Source of the DNA: a virus
Lineage: Duplodnaviria > Heunggongvirae > Uroviricota > Caudoviricetes
Direction: 5' to 3' (one strand)
Length of the DNA stretch: 52,166 bases
Virus record (IMG/VR): IMGVR_UViG_2844443253_000003
Below, piece after piece: positions 1 through 52,166 of the stretch; position 1 is the stretch's first letter, and each line of letters starts with the position of its first letter. The notes beneath the pieces were generated by a model, which did not search any database, was not told where the DNA came from, and saw only the letters and a program-made list of their open reading frames with translations. Made by a program: the position numbers and the translations under genes.

Positions 1-114
1 ATAAAACCGGGTGATGCAAAAGTAGCCATTTGATTCACAAGGCCATTGACGCATCGCCCGGTTAGTTTTAACCTTGTCCACCGTGATTCACGTTCGTGAA
101 CATGTCCTTTCAGG

Positions 115-190
115 GCCGATATAGCTCAGTTGGTAGAGCAGCGCATTCGTAATGCGAAGGTCGTAGGTTCGACTCCTATTATCGGCACCA
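115..190 (+). tRNA. thrW: tRNA-Thr (anticodon CGT), thrW-like; host attachment-site tRNA
   Basis: 76-nt cloverleaf read directly: acceptor GCCGATA/TATCGGC, D-arm AGCTCAGTTGGTAGAGC, anticodon CGT at 148-150, T-loop GGTTCGACTCC, 3' CCA. Confidence 0.9.
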
Positions 191-208
191 TTTAAATCAA
201 TAAGTTAC
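145..208 (+). repeat. attL core: 64 bp (3' part of tRNA-Thr plus 18 bp) repeated directly at 42729-42792 and inverted at 49020-49083
   Basis: repeat found by direct comparison; sequences diverge immediately outside these bounds. Confidence 0.85.
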
Positions 209-1368
209 ACATCATTAGTACCTTCCTTATTTTTTGACTGGGACAAATTTGGGACCGATGGGTTCAGGATCGAGTCTATTTGCCGTGCGTGTTCGGTAAG
301 GTGATTAGGTGCAAGGTGAGCATATCGACGAACCATTTCGATAGACTCCCAGCCTCCCATTTCCTGTAACACTGACAACGGGACTCCGGCTTGAACCAGC
401 CAACTTGCCCAGGTGTGTCTCAAGTCGTGAAATCTGAAATCATCAATACCAGCCCGTCTCAGCGCCGCTTTCCAGGCTGTGTTTGCGTCATACCGCATCT
501 TCCTTACTGTTGGCGCTTTCGTTCCGTCTGGTTTGGTACAGCTTTCCTTGTACACAAATACCCAACGGTGATGATTCCCGATTTGTTTTTTCAATACGCG
601 ACATGCAGTATCATTCAGCGCAACGCCAATTGCGCGGTTTGATTTACTCTCTTCCGGGTTTATCCATGCCACCCGGCGCTGCATATCTATTTGTTGCCAT
701 TCAAGGTTGATGATGTTCGAGCGTCTTAAACCTGTTGCCAGTGCAAATTCAACAACAGACTTTAATGGCTCCGGACATTCATCAATCAGCCTTTGTGCTT
801 CATGGGGCTCCAGCCAGCGGATCCGTTTATTCTTTGGTTGAGGCACTTTAATAATTGGTGCCTTATCCAGCATTTTCCATTCACGCTCTGCGGCTCTTAG
901 TAGGGCCTTTATAAATGAAAGATGCGTAGCCTTCGTTGCAACGGACGCTGGTTTTGGCGTGTATTCTGGAACAGGTTTCCCTTTTTTTCTGCATGCTTCT
1001 GCCCTGAGTCTCCAGTTTTCCTCATGACGCCGGTTCGTCATTTTCTGCATTGCTGAATAAATTTTTGATTCAGTAATGTCTCTTAGTTGCATTCCTGCGA
1101 AATGTTGAAGCCAGAATCCGATCCGGCTTTTGTCATCGTCCAGTGATTTTTTATGTGCTTTCTCTTCAAGCCACCTGACACACGCTTCCTCGAACGTTAT
1201 ATCAGGTATTTCACCAAGTTTGCTGACCCGCCATGCTTCAGCCTTTAGCTTGTCATGGAGTTCTGTCGCCTGCCTTTTGTCCTTTGTTCCAAGAGACTGT
1301 TTAAATCTTTTACCGTTCGGCAATGTGAAACTGGCGTACCATATTTCACCTCTGCGGAAGAGTGACAT
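205..1368 (-). CDS. int: phage tyrosine integrase
   Basis: 387-aa ORF ending inside the att core; C-terminal tyrosine-recombinase motifs ([19 protein letters not shown] ... VRRYAHL). Confidence 0.9.
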
Positions 1369-1595
1369 TTTCTTTCCTCTGTTATGCCATCACCCGCGCT
1401 CACCTGGACAGTATGCAGCGGAGACTGAAGAGCCGCAATGCAGGCTTGTCGTGTTGTGAGGTAAGGAGATTTATTCTTAGTGGGATCTTTGCGTGTTGCC
1501 TGAAGACGCCCTGTGCGTATCCAGTTAATGGCAGTCGGTCTGGATATCTTGAGAAAATGACAGGCCTCATCGAGTGTGAGGCTGTATGGCTCCAT
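1245..1595 (-). CDS. xis: excisionase-like HTH protein (AlpA/Xis family), start placed at MEPYSL
   Basis: small ORF immediately upstream of int on same strand; HTH-like segment [26 protein letters not shown]; ATG overlaps stop of upstream ORF (TAATG). Confidence 0.6.
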
Positions 1596-1921
1596 TATTT
1601 CACCTCTTGCTGTGACATTGTTGAAAAATGGATACCAGCTCGTTGCTGCCAGACGATCCAACCGAGAGCCATATCCCATGCCATGTATTCGTTATCGCCG
1701 TTTTTTGCTCTCCGACGATCTACTAAGTCCCCGAAACGCTTCTCCATAAATAATTCATAGGCTGCTCGTTCATCCGATACTGCTGCCAGTGATGCCAGTG
1801 CAATTTTTAATGCGGTAAGCATGTTGTTTTGATCTTCATCGAATCCGAACGGTATTTCATCCCGTGCTGACTCAATGCTGGTAATCGTGTTCTGTAACCA
1901 TTCTTTGGTAAGAGTATTCAT
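1595..1921 (-). CDS. hypothetical phage protein (C-terminal half shared with the copy at 46062-46367)
   Basis: 108-aa ORF in early-left gene string. Confidence 0.5.
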   Translation of the reverse strand: MNTLTKEWLQNTITSIESARDEIPFGFDEDQNNMLTALKIALASLAAVSDERAAYELFMEKRFGDLVDRRRAKNGDNEYMAWDMALGWIVWQQRAGIHFSTMSQQEVK

Positions 1922-1923
1922 AA

Positions 1924-2136
1924 CTATTTCACTTTAATCTCAACATTTCGCAGCTTTAGCTCTACTGGTAGGTCTGACTTTCCTGTTAATGCTAATGCGA
2001 GATTTTCTGGAGTAATGAGAGCGGTTATTGTTTTCCCCATCGCCAGACGAATAATCATTCGTATCTCGCAATCGTCACATGCTCCAGGTCGAACAATTGA
2101 TATTTGTCCATTCATCTCACGCTCCTTTGATGCCAA
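1924..2136 (-). CDS. hypothetical small phage protein
   Basis: 70-aa ORF tightly packed in same-strand gene string. Confidence 0.4.
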   Translation of the reverse strand: MASKEREMNGQISIVRPGACDDCEIRMIIRLAMGKTITALITPENLALALTGKSDLPVELKLRNVEIKVK

Positions 2137-2545
2137 TGTTTACAGCCTGGCAAGCCTCTTTGAGCACCCAGTCAACAGCGTCTTTCCATGCTCCGGTTTC
2201 GACTGGCGGATTTTCACGCTTAACCTGTTCATAGAAGCGCACTGCTTTAATCAATCCTTCTGGTGTCAGTGGCACAGGCGGGGCAGTGAATAACGCCTGA
2301 ATTTCATAGTTCGGTCTGTCGTTGCAATCCTCTTTTGTCGGTACATATTTCCAGTCACCAAACCACGGCTCCCCCTGTGAGTCCGCAATGCCTTTTTTCA
2401 CGTAGCGATATCGCCACGCTATCGGCTCTGCTTCCAGTGATGTCAGTGCAATTCGTGCCAGTTCCATTTGTTCGCCACGAGTAAGTCCGTTATCAAGCGG
2501 ATTTTTAATGAATAATTTGATACGTTCTTTGGTCATAGCGCTCAT
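2117..2545 (-). CDS. hypothetical phage protein (start trimmed to MSAMTKERIKLF to avoid overlap)
   Basis: ORF in gene string; track ORF 2117-2707 overlaps upstream gene, internal Met chosen. Confidence 0.45.
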   Translation of the reverse strand: MSAMTKERIKLFIKNPLDNGLTRGEQMELARIALTSLEAEPIAWRYRYVKKGIADSQGEPWFGDWKYVPTKEDCNDRPNYEIQALFTAPPVPLTPEGLIKAVRFYEQVKRENPPVETGAWKDAVDWVLKEACQAVNIGIKGA

Positions 2546-2546
2546 C

Positions 2547-3287
2547 TCACTCTCCTTTGATGCGAATGCCAGCAGCGCGCTCGGCTTCACTTTGTTCCCA
2601 AAACCACTTGTGAAGCGCCATAAGCTTTTCGTCAATCGGTGCATATTTGCGATTAAAGTAGGCCTGAGCATCTTTCTCAGATTCGTCCGGTAATTCGCCA
2701 GGGCCAAACAGTGTGTTATAAATCCATGCCAGTCCGCTCTTAGCGTCGCCAGTTGCCTGCCATTCGATAATGGCAGCCTGCATGACCAGAATGTTTTTCC
2801 CGATTAATAGGTCCAGTTCTTTGAACCGGTTGCGGATGTATGCATTCTCGCTTTGTAATTTCGCGTTGCGCTTTTCTGAGGCTTCAAGTAACGCCTGCTT
2901 ATCGCGTAGCGCTTCTTCCAGTTCAGCAACATGGCATTCACTATCAATAAGGTTGTTCTCTGCGGCTTCCTGCTCTGATTTTCGCAGCAAAGCAGCATAC
3001 TTTAATGCGTCCTGTGCTTTCTGGAATTTAAGTGCATAGTCAGTGGCGATTTTTTCCAGTTCAGCGATGCGCTGTTTTGCTGTTTCCCGCTCATCCAGCA
3101 ATGCCAGCACGGTTTCTGGTCCGGCCAGAAGTTTGAAGGCGTTGAGCGCATCAATATCCACGTCGTAATCTTTAAGCTCCTGCTCGCTTAACAAATCATC
3201 ATCAACTGGCAACATTAACAGGCGTTCCATTGCTGGAATTGCACGTTCCGCCGCCTCACGCAGTGCCTGATAGTCAATCTCGCTCAT
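2547..3287 (-). CDS. Ead/Ea22-like early protein (paralog 1)
   Basis: 246 aa; shares INYQALRE / RIAELE motifs with 3525-4226 and 4524-5039. Confidence 0.55.
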   Translation of the reverse strand: MSEIDYQALREAAERAIPAMERLLMLPVDDDLLSEQELKDYDVDIDALNAFKLLAGPETVLALLDERETAKQRIAELEKIATDYALKFQKAQDALKYAALLRKSEQEAAENNLIDSECHVAELEEALRDKQALLEASEKRNAKLQSENAYIRNRFKELDLLIGKNILVMQAAIIEWQATGDAKSGLAWIYNTLFGPGELPDESEKDAQAYFNRKYAPIDEKLMALHKWFWEQSEAERAAGIRIKGE

Positions 3288-3561
3288 TGGTTGCCTCCTG
3301 TTTTTCTGCCTTCAACACCATGCGAGAACCATCATCCAGTTCCCACGCGATCTCACCACCTTCAACCATGACCAGTCGCCACACCAATTGAGCAGCCTCA
3401 TTGGTAACATCACGACCTAGATCATTGCCAACGCGCACACGTCCACCTTCAACATCGCGCATTTTTTCCAGCATGATAGTTTTTGATAGCGGTGAAAAAA
3501 CAAGCTGTAGTCGTGCTGAATTACTCACTGGTTGTCTCCTTTGCGAATCTGTTCCGCCCAT
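3274..3561 (-). CDS. hypothetical phage protein
   Basis: 95-aa ORF in gene string. Confidence 0.4.
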   Translation of the reverse strand: MGGTDSQRRQPVSNSARLQLVFSPLSKTIMLEKMRDVEGGRVRVGNDLGRDVTNEAAQLVWRLVMVEGGEIAWELDDGSRMVLKAEKQEATNERD

Positions 3562-4226
3562 TCTTCAAGGGATTTCTCCGCATATTCACCAGACAGGCCA
3601 TCAATCGGATGCGGTTCATTAGCCAACTCTTCTTTCGCTGACAGAATCATGCGCGTCACGTCGAAAACTTCACGTAAAGACTTATTGATAAATCCGTGGT
3701 TGAAAGCAGCAGCAAGACGGCTTGCGGTATAGTTAATCCCCTCGTTGCGAGCCGCCGCACGAATTTCAGCCAGAAAAGCATCGGTGGCTGGAGTTTCAGG
3801 AATCCGTCTCCTCATCCGTTCTATTGCATGATTGAATCCGAAGTCTTCAGCAAGAGATACGTCATCCATATTGTCATTGTCATCCTCAATATCCCGTGGC
3901 TCCGGGATTGCAGACTTTATTCCAACATTCTCCACCGCCAGTGCCGCAAGATTAGTTTCCAGCTCTGCAATGCGTTTGCTTTGGGCTTCCCGTTCATCCA
4001 GCAGCGCCTGCACTACTACAGGATTGAAAGCTGCGATAAAACGAGCGTTGTTCTCTGCGTTTTTCTGTCCGTCAAAGCCGGGCCATTTGATAACGTCTTC
4101 ACATCGTTTATCACCGGGCGTATGCACAGCATACGTACCTGTACCCGTCGAAATAAACGCGACCCATTCGCCCTGTGTTGCCTGTTTTGCTATCTCACGC
4201 AGTGCCTGATAGTTAATTTTGGTCAT
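3525..4226 (-). CDS. Ead/Ea22-like early protein (paralog 2)
   Basis: 233 aa; motifs INYQALREIAKQATQGEW and TDAFLAEIRAA shared with paralogs. Confidence 0.55.
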   Translation of the reverse strand: MTKINYQALREIAKQATQGEWVAFISTGTGTYAVHTPGDKRCEDVIKWPGFDGQKNAENNARFIAAFNPVVVQALLDEREAQSKRIAELETNLAALAVENVGIKSAIPEPRDIEDDNDNMDDVSLAEDFGFNHAIERMRRRIPETPATDAFLAEIRAAARNEGINYTASRLAAAFNHGFINKSLREVFDVTRMILSAKEELANEPHPIDGLSGEYAEKSLEEWAEQIRKGDNQ

Positions 4227-4227
4227 A

Positions 4228-4527
4228 TCACATCACCCTGAAGCCGTTGCATTTACGTAAAAAATCGCAGATATAGCCCTTCATTTTTTCTTGCCAATCT
4301 CGATCATTCCCATTGCACCAACCATCAGGTGGAGTCCAGTTTTCTATCAGAGCAGCCATTTTCTTTGCTTTCGCCGGAGTAGCTGTTGCGGTATCGCAGT
4401 AATGACGAGTGTCAACCAACGTATCCATACCATCGATATCAAGTACGCAAAACCATGTGTGATTCGGCATTTCAACAGATGGTATTTGTTGCCCACGTCG
4501 ACGTTTATCAATAAGACATACAGTCAC
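4228..4527 (-). CDS. hypothetical Cys-containing phage protein
   Basis: 99-aa ORF in gene string. Confidence 0.45.
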   Translation of the reverse strand: MTVCLIDKRRRGQQIPSVEMPNHTWFCVLDIDGMDTLVDTRHYCDTATATPAKAKKMAALIENWTPPDGWCNGNDRDWQEKMKGYICDFLRKCNGFRVM

Positions 4528-5039
4528 TGGTTGCCTCCTTTACGTAGCTCAGCGGCGAAGGCTACTGCGTGATCATGATGTTCAAGTGTGTATGCGCACT
4601 CAGCAAACATCTCCACGCCCTGCGCACGCACTTCAGCCAGGAAAGCGTCGGTGGCTGACATATTTCCTGTTGCCTTCATGGCCTTCAAAATAACCAGAAC
4701 GCCATCTTGCCCAACCAACTCGGAGATAATCTCAGTGTTGTCGCCAACAACATCGCAGAATGCCTGAACTGCCTTACGAGCCAGCTCATTCTCCGCCGCA
4801 AGCGCCGAAAACTTCTCGTGTGCCAACTTAACAGCTGCATCAGCCTGCTTAATTGACTCAATCGCTCTCTGCTGGTCTTCGGACAGAGCCGAAATCTTGG
4901 CCTCCGCTTCAGCAAATTTACGCACCAGATATTCAGCGTTTGTTTCGTTAACCTTTAAATCACTTGGGATGCATTTACCTTTCAGAAATCCATCCATCTC
5001 AATTAGTGTCATTTGTTCCATTTCTTCCCACTCCGCCAC
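4524..5039 (-). CDS. Ead/Ea22-like early protein (paralog 3)
   Basis: 171 aa; [13 protein letters not shown] and [12 protein letters not shown] motifs shared with paralogs and with fragment at 45762-46062. Confidence 0.5.
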
Positions 5040-5198
5040 ATTGCATTCAGATATTTGTTGTCATTAACAGAACCGAAACTATTTCTCTTAAGCAATTCCT
5101 CTCTCGATGGCATTGGCTTTACGCGTTGGCGAATAATCATTTCTGCCGGAAGAATGCCGGGATTGTATGCAAGTCCTCTCATGGTAAATTCCTCTTTG

Positions 5199-5513
5199 TT
5201 AATTTATTCGTATTCCTGCTCTCTCTTCATCGAGTTTTTTTAGCTTGTATCGCATAGCCCTTACTGAATAAATTGAGCGGCAGGTTGCAATTGCTATTTC
5301 TTCTGCGGAGAACTTACCGAAAAGTGATACTTCGGCTCTTGTCCATCGTCTTCCACGAAGTCGGCTAACAATGTCAGCGCCAATCCTTGTTGCTTTCGCC
5401 ATAACTGCTTTTTCAGTCCTTTCCAGTTTTTCAGCAATAACTTCAACTGGCATTGTCGCCGATACTTCGCGCAAGAAATCGACTTCCCATTTCTCCCATG
5501 GAGTCTTTTTCAT
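5199..5513 (-). CDS. hypothetical phage protein
   Basis: 104-aa ORF. Confidence 0.45.
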
Positions 5514-5524
5514 AGGCGATACCG

Positions 5525-6013
5525 TTATTTGATAAGAAGTGAAGGTTTCCCAACTTTTAGTTGAGCACCGGGGATATTTATTCCTGCTTTTAGTTGGTGT
5601 TTGATTGCCAGTTTGTCGGCTTTAATTGTCGTTTCAAACTCAACGTATTCAGGAGGAATGGCGCTTGAGTCGATGATTTCTACAGTTTCTGACGGTTTGC
5701 GGATTGTTACCTGGTGAATACCTGCTCGAATCTTTTTCTTGCCAACCATTTCAAGCGATGACGCTATATATGATTTGATGCTGTCAATCTTATTTTGAAT
5801 TACTGCGGCTCGCTCATTCAGTGACTTTGCCTCTTCCTTGAGGCGTTCAGCATAACCAGATTCATTTTTAATGACGGAAAGAAGTTGCTCTATTTTATCG
5901 GTAAATTCTCCTTCCATGCCTTCTATTGTGTCAGCAATCATCTCTGGTTCTAAATCTGAATCCATCAATTTTGCGTATTCATTGGCAATTTCATACAGTT
6001 TGCTCACTGGCAA
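5525..6013 (-). CDS. Gp157-like protein (commonly adjacent to phage recombinases)
   Basis: 162-aa acidic helical protein immediately downstream of RecT; family assignment from memory only. Confidence 0.4.
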   Translation of the reverse strand: MPVSKLYEIANEYAKLMDSDLEPEMIADTIEGMEGEFTDKIEQLLSVIKNESGYAERLKEEAKSLNERAAVIQNKIDSIKSYIASSLEMVGKKKIRAGIHQVTIRKPSETVEIIDSSAIPPEYVEFETTIKADKLAIKHQLKAGINIPGAQLKVGKPSLLIK

Positions 6014-6902
6014 CCTCCAGTTTCGCTTTGCATTCTGCGTAAATGGCTTGTACGTTCTGCTGTAATTTCATTCCAGATGTCAGGCGATATGCTTCTGCAA
6101 AATATCGCTTCAAATCATCCATGTTTTCTGCCTGAGCCATTTCATCACAAAGAAGTTGTGCTTTTTCCATTATTTCCTGCTGGCGTTTCCGTTCATCTTC
6201 GCGGATATCTTCCTCTGATTTGTGCGGCATAACTGGTTCAGTCCACACACCTTCTTCTTCGTTTAGTACGTGAATAGCACTATCAAGACGTGATGCCTTA
6301 GGCCAATACTTGCTTGCACGCTTTACGACCGTCTTTCGCGCCATCTCATTCCAGTGATTTACCCATGGTCCTTTATCGCTGAATGCCGCCTTGCTTGTTT
6401 TCCTTACAGCCTCAATTTCAGCCAGACTCATCTCTTCCGTTAGATAATCACCTGCTGGCGTCTTAACTGTGCAGTAAACGCCAACGATATCACCACGATC
6501 ACCGAAGGCGTTGTATTTATGGGTTGGTGCTTTATCAAGCCCGTTTGACTCATAGGTATCGTTAGCATGAACAAGTTTTGCCTGACCCCATGAGATAACA
6601 CCAGACTCCATTGCAATATGGAGCAATCCAATATAACTGATATCAAGGCACACCATGCCGTCGCGCGGAACCAGATAAGCCAGTTTGCTAGCCGGGTTTA
6701 AGGTGATGCCGATCGCCGCAACATTGATGATGGCGTTCTGTGCGCTGGTTGGATTTGCCAGTGCTGTTTTAGCCAGGTAATCGTTTTTCTGGAAATACTG
6801 AATTGCAAACTGGCTTTCCTTAGCCCATGTCACCGTCTGTTCAGTCAATGCTCCGCAGAATAACTGCTCCTGCTGTTTAACGAATTCAACGATATTGCTC
6901 AT
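5991..6902 (-). CDS. recT: RecT-family single-strand annealing recombinase
   Basis: 303 aa; motif GPWVNHWNEMARKTVVKRASKYWP resembles Rac RecT GPWVTHWEEMAKKTAIRRLFKYLP. Confidence 0.8.
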   Translation of the reverse strand: MSNIVEFVKQQEQLFCGALTEQTVTWAKESQFAIQYFQKNDYLAKTALANPTSAQNAIINVAAIGITLNPASKLAYLVPRDGMVCLDISYIGLLHIAMESGVISWGQAKLVHANDTYESNGLDKAPTHKYNAFGDRGDIVGVYCTVKTPAGDYLTEEMSLAEIEAVRKTSKAAFSDKGPWVNHWNEMARKTVVKRASKYWPKASRLDSAIHVLNEEEGVWTEPVMPHKSEEDIREDERKRQQEIMEKAQLLCDEMAQAENMDDLKRYFAEAYRLTSGMKLQQNVQAIYAECKAKLEVASEQTV

Positions 6903-7210
6903 GCAGCTTCTCCAAAAATGTGTCTGCGTTTGAATATTGAGAAGGCATATTCAGCCTTAACTCTTTCGGTTATTGCATCCCAGAACCATTCAGCGGCTTT
7001 TTCCTGATAGTTACAGTCATCATCTTCCAGCCAGTCGATAGCGTCCTTAGTGTGTTCATCTGGTTTATATGAGCGAAGCATTTCGCTTATTGGGTCGCAA
7101 CGTTTGCAGAGACGATCAACTTCACTGTTGATTCGTTCGTAATCTTCATCGGTAAAACTTGCGATGATTTGCGATATTTCACGCTTATCATTCAGAGTCA
7201 GAATCATCAT
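6899..7210 (-). CDS. hypothetical phage protein
   Basis: 103-aa ORF overlapping recT start by 4 nt. Confidence 0.45.
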   Translation of the reverse strand: MMILTLNDKREISQIIASFTDEDYERINSEVDRLCKRCDPISEMLRSYKPDEHTKDAIDWLEDDDCNYQEKAAEWFWDAITERVKAEYAFSIFKRRHIFGEAA

Positions 7211-7291
7211 CTTTCTCCTGTTCTTTGTGCTGATTGAGCATTTCTTTCATCTGACGAATGAATTCTTCGTCTGACCATGTATCCGCAATGC

Positions 7292-7456
7292 TCATTGCTT
7301 AACGACCTTAATCAGTTGAGTTACCTCAATGATGTCCTCGCATAAATCCGAGTACTGAAATGGGCCGCAGTTGTGAGAGTTAGTGCGTCGGGCGAAAGCC
7401 ATTCTTCTAAGCTCTTTCAGGGCTTCTTCCAGTTCCTCGTAAGTTGGTTTTTTCAT
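7292..7456 (-). CDS. small hypothetical protein (54 aa), translationally coupled
   Basis: ORF below the 60-aa track cutoff; ATGA start/stop overlaps with neighbours on both sides. Confidence 0.3.
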   Translation of the reverse strand: MKKPTYEELEEALKELRRMAFARRTNSHNCGPFQYSDLCEDIIEVTQLIKVVKQ

Positions 7457-7623
7457 GGCTGTACCTTTTGATTCAGAAACTCAACAAGACGATCCAGCAA
7501 GCTCTTAACGCGAGGTTGTTTAAAGTCTGCTCCGGTTAAAATGTTTTTTCGTGAATGCTGCACCGATAAAATCGGGTTGAAAGGGCGAACCGATGCCGCC
7601 CCTGCAATAGCGAACTGTTGCAT
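7453..7623 (-). CDS. small hypothetical protein (56 aa)
   Basis: internal Met of track ORF 7453-7728 preceded by strong RBS AAGGAG; the longer ORF would span a terminator hairpin. Confidence 0.35.
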   Translation of the reverse strand: MQQFAIAGAASVRPFNPILSVQHSRKNILTGADFKQPRVKSLLDRLVEFLNQKVQP

Positions 7624-7685
7624 AGGATGCTCCTTCTGTTTGATTGCATAACGAAAACGCCTCGAGTGAAGCGTTATTGGTATGC

Positions 7686-7713
7686 ATATAAAAAAGCCCT
7701 CACACTGGAGGGC
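7686..7713 (-). terminator. intrinsic terminator downstream of the 208-aa gene
   Basis: minus-strand hairpin GCCCTC-CAGTGT-GAGGGC followed by TTTTTTATAT. Confidence 0.6.
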
Positions 7714-7847
7714 AAAGAAGATTTCCAATAATCAGAACAAGTCGGCTCCTGTTTAGTTACGAGCGACATTGCTCCGTGTATTCACTCGTTGGAATGAATA
7801 CACAGTGCAGTGTTTATTCTGTTGTTTGTGCCAAAAATAAAGGCCGA

Positions 7848-8473
7848 TTATGCGGCCTCGGAAGGAAGTCCAATCATCTTATTCAAATCTTCTACCCGTA
7901 AAGCAGGAAGTGCTGCACTTGCTTTATCTGCTTCTTTTGGTAGCAACTCTTTGCTTTCAGGCCAAACTTCAATAAGTCGCTTAACTGTTGTGACTGAGTT
8001 CAAAGCAGCCCATACATTTGATTCGATATCCTTTTTCTTGGCTTCAAGTTTTTGTTGCAATGCGCAGATTTCATCAAACCTTTTTGTTATTTCGTGTTCT
8101 GCGCTAAACATGCATTTATCTTGGGTCGGAGTAGGGAGCAATATATCTTCGCCGTTGCAGTCTTTCCCATATGAAAGCCATCCAACCCTTCTGCCAGATA
8201 CAGTCAGATAAATTGATGCAGAACGAACATCGCATGAGCAAAATGAACATCCCAGTTTTTCAAGTTCTTCACTTATAGCTACTAACTTGGATGATAACTG
8301 ATCCACTTCCTCAGTTTTCTTTTTACCGCCAAACGCAATAACTCTGGCGTTAAGTGCAAGCTGGTTCTTTAACTTTGTTACTTCTTTAAGTTCAGTGAAA
8401 ACCCCAGACTTAATTAAAGCGTTACGAGCGATTTCCTCTTTCATTCTCGTAGTTAAGCGGATTGATGACATAT
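7848..8473 (-). CDS. hypothetical early protein, AT-rich (208 aa from MSSIRLTT)
   Basis: ORF directly downstream of N; RBS GAGAGG upstream of chosen ATG; about 40% GC; coiled-coil-like with Cys cluster. Confidence 0.5.
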
Positions 8474-8482
8474 TAATTCCTC

Positions 8483-8782
8483 TCAAATAAGTGGTTTGCT
8501 GCCTAATTTTATTTTCTGGCGACCAACACAAGTCACACCCATTTCACTCCGTGGCTTCCGGTAGTAAATACGGTTCTGTTTACGCTCGACTTCTTCTGCC
8601 TTCTTGCAGCGAAGGCTTCCGAGTGATGCTGCTTTATCTGCTCTGACGCAACCAGAGAGCTTTAGCGCAATTTTTCGCGCCAGTCTCTGCTCTTGCATTG
8701 CCTGTTCACGTTGAGCCTGCCTGCGTGCTCTGCGGCGATTTCTGGCGTTATCGTCAGCCAGATATGTAATGACCACTGTCAT
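8483..8782 (-). CDS. N: N-like transcription antiterminator
   Basis: 99 aa beginning MTVVITY with arginine-rich motif NARNRRRARRQAQREQ; first gene of pL operon; boxA/boxB-like nutL upstream. Confidence 0.6.
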   Translation of the reverse strand: MTVVITYLADDNARNRRRARRQAQREQAMQEQRLARKIALKLSGCVRADKAASLGSLRCKKAEEVERKQNRIYYRKPRSEMGVTCVGRQKIKLGSKPLI

Positions 8783-9094
8783 GTTGACCTCCGATGAAAC
8801 AACTTTGGAATTTTTTTTATTACAAAGTGGTTTCCTTCCCCGCCAATTAGACGGGGATGGAAGAGCATTTATGAGCCTTTATGGACTCTGCTCGATCAGT
8901 TCTATTTAATTAATCTCTCAATTGAATGTAAGTATTCACATAAATCCTCCTACCTCTTGTGCAGCTTTCTTGAATATGGTGGCGGCTGCATAACGCCTAT
9001 GGAATTGACTTTGGCGGTGACGCGCCGGGTGCTTATCTTCCGGTTGCCGTCGTGCAGCTGCACTTCACGTCACCCCAAAGCCAACTACTCTTTG

Positions 9095-9138
9095 GTTCCC
9101 GCATTTCGGCGGGACAATCCCATCAATGTTAAAGAGCC
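9095..9138 (-). promoter_or_regulatory. nutL-like site (boxA GCTCTTTAAC plus boxB-like hairpin)
   Basis: minus-strand GGCTCTTTAAC followed by hairpin TCCCGC-CGAAAT-GCGGGA, about 40-80 nt downstream of proposed pL. Confidence 0.45.
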
Positions 9139-9183
9139 TGCCAATCTGTTCCGTTTGGCTTCCAGCGTCCTGCTGATGGCTTA

Positions 9184-9262
9184 AATTTAAGATCTCTTTA
9201 ATTAATGGTCAAGAGTATTTTTGAAGAAAACTTAAATTTTCTTTCGTAACTTAAGTTTAGCT
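9184..9262 (-). promoter_or_regulatory. pL/oL region: P22-type operators and leftward promoter
   Basis: 18-mer ATTTAAGATCTCTTTAAT (9185-9202) and related half-sites; minus-strand -35 TTGACC, 17-bp spacer, -10 TAAATT. Confidence 0.5.
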
Positions 9263-9274
9263 TTGATTTTTAAA

Positions 9275-9301
9275 GGAAATAAAAAAGGGGCGAATGCCCC
9301 C
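9275..9301 (-). terminator. intrinsic terminator immediately after repressor stop codon
   Basis: minus-strand hairpin GGGGGCATTCGCCCC followed by TTTTTTATTTCC. Confidence 0.6.
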
Positions 9302-9952
9302 TTATGGAAGGTTTGCTAGTTTTGCATCGACAACTACGCCGATGATTTTGCAGTTTCCGTTGATCTCGATCATCGGATATTGTGGGTTAAGTGGTTTTAG
9401 AAACTTCCTGCCTGCATCAATAACTAACTTCTTGAAAGTTGACTCGTTTTCTCCTTCGAGCTTTGCAACTACCAGTTTCCCGTTACGCGGCTCTACTTCA
9501 GGATCGACGAGTATTATCATTCCTTCAGGGATACTGAGACCGGCCGGAGCCGTCATTGAGTCTCCCTTCACGTCCAACCAAAACGAATCTTCTGAACAGT
9601 CTACGGTTGTATCGTACCAGTTATCTATTGCACGCTTATGATATGGTTCTACAGCTTCCATCCAGCATCCTGCGCTCACCCAGCTAATCAGAGGGTATGA
9701 CCCTCTTGGATCATGCCTACTGTGATAGGCAATGTTTGAAAGACTTTCCTCTCCTTTCATCAGATAGTCAGGGGAACACTTCAACGCATTAGCCAGGGCG
9801 AGAAGATTCTCTCCATTTGGCTCTGTCTCAGAGCGTTCCCACTGAGATATGGCAACATTAGACACGCCGACCATCTTTCCAAGTGCGGCCTGCCTGATCT
9901 TGAGTTCTTTTCTCCGAGCGCGAATGCGCTCTCCCATCAATTGAGTTTTCAT
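9302..9952 (-). CDS. c2: CI-type repressor, P22 C2-like (HTH plus LexA-like S24 autocleavage domain)
   Basis: 216 aa; sequence closely resembles P22 C2 as I recall it (MxTQLMGERIRARRK ... GNCKIIGVVVDAKLANLP). Confidence 0.9.
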   Translation of the reverse strand: MKTQLMGERIRARRKELKIRQAALGKMVGVSNVAISQWERSETEPNGENLLALANALKCSPDYLMKGEESLSNIAYHSRHDPRGSYPLISWVSAGCWMEAVEPYHKRAIDNWYDTTVDCSEDSFWLDVKGDSMTAPAGLSIPEGMIILVDPEVEPRNGKLVVAKLEGENESTFKKLVIDAGRKFLKPLNPQYPMIEINGNCKIIGVVVDAKLANLP

Positions 9953-9959
9953 AGTTAAG

Positions 9960-10032
9960 ACATCTTAAATAAACTTGACTTAAGATTCCTTTAGTGGATA
10001 ATTTAAGTGTTCTTTAATTTCGGAGCGAGTCT
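9960..10032 (+). promoter_or_regulatory. oR/pR region between repressor and cro
   Basis: -35 TTGACT (9975-9980), 16-bp spacer, -10 GATAAT (9997-10002); operator 18-mer ATTTAAGTGTTCTTTAAT at 10001-10018. Confidence 0.6.
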
Positions 10033-10218
10033 ATGTACAAGAAAGATGTTATTGACCACTTCGGAACCCAGCGTGCTGTAGCTAAAGCGTTAGGCATTAG
10101 CGACGCAGCAGTCTCTCAGTGGAAGGAAGTCATCCCAGAGAAAGACGCCTATCGACTGGAAGTCGTTACAGCTGGCGCCCTGAAGTATCAAGAAAGCGCT
10201 TACCGCAAAGCGGCATAA
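10033..10218 (+). CDS. cro: Cro repressor (P22 Cro-like)
   Basis: 61 aa, MYKKDVIDHFGTQRAVAKALGISDAAVSQWK HTH, divergent from cI. Confidence 0.85.
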   Translation: MYKKDVIDHFGTQRAVAKALGISDAAVSQWKEVIPEKDAYRLEVVTAGALKYQESAYRKAA

Positions 10219-10326
10219 GCAAATTGCTCTTTAACAGTCATGGTCCTCATTCCCGCCGAAATGCGGGAATACAACGCGCATAAGTTGATGCGCATAACTT
10301 CTTATTTGTTAAGGAAATACTTACAT

Positions 10327-10605
10327 ATGGAACTTACAAGTACTCGCAAGAAAGCGAATGCAATTACAAGCAACATCCTGAATCGAATTGCTGTACGTGG
10401 TCAGCGAAAGGTTGCCGACGCGTTAGGGATTAATGAATCGCAAATTTCGCGATGGAAAGACAGCTTCATCCCAAAAATGGGAATGCTTCTGGCTGTTCTT
10501 GAATGGGGTGTTGAAGACGAGGAGTTGGCGGAACTGGCTAAGAAAGTAGCCAGAATGCTGACAAAAGAAAAAGCCCCGAAGAACGGCGAATTCTTCGAGG
10601 CCTGA
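10327..10605 (+). CDS. cII: CII-like transcriptional activator (P22 C1-like), start at MELTSTRKK
   Basis: HTH segment QRKVADALGINESQISRWK; position after cro. Confidence 0.7.
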   Translation: MELTSTRKKANAITSNILNRIAVRGQRKVADALGINESQISRWKDSFIPKMGMLLAVLEWGVEDEELAELAKKVARMLTKEKAPKNGEFFEA

Positions 10606-10639
10606 TGTAGAAAGACTGGATCAATCCACAGGAGTCATT

Positions 10640-11539
10640 ATGACAAATACAGCAAAAATACTCAACTTCGGCAGAGGTAACTTTGCCGAACAGGAGCGAA
10701 GAGTGGCTGATATCGATGATGGTTACGCCAGACTATCAAATATGCTGCTTGAGGCTTATTCAGGCGCAGATCTGACCAAGCGACAGTTTAAAGTGCTGCT
10801 TGCCATTCTGCGTAAAACCTATGGGTGGAATAAACCAATGGACAGAATCACCGATTCTCAACTTAGCGAGATTACAAAGTTACCTGTCAAACGGTGCAAT
10901 GAAGCCAAGTTAGAACTCGTCAGAATGAATATTATCAAGCAGCAAGGCGGCATGTTTGGACCAAATAAAAACATCTCAGAATGGTGTATCCCTCAAAACG
11001 AGGGAAAATCCCCTAAAACGAGGGATAAAACATCCCTCAAATTGGGGGATTGCTATCCCTCAAAACAGGTGGACACAAAAGACACTATTACAAAAGAAAA
11101 AAGAAAAGATTATTCGTCCGAGAATTCTGGCGAATCCTCTGACCAGCCAGAAAACGATCTTTCTGTGGTTAAACCGGATGCTGCAATTCAGAGCGGCAGC
11201 AAGTGGGGGACAGCAGAAGACCTGACCGCCGCAGAGTGGATGTTTGACATGGTGAAGACTATCGCACCATCAGCCAGAAAACCGAATTTTGCTGGGTGGG
11301 CTAACGATATCCGCCTGATGCGTGAACGTGACGGACGTAACCATCGCGACATGTGTGTACTGTTCCGCTGGGCATGCCAGGACAACTTCTGGTCCGGTAA
11401 CGTGCTTAGCCCGGCCAAACTCCGCGACAAGTGGAGCCAGCTCGAAATCAACCGTAACAAGCAACAGGCAGTCGTGACAGCCAGCAAACCAAAACTCGAC
11501 CTGACAAACACAGACTGGATTTACGGGGTGGATCTATGA
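10640..11539 (+). CDS. O: replication initiator O (lambda O-like)
   Basis: 299 aa with N-terminus MTNTAKILNFGRGNFAEQERRVADIDDGYARLSNMLLEAYSGADLTKRQFKVLLAILRKTYGW as in lambda O; contains ori iterons. Confidence 0.9.
   Translation: MTNTAKILNFGRGNFAEQERRVADIDDGYARLSNMLLEAYSGADLTKRQFKVLLAILRKTYGWNKPMDRITDSQLSEITKLPVKRCNEAKLELVRMNIIKQQGGMFGPNKNISEWCIPQNEGKSPKTRDKTSLKLGDCYPSKQVDTKDTITKEKRKDYSSENSGESSDQPENDLSVVKPDAAIQSGSKWGTAEDLTAAEWMFDMVKTIAPSARKPNFAGWANDIRLMRERDGRNHRDMCVLFRWACQDNFWSGNVLSPAKLRDKWSQLEINRNKQQAVVTASKPKLDLTNTDWIYGVDL
10988..11115. promoter_or_regulatory. lambda-type replication origin: four iterons plus AT-rich segment, inside O
   Basis: repeats ATCCCTCAAAACGAGGGA-like x4 followed by ACAAAAGAAAAAAGAAAAGATTATT. 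Confidence 0.65.
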
Positions 11540-12237
11540 AAAACATCGCCGCACAGATGGTTAACTTTGACCGTGAGCAGATGCGTCGGATCGCCAACAA
11601 CATGCCGGAACAGTACGACGAAAAGCCGCAGATACAGCAGGTAGCGCAGATCATCAACGGTGTGTTCAGCCAGTTACTGGCAACTTTCCCGGCGAGTCTG
11701 GCTAACCGTGACCAGAACGAACTGAACGAAATCCGCCGCCAGTGGGTTCTGGCTTTCCGGGAAAACGGGATCACCACAATGGAACAGGTTAACGCAGGAA
11801 TGCGCGTAGCCCGTCGGCAGAATCGACCATTTCTGCCATCACCCGGGCAGTTTGTTGCATGGTGCCGGGAAGAAGCATCCGTTATCGCCGGACTGCCAAA
11901 CGTCAGCGAGCTGGTTGATATGGTTTACGAGTATTGCCGGAAGCGAGGCCTGTATCCGGATGCGGAGTCTTATCCGTGGAAATCAAACGCGCACTACTGG
12001 CTGGTTACCAACCTGTATCAGAACATGCGGGCCAATGCGCTTACTGATGCGGAATTACGCCGTAAGGCCGCAGATGAGCTTGTCCATATGACTGCGAGAA
12101 TTAACCGTGGTGAGGCGATCCCTGAACCAGTAAAACAACTTCCTGTCATGGGCGGTAGACCTCTAAATCGTGCACAGGCTCTGGCGAAGATCGCAGAAAT
12201 CAAAGCTAAGTTCGGACTGAAAGGAGCAAGTGTATGA
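11536..12237 (+). CDS. P: replication protein P (DnaB helicase loader, lambda P-like)
   Basis: 233 aa beginning MKNIAAQMVNFDREQMRRIANNMPEQYDEKPQ; overlaps O stop. Confidence 0.9.
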   Translation: MKNIAAQMVNFDREQMRRIANNMPEQYDEKPQIQQVAQIINGVFSQLLATFPASLANRDQNELNEIRRQWVLAFRENGITTMEQVNAGMRVARRQNRPFLPSPGQFVAWCREEASVIAGLPNVSELVDMVYEYCRKRGLYPDAESYPWKSNAHYWLVTNLYQNMRANALTDAELRRKAADELVHMTARINRGEAIPEPVKQLPVMGGRPLNRAQALAKIAEIKAKFGLKGASV

Positions 12238-12524
12238 CGGGCAAAGAGGCAATTATTCATTACCTGGGGACGCATAATAGCTTCTGTGCGCCGGACGTTG
12301 CCGCGCTAACAGGCGCAACAGTAACCAGCATAAATCAGGCCGCGGCTAAAATGGCACGGGCAGGTCTTCTGGTTATCGAAGGTAAGGTCTGGCGAACGGT
12401 GTATTACCGGTTTGCTACCAGGGAAGAACGGGAAGGAAAGATGAGCACGAACCTGATTTTTAAGGAGTGTCGCCAGAGTGCCGCGATGAAACGGGTATTG
12501 GCGGTATATGGAGTTAAAAGATGA
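12234..12524 (+). CDS. ren: Ren-like protein
   Basis: 96 aa beginning MTGKEAIIHYLGTHNSFCAPDVAALTGATVTSINQAAAKMARAGLL. Confidence 0.8.
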   Translation: MTGKEAIIHYLGTHNSFCAPDVAALTGATVTSINQAAAKMARAGLLVIEGKVWRTVYYRFATREEREGKMSTNLIFKECRQSAAMKRVLAVYGVKR

Positions 12525-12597
12525 CCATCTACATTACTGAGCTAATAACAGGCCTGCTGGTAATCGCAGGCCTTTTTATTTGGGGGAGAGGGAAGTC

Positions 12598-13038
12598 ATG
12601 AAAAAACTAACCTTTGAAATTCGATCTCCAGCACATCAGCAAAACGCTATTCACGCAGTACAGCAAATCCTTCCAGACCCAACCAAACCAATCGTAGTAA
12701 CCATTCAGGAACGCAACCGCAGCTTAGACCAAAACAGGAAGCTATGGGCCTGCTTAGGTGACGTCTCTCGTCAGGTTGAATGGCATGGTCGCTGGCTGGA
12801 TGCAGAAAGCTGGAAGTGTGTGTTTACCGCAGCATTAAAGCAGCAGGATGTTGTTCCTAACCTTGCCGGGAATGGCTTTGTGGTAATAGGCCAGTCAACC
12901 AGCAGGATGCGTGTAAACGAATTTGCGGAGCTATTAGAGCTTATACAGGCATTCGGTACAGAGCGTGGCGTTAAGTGGTCAGACGAAGTGCGACTGGCTC
13001 TCGAATGGAAAGCGCGATGGGGAGATCGGGCTGCATGA
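12598..13038 (+). CDS. ninB: NinB (Orf-family recombination mediator)
   Basis: start at MKKLTFEIRSPAHQQNAIHAV after RBS GGGAGAGAGGGAAG. Confidence 0.8.
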   Translation: MKKLTFEIRSPAHQQNAIHAVQQILPDPTKPIVVTIQERNRSLDQNRKLWACLGDVSRQVEWHGRWLDAESWKCVFTAALKQQDVVPNLAGNGFVVIGQSTSRMRVNEFAELLELIQAFGTERGVKWSDEVRLALEWKARWGDRAA

Positions 13039-13391
13039 CTATCAAATCAAATACGCCAGCACACGACAAGGACTGCTGGCAAACGCCGCTTTGGCTTTTT
13101 GATGCACTGGATATTGAGTTTGGATTCTGGCTGGATTCGGCAGCGAGCGACAAAAATGCTCTGTGCACTCACTGGTTAACTGAGGCCGACGACGCGCTAA
13201 ATTCTGAGTGGATAAGCCACGGTGCAATCTGGAATAACCCACCGTACAGCAATATCAGGCCGTGGGTGGAAAAAGCCGCTGAGCAGTGCATACAACAGCG
13301 ACAGACGGTAGTTATGCTTGTGCCAGAGGATATGTCAGTCGGATGCCGGACATTACCGGACAACTGCTGCGGCACCTCAACTCCGATTTGA
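13035..13391 (+). pseudogene. truncated phage Dam-like N6-adenine DNA methyltransferase (N-terminal part only)
   Basis: start coupled to ninB stop (ATGA); motif NPPYS present; ORF stops about 30 codons later where the NinG frame takes over. Confidence 0.5.
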
Positions 13392-13617
13392 TGAACGCAA
13401 TATTCACAAGCAATGCGTGGTGTGCAACCAGCACAAAAGCGGAAATCTCGTTCCGTATCGCGTCGAACTGATTAGCCGCATCGGGCAGGAAGCAGTAGAC
13501 GAAATCGAATCAAACCATAACCGCCATCGCTGGACTGTCGAAGAGTGCAGGGCCATCAAGGCGGAGTATCAGCAGAAACTCAAAGACCTGCGAAACAGCA
13601 GAAGTGAGGCCGCATGA
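13318..13617 (+). pseudogene. ninG: NinG C-terminal fragment (no N-terminal half, no ATG)
   Basis: [16 protein letters not shown]...[43 protein letters not shown]...NSRSEAA matches the C-terminus of lambda NinG as I recall it. Confidence 0.6.
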
Positions 13618-13660
13618 CGTTCTCAGTAAAAACCATTCCAGATCACAAGGGAGAAGGCGC

Positions 13661-14149
13661 ATGGGCATAAGAGAACTAAACCTCACCAAAGAACAGCACG
13701 AGTGGCTGAATGGCTGGCTTGAACTGTGGGGCGCATGGGTTTATTCAGGTCGTCTGGAAAAGCGCATGAGCAGCGTAATAGCTAAGTTCATGGAGAGCGT
13801 AGAGCCGGGAAGAGTTATGACAAGGCCAATGTGTAATGATGATGATGGAATGTTGATTTCTCAGGTCGTCGATTCCGTCATGTACATTGACAAGAAAGCC
13901 TTTGGCATCCTCCTCAGCTACTACGCCCACGGCTCTTCCAAGCACGCCATTGCATCTTACTATCATCGCGTCGCAAGACCTCGCAAGATGTTATGCCGGG
14001 GCGGCGGGCGCATTCAAAAACCATCGCTCGCAACCTGTCGACGGGAAGTTGACGAAATCCTCAATGCCTCGTTGTTTATGATTTACCCGGTTCTGGATAG
14101 TGCGTTTAAAAACCGGAAACGTGTAGAGAAAATTAAACATGTAGCATAG
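13661..14149 (+). CDS. Q: late-gene antiterminator Q (QuuD/Q21-like family), start at MGIRELNL
   Basis: motifs WGAW and RPMCNDDDGMLIS / ILLSYYAHG resemble the E. coli QuuD pattern; position before tRNAs and lysis genes. Confidence 0.6.
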   Translation: MGIRELNLTKEQHEWLNGWLELWGAWVYSGRLEKRMSSVIAKFMESVEPGRVMTRPMCNDDDGMLISQVVDSVMYIDKKAFGILLSYYAHGSSKHAIASYYHRVARPRKMLCRGGGRIQKPSLATCRREVDEILNASLFMIYPVLDSAFKNRKRVEKIKHVA

Positions 14150-14194
14150 AACGTGTTGACATCATTGAGCAAATGAGCAACACTATTCGCATAA

Positions 14195-14237
14195 GCTGCC
14201 GTTAGTGACTCTTAAGTTGCAACGGTGGCTTTTTTTA
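14195..14237 (+). terminator. candidate tR'-like terminator just after Q
   Basis: imperfect hairpin GCTGCCGTT...AACGGTGGC followed by TTTTTTTATTT; candidate -35 TTGACA at 14156-14161 upstream. Confidence 0.35.
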
Positions 14238-14240
14238 TTT

Positions 14241-14315
14241 GGGTCAGTCGTATAAAGGTCATTACGGAAGGCTGTTAACCTTCTTATCGTGGTTCGAGTC
14301 CACGCTGTCCCGCCA
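14241..14315 (+). tRNA. phage-encoded tRNA-Asn (anticodon GTT)
   Basis: hand-folded cloverleaf: anticodon loop CTGTTAA, T-arm CGTGGTTCGAGTCCACG, 3' CCA; one mismatch each in acceptor and D stems. Confidence 0.6.
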
Positions 14316-14320
14316 AACAT

Positions 14321-14396
14321 GCTGGTTTAGCTCCAATGGTAGAGCAGTCGCCTTGTAAGCGAATGGGTAGCGGTTCAAGTCCGTTAACCAGCACCA
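14321..14396 (+). tRNA. phage-encoded tRNA-Thr (anticodon TGT)
   Basis: hand-folded cloverleaf: acceptor GCTGGTT/AACCAGC, D-arm GCTCCAATGGTAGAGC, anticodon loop CTTGTAA, T-loop TTCAAGT, 3' ACCA. Confidence 0.7.
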
Positions 14397-14483
14397 TAAC
14401 TGAGCCGTAGCCACTGGCTATCCTGAATTCATCAGTGATAGTTACGCTGCGGCCTTCTACACATGACCTTCGTGAAAGCGGGT

Positions 14484-14520
14484 GGCAGGAGGTCGCGCTA
14501 ACAACCTCCTGCCGTTTTGC
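14484..14520 (+). terminator. intrinsic terminator after the tRNA pair
   Basis: 10-bp perfect stem GGCAGGAGGT...ACCTCCTGCC followed by GTTTTGCC. Confidence 0.6.
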
Positions 14521-14638
14521 CCGTGCATATCGGTCACGAACAAATCTGATTACTAAACACAGTAACCTGGATTTGTTCTATCAGTAATCGACCTTATTCC
14601 TAATTAAATAGAGCAAATCCCCTTATTGTGGGTAAGAC

Positions 14639-14962
14639 ATGAAGATGCCAGAAAAACATGACCTGTTAGCCGCCATTCTCGCGGCAAAGGAACAAGGCAT
14701 CGGGGCAATCCTTGCGTTTGCAATGGCGTACCTTCGCGGCAGATATAATGGCGGTGCGTTTACAAAAACAGTAATCGACGCAACGATGTGCGCCATTATC
14801 GCCTGGTTCATTCGTGACCTTCTCGACTTCGCCGGACTAAGTAGCAATCTCGCTTATATAACGAGCGTGTTCATCGGCTACATCGGTACTGACTCGATTG
14901 GTTCGCTTATCAAACGCTTCGCTGCTAAAAAAGCCGGAGTAGAAGATGGTGGAAATCAATAA
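14639..14962 (+). CDS. S: holin (lambda S-like, dual-start MKM)
   Basis: 107 aa, apparently near-identical to lambda S as I recall it ([41 protein letters not shown]...). Confidence 0.9.
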
Positions 14963-15422
14963 TCAACGTAAGGCGTTCCTCGATATGCTGGCGTGGTCAG
15001 AGGGAACTGATAACGGACGTCAGAAAACCAGAAATCATGGTTATGACGTCATTGTTGGCGGAGAGCTATTCACTGATTACTCCGATCACCCTCGCAAACT
15101 TGTCACGCTAAACCCAAAACTCAAATCAACAGCAGCCGGACGTTACCAGCTTCTTTCCCGTTGGTGGGATGCCTACCGCAAGCAGCTTGGACTGAAAGAC
15201 TTCTCTCCGAAAAGCCAGGACGCTGTGGCACTGCAACAGATTAAAGAGCGTGGCGCTTTACCGATGATTGATCGCGGTGATATCCGTCAGGCTATCGACC
15301 GTTGCAGCAATATCTGGGCTTCACTGCCGGGCGCTGGTTATGGTCAGTTCGAGCATAAGGCTGACAGCCTGATTGCAAAATTCAAAGAGGCTGGCGGAAC
15401 GGTCAGAGAGATTGAGGTATGA
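14946..15422 (+). CDS. R: endolysin (lambda R-like lytic transglycosylase)
   Basis: 158 aa beginning [39 protein letters not shown]. Confidence 0.9.
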
Positions 15423-15856
15423 ACAGAGTAACCGCGATTATCTCCGCTCTGGTTATCTGCATCATCGTCTGCCTGTCATGGGCGGTTAATCATTACCGTG
15501 ATAACGCCATCACTTACAAAAAGCAGCGTGATAAGGCCGCATCCATTATTACTGACATGCAGAAGCGTCAACGTGATGTAGCTGAACTCGATGCCAGATA
15601 TACAAAGGAGCTTGCTGATGCTAACGCGACTATCGAAAGTCTTCGTGCTGATGTTTCTGCTGGTCGTAAGTGGCTGCACGTCGCCGCCACCTGTGCAAAG
15701 TCAACGACCGGAGCCAGCGGCATGGGCGATGGAGAAAGCCCAAGACTTACAGCAGATGCTGAACTCAATTATTACCGTCTCCGAAGCGGAATCGACAGGA
15801 TAACCGCGCAGGTTAACTACCTGCAGGAGTACATCAGGATGCAATGCCTTCGATGA
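15419..15856 (+). CDS. Rz: i-spanin Rz
   Basis: 145 aa with N-terminal TM segment [20 protein letters not shown]; follows endolysin. Confidence 0.85.
15618..15803 (+). CDS. Rz1: o-spanin Rz1 lipoprotein embedded in +1 frame of Rz
   Basis: embedded ORF with lipobox-like LLVVSGC and Pro-rich tail; start codon uncertain. Confidence 0.55.
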
Positions 15857-16200
15857 TAGCGATAATTTTACTCATCATACTTCACATCTGGCTCTGTAGA
15901 CAGGGTGGTGATCACTTCTGGAGTGAATCCAGATTAAACATCTCATTGCTGATGCTTGACGTTAAGCATATGGCGCGCGGTAAGGGGCTGCGTTGAGATA
16001 AGAGCCAGTCATTACAAATACCAGGATTTAGCCTCGCATTTGCGGGGCTTTTTTACATCTGCAGTAAACCGCGCATCGCAGCGCGTAACAATCCCGAGTC
16101 TTTCAGAAAGCTGAGCCTGAGAACTGCCGTATATGGTGGCGACCATCTCGGGGCGGCTTTTCTGTGCGAACAGGCTCATCTTTCTAAAAGGTAAGACGCT

Positions 16201-16722
16201 ATGAATATCGTTCCACTAAATTACAAAGGCGAACCTATCCGCTTCAATACTGATGGCTGGATTAATGCCACTGATATTGCAAAACGTTTCGGGAAGCGTC
16301 TGGATCACTGGTTGTCCAACGCTGAAACTCTCGAATACGTTAGAGCTCTGGATGAGGTTTATTCAGGTGAACCATCGAAAATTCTACATACCCGTGATTC
16401 CGGGTATGTAAAAACAAGCAAGGCACGAAAGGACAGGGGCGGCGGAACATGGCTGCATCCAAAGTTATCAGTTGCCTTTGCAAGATGGTGCGATCCGAAA
16501 TTCTCCGTATGGTGCGACCTGCACATTGATAGTCTGCTTCGCGGTGAACTGACTGAGCAGCAGAAATATGAGCAAGCATGTCGCATTCGCGATGACCGGA
16601 AATCGAAAGCCAGCAATGGGGCAAGAGAGATGGCTCGCTGGCGATGGGATAAGCCGGTTATTGAAGCAAATGTCGAGTACTGGCGCGAGCAACTGCAGTT
16701 GACTCTCGATATTGCGTGCTGA
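16201..16722 (+). CDS. KilA-N domain protein (antirepressor-like N-terminal DNA-binding domain)
   Basis: N-terminus NTDGWINATDIAKRFGKRLDHWL typical of KilA-N/Bro-N; sits between lysis and terminase. Confidence 0.55.
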   Translation: MNIVPLNYKGEPIRFNTDGWINATDIAKRFGKRLDHWLSNAETLEYVRALDEVYSGEPSKILHTRDSGYVKTSKARKDRGGGTWLHPKLSVAFARWCDPKFSVWCDLHIDSLLRGELTEQQKYEQACRIRDDRKSKASNGAREMARWRWDKPVIEANVEYWREQLQLTLDIAC

Positions 16723-17146
16723 TGGCAAACGCAAAACTGCGTTATCGGAAAAATCAAAGCATTACGAGAACTGAGCAACAGCTATCCATTACAAAGCCCA
16801 TCTACGGGTGGGCTTGATAATGAAACCGGAATTTATTCTGGGTAACCAGTTACGGCAGTACAGCGAAACAACCCAAGCCAGTAAGTGGGGAAATAACACT
16901 GGCAGCCACTGAAAGATGAACCTCCAGCCTTATGGCAAAAAAGATTCTTTGTGGTGGCGGACTGATGGAAAGACATCGGTTATTGCAGAGACCATTCAAT
17001 GAGTGGTCTCGACAATGGCTTATACCCTACACGGGATAACTTAACTGATATCCCCACAAGCGGATAAAGAGATTCTCAATGTCAGGAATCTACTTTTAGT
17101 CCTAGTAATGATGAACTAGATATCAGTTGAGTCGCTTGGGTGGTGA

Positions 17147-17383
17147 TTACGATTCTGCTTCAAACTCAGAAATTAGTTGATGAACACGTTCAGTATATGA
17201 TGGGTTAGAACCTAGAAACTCTTCCACTGTCTGAATGGTTTCATCACCCTCCCATTCAAAATGGCTCACAGGCGACGAATGACCAACCCTGACTTGGTAG
17301 GAGCCATTGTCCAATTTGTCCAGGAATATATAAGTTTCATTATCATGACCTGTATTTCGGTAAAAAATTTGCTTTGAGTTCAT
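17147..17383 (-). CDS. hypothetical small protein (78 aa), AT-rich, opposite strand to neighbours
   Basis: ORF about 38% GC in lysis-terminase gap, antisense to flanking late genes. Confidence 0.4.
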   Translation of the reverse strand: MNSKQIFYRNTGHDNETYIFLDKLDNGSYQVRVGHSSPVSHFEWEGDETIQTVEEFLGSNPSYTERVHQLISEFEAES

Positions 17384-17407
17384 TAAAGAAACCCTCTAGA
17401 GAAAACT

Positions 17408-17959
17408 ATGGCACTCACCGACAAGCAAGAAATGTTCTGTCGCGAGTACCTCATCGATTTAAACGCCACGCAAGCGGCTATTCGGGCGGGGTACAGCGCA
17501 AAGACAGCTAACCGTACCGCATCCGAAAACCTGTCAAAACCTGACATCAAGTTAAGAATCGCCGAACTGAAAGCGCAACGCAATGATCTTATTGGTATTA
17601 ATGCAGAATATGTACTTAATCGCCTTATTGAAATCGACCAGATGGATGTGCTCGACATTCTCCTGCAAAACGGTGAGCTAAAGCCCATTAAAGACTGGCC
17701 TAAGGTATGGCGCACAACGCTATCAGGAATGGATGTCGTGGAGATGGCATCCGCAGATAGCGCCGCACTTCTGAAGAAAATCAAATGGCCTGATAAGGTT
17801 AAAAACCTTGAATTGCTTGGGCGTCATGTTTCTGTTCAGGCGTTTAAAGACAACGTCAAAAATGAAGTGACTGGCGCTGATGGAGGACCAGTCAGAACAG
17901 AAATTACCAACTTAACGCCGGAGCAGGCTGCAGAGGCGTATAGAAAAATGATGGGCTAA
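17408..17959 (+). CDS. terminase small subunit
   Basis: 183 aa beginning [42 protein letters not shown] (terminase small-subunit signature as I recall it); immediately upstream of terL. Confidence 0.75.
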
Positions 17960-17961
17960 GT

Positions 17962-18136
17962 ATGCCGTTACCATTCCCCTTCGATTTTAAACATCCTGAT
18001 TACCAGATGGTTTTTGAATGGCGGATGGAACGCCTACAGCGCATTCGCCAGAATCCTGAAATATTGCCCGTATTGAAGCAGTTTTACCGAACCAATCCGG
18101 CTCAGTTCATCATCGACTGGGGCATGACAACGGACC
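17962..18136 (+). pseudogene. terminase large subunit, N-terminal fragment (split by IS911)
   Basis: ORF reads ...[10 protein letters not shown] then enters the IS911 left inverted repeat at 18137; continues in frame at 19386. Confidence 0.75.
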
Positions 18137-18208
18137 TGAAGTGGCACACTGAATTTGGCCACCTGAACAGAGGTGATATGCTCACCTCAGAACAACACAG
18201 GTGCTCCA

Positions 18209-19377
<1,169 letters not shown>

Positions 19378-19385
19378 CCACTTCA

Positions 19386-20837
19386 GACCCGCGTAATATT
19401 GATTATGGCCTGCCGGTGACCATTCCGTTTTTACTCTTCCCTAAGCAGGAGGAGTGGATCCACTGGATTATGGAACGCTGGGGCAATCGGGAGAATGGTA
19501 TTACCGAAAAATCCCGTGAAATGGGGCTCAGTTGGACCGCGATCGGACTGGCCTGCTCGCTTTGTCTCTTCAACAAAGAAATGGTTATCGGTTTCGGCTC
19601 CCGTAAAGAGGAATACGTCGACAGCACTGGTGACCCGAAAGCATTGTTCTGGAAGGCACGCAAGTTCGTGGAAACGCTACCTGTAGAGTTTCGCGGTTCG
19701 TGGAGTGAGAAGAAGCACGCGCCATATATGCGTGTTGAGTTTCCTGAAACTGGTGCCGTTATCAAAGGCGAGGCTGGCGATAATATTGGTCGTGGTGACC
19801 GTACCACGCTTTATCTGGTTGATGAGGCTGCATTCCTTCAGCGTCCTCTACTGATTGATGCGGCGTTGTCACAAACGACGCGTTGCCGTATCGACCTGAG
19901 TTCAGTTAACGGCATGGCTAACCCGTTCGCTCAGAAGCGTCATGGCGGGAAGATACCGGTATTCACATTCCACTGGCGGGATGATCCTCGCAAGGATGAA
20001 GAGTGGTATCGCAGGGAATGCGAGAAAATCGATAATCCGGTGGTGGTGGCACAGGAACTTGATCTGAACTACAGCGCATCAGCGGAAGGCGTTCTGATTC
20101 CATCCGAATGGGTACAGGCTGCCGTTGATGCGCATATCAAACTGGGTATCCAGCCAACAGGCAAACGACTTGGCGCGATGGATGTCGCCGACGAAGGCAG
20201 GGACAAAAATGCCTTTTCCACCCGTCATGGCTTCCTCCTGGAAAATGTGCGGGAATGGTCCGGTGTGGGCAGCGACATTTATCAGTCCGTCGAGAAGGTT
20301 TTCGGCTTTTGCGAACAGGACAACCTCGAAGAGTTTCGCTTTGACGAGGACGGGCTGGGCGCTGGCGTTCGCGGCGATGCACGCGCTATCAACGAACTGC
20401 GTAACGCTGCGCGTCGACCGTCAATACTTGCCACACCGTTTCGAGGTAGTGGCGCGGTATTTGATCCGGATGATGAAGCTGTTCGCGGGGACAACGGGCA
20501 AGCCGCACGTCTGAACAAGGACTTCTTCGCTAACGCCAAAGCCCAGAGCTGGTGGCGGTTACGTAAACTTTTTCAGAATACCTGGCGCGCCGTGGTTGAA
20601 GGTATGGCTTACAACCCGGACGAAATCATCTCAATCAGCAGTAGCATGGCACTCAAAGATAAACTCATCATCGAGCTTTCGCAGCCGACCTATTCCATTA
20701 ATGGTGTGGGAAAAATCGTTATTGATAAACAGCCTGATGGAACCCGATCGCCAAACCTTGCCGACTCGGTGATGATCAACTATGCCCCAATGAATTCAGC
20801 CCTGAACATCTGGGAGCTGCTAGGGAGACAGGCCTGA
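19386..20837 (+). pseudogene. terminase large subunit, C-terminal remainder
   Basis: frame continues DPRNIDYG... after IS911; ATPase-like segment [11 protein letters not shown]. Confidence 0.75.
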
Positions 20838-22306
20838 TGGCACGAAACAAACAAGCCCTGCGGCGAACTGCGCAGGCCACAGCTGATGGTTATGAGAATT
20901 TTATTGCCCGCGTAGGGATGCAGACGCCTAACCAGCACTCAGCATCGACCTACCGGGCTAACTTCACCAGCCGCAACCGCATGCTGGTGGAATGGTCCTA
21001 TCGTTCGTCCTGGATCATCGGCGAAGCGGTCGACGCTATCCCGGACGATATGACCCGGAAAGGCATTCGCATCACTTCGGAGATTGACGCCAAAGACCGT
21101 GGCACCCTGGAAGCGCAGCTGGATGAGTTGCAGATCTGGGATGCGCTGAACGACGTGCTGAAATGGTCGCGCCTCTACGGCGGCGCGGTCGGCTTCATCA
21201 TGATCGAGGGGCAGGCACCAATGACCCCGCTGCGGCTCGAAACCATTGGAGAAGGCAAGTTTAAGGGCATTCTCCCGCTCGACCGCTGGATGATTAACCC
21301 GGTCCTGACCCGCCGCATTAAAGAGATGGGGCCGGATCTCGGCAAACCTGAGTTTTACGACGTGGTGACCACTGCCACGGGCATTCCAGCCTGGCGCATC
21401 CATCACAGCCGCCTGATTCGCTTCGACGGGGTGACGCTGCCATTCCAGCAGAAGATGACCGAAAACGAATGGGGAATGTCGGTTGTAGAGCGTATCTGGG
21501 ATCGGCTTACTGCGTTCGACAGCGCCACTGTCGGCGCGGCGCAGCTGGTCTACAAAGCGCATTTGCGTACCTACAGCGTGGAGAAGCTACGCGAGCTTAT
21601 CGCACTTGGTGGTCCTGCGTATGAAGCGTTGCTGAAGAATATCGACCTGATTCGACAGTTCCAGAGCAATGAAGGCATGACGCTCATGGACTCGCGGGAT
21701 AAGTTTGAAACGCATCAGTACAGCTTCAGTGGTCTGGATGACATCCTATCGCAGTTTGCAGAACAGATTAGTGGCGCTGTTGGTATTCCACTGGTGCGGT
21801 TGTTCGGACAGTCCCCGAAAGGATTTTCTACCGGTGATGCAGATCTTGCCAACTATTACGACCGCATCAGTTCGTTGCAGGAGAGACGTTTACGTCTTCC
21901 GGTGCGGCGGATACTGGACATCATGCATCGTTCGGAACTTGGCAAGCCGCTCCCGGATGATTTCACGTTTGAGTTTAACCCGCTCTGGCAAATGTCTGAT
22001 GTCGATCGCTCAACGGTGGCGTTAAACACCACCAACGCAATCAGTACGGCGCTGGGTGATGGTCTGATGACACTGAAAGCCGCTATGACTGATTTGCGCG
22101 AAAACTCTGACGTCACCGGCATCGGGGCATCCATTACCGACGAGGACATAGAGAATGCCGAAGACGAAGCGCCGCCAGGCATCGGCGAACTTGGCGACAA
22201 CCCGCCAGAGTCGCCAGGCGGAGATCCGATATCGAACGAGCCTACGGCAGATAGCGCGGGCGGTCGGGGATATCGTAAATGGGCGCTACGATGGTTCAAA
22301 CGATAG
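20837..22306 (+). CDS. portal protein
   Basis: 489 aa directly after terL; acidic C-terminal tail. Confidence 0.75.
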   Translation: MARNKQALRRTAQATADGYENFIARVGMQTPNQHSASTYRANFTSRNRMLVEWSYRSSWIIGEAVDAIPDDMTRKGIRITSEIDAKDRGTLEAQLDELQIWDALNDVLKWSRLYGGAVGFIMIEGQAPMTPLRLETIGEGKFKGILPLDRWMINPVLTRRIKEMGPDLGKPEFYDVVTTATGIPAWRIHHSRLIRFDGVTLPFQQKMTENEWGMSVVERIWDRLTAFDSATVGAAQLVYKAHLRTYSVEKLRELIALGGPAYEALLKNIDLIRQFQSNEGMTLMDSRDKFETHQYSFSGLDDILSQFAEQISGAVGIPLVRLFGQSPKGFSTGDADLANYYDRISSLQERRLRLPVRRILDIMHRSELGKPLPDDFTFEFNPLWQMSDVDRSTVALNTTNAISTALGDGLMTLKAAMTDLRENSDVTGIGASITDEDIENAEDEAPPGIGELGDNPPESPGGDPISNEPTADSAGGRGYRKWALRWFKR

Positions 22307-22928
22307 CGTCACCGAAATCATGGATGCGCTGGAGCGCTACAGCGAAATCATCACCCCCTGGGCGACGAAGGTTGCTGAGAACTTTACCGCCGACATTGCG
22401 CGCCAGAATGAAAAGCAGTGGCGTCAGCACAGCCGGAACATCAGTGCAGAGCTGCGCAACATGGTTGACCGCGCCCCGGTAGGCCAGTTGATGAAATCCA
22501 TCGTTGCCGAGCAGATTAAGTACATCAAATCGCTACCTCTTGAGGCCGCCGATCGGGTGTATGACATTCAGAACAAAGCCATCGAGGCCGTTGTGACTGG
22601 TGGCCGCGCTGAGCCATTCGCGAAAGAGATAGCTGCGTCCGGTGACGTGTCACGCTCACGAGCGAACCTTATCGCCCGTACCGAGCTTGGACGCGCAATC
22701 GGCGCGCTCGATCAGGCGCGTGCGCTGTCAATCGGCTCGAATGGTTATATCTGGCGTACAGCCGAAGATGGCGACGTCCGGCATTCTCATCGGGAGATGG
22801 AAGGTAAGTTTGTCGAATGGGGCCGACCTCCAACGCTTGACGGTATGACCGGTCACGCTGGTGAGCTGCCGAACTGCCGCTGTTACAAAGAAATCGTCTT
22901 CCCCAACCCTCATTCTTATCTCGCCTGA
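22155..22928 (+). CDS. head morphogenesis protein (Mu F-like minor head protein); start may be 22320
   Basis: follows portal; overlaps portal by about 150 nt if the first ATG is used. Confidence 0.55.
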   Translation: MPKTKRRQASANLATTRQSRQAEIRYRTSLRQIARAVGDIVNGRYDGSNDSVTEIMDALERYSEIITPWATKVAENFTADIARQNEKQWRQHSRNISAELRNMVDRAPVGQLMKSIVAEQIKYIKSLPLEAADRVYDIQNKAIEAVVTGGRAEPFAKEIAASGDVSRSRANLIARTELGRAIGALDQARALSIGSNGYIWRTAEDGDVRHSHREMEGKFVEWGRPPTLDGMTGHAGELPNCRCYKEIVFPNPHSYLA

Positions 22929-22942
22929 ATCGCAGGTAAACC

Positions 22943-24163
22943 ATGAAATATTTTTTCAATACCCGGCTGGGGGAAACCCGCTATCAGCTGGCTGACGGCT
23001 CGCTGCTGTGCAAAGACGTGCCGATAGGTCGAACGGGTAAGCAGCTCTACGGCGCTGCCGATCTGCCAAACCTCAAACCCGACAAGCTCGGTGAGATAGT
23101 CGTAACGCGTTCTCCTGAGCAGGTATTCCATCCGGCCACGCTCGCCTCATTCGAAGGGATGAGCATCACGATCCTGCATCCTGAAGATGAAAACGGGAAT
23201 GTGCGGCTGGTAAATCCCGAGAACTGGAAAGAGCTTGCTGTCGGGCATCTTCAGAATGTGCGGCGCGGGACTGGTGACCAGTCTGATTTGATGCTGGCTG
23301 ACCTTATCATCAAAGACGAAAGCGCCATTCAGCTTATCGAAGATGGCCTGCGTGAAGTGTCGTGTGGCTATGACGCGGAGTACGAGCAGACCGAGCCAGG
23401 TAAAGCCGAGCAGGTCGATATTACCGGAAACCATGTGGCTCTTGTCCCTAAAGGCAGAGCCGGAAATCGTTGTGCAATTGGAGACAGAGACACAATGGCA
23501 AATCAAAAGAAAAGCTGGTGGACCCGCATGCGCACGGCCATCAAAACGGGTGACGCTGACACCATGAACGAACTGGTGGAGTCGGCTCCCGCATCGGTTA
23601 CAGGAGATGAGGGGGATTTGCCGCAGGGCGTTAATCTCAACATCAACCTGTCCCCGCAGCAACCGCTACCGGACAAAGCACCAGAGATGGGCGGAGGTCC
23701 AACCGGCGACAGTGATGATGACCTCAAAACATTACTGAAAGCCCTGCTGGCTAAGCTGGAAGGAAATGCCACGGGCGATAACGATAATAAACCTGACGCT
23801 AATCCGACCGGTGACGGCGAGGACGATGAAGAGGAAACCACGATTACTGGTGACTCAGCCTGGCGTGCCGAAGTTATCGTTCCGGGTATCGATCTGAGCC
23901 GTAAGATGAAACCGACCGCGTTCAAACGCGAGGTTCTGGCTTCCGCTGACAAAACGCTGGTTCGCCAGATAGTCGGTGATGCGGATATCCGCAAATTACC
24001 GAAACAATCGGTCGACATGGCGTTTAATGCCGTGTCTGAGATTGCCAAAGGGCGAAACACCCGCGCCACCACCGGCGATGCACAGCGCCCAAACATGGGC
24101 ATGACCAGTATCGCTTCCCTGAACAAACAAAACGCTGAATTCTGGGCAAACCGTAAAGGGTAA
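22943..24163 (+). CDS. putative scaffold/prohead protease-like head protein
   Basis: 406 aa with low-complexity acidic/Gly-rich middle; position between Mu F-like and capsid genes. Confidence 0.4.
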   Translation: MKYFFNTRLGETRYQLADGSLLCKDVPIGRTGKQLYGAADLPNLKPDKLGEIVVTRSPEQVFHPATLASFEGMSITILHPEDENGNVRLVNPENWKELAVGHLQNVRRGTGDQSDLMLADLIIKDESAIQLIEDGLREVSCGYDAEYEQTEPGKAEQVDITGNHVALVPKGRAGNRCAIGDRDTMANQKKSWWTRMRTAIKTGDADTMNELVESAPASVTGDEGDLPQGVNLNINLSPQQPLPDKAPEMGGGPTGDSDDDLKTLLKALLAKLEGNATGDNDNKPDANPTGDGEDDEEETTITGDSAWRAEVIVPGIDLSRKMKPTAFKREVLASADKTLVRQIVGDADIRKLPKQSVDMAFNAVSEIAKGRNTRATTGDAQRPNMGMTSIASLNKQNAEFWANRKG

Positions 24164-24166
24164 AAA

Positions 24167-24673
24167 ATGAATAATGTATTTCTGTACCGGATGCCTGTTG
24201 GCATTGCCGGGGCTGTCTCTCGCCCGCAGGACTTAACCGTCGAACCGGTGGTCCTTAAATCCGATAACGCCTTCGCTGCCTATGGCCTGGCTGGTAAATA
24301 CGATGATGACGGTTTTTTCGTGCCGCTGGCAGATGGTGATACCGCAGACAAGGTGAAGGGGATCTACGTGCGCCCTTATCCGACCACGTCGCAGCCGGAC
24401 ATGGTTCGCCAGGTGGGAACAGGCAAGAACTTCCCGGGCGACGCCATGAAGCGTGGCTACGTGACTGTTAATCTCGGTTCTGATTTTGATGCCAGCACCA
24501 TCAAAAAAGGCGACCCGGTATACGTTGTCGTCTCCACTGATGAATCTATCAAAGTGCCGCTGGGTGGATTCATGTCCACGTCAGTCAGTGGCAAAAACGT
24601 GGTGCTGACCAACGCTGAATTCACAGGTGCCGGTGATGCTGACGGCAATGCAGAAATTTCCTGGAAGATTTAA
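24167..24673 (+). CDS. putative head decoration/structural protein
   Basis: 168-aa ORF immediately upstream of major capsid gene. Confidence 0.4.
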   Translation: MNNVFLYRMPVGIAGAVSRPQDLTVEPVVLKSDNAFAAYGLAGKYDDDGFFVPLADGDTADKVKGIYVRPYPTTSQPDMVRQVGTGKNFPGDAMKRGYVTVNLGSDFDASTIKKGDPVYVVVSTDESIKVPLGGFMSTSVSGKNVVLTNAEFTGAGDADGNAEISWKI

Positions 24674-24684
24674 GGAACAGACGA

Positions 24685-25626
24685 ATGATTACTTTTGATC
24701 AGGCAACCGTTGACAGCTCTGGTGCCTTTCTCATCGGGGAGCTGGAGCGACTCGACCAGACGCTGAACCTGCCACTGGTGGGGTACACCTGGACCCGCGA
24801 TATTCAGTTGCGTGAAGATGTCTCTATCGCAGATGACATTTCCAGCTGGACGAATACCAGCTTCGCCGCTGCGGGTACTGGTGCAAATCCGAATGGAAAA
24901 AACTGGGTAGGCAAAGACTCAACCGCTATTGCTGGCGTAAACGTGGATATCGGCAAATCCGGTAACCCGCTGAACCTGTGGGGGATGGAACTTGGCTGGA
25001 CGGTCATAGAATTGCAGGCTGCTCAGCAGGTCGGCCGCCCGATTGATACGCAGAAGTATGACGGTATGCAGCTGAAATGGCAGATGGATAACGATGAACA
25101 GGTATATGTTGGCGATTCCGCATTAAACCTGAAAGGCCTTGTTACCCTGGACGGCGTGCCTGTCAACAACGCTGCTAAAACGTGGGCAACCTCAACACCG
25201 GACGAAATCCGCGCAAGCATTAACCAGGTGCTGTCTGATGCGTGGGCCGCTTCCGGTTACTCTGTGGTTCCGCGTGATTTGCTGATCCCGCCTGAGCAGT
25301 TTGCTCTGTTGTCCAGCATCATCGTTTCATCTGCGGGTAACCAGTCCCTGTTGACGTACCTTCAGACCAACACCATCAGCTATCACCAGAACGGTGTTCC
25401 GCTGAATATCCGCGCGGTTAAATGGCTGAAAGGCCGTGGTGTGGGGAATAAGGATCGCATGATTGCGTACACCAACGATAAAAAATACGTCCGTTACCCG
25501 CTGGTTCCGCTTCAGAGCGTGCCGGTGCAGTATCGCGGTCTGTATCAGATCGTCACTTACTACGGCAAGCTGGGTGCGGTCGAGCCAGTGTATAAAGAAA
25601 CTCTGTCCTATGTGGACGGTATCTGA
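24685..25626 (+). CDS. major capsid protein
   Basis: 313 aa in canonical position; strong RBS-type spacing. Confidence 0.7.
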   Translation: MITFDQATVDSSGAFLIGELERLDQTLNLPLVGYTWTRDIQLREDVSIADDISSWTNTSFAAAGTGANPNGKNWVGKDSTAIAGVNVDIGKSGNPLNLWGMELGWTVIELQAAQQVGRPIDTQKYDGMQLKWQMDNDEQVYVGDSALNLKGLVTLDGVPVNNAAKTWATSTPDEIRASINQVLSDAWAASGYSVVPRDLLIPPEQFALLSSIIVSSAGNQSLLTYLQTNTISYHQNGVPLNIRAVKWLKGRGVGNKDRMIAYTNDKKYVRYPLVPLQSVPVQYRGLYQIVTYYGKLGAVEPVYKETLSYVDGI

Positions 25627-25666
25627 TAACCAGAATGGCCCCGAAAGGGGCCTGAAGGAAACTGAA

Positions 25667-26035
25667 ATGGCGAAAGAAAAACTGGTTACCATCCATGTTC
25701 ACACCCCGTTTACGCTGACGCTCGGCGATCAGTCAAAACAGGAGTTTGGCCGGGGACGACATAACGTACCGGAAGAGGTCGCGTCGCACTGGTTCACCCA
25801 GGCGCATTCTGAGATTTCCGAAAGCGTGATTAGCGACACCGATGATCTGCAACCCATTGTCGACGGCCTGCAAGCGCAGATTGCTGACAAAGATAAGCTG
25901 ATTGCCGATCTGAAAGATGCATTGCTCAAACTGCAGGAGCAGAACGACAGCCTGCAGGTACAGATTACTGCCGCCCGGACTGGCGGTAATGGGGCTAAAG
26001 ATGCCAAAGAATCAAAGTCTGCCAGCGGTAAGTGA
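25667..26035 (+). CDS. hypothetical head-associated protein (start at MAKEKLV)
   Basis: RBS AAGGAAACTGAAATG after capsid stop. Confidence 0.4.
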
Positions 26036-26408
26036 TTTTCGCCGCGACTTCCCGCAGTTTGCTGACCCGGCAAAATATCCCGACGCCCAAATCGGGTTCC
26101 GTCTGAATCTGGCCGATGAACTGCTGAGCGAAAATGTCACCGGCAAAAAGTTGTTTCCGTACTTTGCCGGATTGTTCGTTGCGCACTACATGACGCTCTG
26201 GGCGGCTGACAGCAGGGCGATGCTGGCTGGTGGTCCTGGCGGCTCAACCAATGGTGTTCAGTCCTCAAAGTCCGTTGACAAGGTAAGTGTCAGTTATGAC
26301 ACCAGCGCGACGCTGAATCCTGATGCAGGTTTCTGGAATAACACCCGATATGGCGCTGAATTTTATCAGTTGATCACGATGTTCGGTGCAGGTGGTCGCC
26401 AGCTATGA
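25989..26408 (+). CDS. hypothetical virion protein (start uncertain)
   Basis: ORF in head-tail joining region. Confidence 0.4.
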
Positions 26409-26959
26409 GTTTCAAAAGCGGTGTAACAACGAGGGTGGATAACGCTAAGGCCATTCTGGATGCGCTCAGGTCGTTAACCAAAAAAGATGTGCTGGTCGGC
26501 ATCCCTTCGGAAGACAGCGGGCGGGATGATGTTCCGTTTGGTAATGCGGGCATCGGTTACATCAACGAATACGGCTCACCAGAGCAGAACATCCCGCCAC
26601 GACCTCACCTGGTCCCCGGCGTTAAATCGGCAGAAGAGCAGACGGTGCCGCAGCTCAAAGCCGCGGCGCAGGCTGCACTTGATGGTAATGCTGCGGGAGC
26701 AGAAAGTGCACTCAACCGTGCCGGAACGCTGGCCGTTAATGGCGTCAGGCGTTACATGACCATTACCGGCTTTACGCCGCTTGCTGACAGTACTGTTGAA
26801 GCCAGGGCTCGTCGGGGGCGCAAGGGGGCAACATTGGAACTTGCCCGGCGTGCTGCTGGCGAATCCCCGGGAACCGAACTGGCGAAACCATTAATTGACA
26901 CCGGGCAATATCGCAGAGCGATTACCCATGTAGTGAGGGATAAAGATGCCGACTCTTGA
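26405..26959 (+). CDS. hypothetical virion protein
   Basis: 184-aa ORF, overlapping-stop coupling. Confidence 0.45.
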
Positions 26960-27335
26960 TGTAACAGATGTGCTTTTTGACCCCGATTTTTGCGACTTCA
27001 ATTTGTGGGTAACACGCCGAGTGCAAACGGTTGATGAGGACGGGATCGGCAGCGACAGTGAAGTTAAAAAGCAGTTTGCCGGAGTCGTAACTGTTGATCG
27101 CTCTCTGGAAAACCGCCGTATGCAGGCAGGGCAGGTAATCAGCGGTGCAATTCTGATTGTGACGACTGAGCGACTGACGCAGGGACAGACTGGCCGTGAT
27201 GCCGATATCGTGACGTATCAGGGCCGTGATTATCGTGTGACCTTCGTCGACCCGTATACAGCTTATGGGGCCGGATTCGTTCAGGCGCATTGTGAGTTGA
27301 TGCCGTTTGATGGGGGAACTCCGGTTGAGCAATAA
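26946..27335 (+). CDS. hypothetical head-tail joining protein
   Basis: 129-aa ORF. Confidence 0.45.
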   Translation: MPTLDVTDVLFDPDFCDFNLWVTRRVQTVDEDGIGSDSEVKKQFAGVVTVDRSLENRRMQAGQVISGAILIVTTERLTQGQTGRDADIVTYQGRDYRVTFVDPYTAYGAGFVQAHCELMPFDGGTPVEQ

Positions 27336-27873
27336 CACCAGTACAGAGCGCGGATGGTTAATACCAACCAGTGGCGATCCGGATTATGACGAAGCGCTCG
27401 ACAGGCTGTTAAGCCAGTGGATGCGTAACGTTTCCGGCCTGTCTGCCAGGATGGTTCGCCCGCGCTGGCAGAAAGAGCAGCCGCCACTGCTACCGGTTGA
27501 AACGAACTGGTGTGCGTTTGGGGTTATCGGATGGTCAGGTGATGACAGTCCGGCATTCACCAGACAGACCGATAATAGCTCTCAGCTCTGGCGGCATGAA
27601 ACGATTGAGTGTATGGCTTCGTTTTATGGACCGGCGGGGATGGTGTATGCGTCCCGGTTTCGTGACGGTATATCTGTGCCGCAGAACAATGCTGCACTGA
27701 ATGCGCTGGGGCTGTCTCTTGGCGATTACACAGGTCTGACTCCCTTCCCTGAACTTATTAATCAGCAATGGGTCCGCCGCTACGATATGACGGTGCGTCT
27801 GCGCCGGAAGGTTGTGCGCGAGTACGGTATTAAATCGCTGGTGGAAGCACCAGTCATCTTTTTCGGAGATTAA
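27307..27873 (+). CDS. hypothetical virion protein
   Basis: 188-aa ORF. Confidence 0.45.
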   Translation: MMGELRLSNNTSTERGWLIPTSGDPDYDEALDRLLSQWMRNVSGLSARMVRPRWQKEQPPLLPVETNWCAFGVIGWSGDDSPAFTRQTDNSSQLWRHETIECMASFYGPAGMVYASRFRDGISVPQNNAALNALGLSLGDYTGLTPFPELINQQWVRRYDMTVRLRRKVVREYGIKSLVEAPVIFFGD

Positions 27874-27876
27874 GCT

Positions 27877-29022
27877 ATGGCACAGGGCTTGCCTGTATCA
27901 AACGTTGTTAATGTTGATGTGATCATGTCGCCGCGTGCAGCATCAGGGCGAAATTTTGGTGCATTACTCATTCTCGGCCCGTCCACAATAATTCCGGTAA
28001 GTGAGCGCATTCGCCGTTATTCTGCCGCGGAAGATATTGGAAAAGATTTTGGCGTGGAATCACCAGAATATAAGGCTGCGCAGGTGTTTTTCTCACAATC
28101 ACCGAAACCTCAGGAGGTTTTTGTTGGTCGTTGGGTGAAAACGAAGGGAGACAGCGAACAGGCCACGCCTGAGACGCTGGAGCAGGCTGTGAATGCCATG
28201 CTCGATTATACTTCATGGTATGGGCTGGGGATTGCAGACGATGAAGATATTCCGGATGCAGACTGGCTGAAAGTGGCTGCGGCGATCGAATCCTCTTCTG
28301 TAAGCCGTATTCTGGCGATTACGACAAGCGATGAGAAATGCCTGCAGACTGCATCCAGCGATGATTTGGCATCAAAACTGAAAACCGCCGGATATTCACG
28401 CAGTTTTATTCAATATTCATCGGGTAATAAATACGCTGCGTTATCTGCATTTGGCCGGGCATTCACGGTTAATTTCAATGGCAGTAATACCGCGATTACG
28501 CTCAAGTTTAAGCAGGAGCCGGGTGTCGGGTATGAAACACTGACAGTCAGCCAGGCATCGGCACTTGATGCAAAAAACTGCAATGTGTTCGTGTACTACC
28601 AGAATGATACAGCTATCCTCCAGCAGGGAGTGATGGCTAACGGCGATTTCTTTGATGAACGCCACGGCCTGGACTGGTTACAGAATTATGTGCAGACCAA
28701 CCTCTATAACCTGCTTTATACCAGCACCACGAAAGTTCCCCAGACTGAAGCCGGTATTACCCGACTGTTATCAAATGTTGAAAAATCACTGGATCAGGCC
28801 GTTCAGAATGGACTGATTGCTCCGGGCGTATGGAACGGGGGCGACCTTGGCCAGTTGTCATCAGGTGACACGCTGCCCAAAGGTTATTACGTATACGCCC
28901 AGCCGCTGGATGAACAGGCACAATCAGAACGTGAAGCCCGTAAGGCTCCGGTGATTCAGGCTGCAATAAAACTTGCAGGCGCGGTTCATTACGCTGACGT
29001 ACAGATTAACGTTGTTCGCTAA
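27877..29022 (+). CDS. putative tail sheath protein
   Basis: 381 aa; gene order sheath-tube-chaperone-tape measure. Confidence 0.5.
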
Positions 29023-29032
29023 GGGGAAGTGA

Positions 29033-29473
29033 ATGTCTACCTATTCTTTTATGGATGTCACTGCGACGCTGACCGGGCCGACCGGTTCGATTGACCTCGG
29101 GTACGGTTCTGCAAGTTCTGAAGAGGGGATTGTGGTTGCGATGGGCGGTCCTAAAAACACCATGACCATCGGTGCTGATGGCGAAGTGATGCACAGTCTC
29201 CATGCAGATAAAAGCGGGACGATTACCGTTAACCTTCTGAAGACATCACCGACAAATAAAAAATTGTCGCTGGCGTATAACGCACAGAGCCAGTCTTCTG
29301 CCACATGGGGGAATAACGTTATTGTGATCCGAAACAAGGTCAGCGGCGACATCATCACGGCACGTAGTGTTGCGTTCCAGAAACAACCGGATAATGCCAA
29401 CGCTAAAACCGGTAATACGATGCCATGGGTGTTTGACTGCGGCAAGATTGACCAGGTTCTCGGGGAGTTTTAA
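29033..29473 (+). CDS. putative tail tube protein
   Basis: 146 aa following sheath candidate. Confidence 0.5.
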   Translation: MSTYSFMDVTATLTGPTGSIDLGYGSASSEEGIVVAMGGPKNTMTIGADGEVMHSLHADKSGTITVNLLKTSPTNKKLSLAYNAQSQSSATWGNNVIVIRNKVSGDIITARSVAFQKQPDNANAKTGNTMPWVFDCGKIDQVLGEF

Positions 29474-29476
29474 TAC

Positions 29477-29929
29477 ATGGAATTCGAAATCAAAGGCGTG
29501 AAATATCGCGCGGCAAAACTCAGCGTTTTTGATCAGCTGAAAGTGACCCGCAAACTTCTGCCGGTGCTGGCAGGAATGATGTCAGATTTCGGGAGCATTC
29601 GCTCCCGTTTGCCTGCTGATGGCAAAATCGACACCGTGAAATTCGAGCAGTTAAAACCGGTGTTTGAAACCATGCTCCCGCGTATCGCTGAGGAACTGTC
29701 TTCCCTGACCGAAGATGACACCAGTGCGATTATTCATCCCTGTCTTGCGGTGGTATCGCGGCGTCATATGGACGGATGGGTTCCGGTATTTACCCAGGGC
29801 GAACTGATGTTTGATGATATTGACTTGCTGGTCATGCTGCATCTGGTGGCGCGGGTGGTCGCCGATTCGCTGGGAAATTTTTTGCCTACACCCCTTACCA
29901 GCACGACGCAGAGCCTGCAACAGGGCTGA
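29477..29929 (+). CDS. tail assembly chaperone (short form); candidate -1 frameshift extension to 30117
   Basis: 150 aa; slippery T TTT TTG at 29878-29884 and open -1 frame of 78 codons reaching the tape-measure start. Confidence 0.5.
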   Translation: MEFEIKGVKYRAAKLSVFDQLKVTRKLLPVLAGMMSDFGSIRSRLPADGKIDTVKFEQLKPVFETMLPRIAEELSSLTEDDTSAIIHPCLAVVSRRHMDGWVPVFTQGELMFDDIDLLVMLHLVARVVADSLGNFLPTPLTSTTQSLQQG

Positions 29930-30106
29930 CGTTTAACAGCCTGCCGGACGGGCTGTCTTACCTTCTCAATCCGGTTGACGCCGGGTTAATTCCTTATACA
30001 GCACTTAAAGATGGCTCTGTCGATTTGTACGACATTGCTCTCTTGAATGACCATCTGGCGGTAAAAGCGGATAACCAGCGGCGCATTGAGAAATGGAGAG
30101 AGGATA

Positions 30107-32095
30107 ATGAACGCTGAAACTATTAAAGATTTCCTCGTCTCGCTTGGCTTCAGTGTGGATGATGCAGGAGCGAAAAAGTTCGGTTCTGTCCTCGCCGGTA
30201 CAACTGCAAATGTCATCAAAATGGGACTGGCCGTTGAAGGAGCTGCGCTGTCCGTGGTGGCCTTCACGGCTAAGATCGCCTCCGGCCTGGATAATCTTTA
30301 CTGGGCGTCACAGCGCACCGGCGCGACAGTCCAGGGAATTCAGTCTATTGGCTATGCGGTTTCGCAGGTTGGCGGCAGCGTGGACGCTGCGCGCGGGTCA
30401 CTGGAGAGCCTTGCCCGTTTTATCCGTAATAACCCCGGGGCTGAGGGATTTCTGAATCGTCTGGGGGTACAGACACGGGATGCCAGCGGTAACATGCGTG
30501 ACATGGCCGCTATTTTTACAGGTGTAGGACAGAAGCTCAGCGGCATGCCGTATTACCGGGCTAACCAGTATGCGCAGATGCTGGGCATTGACGAAAATAC
30601 CCTTATGGCGATGCGCCGGGGTGTGGGTGGTTTCTCCGGACAGTACAGCGCAATGGTGAAAGCTATCGGCTTCAATGCTGACGAGGCGGCCAGAAGCTCC
30701 AACAAATTTATGACCTCCCTGCGTGAGTTTAGCGCGATGGCAGGCATGGCCCGTGACAAAATCGGCTCTAATCTTGCGGGTGGGCTTGCGGGTTCGCTGG
30801 ACACCCTGCGCCGCCATATCCTGGACAACTTCCCTCGTATCGAGCAGACCCTGACGAAAGCCATAAAAGGCATTCTGGCGCTCGGGGATATTATCGGGCG
30901 GCTGTTCTTCAGACTGATTGAAGGAACATCAGGCCTCATCACCTGGTGGCAATCGCTGGATAAGCAAACGCGGGAGTTGATCTCGCTGTTTGGTGCACTG
31001 ACGATTGCGCTGCGCATTCTGAACAGTACGTTCTGGATGTCGCCGATTGGCCTCATTACCGCGCTGGCGGCGGGGATTGCCCTTCTGTGGGAGGACTATC
31101 AGACCTGGAAGGAAGGCGGCGACAGCCTGATTGACTGGGGCAAGTGGAAGCCGGAGGTCGATGCCGCGCTGAAGATGGTTCGTGACCTGAAAGGGGCTGT
31201 TAATGAACTGGCGAAAGCGCTGGCGAAACTGCTCAATATTGACCCCAAATCATGGTCCCTGAAGTGGGATTTCAGCAACTTCATCGACCAGATGGGCGAA
31301 TTCAGCAAAATGCTGAACATGATCGCCGACCTCCTCAACGCTATCAAAGATGGCCGCTGGGCTGATGCAGTCAGCATCAGCAAACAGATACTTAATCAGG
31401 GCAGCGAAAATCCGTCAGCGATGCCGATGGTTACAGACAGCGCTAACAGTACTGCCGACTGGATTAAAGAGCGCTGGGGATTCGATCCTCGCAGCGTGGG
31501 CCGGACGGTACGCGGCTGGTTTGGTGATGATGAGCCGGAACAATATGCACAGGCTACGAAACGAGGAGAACGGAATAACAATCCGGGAAACCTTAATTTT
31601 GCTGGTCAGGCAGGGGCTTCTCTTGAACGCCCGGGCGGGAGATTTGCCAGATTTGAAACTGCTTTTGATGGATTACGGGCTCTTGCTCGTCAGTTAATGT
31701 TGTACGCCGGACGTGGAATAAACAGCGTGGAGAAAATTATCTCTACCTGGGCACCTGCGTCTGATAATAACAACACAACTGCGTATATCAGGGCTGTATC
31801 GCAACGACTGGGAGTGGATCCCCGGGCTGCCCTGAATATGAGCGATCCGCAAACCATGTCAGCATTGATGAGCAGCATTATCCAGCATGAAAATGGAAGA
31901 AATATCTATTCTCGAGAGCTGATTAATAAGGCTGCCGTGGCGGGAATTAGTGGCAAAATGACAGAGGTTAACCAGCAAAATACTTACCACATTTACGGTG
32001 GCGGAGATCCGCACGCTGTCGGTAATGAGGTTGCACGTCGGCAACAGTCTGCAAATGCTCAGGTCATGCGAAGTAATCAGGTGAGGGTGGGTTAG
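30107..32095 (+). CDS. tail tape measure protein (start at MNAETIKDF)
   Basis: 663 aa, helical/Ala-Gly-rich; RBS GGAGAGAGG. Confidence 0.7.
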   Translation: MNAETIKDFLVSLGFSVDDAGAKKFGSVLAGTTANVIKMGLAVEGAALSVVAFTAKIASGLDNLYWASQRTGATVQGIQSIGYAVSQVGGSVDAARGSLESLARFIRNNPGAEGFLNRLGVQTRDASGNMRDMAAIFTGVGQKLSGMPYYRANQYAQMLGIDENTLMAMRRGVGGFSGQYSAMVKAIGFNADEAARSSNKFMTSLREFSAMAGMARDKIGSNLAGGLAGSLDTLRRHILDNFPRIEQTLTKAIKGILALGDIIGRLFFRLIEGTSGLITWWQSLDKQTRELISLFGALTIALRILNSTFWMSPIGLITALAAGIALLWEDYQTWKEGGDSLIDWGKWKPEVDAALKMVRDLKGAVNELAKALAKLLNIDPKSWSLKWDFSNFIDQMGEFSKMLNMIADLLNAIKDGRWADAVSISKQILNQGSENPSAMPMVTDSANSTADWIKERWGFDPRSVGRTVRGWFGDDEPEQYAQATKRGERNNNPGNLNFAGQAGASLERPGGRFARFETAFDGLRALARQLMLYAGRGINSVEKIISTWAPASDNNNTTAYIRAVSQRLGVDPRAALNMSDPQTMSALMSSIIQHENGRNIYSRELINKAAVAGISGKMTEVNQQNTYHIYGGGDPHAVGNEVARRQQSANAQVMRSNQVRVG

Positions 32096-32682
32096 TGGAT
32101 ATTCTCTCTACACTTTTTCATCAGCAGAGCAGAAAAATAGGAATGATTGTTCCCAGTGTTGTTATTTCAGAGAAGCATACAGATATGCTTGAAATAACAG
32201 AGCATCCGGTAGAGGTTGGGGCCGCTGTCGCTGATCATGCCTATAAAAAACCGTCAGAAGTGGTGATGGAGGTTGGTTTCGCCGGTGGCGGCGCATTGCT
32301 GGATTTTGCCAGTAATCTGACGGCTACCAGCCTGCTCGGCCTGAGTCCTCAGCAGACGTATCAGGAGCTACTGGATCTGCAGGAAAGCCGTATCCCCTTC
32401 GATGTGGTAACCGGTAAACGGCTGTACAGCAACATGTTGATCCGGGCGCTGGAAGTGACGACGGACAAGACAACCGAAAACGTCCTGTCCGCCGTCCTCA
32501 CCCTGAGGGAGGTCATTATCTCCCGGACACAGCAGATTACCGTCGCGGATAAAACCAACATGAAGGAAGGGGCCAGCACGTCGGCGGTACAGAACAGCGG
32601 CAACAAAACCACAAAACCTCCAGATACTTCACTGCTGAAAAGCATCACGGGTAACGTGGCGTCATTACTGGGGGGCGGCTAA
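32095..32682 (+). CDS. putative tail/baseplate protein
   Basis: 195-aa ORF coupled to tape measure stop. Confidence 0.4.
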   Translation: MDILSTLFHQQSRKIGMIVPSVVISEKHTDMLEITEHPVEVGAAVADHAYKKPSEVVMEVGFAGGGALLDFASNLTATSLLGLSPQQTYQELLDLQESRIPFDVVTGKRLYSNMLIRALEVTTDKTTENVLSAVLTLREVIISRTQQITVADKTNMKEGASTSAVQNSGNKTTKPPDTSLLKSITGNVASLLGGG

Positions 32683-32984
32683 TGACAATTCAGGAAATTC
32701 CGCTGACAGCGGACAACCAGCAGTTCAGCATCGTCCTAGGTGGTGTCACCTGGCGGATTAGCATCATATGGCGCGATCTGTACTGGATTATGGACCTGCA
32801 GAACGACAGAGGGGAGCCGGTAATCTCCGGTATTCCTCTCGTCACTGGTGCTGACCTGCTGGCGCAGTACGCCTGTATGGGGCTTGGTTTTAAGATGGTG
32901 GTGGTCTGCGATGACAATACACAGGATTATCCCACGAAAACTGACCTGGGCGGCCGCAGTCATTTACTGGTATCAACGGAGTAA
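32682..32984 (+). CDS. putative tail protein
   Basis: 100-aa ORF. Confidence 0.4.
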   Translation: MTIQEIPLTADNQQFSIVLGGVTWRISIIWRDLYWIMDLQNDRGEPVISGIPLVTGADLLAQYACMGLGFKMVVVCDDNTQDYPTKTDLGGRSHLLVSTE

Positions 32985-32986
32985 GC

Positions 32987-34054
32987 ATGTCACAGAACTG
33001 GATGAGACATTTCGAGCTGCAGCTTGTGGACGGGAACGGTCAGGGAATTGAGCTAAGTGATTTCAAAGTCACCTTTACGATCGACTGGTTCAACATCAGC
33101 AGCGCGTCCCGGGTAGGGACTATCAAAATTTATAACCTCTCGGCAGATACTGTGAACCGAATTACCGGGCAGGAGTTTTCGAAAGTGCGTCTGATTGCGG
33201 GTTACGACGGTATCGCGCCGGAGGTGTCGGCAAGCGACGTCGGGACAGTGCGGGAAGTTGACGCGGCGGACGTGGGCCAGAGTGATGGTCGCAACTACGG
33301 ACTGATTTTCAGCGGTGAAATTCGCTACTCGGTCACAGGAAAAGACAGTCCGGTTGATTCCTACGTCCTGATTCAGGCAGCAGATACTGATCTGGCTTTT
33401 GCCACCAGTATAACCTCACAGACGCTGGCTGCCGGTTACACGGTCGCTGATGTGAACCGTGCGCTGATGAAAGACTTCGAAGCCAAAGGTGCGACCGAAG
33501 GCCTGACGCCTGAAATGCCTGCTACTGTATTCCCCCGGGGGCGGGTACTCTTTGGCATGACGCGGCATCTAATGGATAACGTAGCCGGGCAATGTGGCGC
33601 AACATGGCAATTCGTGGACGGTCAGCGCCAGATGGTGGCGAATAACGAATATGTTCATGAAGCGATTGTGCTCAACAGCGCTACCGGGCTTATTGGCATG
33701 CCGCAGCAGACTATCGGTAACGGCGTAAACGTCCGCGCGCTTATTAATCCGAACATCCGGGTTAACGGACTTATTCAGCTGGATCAGGCTTCCGTGTATC
33801 GTACCGCCTTGTCGAACAACGATATTGCGATGGCTGGTGGTCAGATCACCGACCAGAACACGGATGGAAATATCACGCTAAGCGGCACCACATCGCAGCC
33901 TGCCAGCATCGCAACGGATGGCGTTTATATTGTGCGCGGGATTATGTACACTGGCGACACAAGGGGCCAGGCGTGGTACATGGATATGATGTGCGAAGCG
34001 CGTGGCGCGGCGGATCTTCGTTCTGCGTCGTCTTTACAGCGTGAGGTAGGATAG
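32987..34054 (+). CDS. putative baseplate hub/tail protein
   Basis: 355-aa ORF preceding the accessory insertion. Confidence 0.5.
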   Translation: MSQNWMRHFELQLVDGNGQGIELSDFKVTFTIDWFNISSASRVGTIKIYNLSADTVNRITGQEFSKVRLIAGYDGIAPEVSASDVGTVREVDAADVGQSDGRNYGLIFSGEIRYSVTGKDSPVDSYVLIQAADTDLAFATSITSQTLAAGYTVADVNRALMKDFEAKGATEGLTPEMPATVFPRGRVLFGMTRHLMDNVAGQCGATWQFVDGQRQMVANNEYVHEAIVLNSATGLIGMPQQTIGNGVNVRALINPNIRVNGLIQLDQASVYRTALSNNDIAMAGGQITDQNTDGNITLSGTTSQPASIATDGVYIVRGIMYTGDTRGQAWYMDMMCEARGAADLRSASSLQREVG

Positions 34055-34407
34055 TGAAAAAGTGGATTGTTATCGGACTCTGTTTCCTTACGGGGTTAGC
34101 ATTTGCTGCGAATCCTGGCGGTATCACGCTTCAGTGTGGTGGCTACAAATTAGAGTTGATTCCTGATTCATTGTTCAGGATGAATGGTGAGACAGTTACC
34201 TCCCAGAAAATCAAAACGCTCGGCAACGGTAATGGAATGAAGGCGGATATGGGTCTTATGCCTGCCAAAGACGGTAACAACTACGGCTTTGAATACATTC
34301 GTCGCCCTGGTACCGAAACGCGATTCCTGAATGTCCAGCTTCTGCAGAACAGCATGGATGCGCCGAAAATCATCGGATCTTTCCCTTGTAAAAAAGTGGC
34401 TGGGTGA
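34054..34407 (+). CDS. small secreted protein with signal peptide (moron candidate)
   Basis: GTG start overlapping upstream stop; N-terminus MKKWIVIGLCFLTGLAFA then ANPGG; not a recognisable tail protein. Confidence 0.5.
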   Translation: MKKWIVIGLCFLTGLAFAANPGGITLQCGGYKLELIPDSLFRMNGETVTSQKIKTLGNGNGMKADMGLMPAKDGNNYGFEYIRRPGTETRFLNVQLLQNSMDAPKIIGSFPCKKVAG

Positions 34408-34556
34408 AGGTAACCTGAAATTCGTAACGCCTGAAAAACAACAAAATGTGCTCTAAAAACTATTGTTTTTTGAGACGAGCGATTACACTGCACTGACTTT
34501 TTGATGGTGGATTGCCATCGATATGCTACTTCATTAAAGCCAGGAATAACTAAAAC

Positions 34557-35288
34557 ATGAGTTTAGCGCAGCCAAAATCAGGAGAACTGTTAGATCTTCT
34601 GACTCCTTCATTAACTAAGGGTGAAAACCTTCTGAGTGAGTTTGAAATCCATCGAATCATTCGTGAAGCGAAGAAACTACCTGAACGTTATCAGGGGCTA
34701 TCAATTGAAGGCTTAGCTAAGCTTGTTCTTGGTGAAATAGATGAAGGATGTTCACTCTGTGAGCGGGGGTTGAGAATAGCGCCTAACGATCCAGTTTCTT
34801 TTTGTAACTATACGATTGCGCTGCGTAACTTAGGTTTGCATGCTCGCCAGTATGTGATGATTCAGAAAGCATCTGATTCACTTAATCCAACGATATTGGC
34901 TGAGGTTGCTACAATTTCTGCATACTGGGTTGATATCGATTTGCTTGAAAAGGTGATGCCGATGCTAACTGCAATGGAAGTACCGCGCCCTGAAGATATG
35001 GGCAAATGGTATGACACGCTCAATTATCTGCATACCCAAAAAGATCATGCTCAGGAGCTAAAAACTATTGGGCGGCTCATGATGAACGTTGCAGAAAAGT
35101 ACCGCGCTCGTCTTGCTGGCGCTCATGCTTTTTATGTAATGTCAGAACTTGATACGCTGTTCGTTGAAGTCAAAACAGACGATCCAGTGCTTCTTTCGCA
35201 GATGAATAATGCCTTGGCTGATGAGATTATTATTGCGGGGCTTGCGGATTCAGAATGCGTCGGATGCTTTGAAGCCGGGGAACTCTAA
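34557..35288 (+). CDS. hypothetical helical protein, accessory cassette gene A
   Basis: 243 aa, about 40% GC versus about 52% in flanking tail genes; no recognisable structural-protein features. Confidence 0.55.
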   Translation: MSLAQPKSGELLDLLTPSLTKGENLLSEFEIHRIIREAKKLPERYQGLSIEGLAKLVLGEIDEGCSLCERGLRIAPNDPVSFCNYTIALRNLGLHARQYVMIQKASDSLNPTILAEVATISAYWVDIDLLEKVMPMLTAMEVPRPEDMGKWYDTLNYLHTQKDHAQELKTIGRLMMNVAEKYRARLAGAHAFYVMSELDTLFVEVKTDDPVLLSQMNNALADEIIIAGLADSECVGCFEAGEL

Positions 35289-35716
35289 TGTCGGTTGAGC
35301 ATACCTGTTTTCTTGAATTGGCTAAGCATTCCCTGGCTCTAAACGGTGAGATGTGGACGAGAAATGCTATTAGCCGAGCATACTATGGTATGTACCATTC
35401 CGCCTTACGGATCACCAACAATCTGGTACCGACCGCTACACAAGATGGTGAAAAACTAAAAGGTGGAGTTCACATGCGAGTCTATACGGCCTTTTGTAGT
35501 GGTGAGGCAGCTGCACTTAACGATGTTGATGTTAACGCAGTAAAGAAAATCGGCGTTAAACTGAAAATGACGCATGCCCAACGTGTTAATTCTGATTACA
35601 AGCTTGAGCGGAAAATCAACCGGATTACCGCGAGAAGTGTAATTCTGGATGCGGAAGAGGTCGATGCAATCGTTAATCAATTACTGAAGATTGGTGATGA
35701 CTCGTTAACTGCATAA
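35288..35716 (+). CDS. hypothetical protein, accessory cassette gene B (possible HEPN-like fold)
   Basis: 142 aa; start overlaps stop of gene A (TAATG); motif AISRAYYGMYHSALR. Confidence 0.5.
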   Translation: MSVEHTCFLELAKHSLALNGEMWTRNAISRAYYGMYHSALRITNNLVPTATQDGEKLKGGVHMRVYTAFCSGEAAALNDVDVNAVKKIGVKLKMTHAQRVNSDYKLERKINRITARSVILDAEEVDAIVNQLLKIGDDSLTA

Positions 35717-35737
35717 GCTGAAATTTCTCAAAATTCA

Positions 35738-35761
35738 AACCCGCCACTTGGCGGGTTTTTT
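35738..35761 (+). terminator. intrinsic terminator closing the accessory cassette
   Basis: hairpin AACCCGCC-ACTT-GGCGGGTT followed by TTTTTGC. Confidence 0.7.
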
Positions 35762-35780
35762 GCTTTCTGGAGCCTACTAA

Positions 35781-36533
35781 ATGGCAGTATCTGACCAGAC
35801 CCGCAGCGGCGACCTTGCCGAAACATTTAAATCTGAACGGGAAACAACAAAGAACCAGATCCGTGTCGCCTTGCCTGGCATTATTCAGTCATTCGATCCT
35901 GATGCGGTGACGGCAGTTGTGCAGCCTGCTATCCGTTCGGTTGAAAAGGATAATGACGGCAACCGCATTACCAAAAATTACCCATTGCTGGTGGATGTGC
36001 CAGTGGTATTCCCGCGCGGCGGAGGATGTACGCTAACGTTCCCAGTTAAAGCCGGTGATGAATGTTTGGTGATTTTTGCCGATCGTTGTATTGATTTCTG
36101 GTGGCAGAGTGGCGGGATACAGGAGTCGGTCGATGACAGAATGCATGATTTATCGGATGCGTTTTGTATTGTCGGTCCCCAGTCGCAGGCAAGGAAGATT
36201 AGCGGTATTAATACCAGTGCCACACAGTTGCGTAGTGATGACGGCAGCACCTATTTTGAGCTTAATCCTGATACCAGGAAAATTAAAATTGTCGCTCCGG
36301 GGGGCCTTGATGTGGTTGCCCCTATGGCTGATTTTTCTGAGAAAGTAACCATTCATGGCCTGTTAACCTGGATGGGAGGCATGGTGGGGTCTGTTGTTTC
36401 TGGTGTGGCTTCAAAAATTACTGGTGCTGTTGAGTTTTTGGGTAGCGTGAAGGCTAACGGCAAGCCAATCGATGATACGCACACTCATGGTGGTGTTCAG
36501 CGCGGTGGAAGCAATACCGACGGAGTAAACTGA
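35781..36533 (+). CDS. baseplate spike/assembly protein V-like
   Basis: 250 aa; position and size match a Mu/P2-type gpV. Confidence 0.55.
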   Translation: MAVSDQTRSGDLAETFKSERETTKNQIRVALPGIIQSFDPDAVTAVVQPAIRSVEKDNDGNRITKNYPLLVDVPVVFPRGGGCTLTFPVKAGDECLVIFADRCIDFWWQSGGIQESVDDRMHDLSDAFCIVGPQSQARKISGINTSATQLRSDDGSTYFELNPDTRKIKIVAPGGLDVVAPMADFSEKVTIHGLLTWMGGMVGSVVSGVASKITGAVEFLGSVKANGKPIDDTHTHGGVQRGGSNTDGVN

Positions 36534-36886
36534 TGCGATACAGACGTGAAGACGCCGATGGCGATTACACCTTTGGCAGCGGTGATGACACCTGGCTGAT
36601 TAACTCACCGGAGGCCGTGGCGCAGGCGGTAAAAACGCGATTCGAATTGTGGTATGGGCAATGGTTTCTCGACACCACCGAGGGGACTCCGTGGATCCAG
36701 TCCGTACTCGGTAAGCAGAAGCCGGAAACCTACAACCTGGCGATCCGTAAGCGCATCCTCGAAACGCAGGGCGTTAAATCAATCCTCTCTTTCAATACGA
36801 CGGTGGATACCACGACCCGACGTGTCATGTTTTCCGCTGAAATCGACACTCTTTATGGAATAACGACTGTTACATCGGAGGCGTAA
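36533..36886 (+). CDS. baseplate protein W-like
   Basis: 117 aa between V-like and J-like genes. Confidence 0.5.
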   Translation: MRYRREDADGDYTFGSGDDTWLINSPEAVAQAVKTRFELWYGQWFLDTTEGTPWIQSVLGKQKPETYNLAIRKRILETQGVKSILSFNTTVDTTTRRVMFSAEIDTLYGITTVTSEA

Positions 36887-38085
36887 TGGCTCTGAACCTT
36901 GATTCTCTCGGTTTATCTGCAAAGGTAACCGCGGAGGGGATCAGTGCGCCTGATTATCAGACGATACTCAGCACCCTGATTAGCTATTTTCAGCAGATTT
37001 ATGGCAGTGATGCCTACCTCGAACCGGACAGCAAAGACGGCCAGATGGTGGCTCTGATGGCGCTGGCGATTCATGATGCCAATAATATGGCGATAACTGT
37101 CTACAACTGTTTTTCACCGGCAACCGGCTATGGGGCTGCACTGACCAGTAACGTGAAAATAAATGGTATTTCACGTAAAGGCGCGACGAACTCTACGGTT
37201 GATTTGCTTCTTACAGGAACTGCCGGAACAACCATCATTAATGGCAGCGTGAAAGACAGTAATAATGTGATATGGCGTTTGCCTGCTTCAGTGGTGGTCG
37301 GCGTGGATGGTACAGTGATGGTGACCGCAACATGTTCCGTCAGTGGTGCAGTGGCGGCGCTGGCTGGAACTATCACTGAAATTAATACGCCAACCCGTGG
37401 CTGGGTTTCGGTAACCAATCCTGCTGCGGCTACTGTGGGCACTCCGGCAGAAACTGATGCGGAGTTACGTATCCGACAGTCGCAAAGTGTTGCGTTGCCA
37501 TCAATAACCCCATTTGAAGCACTGGATGGTGCTGTTTCTAATGTTACCGGTGTAACCCGCCACAAACTCTATGAAAACGATAATGGTTCGGAGGACGGTA
37601 ACGGGTTACCGCCACACTCTGTTGCTGTAATTGTGGATGGCGGTGATGTGACGGATATTGCTCAGGCTATCAGAGGGAATAAAGGCCAGGGGACAGCCAC
37701 TCACGGTACAACATCCGTTACGGTTCCGGATAAATACGGCAATCCCCATGTAATCAAATTCTCGCGTTCCAGTGATGTACCTGTTTATGCCCGGATTAAA
37801 TTAAAAGTTTTTACGGGTTATACCTCACAGATAGGGCAGCAGATCCAGCAGGCTATTTCCGACTATATCAATAGTCTGATGATTGGTGATTCGGTCCTTT
37901 TAAGTCGCATTTACTCACCGGCGAATCTTGGCGTGGTGAGTGGCGGGAATGCACGCTATTACGATATTCAGGAACTGACGATTGGGAAATCCCCGGGGGC
38001 TTTGTCGTCATCAAACATTGATATCAGATACAACGAATCTGCGTCCTGTACCCCGGAAAATATCGTTATAACGGTGGAGTCATGA
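36886..38085 (+). CDS. baseplate J-like protein
   Basis: 399 aa; canonical position. Confidence 0.65.
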   Translation: MALNLDSLGLSAKVTAEGISAPDYQTILSTLISYFQQIYGSDAYLEPDSKDGQMVALMALAIHDANNMAITVYNCFSPATGYGAALTSNVKINGISRKGATNSTVDLLLTGTAGTTIINGSVKDSNNVIWRLPASVVVGVDGTVMVTATCSVSGAVAALAGTITEINTPTRGWVSVTNPAAATVGTPAETDAELRIRQSQSVALPSITPFEALDGAVSNVTGVTRHKLYENDNGSEDGNGLPPHSVAVIVDGGDVTDIAQAIRGNKGQGTATHGTTSVTVPDKYGNPHVIKFSRSSDVPVYARIKLKVFTGYTSQIGQQIQQAISDYINSLMIGDSVLLSRIYSPANLGVVSGGNARYYDIQELTIGKSPGALSSSNIDIRYNESASCTPENIVITVES

Positions 38086-38762
38086 GCAAATACACCGAAC
38101 TAATCACGAACTACCACGCCACCAAACCTAAATTTCTTGCGCATGTTGATCTGATGACCCGGCCGCTTATTGATGTTGCGGCTGCTACCAGAGGGCTGAT
38201 TACTGCATTTGATATTGACTCTGCGATTGGTGTGCAACTTGACATTCTGGGATTGTGGATCGGACGTAGCCGTGTTGTCAGCCAGCCTATCTCAGGAGTC
38301 TATTTCAGCTGGGATACCGACGGGCTTGGATATGATCAGGGGGTATGGCAGGGGCCATATGATCCTGATTCCGGATACATGTATCTCAGCGATGAAACTT
38401 ATCTTGTCATTCTTAAAGCGAAGATTGCGATTAATAACTGGGACGGACGGAATGATTCGCTTCCGGCAATTCTTGACGCGGCAACAGCAGGATCCGGGCT
38501 GCGCATGCAGATAGTCGATAACCAGGACATGACGATATCGGTCTGGGTCTTTCCTGATACGGATATTTCAGATGTATCGCGTGAGTTAATTGCGGCAATT
38601 AAACAGGGGTATCTCACAGTAAAAGCCGCCGGGGTATGGGCGGGTGGCATTGAAACACCTTCGGTGGAAACCCCATCGGAAGGCTCAAAATTTTTTGGTT
38701 TTGATATGGATAACGAATTCATCAGTGGTTTTGATGTAGGAGCATGGGGAGTATTACTCTGA
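38082..38762 (+). CDS. tail protein I-like
   Basis: 226 aa following J-like gene. Confidence 0.5.
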
Positions 38763-39460
38763 TGGCGAAAAATGACTTTAAAGCGTTTGCAACGGATCGA
38801 AATGCCAATGTTATGTCGCAGGAGGAATGGGAAGCGTTGCCTGCGCTTTTATCCGGATTTACAGCAGGTAAAGCATCCAGTGCGCAAGTCAATAAGGTTA
38901 TTCGGCAGGCCAGCTTTATTGCTGCAGCTCTGGCCCAGTTTGTAAGTGACAAAACGCAACGGGATGTGCTTGATAATGGTGATCTGCCCGGTTTTGTTGA
39001 ATTGCTGGGATCGGGGTTTGCTGTTGAATACCTGAGCCGCAAGAATCCGTTTGGCGATATCAAATCGGATGGCACTGTGCAAACGGCTCTCGCAAACCTT
39101 GGTTTGGGAGAAGCGGCTAAAAGGAATGTAGGTACAGGGGCGAATCAGATACCTGATATGAGCCTGTTCGCGTCAAGTAATACCGCAACGGCTGCTGCGC
39201 AAAAATTTCCGTCTGGATTAATTTTACAGTGCGGTCAGTTGAATGGTGCCCCGAATGTATCTTCAACATACGGGATGAGGTTTCCGATGACGTTCTCAAG
39301 AGTCATTGCTGTCGTAGTTACATTGAACGTTACTGGCGCGGCAGGGCAGCCGACTGTATCGGCGACAAATGTCCATAACACTGGATTTGATATTACAGTG
39401 TCGCCCGGTTCAGGATATGGTTCATCTGCTGATGCGTATTACATTGCAATGGGATATTAA
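38762..39460 (+). CDS. tail fiber protein
   Basis: ATG overlapping upstream stop (TGATG); followed by tail fiber assembly gene. Confidence 0.5.
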
Positions 39461-39464
39461 CGAA

Positions 39465-39872
39465 ATGTCATATTTTTATTCTGCATCGACAAACGGATTT
39501 TATTTGACTGAATTTCACGGCACCAATATTCCTGATGATGCAGTGGAAATCTCGGAATCAGAGTGGAAAACACTGATTAACTCACAGAGTGTCACAAAAA
39601 TGATTACCTGTGGTGAGGACGGTCACCCTGTCATTGTTGACCGTCCTTCTCCAACACTAGAACAATTAGCCTTAATAAATGATGAAAAGAAATCTGCACT
39701 GATAGCAGAGGCAACGAATGTAATAGCTCCGCTTCAGGATGCGGTTGATTTAGGTATGGCAACAGATGATGAAACGAAACTATTACTGGCATGGAAAAAA
39801 TATCGGGTGCTATTGATGCGTGTTGATATAAAAAATACAGAGTGGCCGAAAAAACCAGAGGGAAATAAATAA
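39465..39872 (+). CDS. tail fiber assembly protein
   Basis: N-terminus [19 protein letters not shown] typical of Tfa proteins. Confidence 0.65.
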
Positions 39873-39993
39873 GGGGGCGTTATCGGATGAAGAAAGAGGC
39901 CGTTAATTATAACTGCAGATGCCCCCCCTAAGTTTCGGGGGGGTTATTGATGCAAAACTTAGATCAATAACATTAAGTAACTACCATTCAACA

Positions 39994-41247
39994 TTAAGGC
40001 TGTTTTTTTATTAATGTCATCGTCCATCCTGCAGGGTTGAACTTGAAAGAATACGATTCTCCTGGTGCTAAGCTTTCAAATTTTTTAACTTGCTCTTTCC
40101 ACCCGTAATCTGGGAGTGGGGTAAGATTGAAAAAATATAAACATGAGATTAACGATGTTGTATATAACATCCATGGTAGGAATTTAAAGTGCAAGTGGGA
40201 AATATAGTTTAAGAAGTAAACCAATACAGAGTACCATATAATTGTTGGTATGACAGAATATCTTCCTCCGCCATGAATTAATAATGGCCATTGCTCACTT
40301 GTAGATGAAAGCATTGGTTTTGCTAGTGAAAACGTTAATGTTAGTATTGCGAAAACTATTGCCGAGCGCATGGGGTAATTGGAAACAATAAATGTAAAAA
40401 TAGTGATGGAAAGACAAATTATTGTAATTGCAATGCAAATTGAATCATGATTCCATAAAGGTGATAAAAAGTCACCATTAGCCCATAAACCCAGAAAAAC
40501 CTTTGTTGTTAATATTTTGCAAAGTGTTGCAAAATTAGCTCCAAGAACCATATCAACTCTGGTCTCAGAGGATGTCATAATAATAGAAATAAATTGAATC
40601 AAACAAATGGCAATGAAAACGTATTCGTGAGTGGTTATTTTTTTTGTAGATAAGCGTTTTTGTATAAGTATATTTATCCCTACCATTGGAGCCATGAATA
40701 CTATAAATGGACCACTTAGTCCACATATGATTATCGCTATATAATCGTGTGCTTTTTGATAATTATTTGTAGGCTTTGGAGCTAACATAACAAGAAGTAA
40801 ATATAGTGATAAATACCAATGATCATTAGTAACATTGGCGTGCACTTCTGATACTTCAGGCATTATTATAATAAACAAAGCAGTAAATATTCTTGGTGTT
40901 ATGTTTACGTAACTAAATCTTCCAGAGAGTATGAAAGATACAAGCAATGCCCTAACAATAATTGCGGAGATGTTAAAAATTAAAGGGGCATACATTAAAT
41001 TAAAATTTAATGATATGGAGGCAATAAGTTTTGATATGGTTTGATAATATCCATTTTGAGGGAATATCATTGATGTGAATATGCCATTATTGTATGCCAT
41101 AGCATACCATACATGACCATCTTCTGCCCAAAACTGCGGTGTTCTGATTATATCAGGGCGGCGCAAATACATCAAAATAACCGCAATGAAAAATACAGCA
41201 ATTAAGAAAAATAGTTTTTTTACATATGATGTTTTAAGGCTTTTCAT
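39994..41247 (-). CDS. serotype-specific O-antigen glucosyltransferase Gtr(type), polytopic membrane protein
   Basis: 417 aa, hydrophobic, AT-rich, third gene of gtrA-gtrB-gtr operon next to attR; exact type (GtrV/GtrX/other) not determinable here. Confidence 0.8.
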
Positions 41248-42167
41248 TTTTGTTTCTCATTTTTGATGATGTATTTGGGACGATGTTTGCTTTCAATATA
41301 GATTCTGCCTATATATTCACCGAGAACACCAATCCCGATCAGCTGCACTCCACCCAAGAAAAGTATTGATACAAGCAGGGAGGGATACCCGCGTACTGGG
41401 TTACCAAAGACAAGGGTGTCTATAATCATCCATGCACCATATAAAAATGAAATGCTTGCAACAAACAAGCCTATATAAGTCCATACGCGAAGAGGAAAGG
41501 TTGAAAAACTTGTGATACCTTCCAGTGCCAGATTCCATAATTTCCAGCCATTAAATTTTGAGATGCCAGCAACGCGCTCTGCGCGTACATATTCAACGAC
41601 ATCTGTCTGACCACCCACCCAGCTCAGTATGCCTTTCATGAAAAGATTGCGCTCAGGCAACAGTTTAATGTTCTCCACAACCTCACGAGACATGAGTCGA
41701 AAATCTCCGACATTTTCCTCGATCTTTGGGGTGCTTATTTTGTTGTGTAACTTATAGAACCACTCAGCTGTCTTACGTTTCAGTCGTCCATCAGTTGAGC
41801 GGTCTGAACGTTTAGCAAGCACCATGTCAGCACCTGCCTGCCACTTTTCAATAAGATGAGGGATAACCTCAATTGGGTCTTGCAGGTCGACATCAATAGG
41901 AATTACAGCATCGCCGCTTGCATGGTCTAACCCTGCAAATAAGGCTGGTTCTTTACCAAAGTTGCGTGTAAATGACAGCGGAACAACTAGCGGGTCTGAA
42001 ACAGCCAGCGCGTTAATAATTGACTCCGTGGCATCTTTACTTCCGTCATTTATGAATACAATTTCTACTTCATATGGCTTCAACTCTTGGAATTCACGTA
42101 CCGTTTTATAGAAAACAGGTATCGCTTCTTCTTCATTGAAGACAGGAACGACAAGAGATATTTTCAT
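41244..42167 (-). CDS. gtrB: bactoprenol glucosyltransferase GtrB
   Basis: 307 aa GT-2 family N-terminus [17 protein letters not shown]...INDGSKD; C-terminal TM helices. Confidence 0.9.
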
Positions 42168-42526
42168 TTCGCATCCCTAAAGACAATGAACTTTGAATAG
42201 ACGAAACCGCACACCAGGCTGATGGCGGAGAAGGTGATAAGAGTGACTATTGGAGGAAGTGAGCATTTATCAGCAGCCCAACCAACAATCACACTCAATA
42301 TTCCCATGAATCCCACGTATAACATGTAGCGCATCGCTGTAGTCGATGCTTTGAATGTGAATCTTGCATTCGCGAAGAAGCTAAAGCTCACAGCCACTAC
42401 GAAACCTGTGAAGTTTGCCAGGGCCTGACTGGTATGTGCGGCATAGATACATACACCAAAAACCACCCAGTGTATAAGTGTGTTCAGCACACCTATAGAT
42501 GTGTACTTTACAAATAACTTTAACAT
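42164..42526 (-). CDS. gtrA: GtrA flippase-like membrane protein
   Basis: 120 aa, four predicted TM segments, [23 protein letters not shown]. Confidence 0.9.
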
Positions 42527-42728
42527 TTATTTAATCAATGAGCTCTGAAAGGCATGAAGTCTATCATCCAAGTCTCAATTGATCGATACTTGCTATGTCT
42601 GATGAGACAAAACTGAGACACATAAGGCCTCACAATGGCTTGCAAGGCTTTACATGTTTTGATGTGGTGGGACGTGAGAGCGCAGTGTTGATGGGATAAT
42701 CTCTTGAATTACAAGCGGATTCTTATAA

Positions 42729-42792
42729 TTCGTAATGCGAAGGTCGTAGGTTCGACTCCTATTATCGGCACCATTTAAATCAATAAGTTACC
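42729..42792 (+). repeat. attR core: partial 3' tRNA-Thr copy, direct repeat of 145-208
   Basis: same 64-bp sequence; preceded by phage DNA instead of the tRNA 5' half. Confidence 0.85.
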
Positions 42793-43146
42793 TCGCATTT
42801 AAGTAAACTACGTTCTCCTCTTGTGCCGTATTTGTGCCATTGCGACTTATAATCGCATCGATTTTGCTCGCGTGCTCGGTAAGATGCCCGGCTGAAAGGT
42901 GGGCGTATCTTTGAACCATTTCGAGAGTTTCCCATCCTCCCATCTCTTTAAGCGCAAGAAGAGAGACACCGGACTGAACCAGCCAGCTTGCCCAGGTATG
43001 CCTCAGGTCATGGAAGCGGAAGTTGCTAATGCCTGCCCGCTTTAACGCTCCCTTCCATGCCTTGTTGCTGTCGGTTCTCATCTTCCTTACCGCTGCTGTT
43101 TTTGTTCCGTCGCTTCGGTAGGCAGGTTTGGTGTGGACAAACACCC
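42788..43146 (-). pseudogene. C-terminal fragment of a second, divergent tyrosine integrase, truncated by IS600
   Basis: [19 protein letters not shown]...VQRYAHL motifs; differs from int at 205-1368; reading frame runs into the IS600 end at 43147. Confidence 0.7.
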
Positions 43147-44412
43147 TGAGGTGTACTGGCAATAGCGGACACTACCATTTGTTCTTTTTTTAAGCAGCCA
43201 TCTGATGATATTTTTCCCTGAAGGCTGCCGGGGAGATATTCCCCAGACGAGAGTGACGACGCTGACGATTGTAGAAAATCTCAATGTATTCCCGTATTAC
43301 TGAGATGGCTTCATCCCGGTTATTAAAACGATAGTGGCTCAGGCTCTCATTTTTCAGCGTTCCCCAGAAGCTTTCCATCGGAGCGTTGTCGTAACAGTTA
43401 CCTTTACGCGACATTGATGTTTTCAGACCAAACTGCTCCTGTATGACCCGGTAATCGTATGCGCAGTACTGTGAACCTCGATCAGAGTGGTGGATTAGCC
43501 CGGCAGGTGGGCGCTGGCTCCTGAGCGCCATAAACAGGGCTTTACCTGTCAGCTCTTTTGTCATGCGCTCTCCCATGGCGTAGCCGACAATTTCGCACGT
43601 ATAAACATCTTTGATGCCAGCGAGGTACAACCATCCCTCCTGTGTGGCAACATACGTCAGGTCCGCCACCCAGACCTGATTTGGTGCTGTAGGAGCGAAC
43701 GTCTGGTTCAGCAGATTTGGCGCAACTGGCAGATTGTGGTTCGGGTTCGTAGTCGCTCTGAACTTGCGTTTCTGCTTACAGCGTAGCCTCAGCTCCTTAC
43801 GAAGACGTGCCAGTCGGTCACGACCAACGATGATGCCATTCTCTGCCAGCTCCGTCTGGAGCCGCCGGGTTCCATATGTTTCGCGAGTGCGGATATGTGC
43901 CACCTTAATCTCCGGTTTTAGCCGCTCATCACTTTGTTTTCTGTCTGAGGGTTCATGCTGTACCCAGTTGTAATAACCGCTCCTGGATACACCAAATACC
44001 TGACACATCGCTTCAATGGGAAATTGTTGTCGCCATTGTTCGATTAACGCGTATTTTTCAGCGACTCCTGTGCAAAATACGCTGTTGCTTTTTTTTAATA
44101 TATCTCGCTCAAGGCGAGCTTCATTTAACGCCTTACGCAGTTGCAGAATTTCAGATTCCAGTTCAGCCAGCGTGCGGGAACCAGGAGTACCGAGCCCTTT
44201 TCTGGCGGCGGTAACCCATTGTCCTAAAGTGCCTTCAGGAAGGAATAATCGGGAAGCGTCTTCACTGATCGAAAGTTGATTTTCAAGAACCGTTCTGACA
44301 GCTTCGGCTTTGAACTCTTTAGAGTAACGTTGGGTTTTTCTGCTCATTATTAGCTCCTTCTGATGCCATTCTATTTCAGGAAGGAGTGTCCGTTAAACTC
44401 AGGCTACCTCAG
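43147..44412 (-). mobile_element. IS600 (IS3 family) copy 1, no flanking target duplication
   Basis: ends TGAGGTAGCCTGAGTTTAACGGACACTCC / GGTAGTGTCCGCTATTGCCAGTACACCTCA shared with copies at 47312 and 51306; flanking triplets differ (CCC vs GAC). Confidence 0.85.
43190..44347 (-). CDS. IS600 transposase as a contiguous OrfAB fusion (385 aa)
   Basis: A-run of 8 at the slippery site (vs 7 in copy 2) puts orfA and orfB in one frame. Confidence 0.8.
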   Translation of the reverse strand: MSRKTQRYSKEFKAEAVRTVLENQLSISEDASRLFLPEGTLGQWVTAARKGLGTPGSRTLAELESEILQLRKALNEARLERDILKKSNSVFCTGVAEKYALIEQWRQQFPIEAMCQVFGVSRSGYYNWVQHEPSDRKQSDERLKPEIKVAHIRTRETYGTRRLQTELAENGIIVGRDRLARLRKELRLRCKQKRKFRATTNPNHNLPVAPNLLNQTFAPTAPNQVWVADLTYVATQEGWLYLAGIKDVYTCEIVGYAMGERMTKELTGKALFMALRSQRPPAGLIHHSDRGSQYCAYDYRVIQEQFGLKTSMSRKGNCYDNAPMESFWGTLKNESLSHYRFNNRDEAISVIREYIEIFYNRQRRHSRLGNISPAAFREKYHQMAA

Positions 44413-44509
44413 ACGTCCCGTATGATGGATATGAAATCAAGACAATCACACATCCTGAACCGCCCCGGGAATCCTGGAGACTAAACTTCCTGAGAAAGAG
44501 GTAAACAGG

Positions 44510-44832
44510 ATGACTAAAAATACTCGTTTTTCCCCCGAAGTCCGTCAACGGGCAGTCCGTATGGTTCTGGAAAGTCAGGGCGAATATGACTCACAATGGG
44601 CGACAATTTGTTCCATTGCCCCAAAGATTGGCTGTACGCCGGAGACTCTGCGTGTCTGGGGTCGCCAGCATGAGCGGGATACCGGGGGCGGTGATGGAGG
44701 GCTCACCACCGCTGAACGTCAGCGTCTGAAAGAGCTGGAGCGTGAAAATCGTGAACTGCGCCGCAGTAACGATATCCTTCGCCAGGCTTCCGCTTATTTT
44801 GCGAAGGCGGAGTTCGACCGCCTCTGGAAAAA

Positions 44833-44836
<4 letters not shown>
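44510..44836 (+). CDS. IS629 OrfA
   Basis: [50 protein letters not shown]. Confidence 0.85.
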
Positions 44837-45719
<883 letters not shown>

Positions 45720-45761
45720 GTTCACAGATAAAACACTCTCCAGGAAACCCGGGGCGGTTCA

Positions 45762-46062
45762 GAAAGTAAATGAAACAGATGCTGAATACCTGGTGCGTAA
45801 ATTCGATGAGCTTGAAGCTAAATGTGCAGCACAGGAAAACAAAGTAATACCAGTGTCAACTGAACTGCCACCAGCAAATGAAAGTGTTTTGTTATTCGAT
45901 GCTAACGGAGAAGGCTGGCTAATTGGCTGGCGTTCTCTCTGGTACACCTGGGGACAAAAAGAAACCGGAGAATGGCAGTGGACATTTCAGGTCGGGGACC
46001 TTGAAAACGTCAATATCACTCACTGGGCAGTAATGCCAAAAGCACCGGAGGCTGGAGCATAA
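45762..46062 (+). pseudogene. Ead/Ea22-like gene, C-terminal fragment truncated by IS629
   Basis: [19 protein letters not shown]... similar to 4524-5039; ORF upstream part lies inside IS629. Confidence 0.55.
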
Positions 46063-46367
46063 TGACCACTTTTACCGACAAAGAACTGATTAAAGAAATT
46101 AAAGAGCGTATCAGCAGCCTTGACGTGCGAGACGATATTGAGCGCCGTGCTTATGAAATCGCACTCCTATCTCTGGAAGTAGAACCAGATGAACGCGAAG
46201 CTTATGAATTATTCATGGAAAAGCGTTTTGGTGACTTAGTAGATCGTCGGAGAGCAAAAAACGGCGATAACGAATACATGGCATGGGATATGACTCTCGG
46301 TTGGATCGTCTGGCAGCAACGAGCTGGTATCCATTTCTCAACAATGTCACAGCAAGAGGTGAAATAA
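46062..46367 (+). CDS. hypothetical phage protein (mosaic relative of 1595-1921)
   Basis: C-terminal 55 aa near-identical to 1595-1921 product, N-terminus different. Confidence 0.5.
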   Translation: MTTFTDKELIKEIKERISSLDVRDDIERRAYEIALLSLEVEPDEREAYELFMEKRFGDLVDRRRAKNGDNEYMAWDMTLGWIVWQQRAGIHFSTMSQQEVK

Positions 46368-46717
46368 TGGAGCCATACAGCCTCACACTCGATGAGGCCT
46401 GTCATTTTCTCAAGATATCCAGACCGACTGCCATTAACTGGATACGCACAGGGCGTCTTCAGGCAACACGCAAAGATCCCACTAAGAATAAATCTCCTTA
46501 CCTCACAACACGACAAGCCTGCATTGCGGCTCTTCAGTCTCCGCTGCATACTGTCCAGGTGAGCGCGGGTGATGGCATAACAGAGGAAAGAAAATGTCAC
46601 TCTTCCGCAGAGGTGAAATATGGTACGCCAGTTTCACATTGCCGAACGGTAAAAGATTTAAACAGTCTCTTGGAACAAAGGACAAAAGGCAGGCGACAGA
46701 ACTCCATGACAAGCTAA
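46367..46717 (+). CDS. xis: excisionase-like protein, second copy
   Basis: near-identical to 1245-1595 product. Confidence 0.55.
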
Positions 46718-47311
46718 AGGCTGAAGCATGGCGGGTCAGCAAACTTGGTGAAATACCTGATATAACGTTCGAGGAAGCGTGTGTCAGGTGGCTTGAAGAG
46801 AAAGCACATAAAAAATCACTGGACGATGACAAAAGCCGGATCGGATTCTGGCTTCAACATTTCGCAGGAATACAACTAAGAGACATTACTGAATCAAAAA
46901 TTTATTCAGCAATGCAGAAAATGACGAACCGGCGTCATGAGGAAAACTGGAAACTCAGGGCAGAATCATGCAGAAAAAAAGGGAAACCTGTTCCAGAATA
47001 CACGCCAAAACCAGCGTCCGTTGCAACGAAGGCTACGCATCTTTCATTTATAAAGGCCCTACTAAGAGCCGCAGAGCGTGAATGGAAAATGCTGGATAAG
47101 GCACCAATTATTAAAGTGCCTCAACCAAAGAATAAACGGATCCGCTGGCTGGAGCCCCATGAAGCACAAAGGCTGATTGATGAATGTCCGGAGCCATTAA
47201 AGTCTGTTGTTGAATTTGCACTGGCAACAGGCTTAAGACGCTCGAACATCATCAACCTTGAATGGCAACAAATAAATATGCAGCGCCGGGTGGCATGGAT
47301 AAACCCGGAAG
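46594..47311 (+). pseudogene. int: integrase N-terminal fragment (second copy) interrupted by IS600
   Basis: about 98% identical to N-terminal 238 aa of int 205-1368; frame broken at IS600 left end. Confidence 0.8.
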
Positions 47312-47375
47312 TGAGGTAGCCTGAGTTTAACGGACACTCCTTCCTGAAATAGAATGGCATCAGAAGGAGCTAATA

Positions 47376-47678
47376 ATGAGCAGAAAAACCCAACGTTACT
47401 CTAAAGAGTTCAAAGCCGAAGCTGTCAGAACGGTTCTTGAAAATCAACTTTCGATCAGTGAAGGCGCTTCCCGATTATCTCTTCCTGAAGGCACTTTAGG
47501 ACAATGGGTTACCGCCGCCAGAAAAGGGCTCGGTACTCCTGGTTCCCGCACGCTGGCTGAACTGGAATCTGAAATTCTGCAACTGCGTAAGGCGTTAAAT
47601 GAAGCTCGCCTTGAGCGAGATATATTAAAAAAAGCAACAGCGTATTTTGCACAGGAGTCGCTGAAAAATACGCGTTAA
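47376..47678 (+). CDS. IS600 OrfA
   Basis: 100 aa MSRKTQRYSKEFKAEAVRTVLENQ... Confidence 0.85.
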   Translation: MSRKTQRYSKEFKAEAVRTVLENQLSISEGASRLSLPEGTLGQWVTAARKGLGTPGSRTLAELESEILQLRKALNEARLERDILKKATAYFAQESLKNTR

Positions 47679-47713
47679 TCGAACAATGGCGACAACAATT
47701 TCCCATTGAAGCG

Positions 47714-48532
47714 ATGTGTCAGGTATTTGGTGTATCCAGGAGCGGTTATTACAACTGGGTACAGCATGAACCCTCAGACAGAAAACAAAGTGATGAGCGG
47801 CTAAAACTGGAGATTAAGGTGGCACATATCCGCACTCGCGAAACATATGGAACCCGGCGGCTCCAGACGGAGCTGGCAGAGAATGGCATCATCGTTGGTC
47901 GTGACCGACTGGCACGTCTTCGTAAGGAGCTAAGGCTACGCTGTAAGCAGAAACGCAAGTTCAGAGCGACTACGAACCCGAACCACAATCTGCCAGTTGC
48001 GCCAAATCTGCTGAACCAGACGTTCGCTCCTACAGCACCAAATCAGGTCTGGGTGGCGGACCTGACGTATGTTGCCACACAGGAGGGATGGTTGTACCTC
48101 GCTGGCATCAAAGATGTTTATACGTGCGAAATTGTCGGCTACGCCATGGGAGAGCGCATGACAAAAGAGCTGACAGGTAAAGCCCTGTTTATGGCGCTCA
48201 GGAGCCAGCGCCCACCTGCCGGGCTAATCCACCACTCTGATCGAGGTTCACAGTACTGCGCATACGATTACCGGGTCATACAGGAGCAGTCTGGTCTGAA
48301 AACATCAATGTCGCGTAAAGGTAACTGTTACGACAACGCTCCGATGGAAAGCTTCTGGGGAACGCTGAAAAATGAGAGCCTGAGCCACTATCGTTTTAAT
48401 AACCGGGATGAAGCCATCTCAGTAATACGGGAATACATTGAGATTTTCTACAATCGTCAGCGTCGTCACTCTCGTCTGGGGAATATCTCCCCGGCAGCCT
48501 TCAGGGAAAAATATCATCAGATGGCTGCTTAA
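47714..48532 (+). CDS. IS600 OrfB (DDE domain)
   Basis: 272 aa in -1 frame relative to orfA; A7 slippery run at 47627-47633. Confidence 0.85.
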   Translation: MCQVFGVSRSGYYNWVQHEPSDRKQSDERLKLEIKVAHIRTRETYGTRRLQTELAENGIIVGRDRLARLRKELRLRCKQKRKFRATTNPNHNLPVAPNLLNQTFAPTAPNQVWVADLTYVATQEGWLYLAGIKDVYTCEIVGYAMGERMTKELTGKALFMALRSQRPPAGLIHHSDRGSQYCAYDYRVIQEQSGLKTSMSRKGNCYDNAPMESFWGTLKNESLSHYRFNNRDEAISVIREYIEIFYNRQRRHSRLGNISPAAFREKYHQMAA

Positions 48533-48574
48533 AAAAGAACAAATGGTAGTGTCCGCTATTGCCAGTACACCTCA

Positions 48575-49023
48575 AAGAGAGTAAATCAAACCGCGCAATT
48601 GGCGTTGCGCTGAATGATACTGCATGTCGCGTATTGAAAAAACAAATCGGAAATCATCACCGTTGGGTATTTGTGTACAAGGAAAGCTGTACCAAACCAG
48701 ACGGAACGAAAGCGCCAACAGTAAGGAAGATGCGGTATGACGCAAACACAGCCTGGAAAGCGGCGCTGAGACGGGCTGGTATTGATGATTTCAGATTTCA
48801 CGACTTGAGACACACCTGGGCAAGTTGGCTGGTTCAAGCCGGAGTCCCGTTATCAGTGTTACAGGAAATGGGAGGCTGGGAGTCTATCGAAATGGTTCGT
48901 CGATATGCTCACCTCGCACCTAATCACCTTACCGAACACGCACGGCAAATAGACTTGATTCTGAACCCATCGGTCCCAAATTTGTCCCAGTCAAGAAATA
49001 AGGAAGGTACTAATGATGTGTAA
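48575..49023 (+). pseudogene. int: integrase C-terminal fragment (second copy)
   Basis: ESKSNRAIG...[16 protein letters not shown]...GTNDV, near-identical to C-terminus of int 205-1368. Confidence 0.8.
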
Positions 49024-49083
49024 CTTATTGATTTAAATGGTGCCGATAATAGGAGTCGAACCTACGACCTTCGCATTACGAAT
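49020..49083 (-). repeat. third copy of the 64-bp att core, inverted, joined to unique DNA
   Basis: reverse complement of 145-208; sequence beyond 49084 matches neither the tRNA 5' half nor the gtrA promoter region. Confidence 0.8.
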
Positions 49084-49371
49084 CTGTAGCACCAATCATA
49101 ACTATCTGTTTTAGCAAGCATTAACCGCATTCACTAAGCTATAGTTGATGACACAAACAGAAAGTTGATGCATGATGTTGCCATATATATGTCACAAATA
49201 CGGCACAACGATCTTCAAACATATAGCCACACATTCACAGAAGAGCACAAAGCCTTGCAATCCAGTGCAAAGCTTGGTGTGTCTCCGTTTTGTTTCATCA
49301 GTTACACATAACTATATGATCATTAACTAAAAGTCAGTATACTTGGAGAAATTTTAATTGCGTAATAGAGC

Positions 49372-50544
49372 ATGCATATGATTGAAATTAACAGTTTATT
49401 ATTAATAACATCCGTGATATTGATGTCGTTATTAGCTGTGGGGTTATTTGATAAAATTTCCCCAATAAATCTTGTTGAGCACGGCAGGAATAATCAAATA
49501 GATGGAATGCGGGGGTTCTTAGCAATTTTCGTGCTTATTCATCACGCAGCAATTTGGAATGGATACTTGTCATCTGGAGTATGGGAAGCACCTTCATCAA
49601 ATCTGTTAGCAAATTTAGGCCAAGTTGGTGTGTCATTCTTTTTTATGATTACTGGTTATCTGTTCTTTTCAAAGATTATCTCTGGAGATCAGGACTGGAC
49701 AAGGCTTTATGTATCAAGATTACTACGATTAACCCCAATGTTCATAGTTAGCCTATGTCTCATTTTTATCATTGTAGGTTTTAAGTCTGGATGGAGAATG
49801 CAGGTATCCACAGAAGAGCTTTTTGTGTCAATAATGAAGTGGTTGCCATTCACTGCGCTAGGTATGCCGAACATTAATGACGTAAAAGATTCATTTACTA
49901 TCAATGCCGCTGTAACATGGACACTTGTATATGAATGGTTCTTTTATTTTTCTCTTCCGGTAATTTCCGCGCTCATAAAAAGAAAAGTCAGTATTTACAT
50001 GGTTATGATTAGCGCAATATCGCTATTTGTTTTCATTTTATTTTTCAGTAAAATACACATAGCATCATTTCTTTTTGGGCTCCTGGCATTTTTGCTAAAT
50101 AAATCAAAGATAGTCAATGGAATTGCCAAAGCAAAAGTAACACCAATTATAATAACTGCGATAATGGTTTTTGAAATGACGTATTTCAAAACAACTTACG
50201 CACCGCTACCACTGATTCTTTGTGGAATAACATTTATCATTATCGCATCAGGTTGTGATTTGTATGGAATATTAAGATTAAATATAACCAGAAAGCTAGG
50301 AGAAACTACCTACAGCGTTTACCTTCTGCATGGGATATTCCTTTATTGCCTAATGACGTGGATTATTCCTAATAATTACACTGAAAATACATTTATCATA
50401 CTGGTAAGCACAACTGCATTTCTTATTACGTTCACATCATGCCTAACTTTTAAATTAATAGAGACGCCATTCATCAAATTAACAAAACAAACCACAACTT
50501 TAGTAAAAGAATTAATACCCACATTAACAAACAACAATCAATAA
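49372..50544 (+). CDS. acyltransferase-3 family integral membrane protein, candidate O-antigen O-acetyltransferase
   Basis: 390 aa, about 10 TM segments, AT-rich; N-proximal motif IDGMRGFLAIFVLIHH typical of acyltransferase-3/OafA-like enzymes. Confidence 0.7.
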   Translation: MHMIEINSLLLITSVILMSLLAVGLFDKISPINLVEHGRNNQIDGMRGFLAIFVLIHHAAIWNGYLSSGVWEAPSSNLLANLGQVGVSFFFMITGYLFFSKIISGDQDWTRLYVSRLLRLTPMFIVSLCLIFIIVGFKSGWRMQVSTEELFVSIMKWLPFTALGMPNINDVKDSFTINAAVTWTLVYEWFFYFSLPVISALIKRKVSIYMVMISAISLFVFILFFSKIHIASFLFGLLAFLLNKSKIVNGIAKAKVTPIIITAIMVFEMTYFKTTYAPLPLILCGITFIIIASGCDLYGILRLNITRKLGETTYSVYLLHGIFLYCLMTWIIPNNYTENTFIILVSTTAFLITFTSCLTFKLIETPFIKLTKQTTTLVKELIPTLTNNNQ

Positions 50545-50597
50545 ACAATAAACATAAGCCGCCCTACATATATGTCCAAATGGGGCGGCGAATGTAT

Positions 50598-51305
50598 TTA
50601 TATTAGTCTGGTAATGCTAAATGCAAACGAACTGGAGATTCCTGCCCCGCTAAGCGTATTGCGCAGGGTCACCCTAAATGTATCTACGCCAATATAAGTA
50701 ACATCACAACTAACTGAATCAGGCGCAGATATAGGTGTTATCTGCACAATATAACCGCTAGCAACTGCTGCGAGCGGATGAGAAAAGCTAACATCATACA
50801 CACCTGTAGAAACCACGTTAACCGATGAAACACCAGTAGCAACGTCGATACTACCATTGGCGTTAATTTTTCCCGAGCGTGTGACTGACAATGCAGAAGC
50901 CGATGTTACCTTACTGGTTGTTTCTGTAAAAACACACCCAATGTCAACTACCTCGCAATTAGCTCCTGTTATCCAGTATGGTCGTTCTGCACTTGGCTGA
51001 TAATCCCCTGCGCTCTGGAACGTTGTGCCGTTGAGTATGACTGTAACTTTTCCCCCACCTGAGCTTGTTACTTGAATATTCGTGTGCGTGTATCTTGCAC
51101 TGCTCACGCGATGAAAATTTCCACCGTTTATAACCACAGTTACAGGGCGCGTCCCAGTATTATCTATAGCAAGGTCTGCCCCCCCGGCATTAGCCTCAAA
51201 GTATGGGTTGTTTAATACCAAAGCGCACGAACCGTTAAGGCCATTTATAGCTAATTGCGCACCACCTGTACTGGAATCCCCCTGAGTACCATTTCCTTCA
51301 CAAGT
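50598..51305 (-). pseudogene. N-terminally truncated gene of unknown function (Ser/Thr/Gly/Val-rich), cut by IS600
   Basis: open frame continues without a start codon up to the IS600 end at 51306. Confidence 0.45.
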
Positions 51306-52166
51306 TGAGGTGTACTGGCAATAGCGGACACTACCATTTGTTCTTTTTTAAGCAGCCATCTGATGATATTTTTCCCTGAAGGCTGCCGGGGAGATATTCC
51401 CCAGACGAGAGTGACGACGCTGACGATTGTAGAAAATCTCAATGTATTCCCGTATTACTGAGATGGCTTCATCCCGGTTATTAAAACGATAGTGGCTCAG
51501 GCTCTCATTTTTCAGCGTTCCCCAGAAGCTTTCCATCGGAGCGTTGTCGTAACAGTTACCTTTACGCGACATTGATGTTTTCAGACCAAACTGCTCCTGT
51601 ATGACCCGGTAATCGTATGCGCAGTACTGTGAACCTCGATCAGAGTGGTGGATTAGCCCGGCAGGTGGGCGCTGGCTCCTGAGCGCCATAAACAGGGCTT
51701 TACCTGTCAGCTCTTTTGTCATGCGCTCTCCCATGGCGTAGCCGACAATTTCGCACGTATAAACATCTTTGATGCCAGCGAGGTACAACCATCCCTCCTG
51801 TGTGGCAACATACGTCAGGTCCGCCACCCAGACCTGATTTGGTGCTGTAGGAGCGAACGTCTGGTTCAGCAGATTTGGCGCAACTGGCAGATTGTGGTTC
51901 GGGTTCGTAGTCGCTCTGAACTTGCGTTTCTGCTTACAGCGTAGCCTCAGCTCCTTACGAAGACGTGCCAGTCGGTCACGACCAACGATGATGCCATTCT
52001 CTGCCAGCTCCGTCTGGAGCCGCCGGGTTCCATATGTTTCGCGAGTGCGGATATGTGCCACCTTAATCTCCGGTTTTAGCCGCTCATCACTTTGTTTTCT
52101 GTCTGAGGGTTCATGCTGTACCCAGTTGTAATAACCGCTCCTGGATACACCAAATACCTGACACAT
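51306..52166 (-). mobile_element. IS600 copy 3, partial (runs off window end)
   Basis: right-end repeat and orfB (51348-52166) matching copies 1 and 2. Confidence 0.8.

Follow-up and report, generated by a model that had tools for sequence, protein, structure and literature searches.

oacB, a known S. flexneri O-antigen acetyltransferase gene, as probable cargo of a decayed P22-like prophage in a thrW prophage array

The window, i.e., the whole analysed stretch of 52,166 nucleotides (IMG/VR record IMGVR_UViG_2844443253_000003), contains the tRNA-Thr(CGU) gene thrW at positions 115–190, the 3' part of which constitutes a 64-bp attachment (att) core. Exact copies of this core are located at 145–208, 42728–42791, and 49020–49083, the third in inverted orientation, and repeats of this length are too long to be expected by chance. 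The main prophage carries a gtrV gene 98.5% identical to that of SfV, and homology to the free SfV phage stops precisely at 42791. The features from this point to the window end are the following:

42728–42791, plus strand: att core copy 2 (64 bp, exact repeat), linking the right end (gtrA side) of the SfV prophage with what remains of the adjacent prophage's integrase gene.
42788–43146, minus strand: int(B), an HK446-type thrW integrase gene truncated by IS600 copy 1, with ~118 codons left at the 3' end.
43147–44411, minus strand: IS600 copy 1, flanked by CCC and GAC, with no matching target duplication.
44456–45765, plus strand: IS629-like element of the IS3 family with inverted ends, HTH_Tnp_1 and rve domains, and no matching target duplication.
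45766–46593, plus strand: early-region remnant of an SfV-like prophage (truncated DUF551 gene, 101-aa ORF, excisionase-like HTH_17 ORF).
46594–47311, plus strand: 5' part of int(C), an SfV-type integrase gene.
47312–48574, plus strand: IS600 copy 2, a simple insertion in int(C), with an AAG duplication at 47309–47311 and 48575–48577.
48578–49023, plus strand: 3' part of int(C), giving an intact 387-aa ORF when rejoined with 46594–47311.
49020–49083, minus strand: third copy of the 64-bp att core, in the opposite orientation to copies 1 and 2 and matching the attP core of HK446 at 100% identity.
49084–49371, plus strand: attP arm and oacB upstream region, a 288-bp spacer from the core to the ATG.
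49372–50544, plus strand: oacB, encoding a 390-aa integral-membrane O-acetyltransferase of the AT3 family, assigned from its identity to Sf101 and 2457T sequences, Pfam, critical residues, and the literature (PMC8952252, PMC4206707, PMC8973906).
50558–50590, no strand: GC-rich hairpin in the gap where oacB and the tailspike remnant converge (predicted fold of −20.3 kcal/mol, z −3.6).
50598–51305, minus strand: tailspike pseudogene, a P22-like tailspike gene that IS600 copy 3 has truncated to its C-terminal 235 codons.
51306–52166, minus strand: IS600 copy 3, represented by 861 bp of its right end as far as the window reaches, with the inner flank AGT.

The acyltransferase-3 gene at 49372–50544 is oacB, a known S. 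flexneri O-antigen acetyltransferase gene. Its GC content is 0.34, against 0.48 across the window, and the product matches Pfam Acyl_transf_3 (PF01757) over residues 41–353 with an E-value of 2.8e-32, in agreement with the AT-rich, 390-aa acyltransferase gene of the preliminary description. OacB is identical to its Sf101 counterpart at 388 of 390 positions (99.5%) without gaps and is an exact protein match to that of S. flexneri 2457T (AE014073); it recurs unchanged on at least 1000 contigs. All seven residues found by mutagenesis to be critical for OacB, R47, H58, W71, F98, R116, R119, and S146 (PMC8952252), are kept, and a search for inactivating mutations in oacB revealed none. Sf6 Oac shares just 26% identity with OacB over 184 residues, while OacD gave no significant match to it by BLASTP. 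The closest homologues are LPS acetyltransferases, and the earlier proposals of an oac-type O-antigen O-acetyltransferase, and of a second, acetylating O-antigen modification locus beside gtr, were borne out by oacB and the gtrV of the SfV prophage. The finding is real, but already known and ordinary.

The third att core and the spacer of about 290 bp noticed previously were confirmed as an exact 64-bp core and 288 bp, respectively. Positions 49084–49293 represent an HK446-type arm, 93.3% identical to the HK446 attP arm, and the sequence from 49241 onwards is common to the oacB cassettes of Sf101 and E. coli G3/10. Fold prediction placed a hairpin, conserved and followed by a U-rich tail, at 49249–49301, upstream of oacB. 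The predicted hairpin at 50558–50590 probably acts as a bidirectional terminator; it was not called by a simple terminator scan. Being placed as cargo beside a phage attP arm and core and followed by a tail gene, oacB shows the layout of a lysogenic-conversion module and takes the place that gtrABC has in SfV, with att on one side and the tail gene on the other; this agrees with the likeness to the int–attP–gtrA arrangement of the main prophage pointed out before.

Two types of integrase genes adjoin the second and third cores. At the DNA level, int(B) matches the 3' end of the HK446 integrase gene with 97.8% identity, whereas its identity to the two other int copies of the window is just about 69%. 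Removal of IS600 copy 2 and one AAG from int(C) yields a 387-aa ORF differing from the main prophage integrase at 6 residues; the integrase piece previously seen next to att is therefore indeed present, but it is part of a complete gene split by IS600 copy 2 rather than a stray fragment. The excisionase-like HTH_17 ORF (46283–46717) overlaps the int(C) start, and the region 46156–47315 is 98% identical to positions 647–1806 of the main prophage.

The tailspike remnant is a feature missed in the preliminary description. Its 207-aa ORF, starting with TTG, is 76% identical to residues 374–580 of the Sf101 tail protein, and the DNA of oacB and the remnant is collinear with oacB and the tail protein gene of Sf101. 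With only 76% identity, the carrier was therefore related to Sf101 but not Sf101 itself. The related chromosome L005 (CP026871) is 99.6–99.8% identical to window positions 42000–52166, except for one extra IS, and beyond IS600 copy 3 it contains genes of P22-type gp16, gp20, gp7, gp14, gp26, and gp10, about 96% identical to those of Sf101. In E. coli CEA601S, a P22-like prophage carries an HK446-type arm next to the tailspike, without oacB.

In S. flexneri 2a (strains 301 and 2457T), the chromosomal oacB locus was reportedly described by Wang et al. (2014, J Bacteriol 196:1525) as a "transposon-like structure" upstream of adrA. The window contains thrW, three att cores, int, and IS600, and adrA (a MASE2/GGDEF gene) is located downstream in related chromosomes, beyond the window; the locus thus occupies the known oacB position, the proA/thrW–adrA region with an integrase and insertion sequences. 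The earlier suggestion of a known type near thrW in S. flexneri was correct. Apart from the identical protein, the region 49000–49400 (int 3' end, att core, arm, and oacB start) is 100% identical to 2457T and that from 48575 to the window end, with the rest of oacB, the tailspike remnant, and IS600 copy 3, is 99.7% identical; the loci of both 2a strains likewise lie beside a thrW-borne gtr prophage. However, this prophage is SfII in the 2a strains and SfV (gtrV) in the window, where IS600 copy 2 additionally interrupts int(C), while 2457T has lost 2.06 kb kept in the window (44412–46472), including the 44-bp orphan sequence, IS629, the DUF551 remnant, the 101-aa ORF, and most of xis. Past IS600 copy 3, the 2457T sequence passes directly into the adrA upstream region, whereas L005 keeps the Sf101-like virion genes.

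Sf101 (KJ832078), the sole isolated phage known to carry oacB, shares with the window the 131 bp upstream of this gene, a convergent tailspike gene downstream, and a P22-like virion module, besides OacB itself. It differs in having another integrase and integrating at sbcB (PMC4159516), as opposed to the HK446-type thrW att module of the window, in the tailspike C-terminus, and in being an intact phage rather than a remnant. The gtrABC modules of SfV, SfII, SfI, and SfX at thrW have in common with oacB the slot between attP and the tail gene, transcription away from att, the 64-bp core, and a similar hairpin element upstream of the cargo gene, but they represent three-gene glucosylation operons instead of a single AT3 acetyltransferase gene, and the arm sequence is otherwise unrelated. 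Sf6 Oac and OacD (SfII) both match the AT3 domain PF01757, and OacC of serotype 6, with an acyl_trans_3/COG1835 domain, was reported to be 72% identical to OacB (PMC4206707). Like OacB, these three are prophage-borne O-antigen modifiers, and oac of Sf6 is also located between the tailspike gene and int; however, the acceptor positions of Oac (a RhaI 2-O-acetyltransferase) and OacD are unlike that of OacB.

The enzymatic activity and the phage-resistance phenotype of OacB are known from the literature. The gene confers 3/4-O-acetylation of RhaIII in serotypes 1a, 1b, 2a, 5a, and Y (PMC4206707, PMC4159516), the extent of which differs among strains (PMC4206707); its deletion in 2457T altered the serotype, and O-factor 9 strains resist Sf6 (PMC8973906). 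A remnant-borne oacB was functional in strain Y394, as determined by agglutination (PMC5596473). As a polytopic inner-membrane AT3 enzyme, OacB draws acetyl groups from cytoplasmic acetyl-CoA and transfers them to O-3 or O-4 of rhamnose III in the S. flexneri O-antigen repeat, creating group O-factor 9; such acetylation alters antibody recognition and blocks O-antigen-dependent phages such as Sf6. Since the main prophage is SfV (gtrV), the strain would be of the serotype 5 type, combining glucosylation with RhaIII 3/4-O-acetylation, an already known combination, and the action of oacB beside the SfV gtrABV operon would be predicted to result in a glucosylated and acetylated, serotype 5a-like O-antigen. 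The gene is likely to be expressed in the source strain.

IS600 copies 2 and 3 do flank the acyltransferase block, as stated in the preliminary description, where it was proposed that the block could move as a composite transposon. Under such a hypothesis, the whole IS600–int'–att–oacB–tailspike'–IS600 segment would have arrived by IS600 transposition and would still be mobile as a unit. Two near-identical IS600 copies bracket the block, the oacB locus has been termed "transposon-like" (PMC4206707, PMC8973906), and IS-mediated mobilisation of oacB was proposed by the authors of the Sf101 study (PMC4159516). Nevertheless, we regard this scenario as extremely improbable. Copy 2 is flanked by an AAG duplication of its own, and its removal restores int; therefore, it inserted alone, into a gene already beside oacB. 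It occurs in L005 and L006 but not in the other eight of the ten related chromosomes, 2457T among them, where int is intact or, at the least, free of interruption. It is thus a simple insertion, specific to a lineage, in an int gene that is complete in other respects. The outer flanks are unmatched in every pairing (left, AAG or CCC; right, ACT, as read in L005), so that the target duplication looked for past copy 3 was not found. Moreover, IS629 interrupts copy 3 at each of the ten related loci, the virion genes adjoining the tailspike fall outside the supposed unit, and oacB occurs without IS600 flanks in the prophages of Sf101 and E. coli G3/10. All ten chromosomal copies occupy one locus, with no IS600-bounded unit at differing genomic sites among them. 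The composite transposon was rejected on the basis of the single insertion of copy 2, the unmatched outer flanks, the single locus, and the virion genes beyond copy 3.

The most probable reading, to which we assign a probability of about 0.88, is that oacB, the RhaIII acetyltransferase gene, is cargo of a decayed P22-like prophage in a thrW tandem array and is not carried on a transposon. It is based on the identity and intactness of the gene, the simple insertion of copy 2, the affinities of the arm and integrases, and the virion genes of the sister genome. The gene would represent the right-end cargo of a decayed P22-like (Sf101-like) prophage with an HK446-type thrW integration module, and the array was probably arranged in the order of SfV, the oacB phage, and a third SfV-like prophage. 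That serotype-converting phages can integrate in tandem at thrW has been demonstrated experimentally (PMC3306764). Later insertions of IS600 and IS629, deletions, and one inversion may have led to the present order, comprising the int(B) remnant, IS600, IS629, early genes, int(C) interrupted by IS600, an att core, the HK446-type arm, oacB, the tailspike remnant, and IS600. The inversion is suggested by orientations only, and its second breakpoint would be located outside the window and the 10-kb flanks in L005. In this reading, int(B) is probably the integrase of the phage that brought oacB. Given such a history, the int–att–oacB order is probably a hybrid junction of two tandem prophages, like gtrA–att–int(B) at 42.7 kb, and not a native attP.

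Alternatively, int(C), the core, the arm, and oacB could form the native, unsplit attP of a single oacB phage with an SfV-type integrase, e.g., at a dilysogen junction. The contiguous xis–int–att–cargo–tail order exactly matches a circular SfV-type genome, the 64-bp core is common to both integrase types, and phage mosaicism permits an SfV-type int and an HK446-type arm in one phage. This appears unlikely, however, since the integrase adjoining the HK446-type arm (93%) is not cognate: int(C) is of the SfV type and only 69% identical to HK446 int, while the complementary HK446-type integrase (97.8%), truncated by IS600, is found at core 2, exactly where an HK446-att phage, once integrated, would have its left end. 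Therefore, a hybrid junction is preferred, in which the SfV-type int(C) next to oacB probably belongs to another prophage than the oacB arm; no phage combining an SfV-type int, this arm, and oacB was found among 50,697 records. For a prophage in such a state of decay, one could also hypothesise that oacB is a silent or non-functional relic like its neighbours, leaving gtrV alone to modify the O-antigen. All neighbouring phage genes are truncated or interrupted, the degree of 3/4-O-acetylation varies from strain to strain (PMC4206707), and a promoter could not be assigned with confidence, the promoter scan giving 11 sites versus 8.3 expected from shuffles, without enrichment. Nevertheless, this is very unlikely, taking into account the full-length ORF, which encodes the same protein as the 2457T gene whose deletion shifts the serotype (PMC8973906), the retention of all critical residues, the 100% identity of the 288 bp upstream of the oacB ATG in 2457T and nine other related loci, and the activity of the same remnant-borne gene in Y394 (PMC5596473).

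The IS600 copies are 99.6–100% identical to each other, copies 2 and 3 being mutually inverted and copies 1 and 3 direct. In copy 1, the slippery run is A8, resulting in an in-frame OrfAB fusion of 385 aa. The 44-bp orphan sequence preceding the IS629-like element (44412–44455) occurs only in the window and L005.

Comparison of the 390-aa acyltransferase, which matched the Pfam family Acyl_transf_3 (PF01757) with an E-value of 2.8e-32, with other O-acetyltransferases identified it as OacB. It shares 388 of 390 residues, without gaps, with OacB of the P22-like phage Sf101, and an identical protein is encoded by S. flexneri 2a 2457T (GenBank AE014073) and many other S. flexneri chromosomes (at least 1000 contigs). 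The DNA of oacB and of the tailspike remnant next to it is collinear with oacB and the tail protein gene of Sf101, and the 288 bp located 5' of oacB match 2457T at 100%. In contrast, Oac of phage Sf6 showed 26% identity over 184 residues, and no significant match was found with OacD of SfII; OacC has been reported to be 72% identical to OacB (PMC4206707). Seven OacB residues found to be critical by site-directed mutagenesis (PMC8952252), namely R47, H58, W71, F98, R116, R119, and S146, are all retained in the window protein.

According to the literature, oacB is responsible for 3-/4-O-acetylation of rhamnose III in serotypes 1a, 1b, 2a, 5a, and Y. Deletion of oacB in 2457T changes the serotype, strains with O-factor 9 are resistant to phage Sf6 (PMC8973906), and the same gene, borne on a remnant, has been shown to work in strain Y394 (PMC5596473). 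The enzyme is an integral membrane protein of the AT3-only type, for which 11 transmembrane segments are predicted (PMC8952252). By the mechanism established for the AT3 family (PMC9833829, PMC9558356), it would take acetyl from cytoplasmic acetyl-CoA and pass it through the membrane to the periplasmic face, where the O-antigen repeat unit is acetylated. Judging from sequence identity, OacB would be active in the strain carrying the window. The gtrV gene of the main SfV-like prophage is 98.5% identical to that of SfV and therefore places the window in a strain of serotype 5 type; oacB has been reported from this background before. The OacB identity and the gtrV prophage alongside support the proposal of the preliminary description that the gene is a second O-antigen modification locus of a known type. 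Since oacB determines O-factor 9, it matters for S. flexneri serotyping, O-antigen vaccine design, and resistance to Sf6-type phages, all of which is established.

Six-frame ORF analysis and repeat searches resulted in the following layout, with positions in the window:

115-190, thrW, tRNA-Thr(CGU) gene
145-208, att core 1
205-1368, minus strand, int(A), integrase of the main prophage
39994-42526, minus strand, gtrA, gtrB, and the 417-aa gtr gene of the main prophage
42728-42791, att core 2
42788-43146, minus strand, int(B), truncated integrase
43147-44411, minus strand, IS600 copy 1
44412-44455, orphan sequence of 44 bp between IS600 copy 1 and the IS629-like element
44456-45765, IS629-like element
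45766-46593, phage early-gene remnant
46594-47311, int(C), 5' part
47312-48574, plus strand, IS600 copy 2
48578-49023, int(C), 3' part
49020-49083, att core 3, inverted
288-bp spacer from core 3 to oacB
49372-50544, oacB, 390-aa ORF
50558-50590, GC-rich hairpin in the 53-bp gap between oacB and the tailspike
50598-51305, minus strand, tailspike remnant
51306 to the window end, minus strand, IS600 copy 3

The 64-bp att core occurs three times without a mismatch, and the IS600 copies are 99.6–100% identical among themselves, which confirms the right-end features noticed initially. The hairpin at 50558-50590 (fold z of -3.6) probably terminates both convergent genes, oacB and the tailspike. No promoter was assigned to oacB, since promoter-like sites were not enriched over shuffled sequences, and an Rfam scan of 48900-49500 returned only chance-level matches (E-values of 0.27 and 0.53), far under the gathering scores.

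The integrase piece beside core 3, previously taken for a fragment, is indeed present, but it belongs to a complete gene, int(C), which IS600 copy 2 has split and of which it forms the 3' portion. The 3-bp sequence AAG is duplicated on both sides of copy 2, and removal of this copy and one AAG restores a 387-aa ORF differing from int(A) at six residues. The presence of its own target duplication in an otherwise intact gene means that copy 2 was inserted alone, when the int-att-oacB order already existed. Copy 2 is missing in eight of the ten related oacB-bearing S. flexneri chromosomal loci, being held only by CP026871 and CP130061; an uninterrupted 387-aa integrase was called beside oacB in seven of these eight, while L011 has no called integrase. 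Both oacB and the locus in which it lies had been described and characterised by experiment before, and only two things are added here. One is this insertion of IS600 into the adjacent integrase gene, which is specific to a lineage. The other is a sharper description of the locus, which is better called a decayed tandem prophage junction than a transposon. In CP130061 (520-4729 and 7164-9203 of the extracted locus), the IS600 inside int(C) is itself broken by IS1, and int(C) is preceded on its left by a gp16-gp14 virion fragment with a left-end stub of IS600 copy 3; the oacB region of this chromosome has been repeatedly reshuffled.

The IS600-bounded composite transposon suggested for 47312-52166 is contradicted by the single insertion of copy 2, by unmatched outer flanks, and by virion genes located beyond copy 3. 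The outer flanks are AAG for copy 2, CCC for copy 1, and ACT for copy 3, with no identical pairing. CP026871, which is 99.6–99.8% identical to 42000-52166 of the window, one additional IS aside, allowed both sides of copy 3 to be read; ACT was found outside and AGT inside, with no matching duplication. IS629 interrupts IS600 copy 3 in all ten related loci. Beyond copy 3, CP026871 carries the P22-type genes gp16, gp20, gp7, gp14, gp26, and gp10, about 96% identical to those of Sf101, in an order and orientation that fit former contiguity with the truncated tailspike. Genomes of the 2457T type have lost these virion genes by deletion, and IS629 there directly adjoins the sequence upstream of adrA. 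Elsewhere, oacB sits in IS600-free prophages, those of Sf101, which integrates at sbcB (PMC4159516), and of E. coli G3/10 (P22-like). No paper turned up in a literature search combining oacB and IS600, and when 46000-52166 was compared by megablast with the complete genomes of E. coli, the matches were swamped by IS600. With the locus better described as a decayed tandem prophage junction than as a transposon, horizontal spread of oacB is expected to proceed via Sf101-type phages and recombination rather than IS600 transposition.

On the oacB side of core 3, a stretch of 210 bp (49084-49293) shares 93.3% identity with the attP arm of phage HK446, whose core is 100% identical to core 3. On the opposite side, int(C) is of the SfV type, sharing 98% identity with int(A) and only 69% with the integrase gene of HK446. 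The matching half of an HK446-type attP stands at core 2, where the int(B) remnant and the 3' end of the HK446 integrase gene agree at 97.8%. Homology to free SfV ends exactly at the end of core 2, indicating that gtrA-core 2-int(B) is the junction of two different prophages; the int-attP-gtrA order attributed to the main prophage, in which the integrase remnant is of the HK446 and not the SfV type, is thus also a boundary of two prophages. A mosaic phage joining an SfV-type integrase to an HK446-type arm is a possible source of the arrangement at core 3. The simplest reading of both junctions would be a tandem array at thrW in which SfV was followed by a P22-like phage carrying oacB and an integration module of the HK446 type, and then by a third, SfV-like prophage, which would have supplied int(C), xis, and the DUF551 gene. 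All of the DNA rightward of IS600 copy 1 would then have been inverted through IS elements, with deletions in addition. The tandem array is supported by the experimentally demonstrated tandem integration of serotype-converting phages at thrW (PMC3306764) and by a P22-like prophage of E. coli CEA601S, in which the same arm lies directly beside the tailspike, without oacB. The tandem array with inversion predicts that the Sf101-like virion genes are followed at their far end by phage early genes, an excisionase gene, and the 5' portion (~270 codons) of an integrase gene of the HK446 type; this integrase part would end at ...CATAAGAGAT, abutting an IS600 or IS629 copy oriented opposite to copy 1.

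The 44-bp orphan was considered as the continuation of int(B), with copy 1 as a simple insertion, and rejected, as it does not match the HK446 integrase gene upstream of the cut; it occurs only in the window and CP026871. The IS629-like element has unmatched flanks (TCC and GAA) and truncates the DUF551 gene. These features are signs of further rearrangement.

The HK446-type arm contains a hairpin (49249-49301) with a stem of about 15 bp and a U-rich tail. Its counterparts are located in the HK446 attP arm (3085-3131 of the extracted locus) and upstream of gtrA (42599-42651, minus strand), the latter being divergent in sequence and still base-paired (z of -5.3); stem pairing is kept across all three despite sequence differences. 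The hairpin lies across attP from int and so may serve as a terminator for int or as a site of the sib type. The oacB cassettes of Sf101, at sbcB, and of commensal E. coli G3/10 (NZ_CP060075; 6001-9071 of the extracted locus) have a common left boundary at window position 49241, 8 bp before the hairpin. In G3/10, the sole oacB carrier among 5,426 complete E. coli genomes, oacB (99.3% identical in DNA) lies at the end of a P22-like prophage by ybhB/bioA, the lambda attachment region, and this prophage is a third integration module for the cassette. A boundary at the thrW-arm hairpin suggests that oacB may have been captured first beside a thrW-type attP and later swapped between integration modules by recombination at the hairpin. 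Taken together, we consider it somewhat more probable than the contrary (about 0.55) that the "transposon-like" oacB locus across S. flexneri is a fossil triple tandem lysogen at thrW, that the original Shigella carrier was a P22-like podophage with an HK446-type thrW module, and that the cassette spread by recombination at the hairpin "linker". What is left of the carrier's integrase would then be the remnant at the SfV/att junction, and the IS-mediated inversion would have joined the cargo end of this phage to the third prophage's integrase.

The exact OacB protein was found in 2,935 collection blocks, 2,774 of them on contigs of only 2–5 kb, which matches the spacing of the flanking IS copies and indicates that short-read assemblies routinely break there. 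IS600 copy 1 (ORF 43190-44347, minus strand) has eight A's, not seven, at the orfA/orfB slippery run, so OrfA and OrfB are in frame as a 385-aa ORF that does not need programmed frameshifting; the same 385-aa ORF is also called at this position in the related S. flexneri chromosomes. In copy 2, with a run of seven A's, the two ORFs are separate. The main SfV-like prophage has its own tRNA-Asn(GUU) and tRNA-Thr(UGU) genes at 14241-14396. In its early region, two adjacent ORFs on the minus strand share a 49-bp direct repeat, 78% identical, at their starts (3239-3287 and 4178-4226) and may be paralogous genes.
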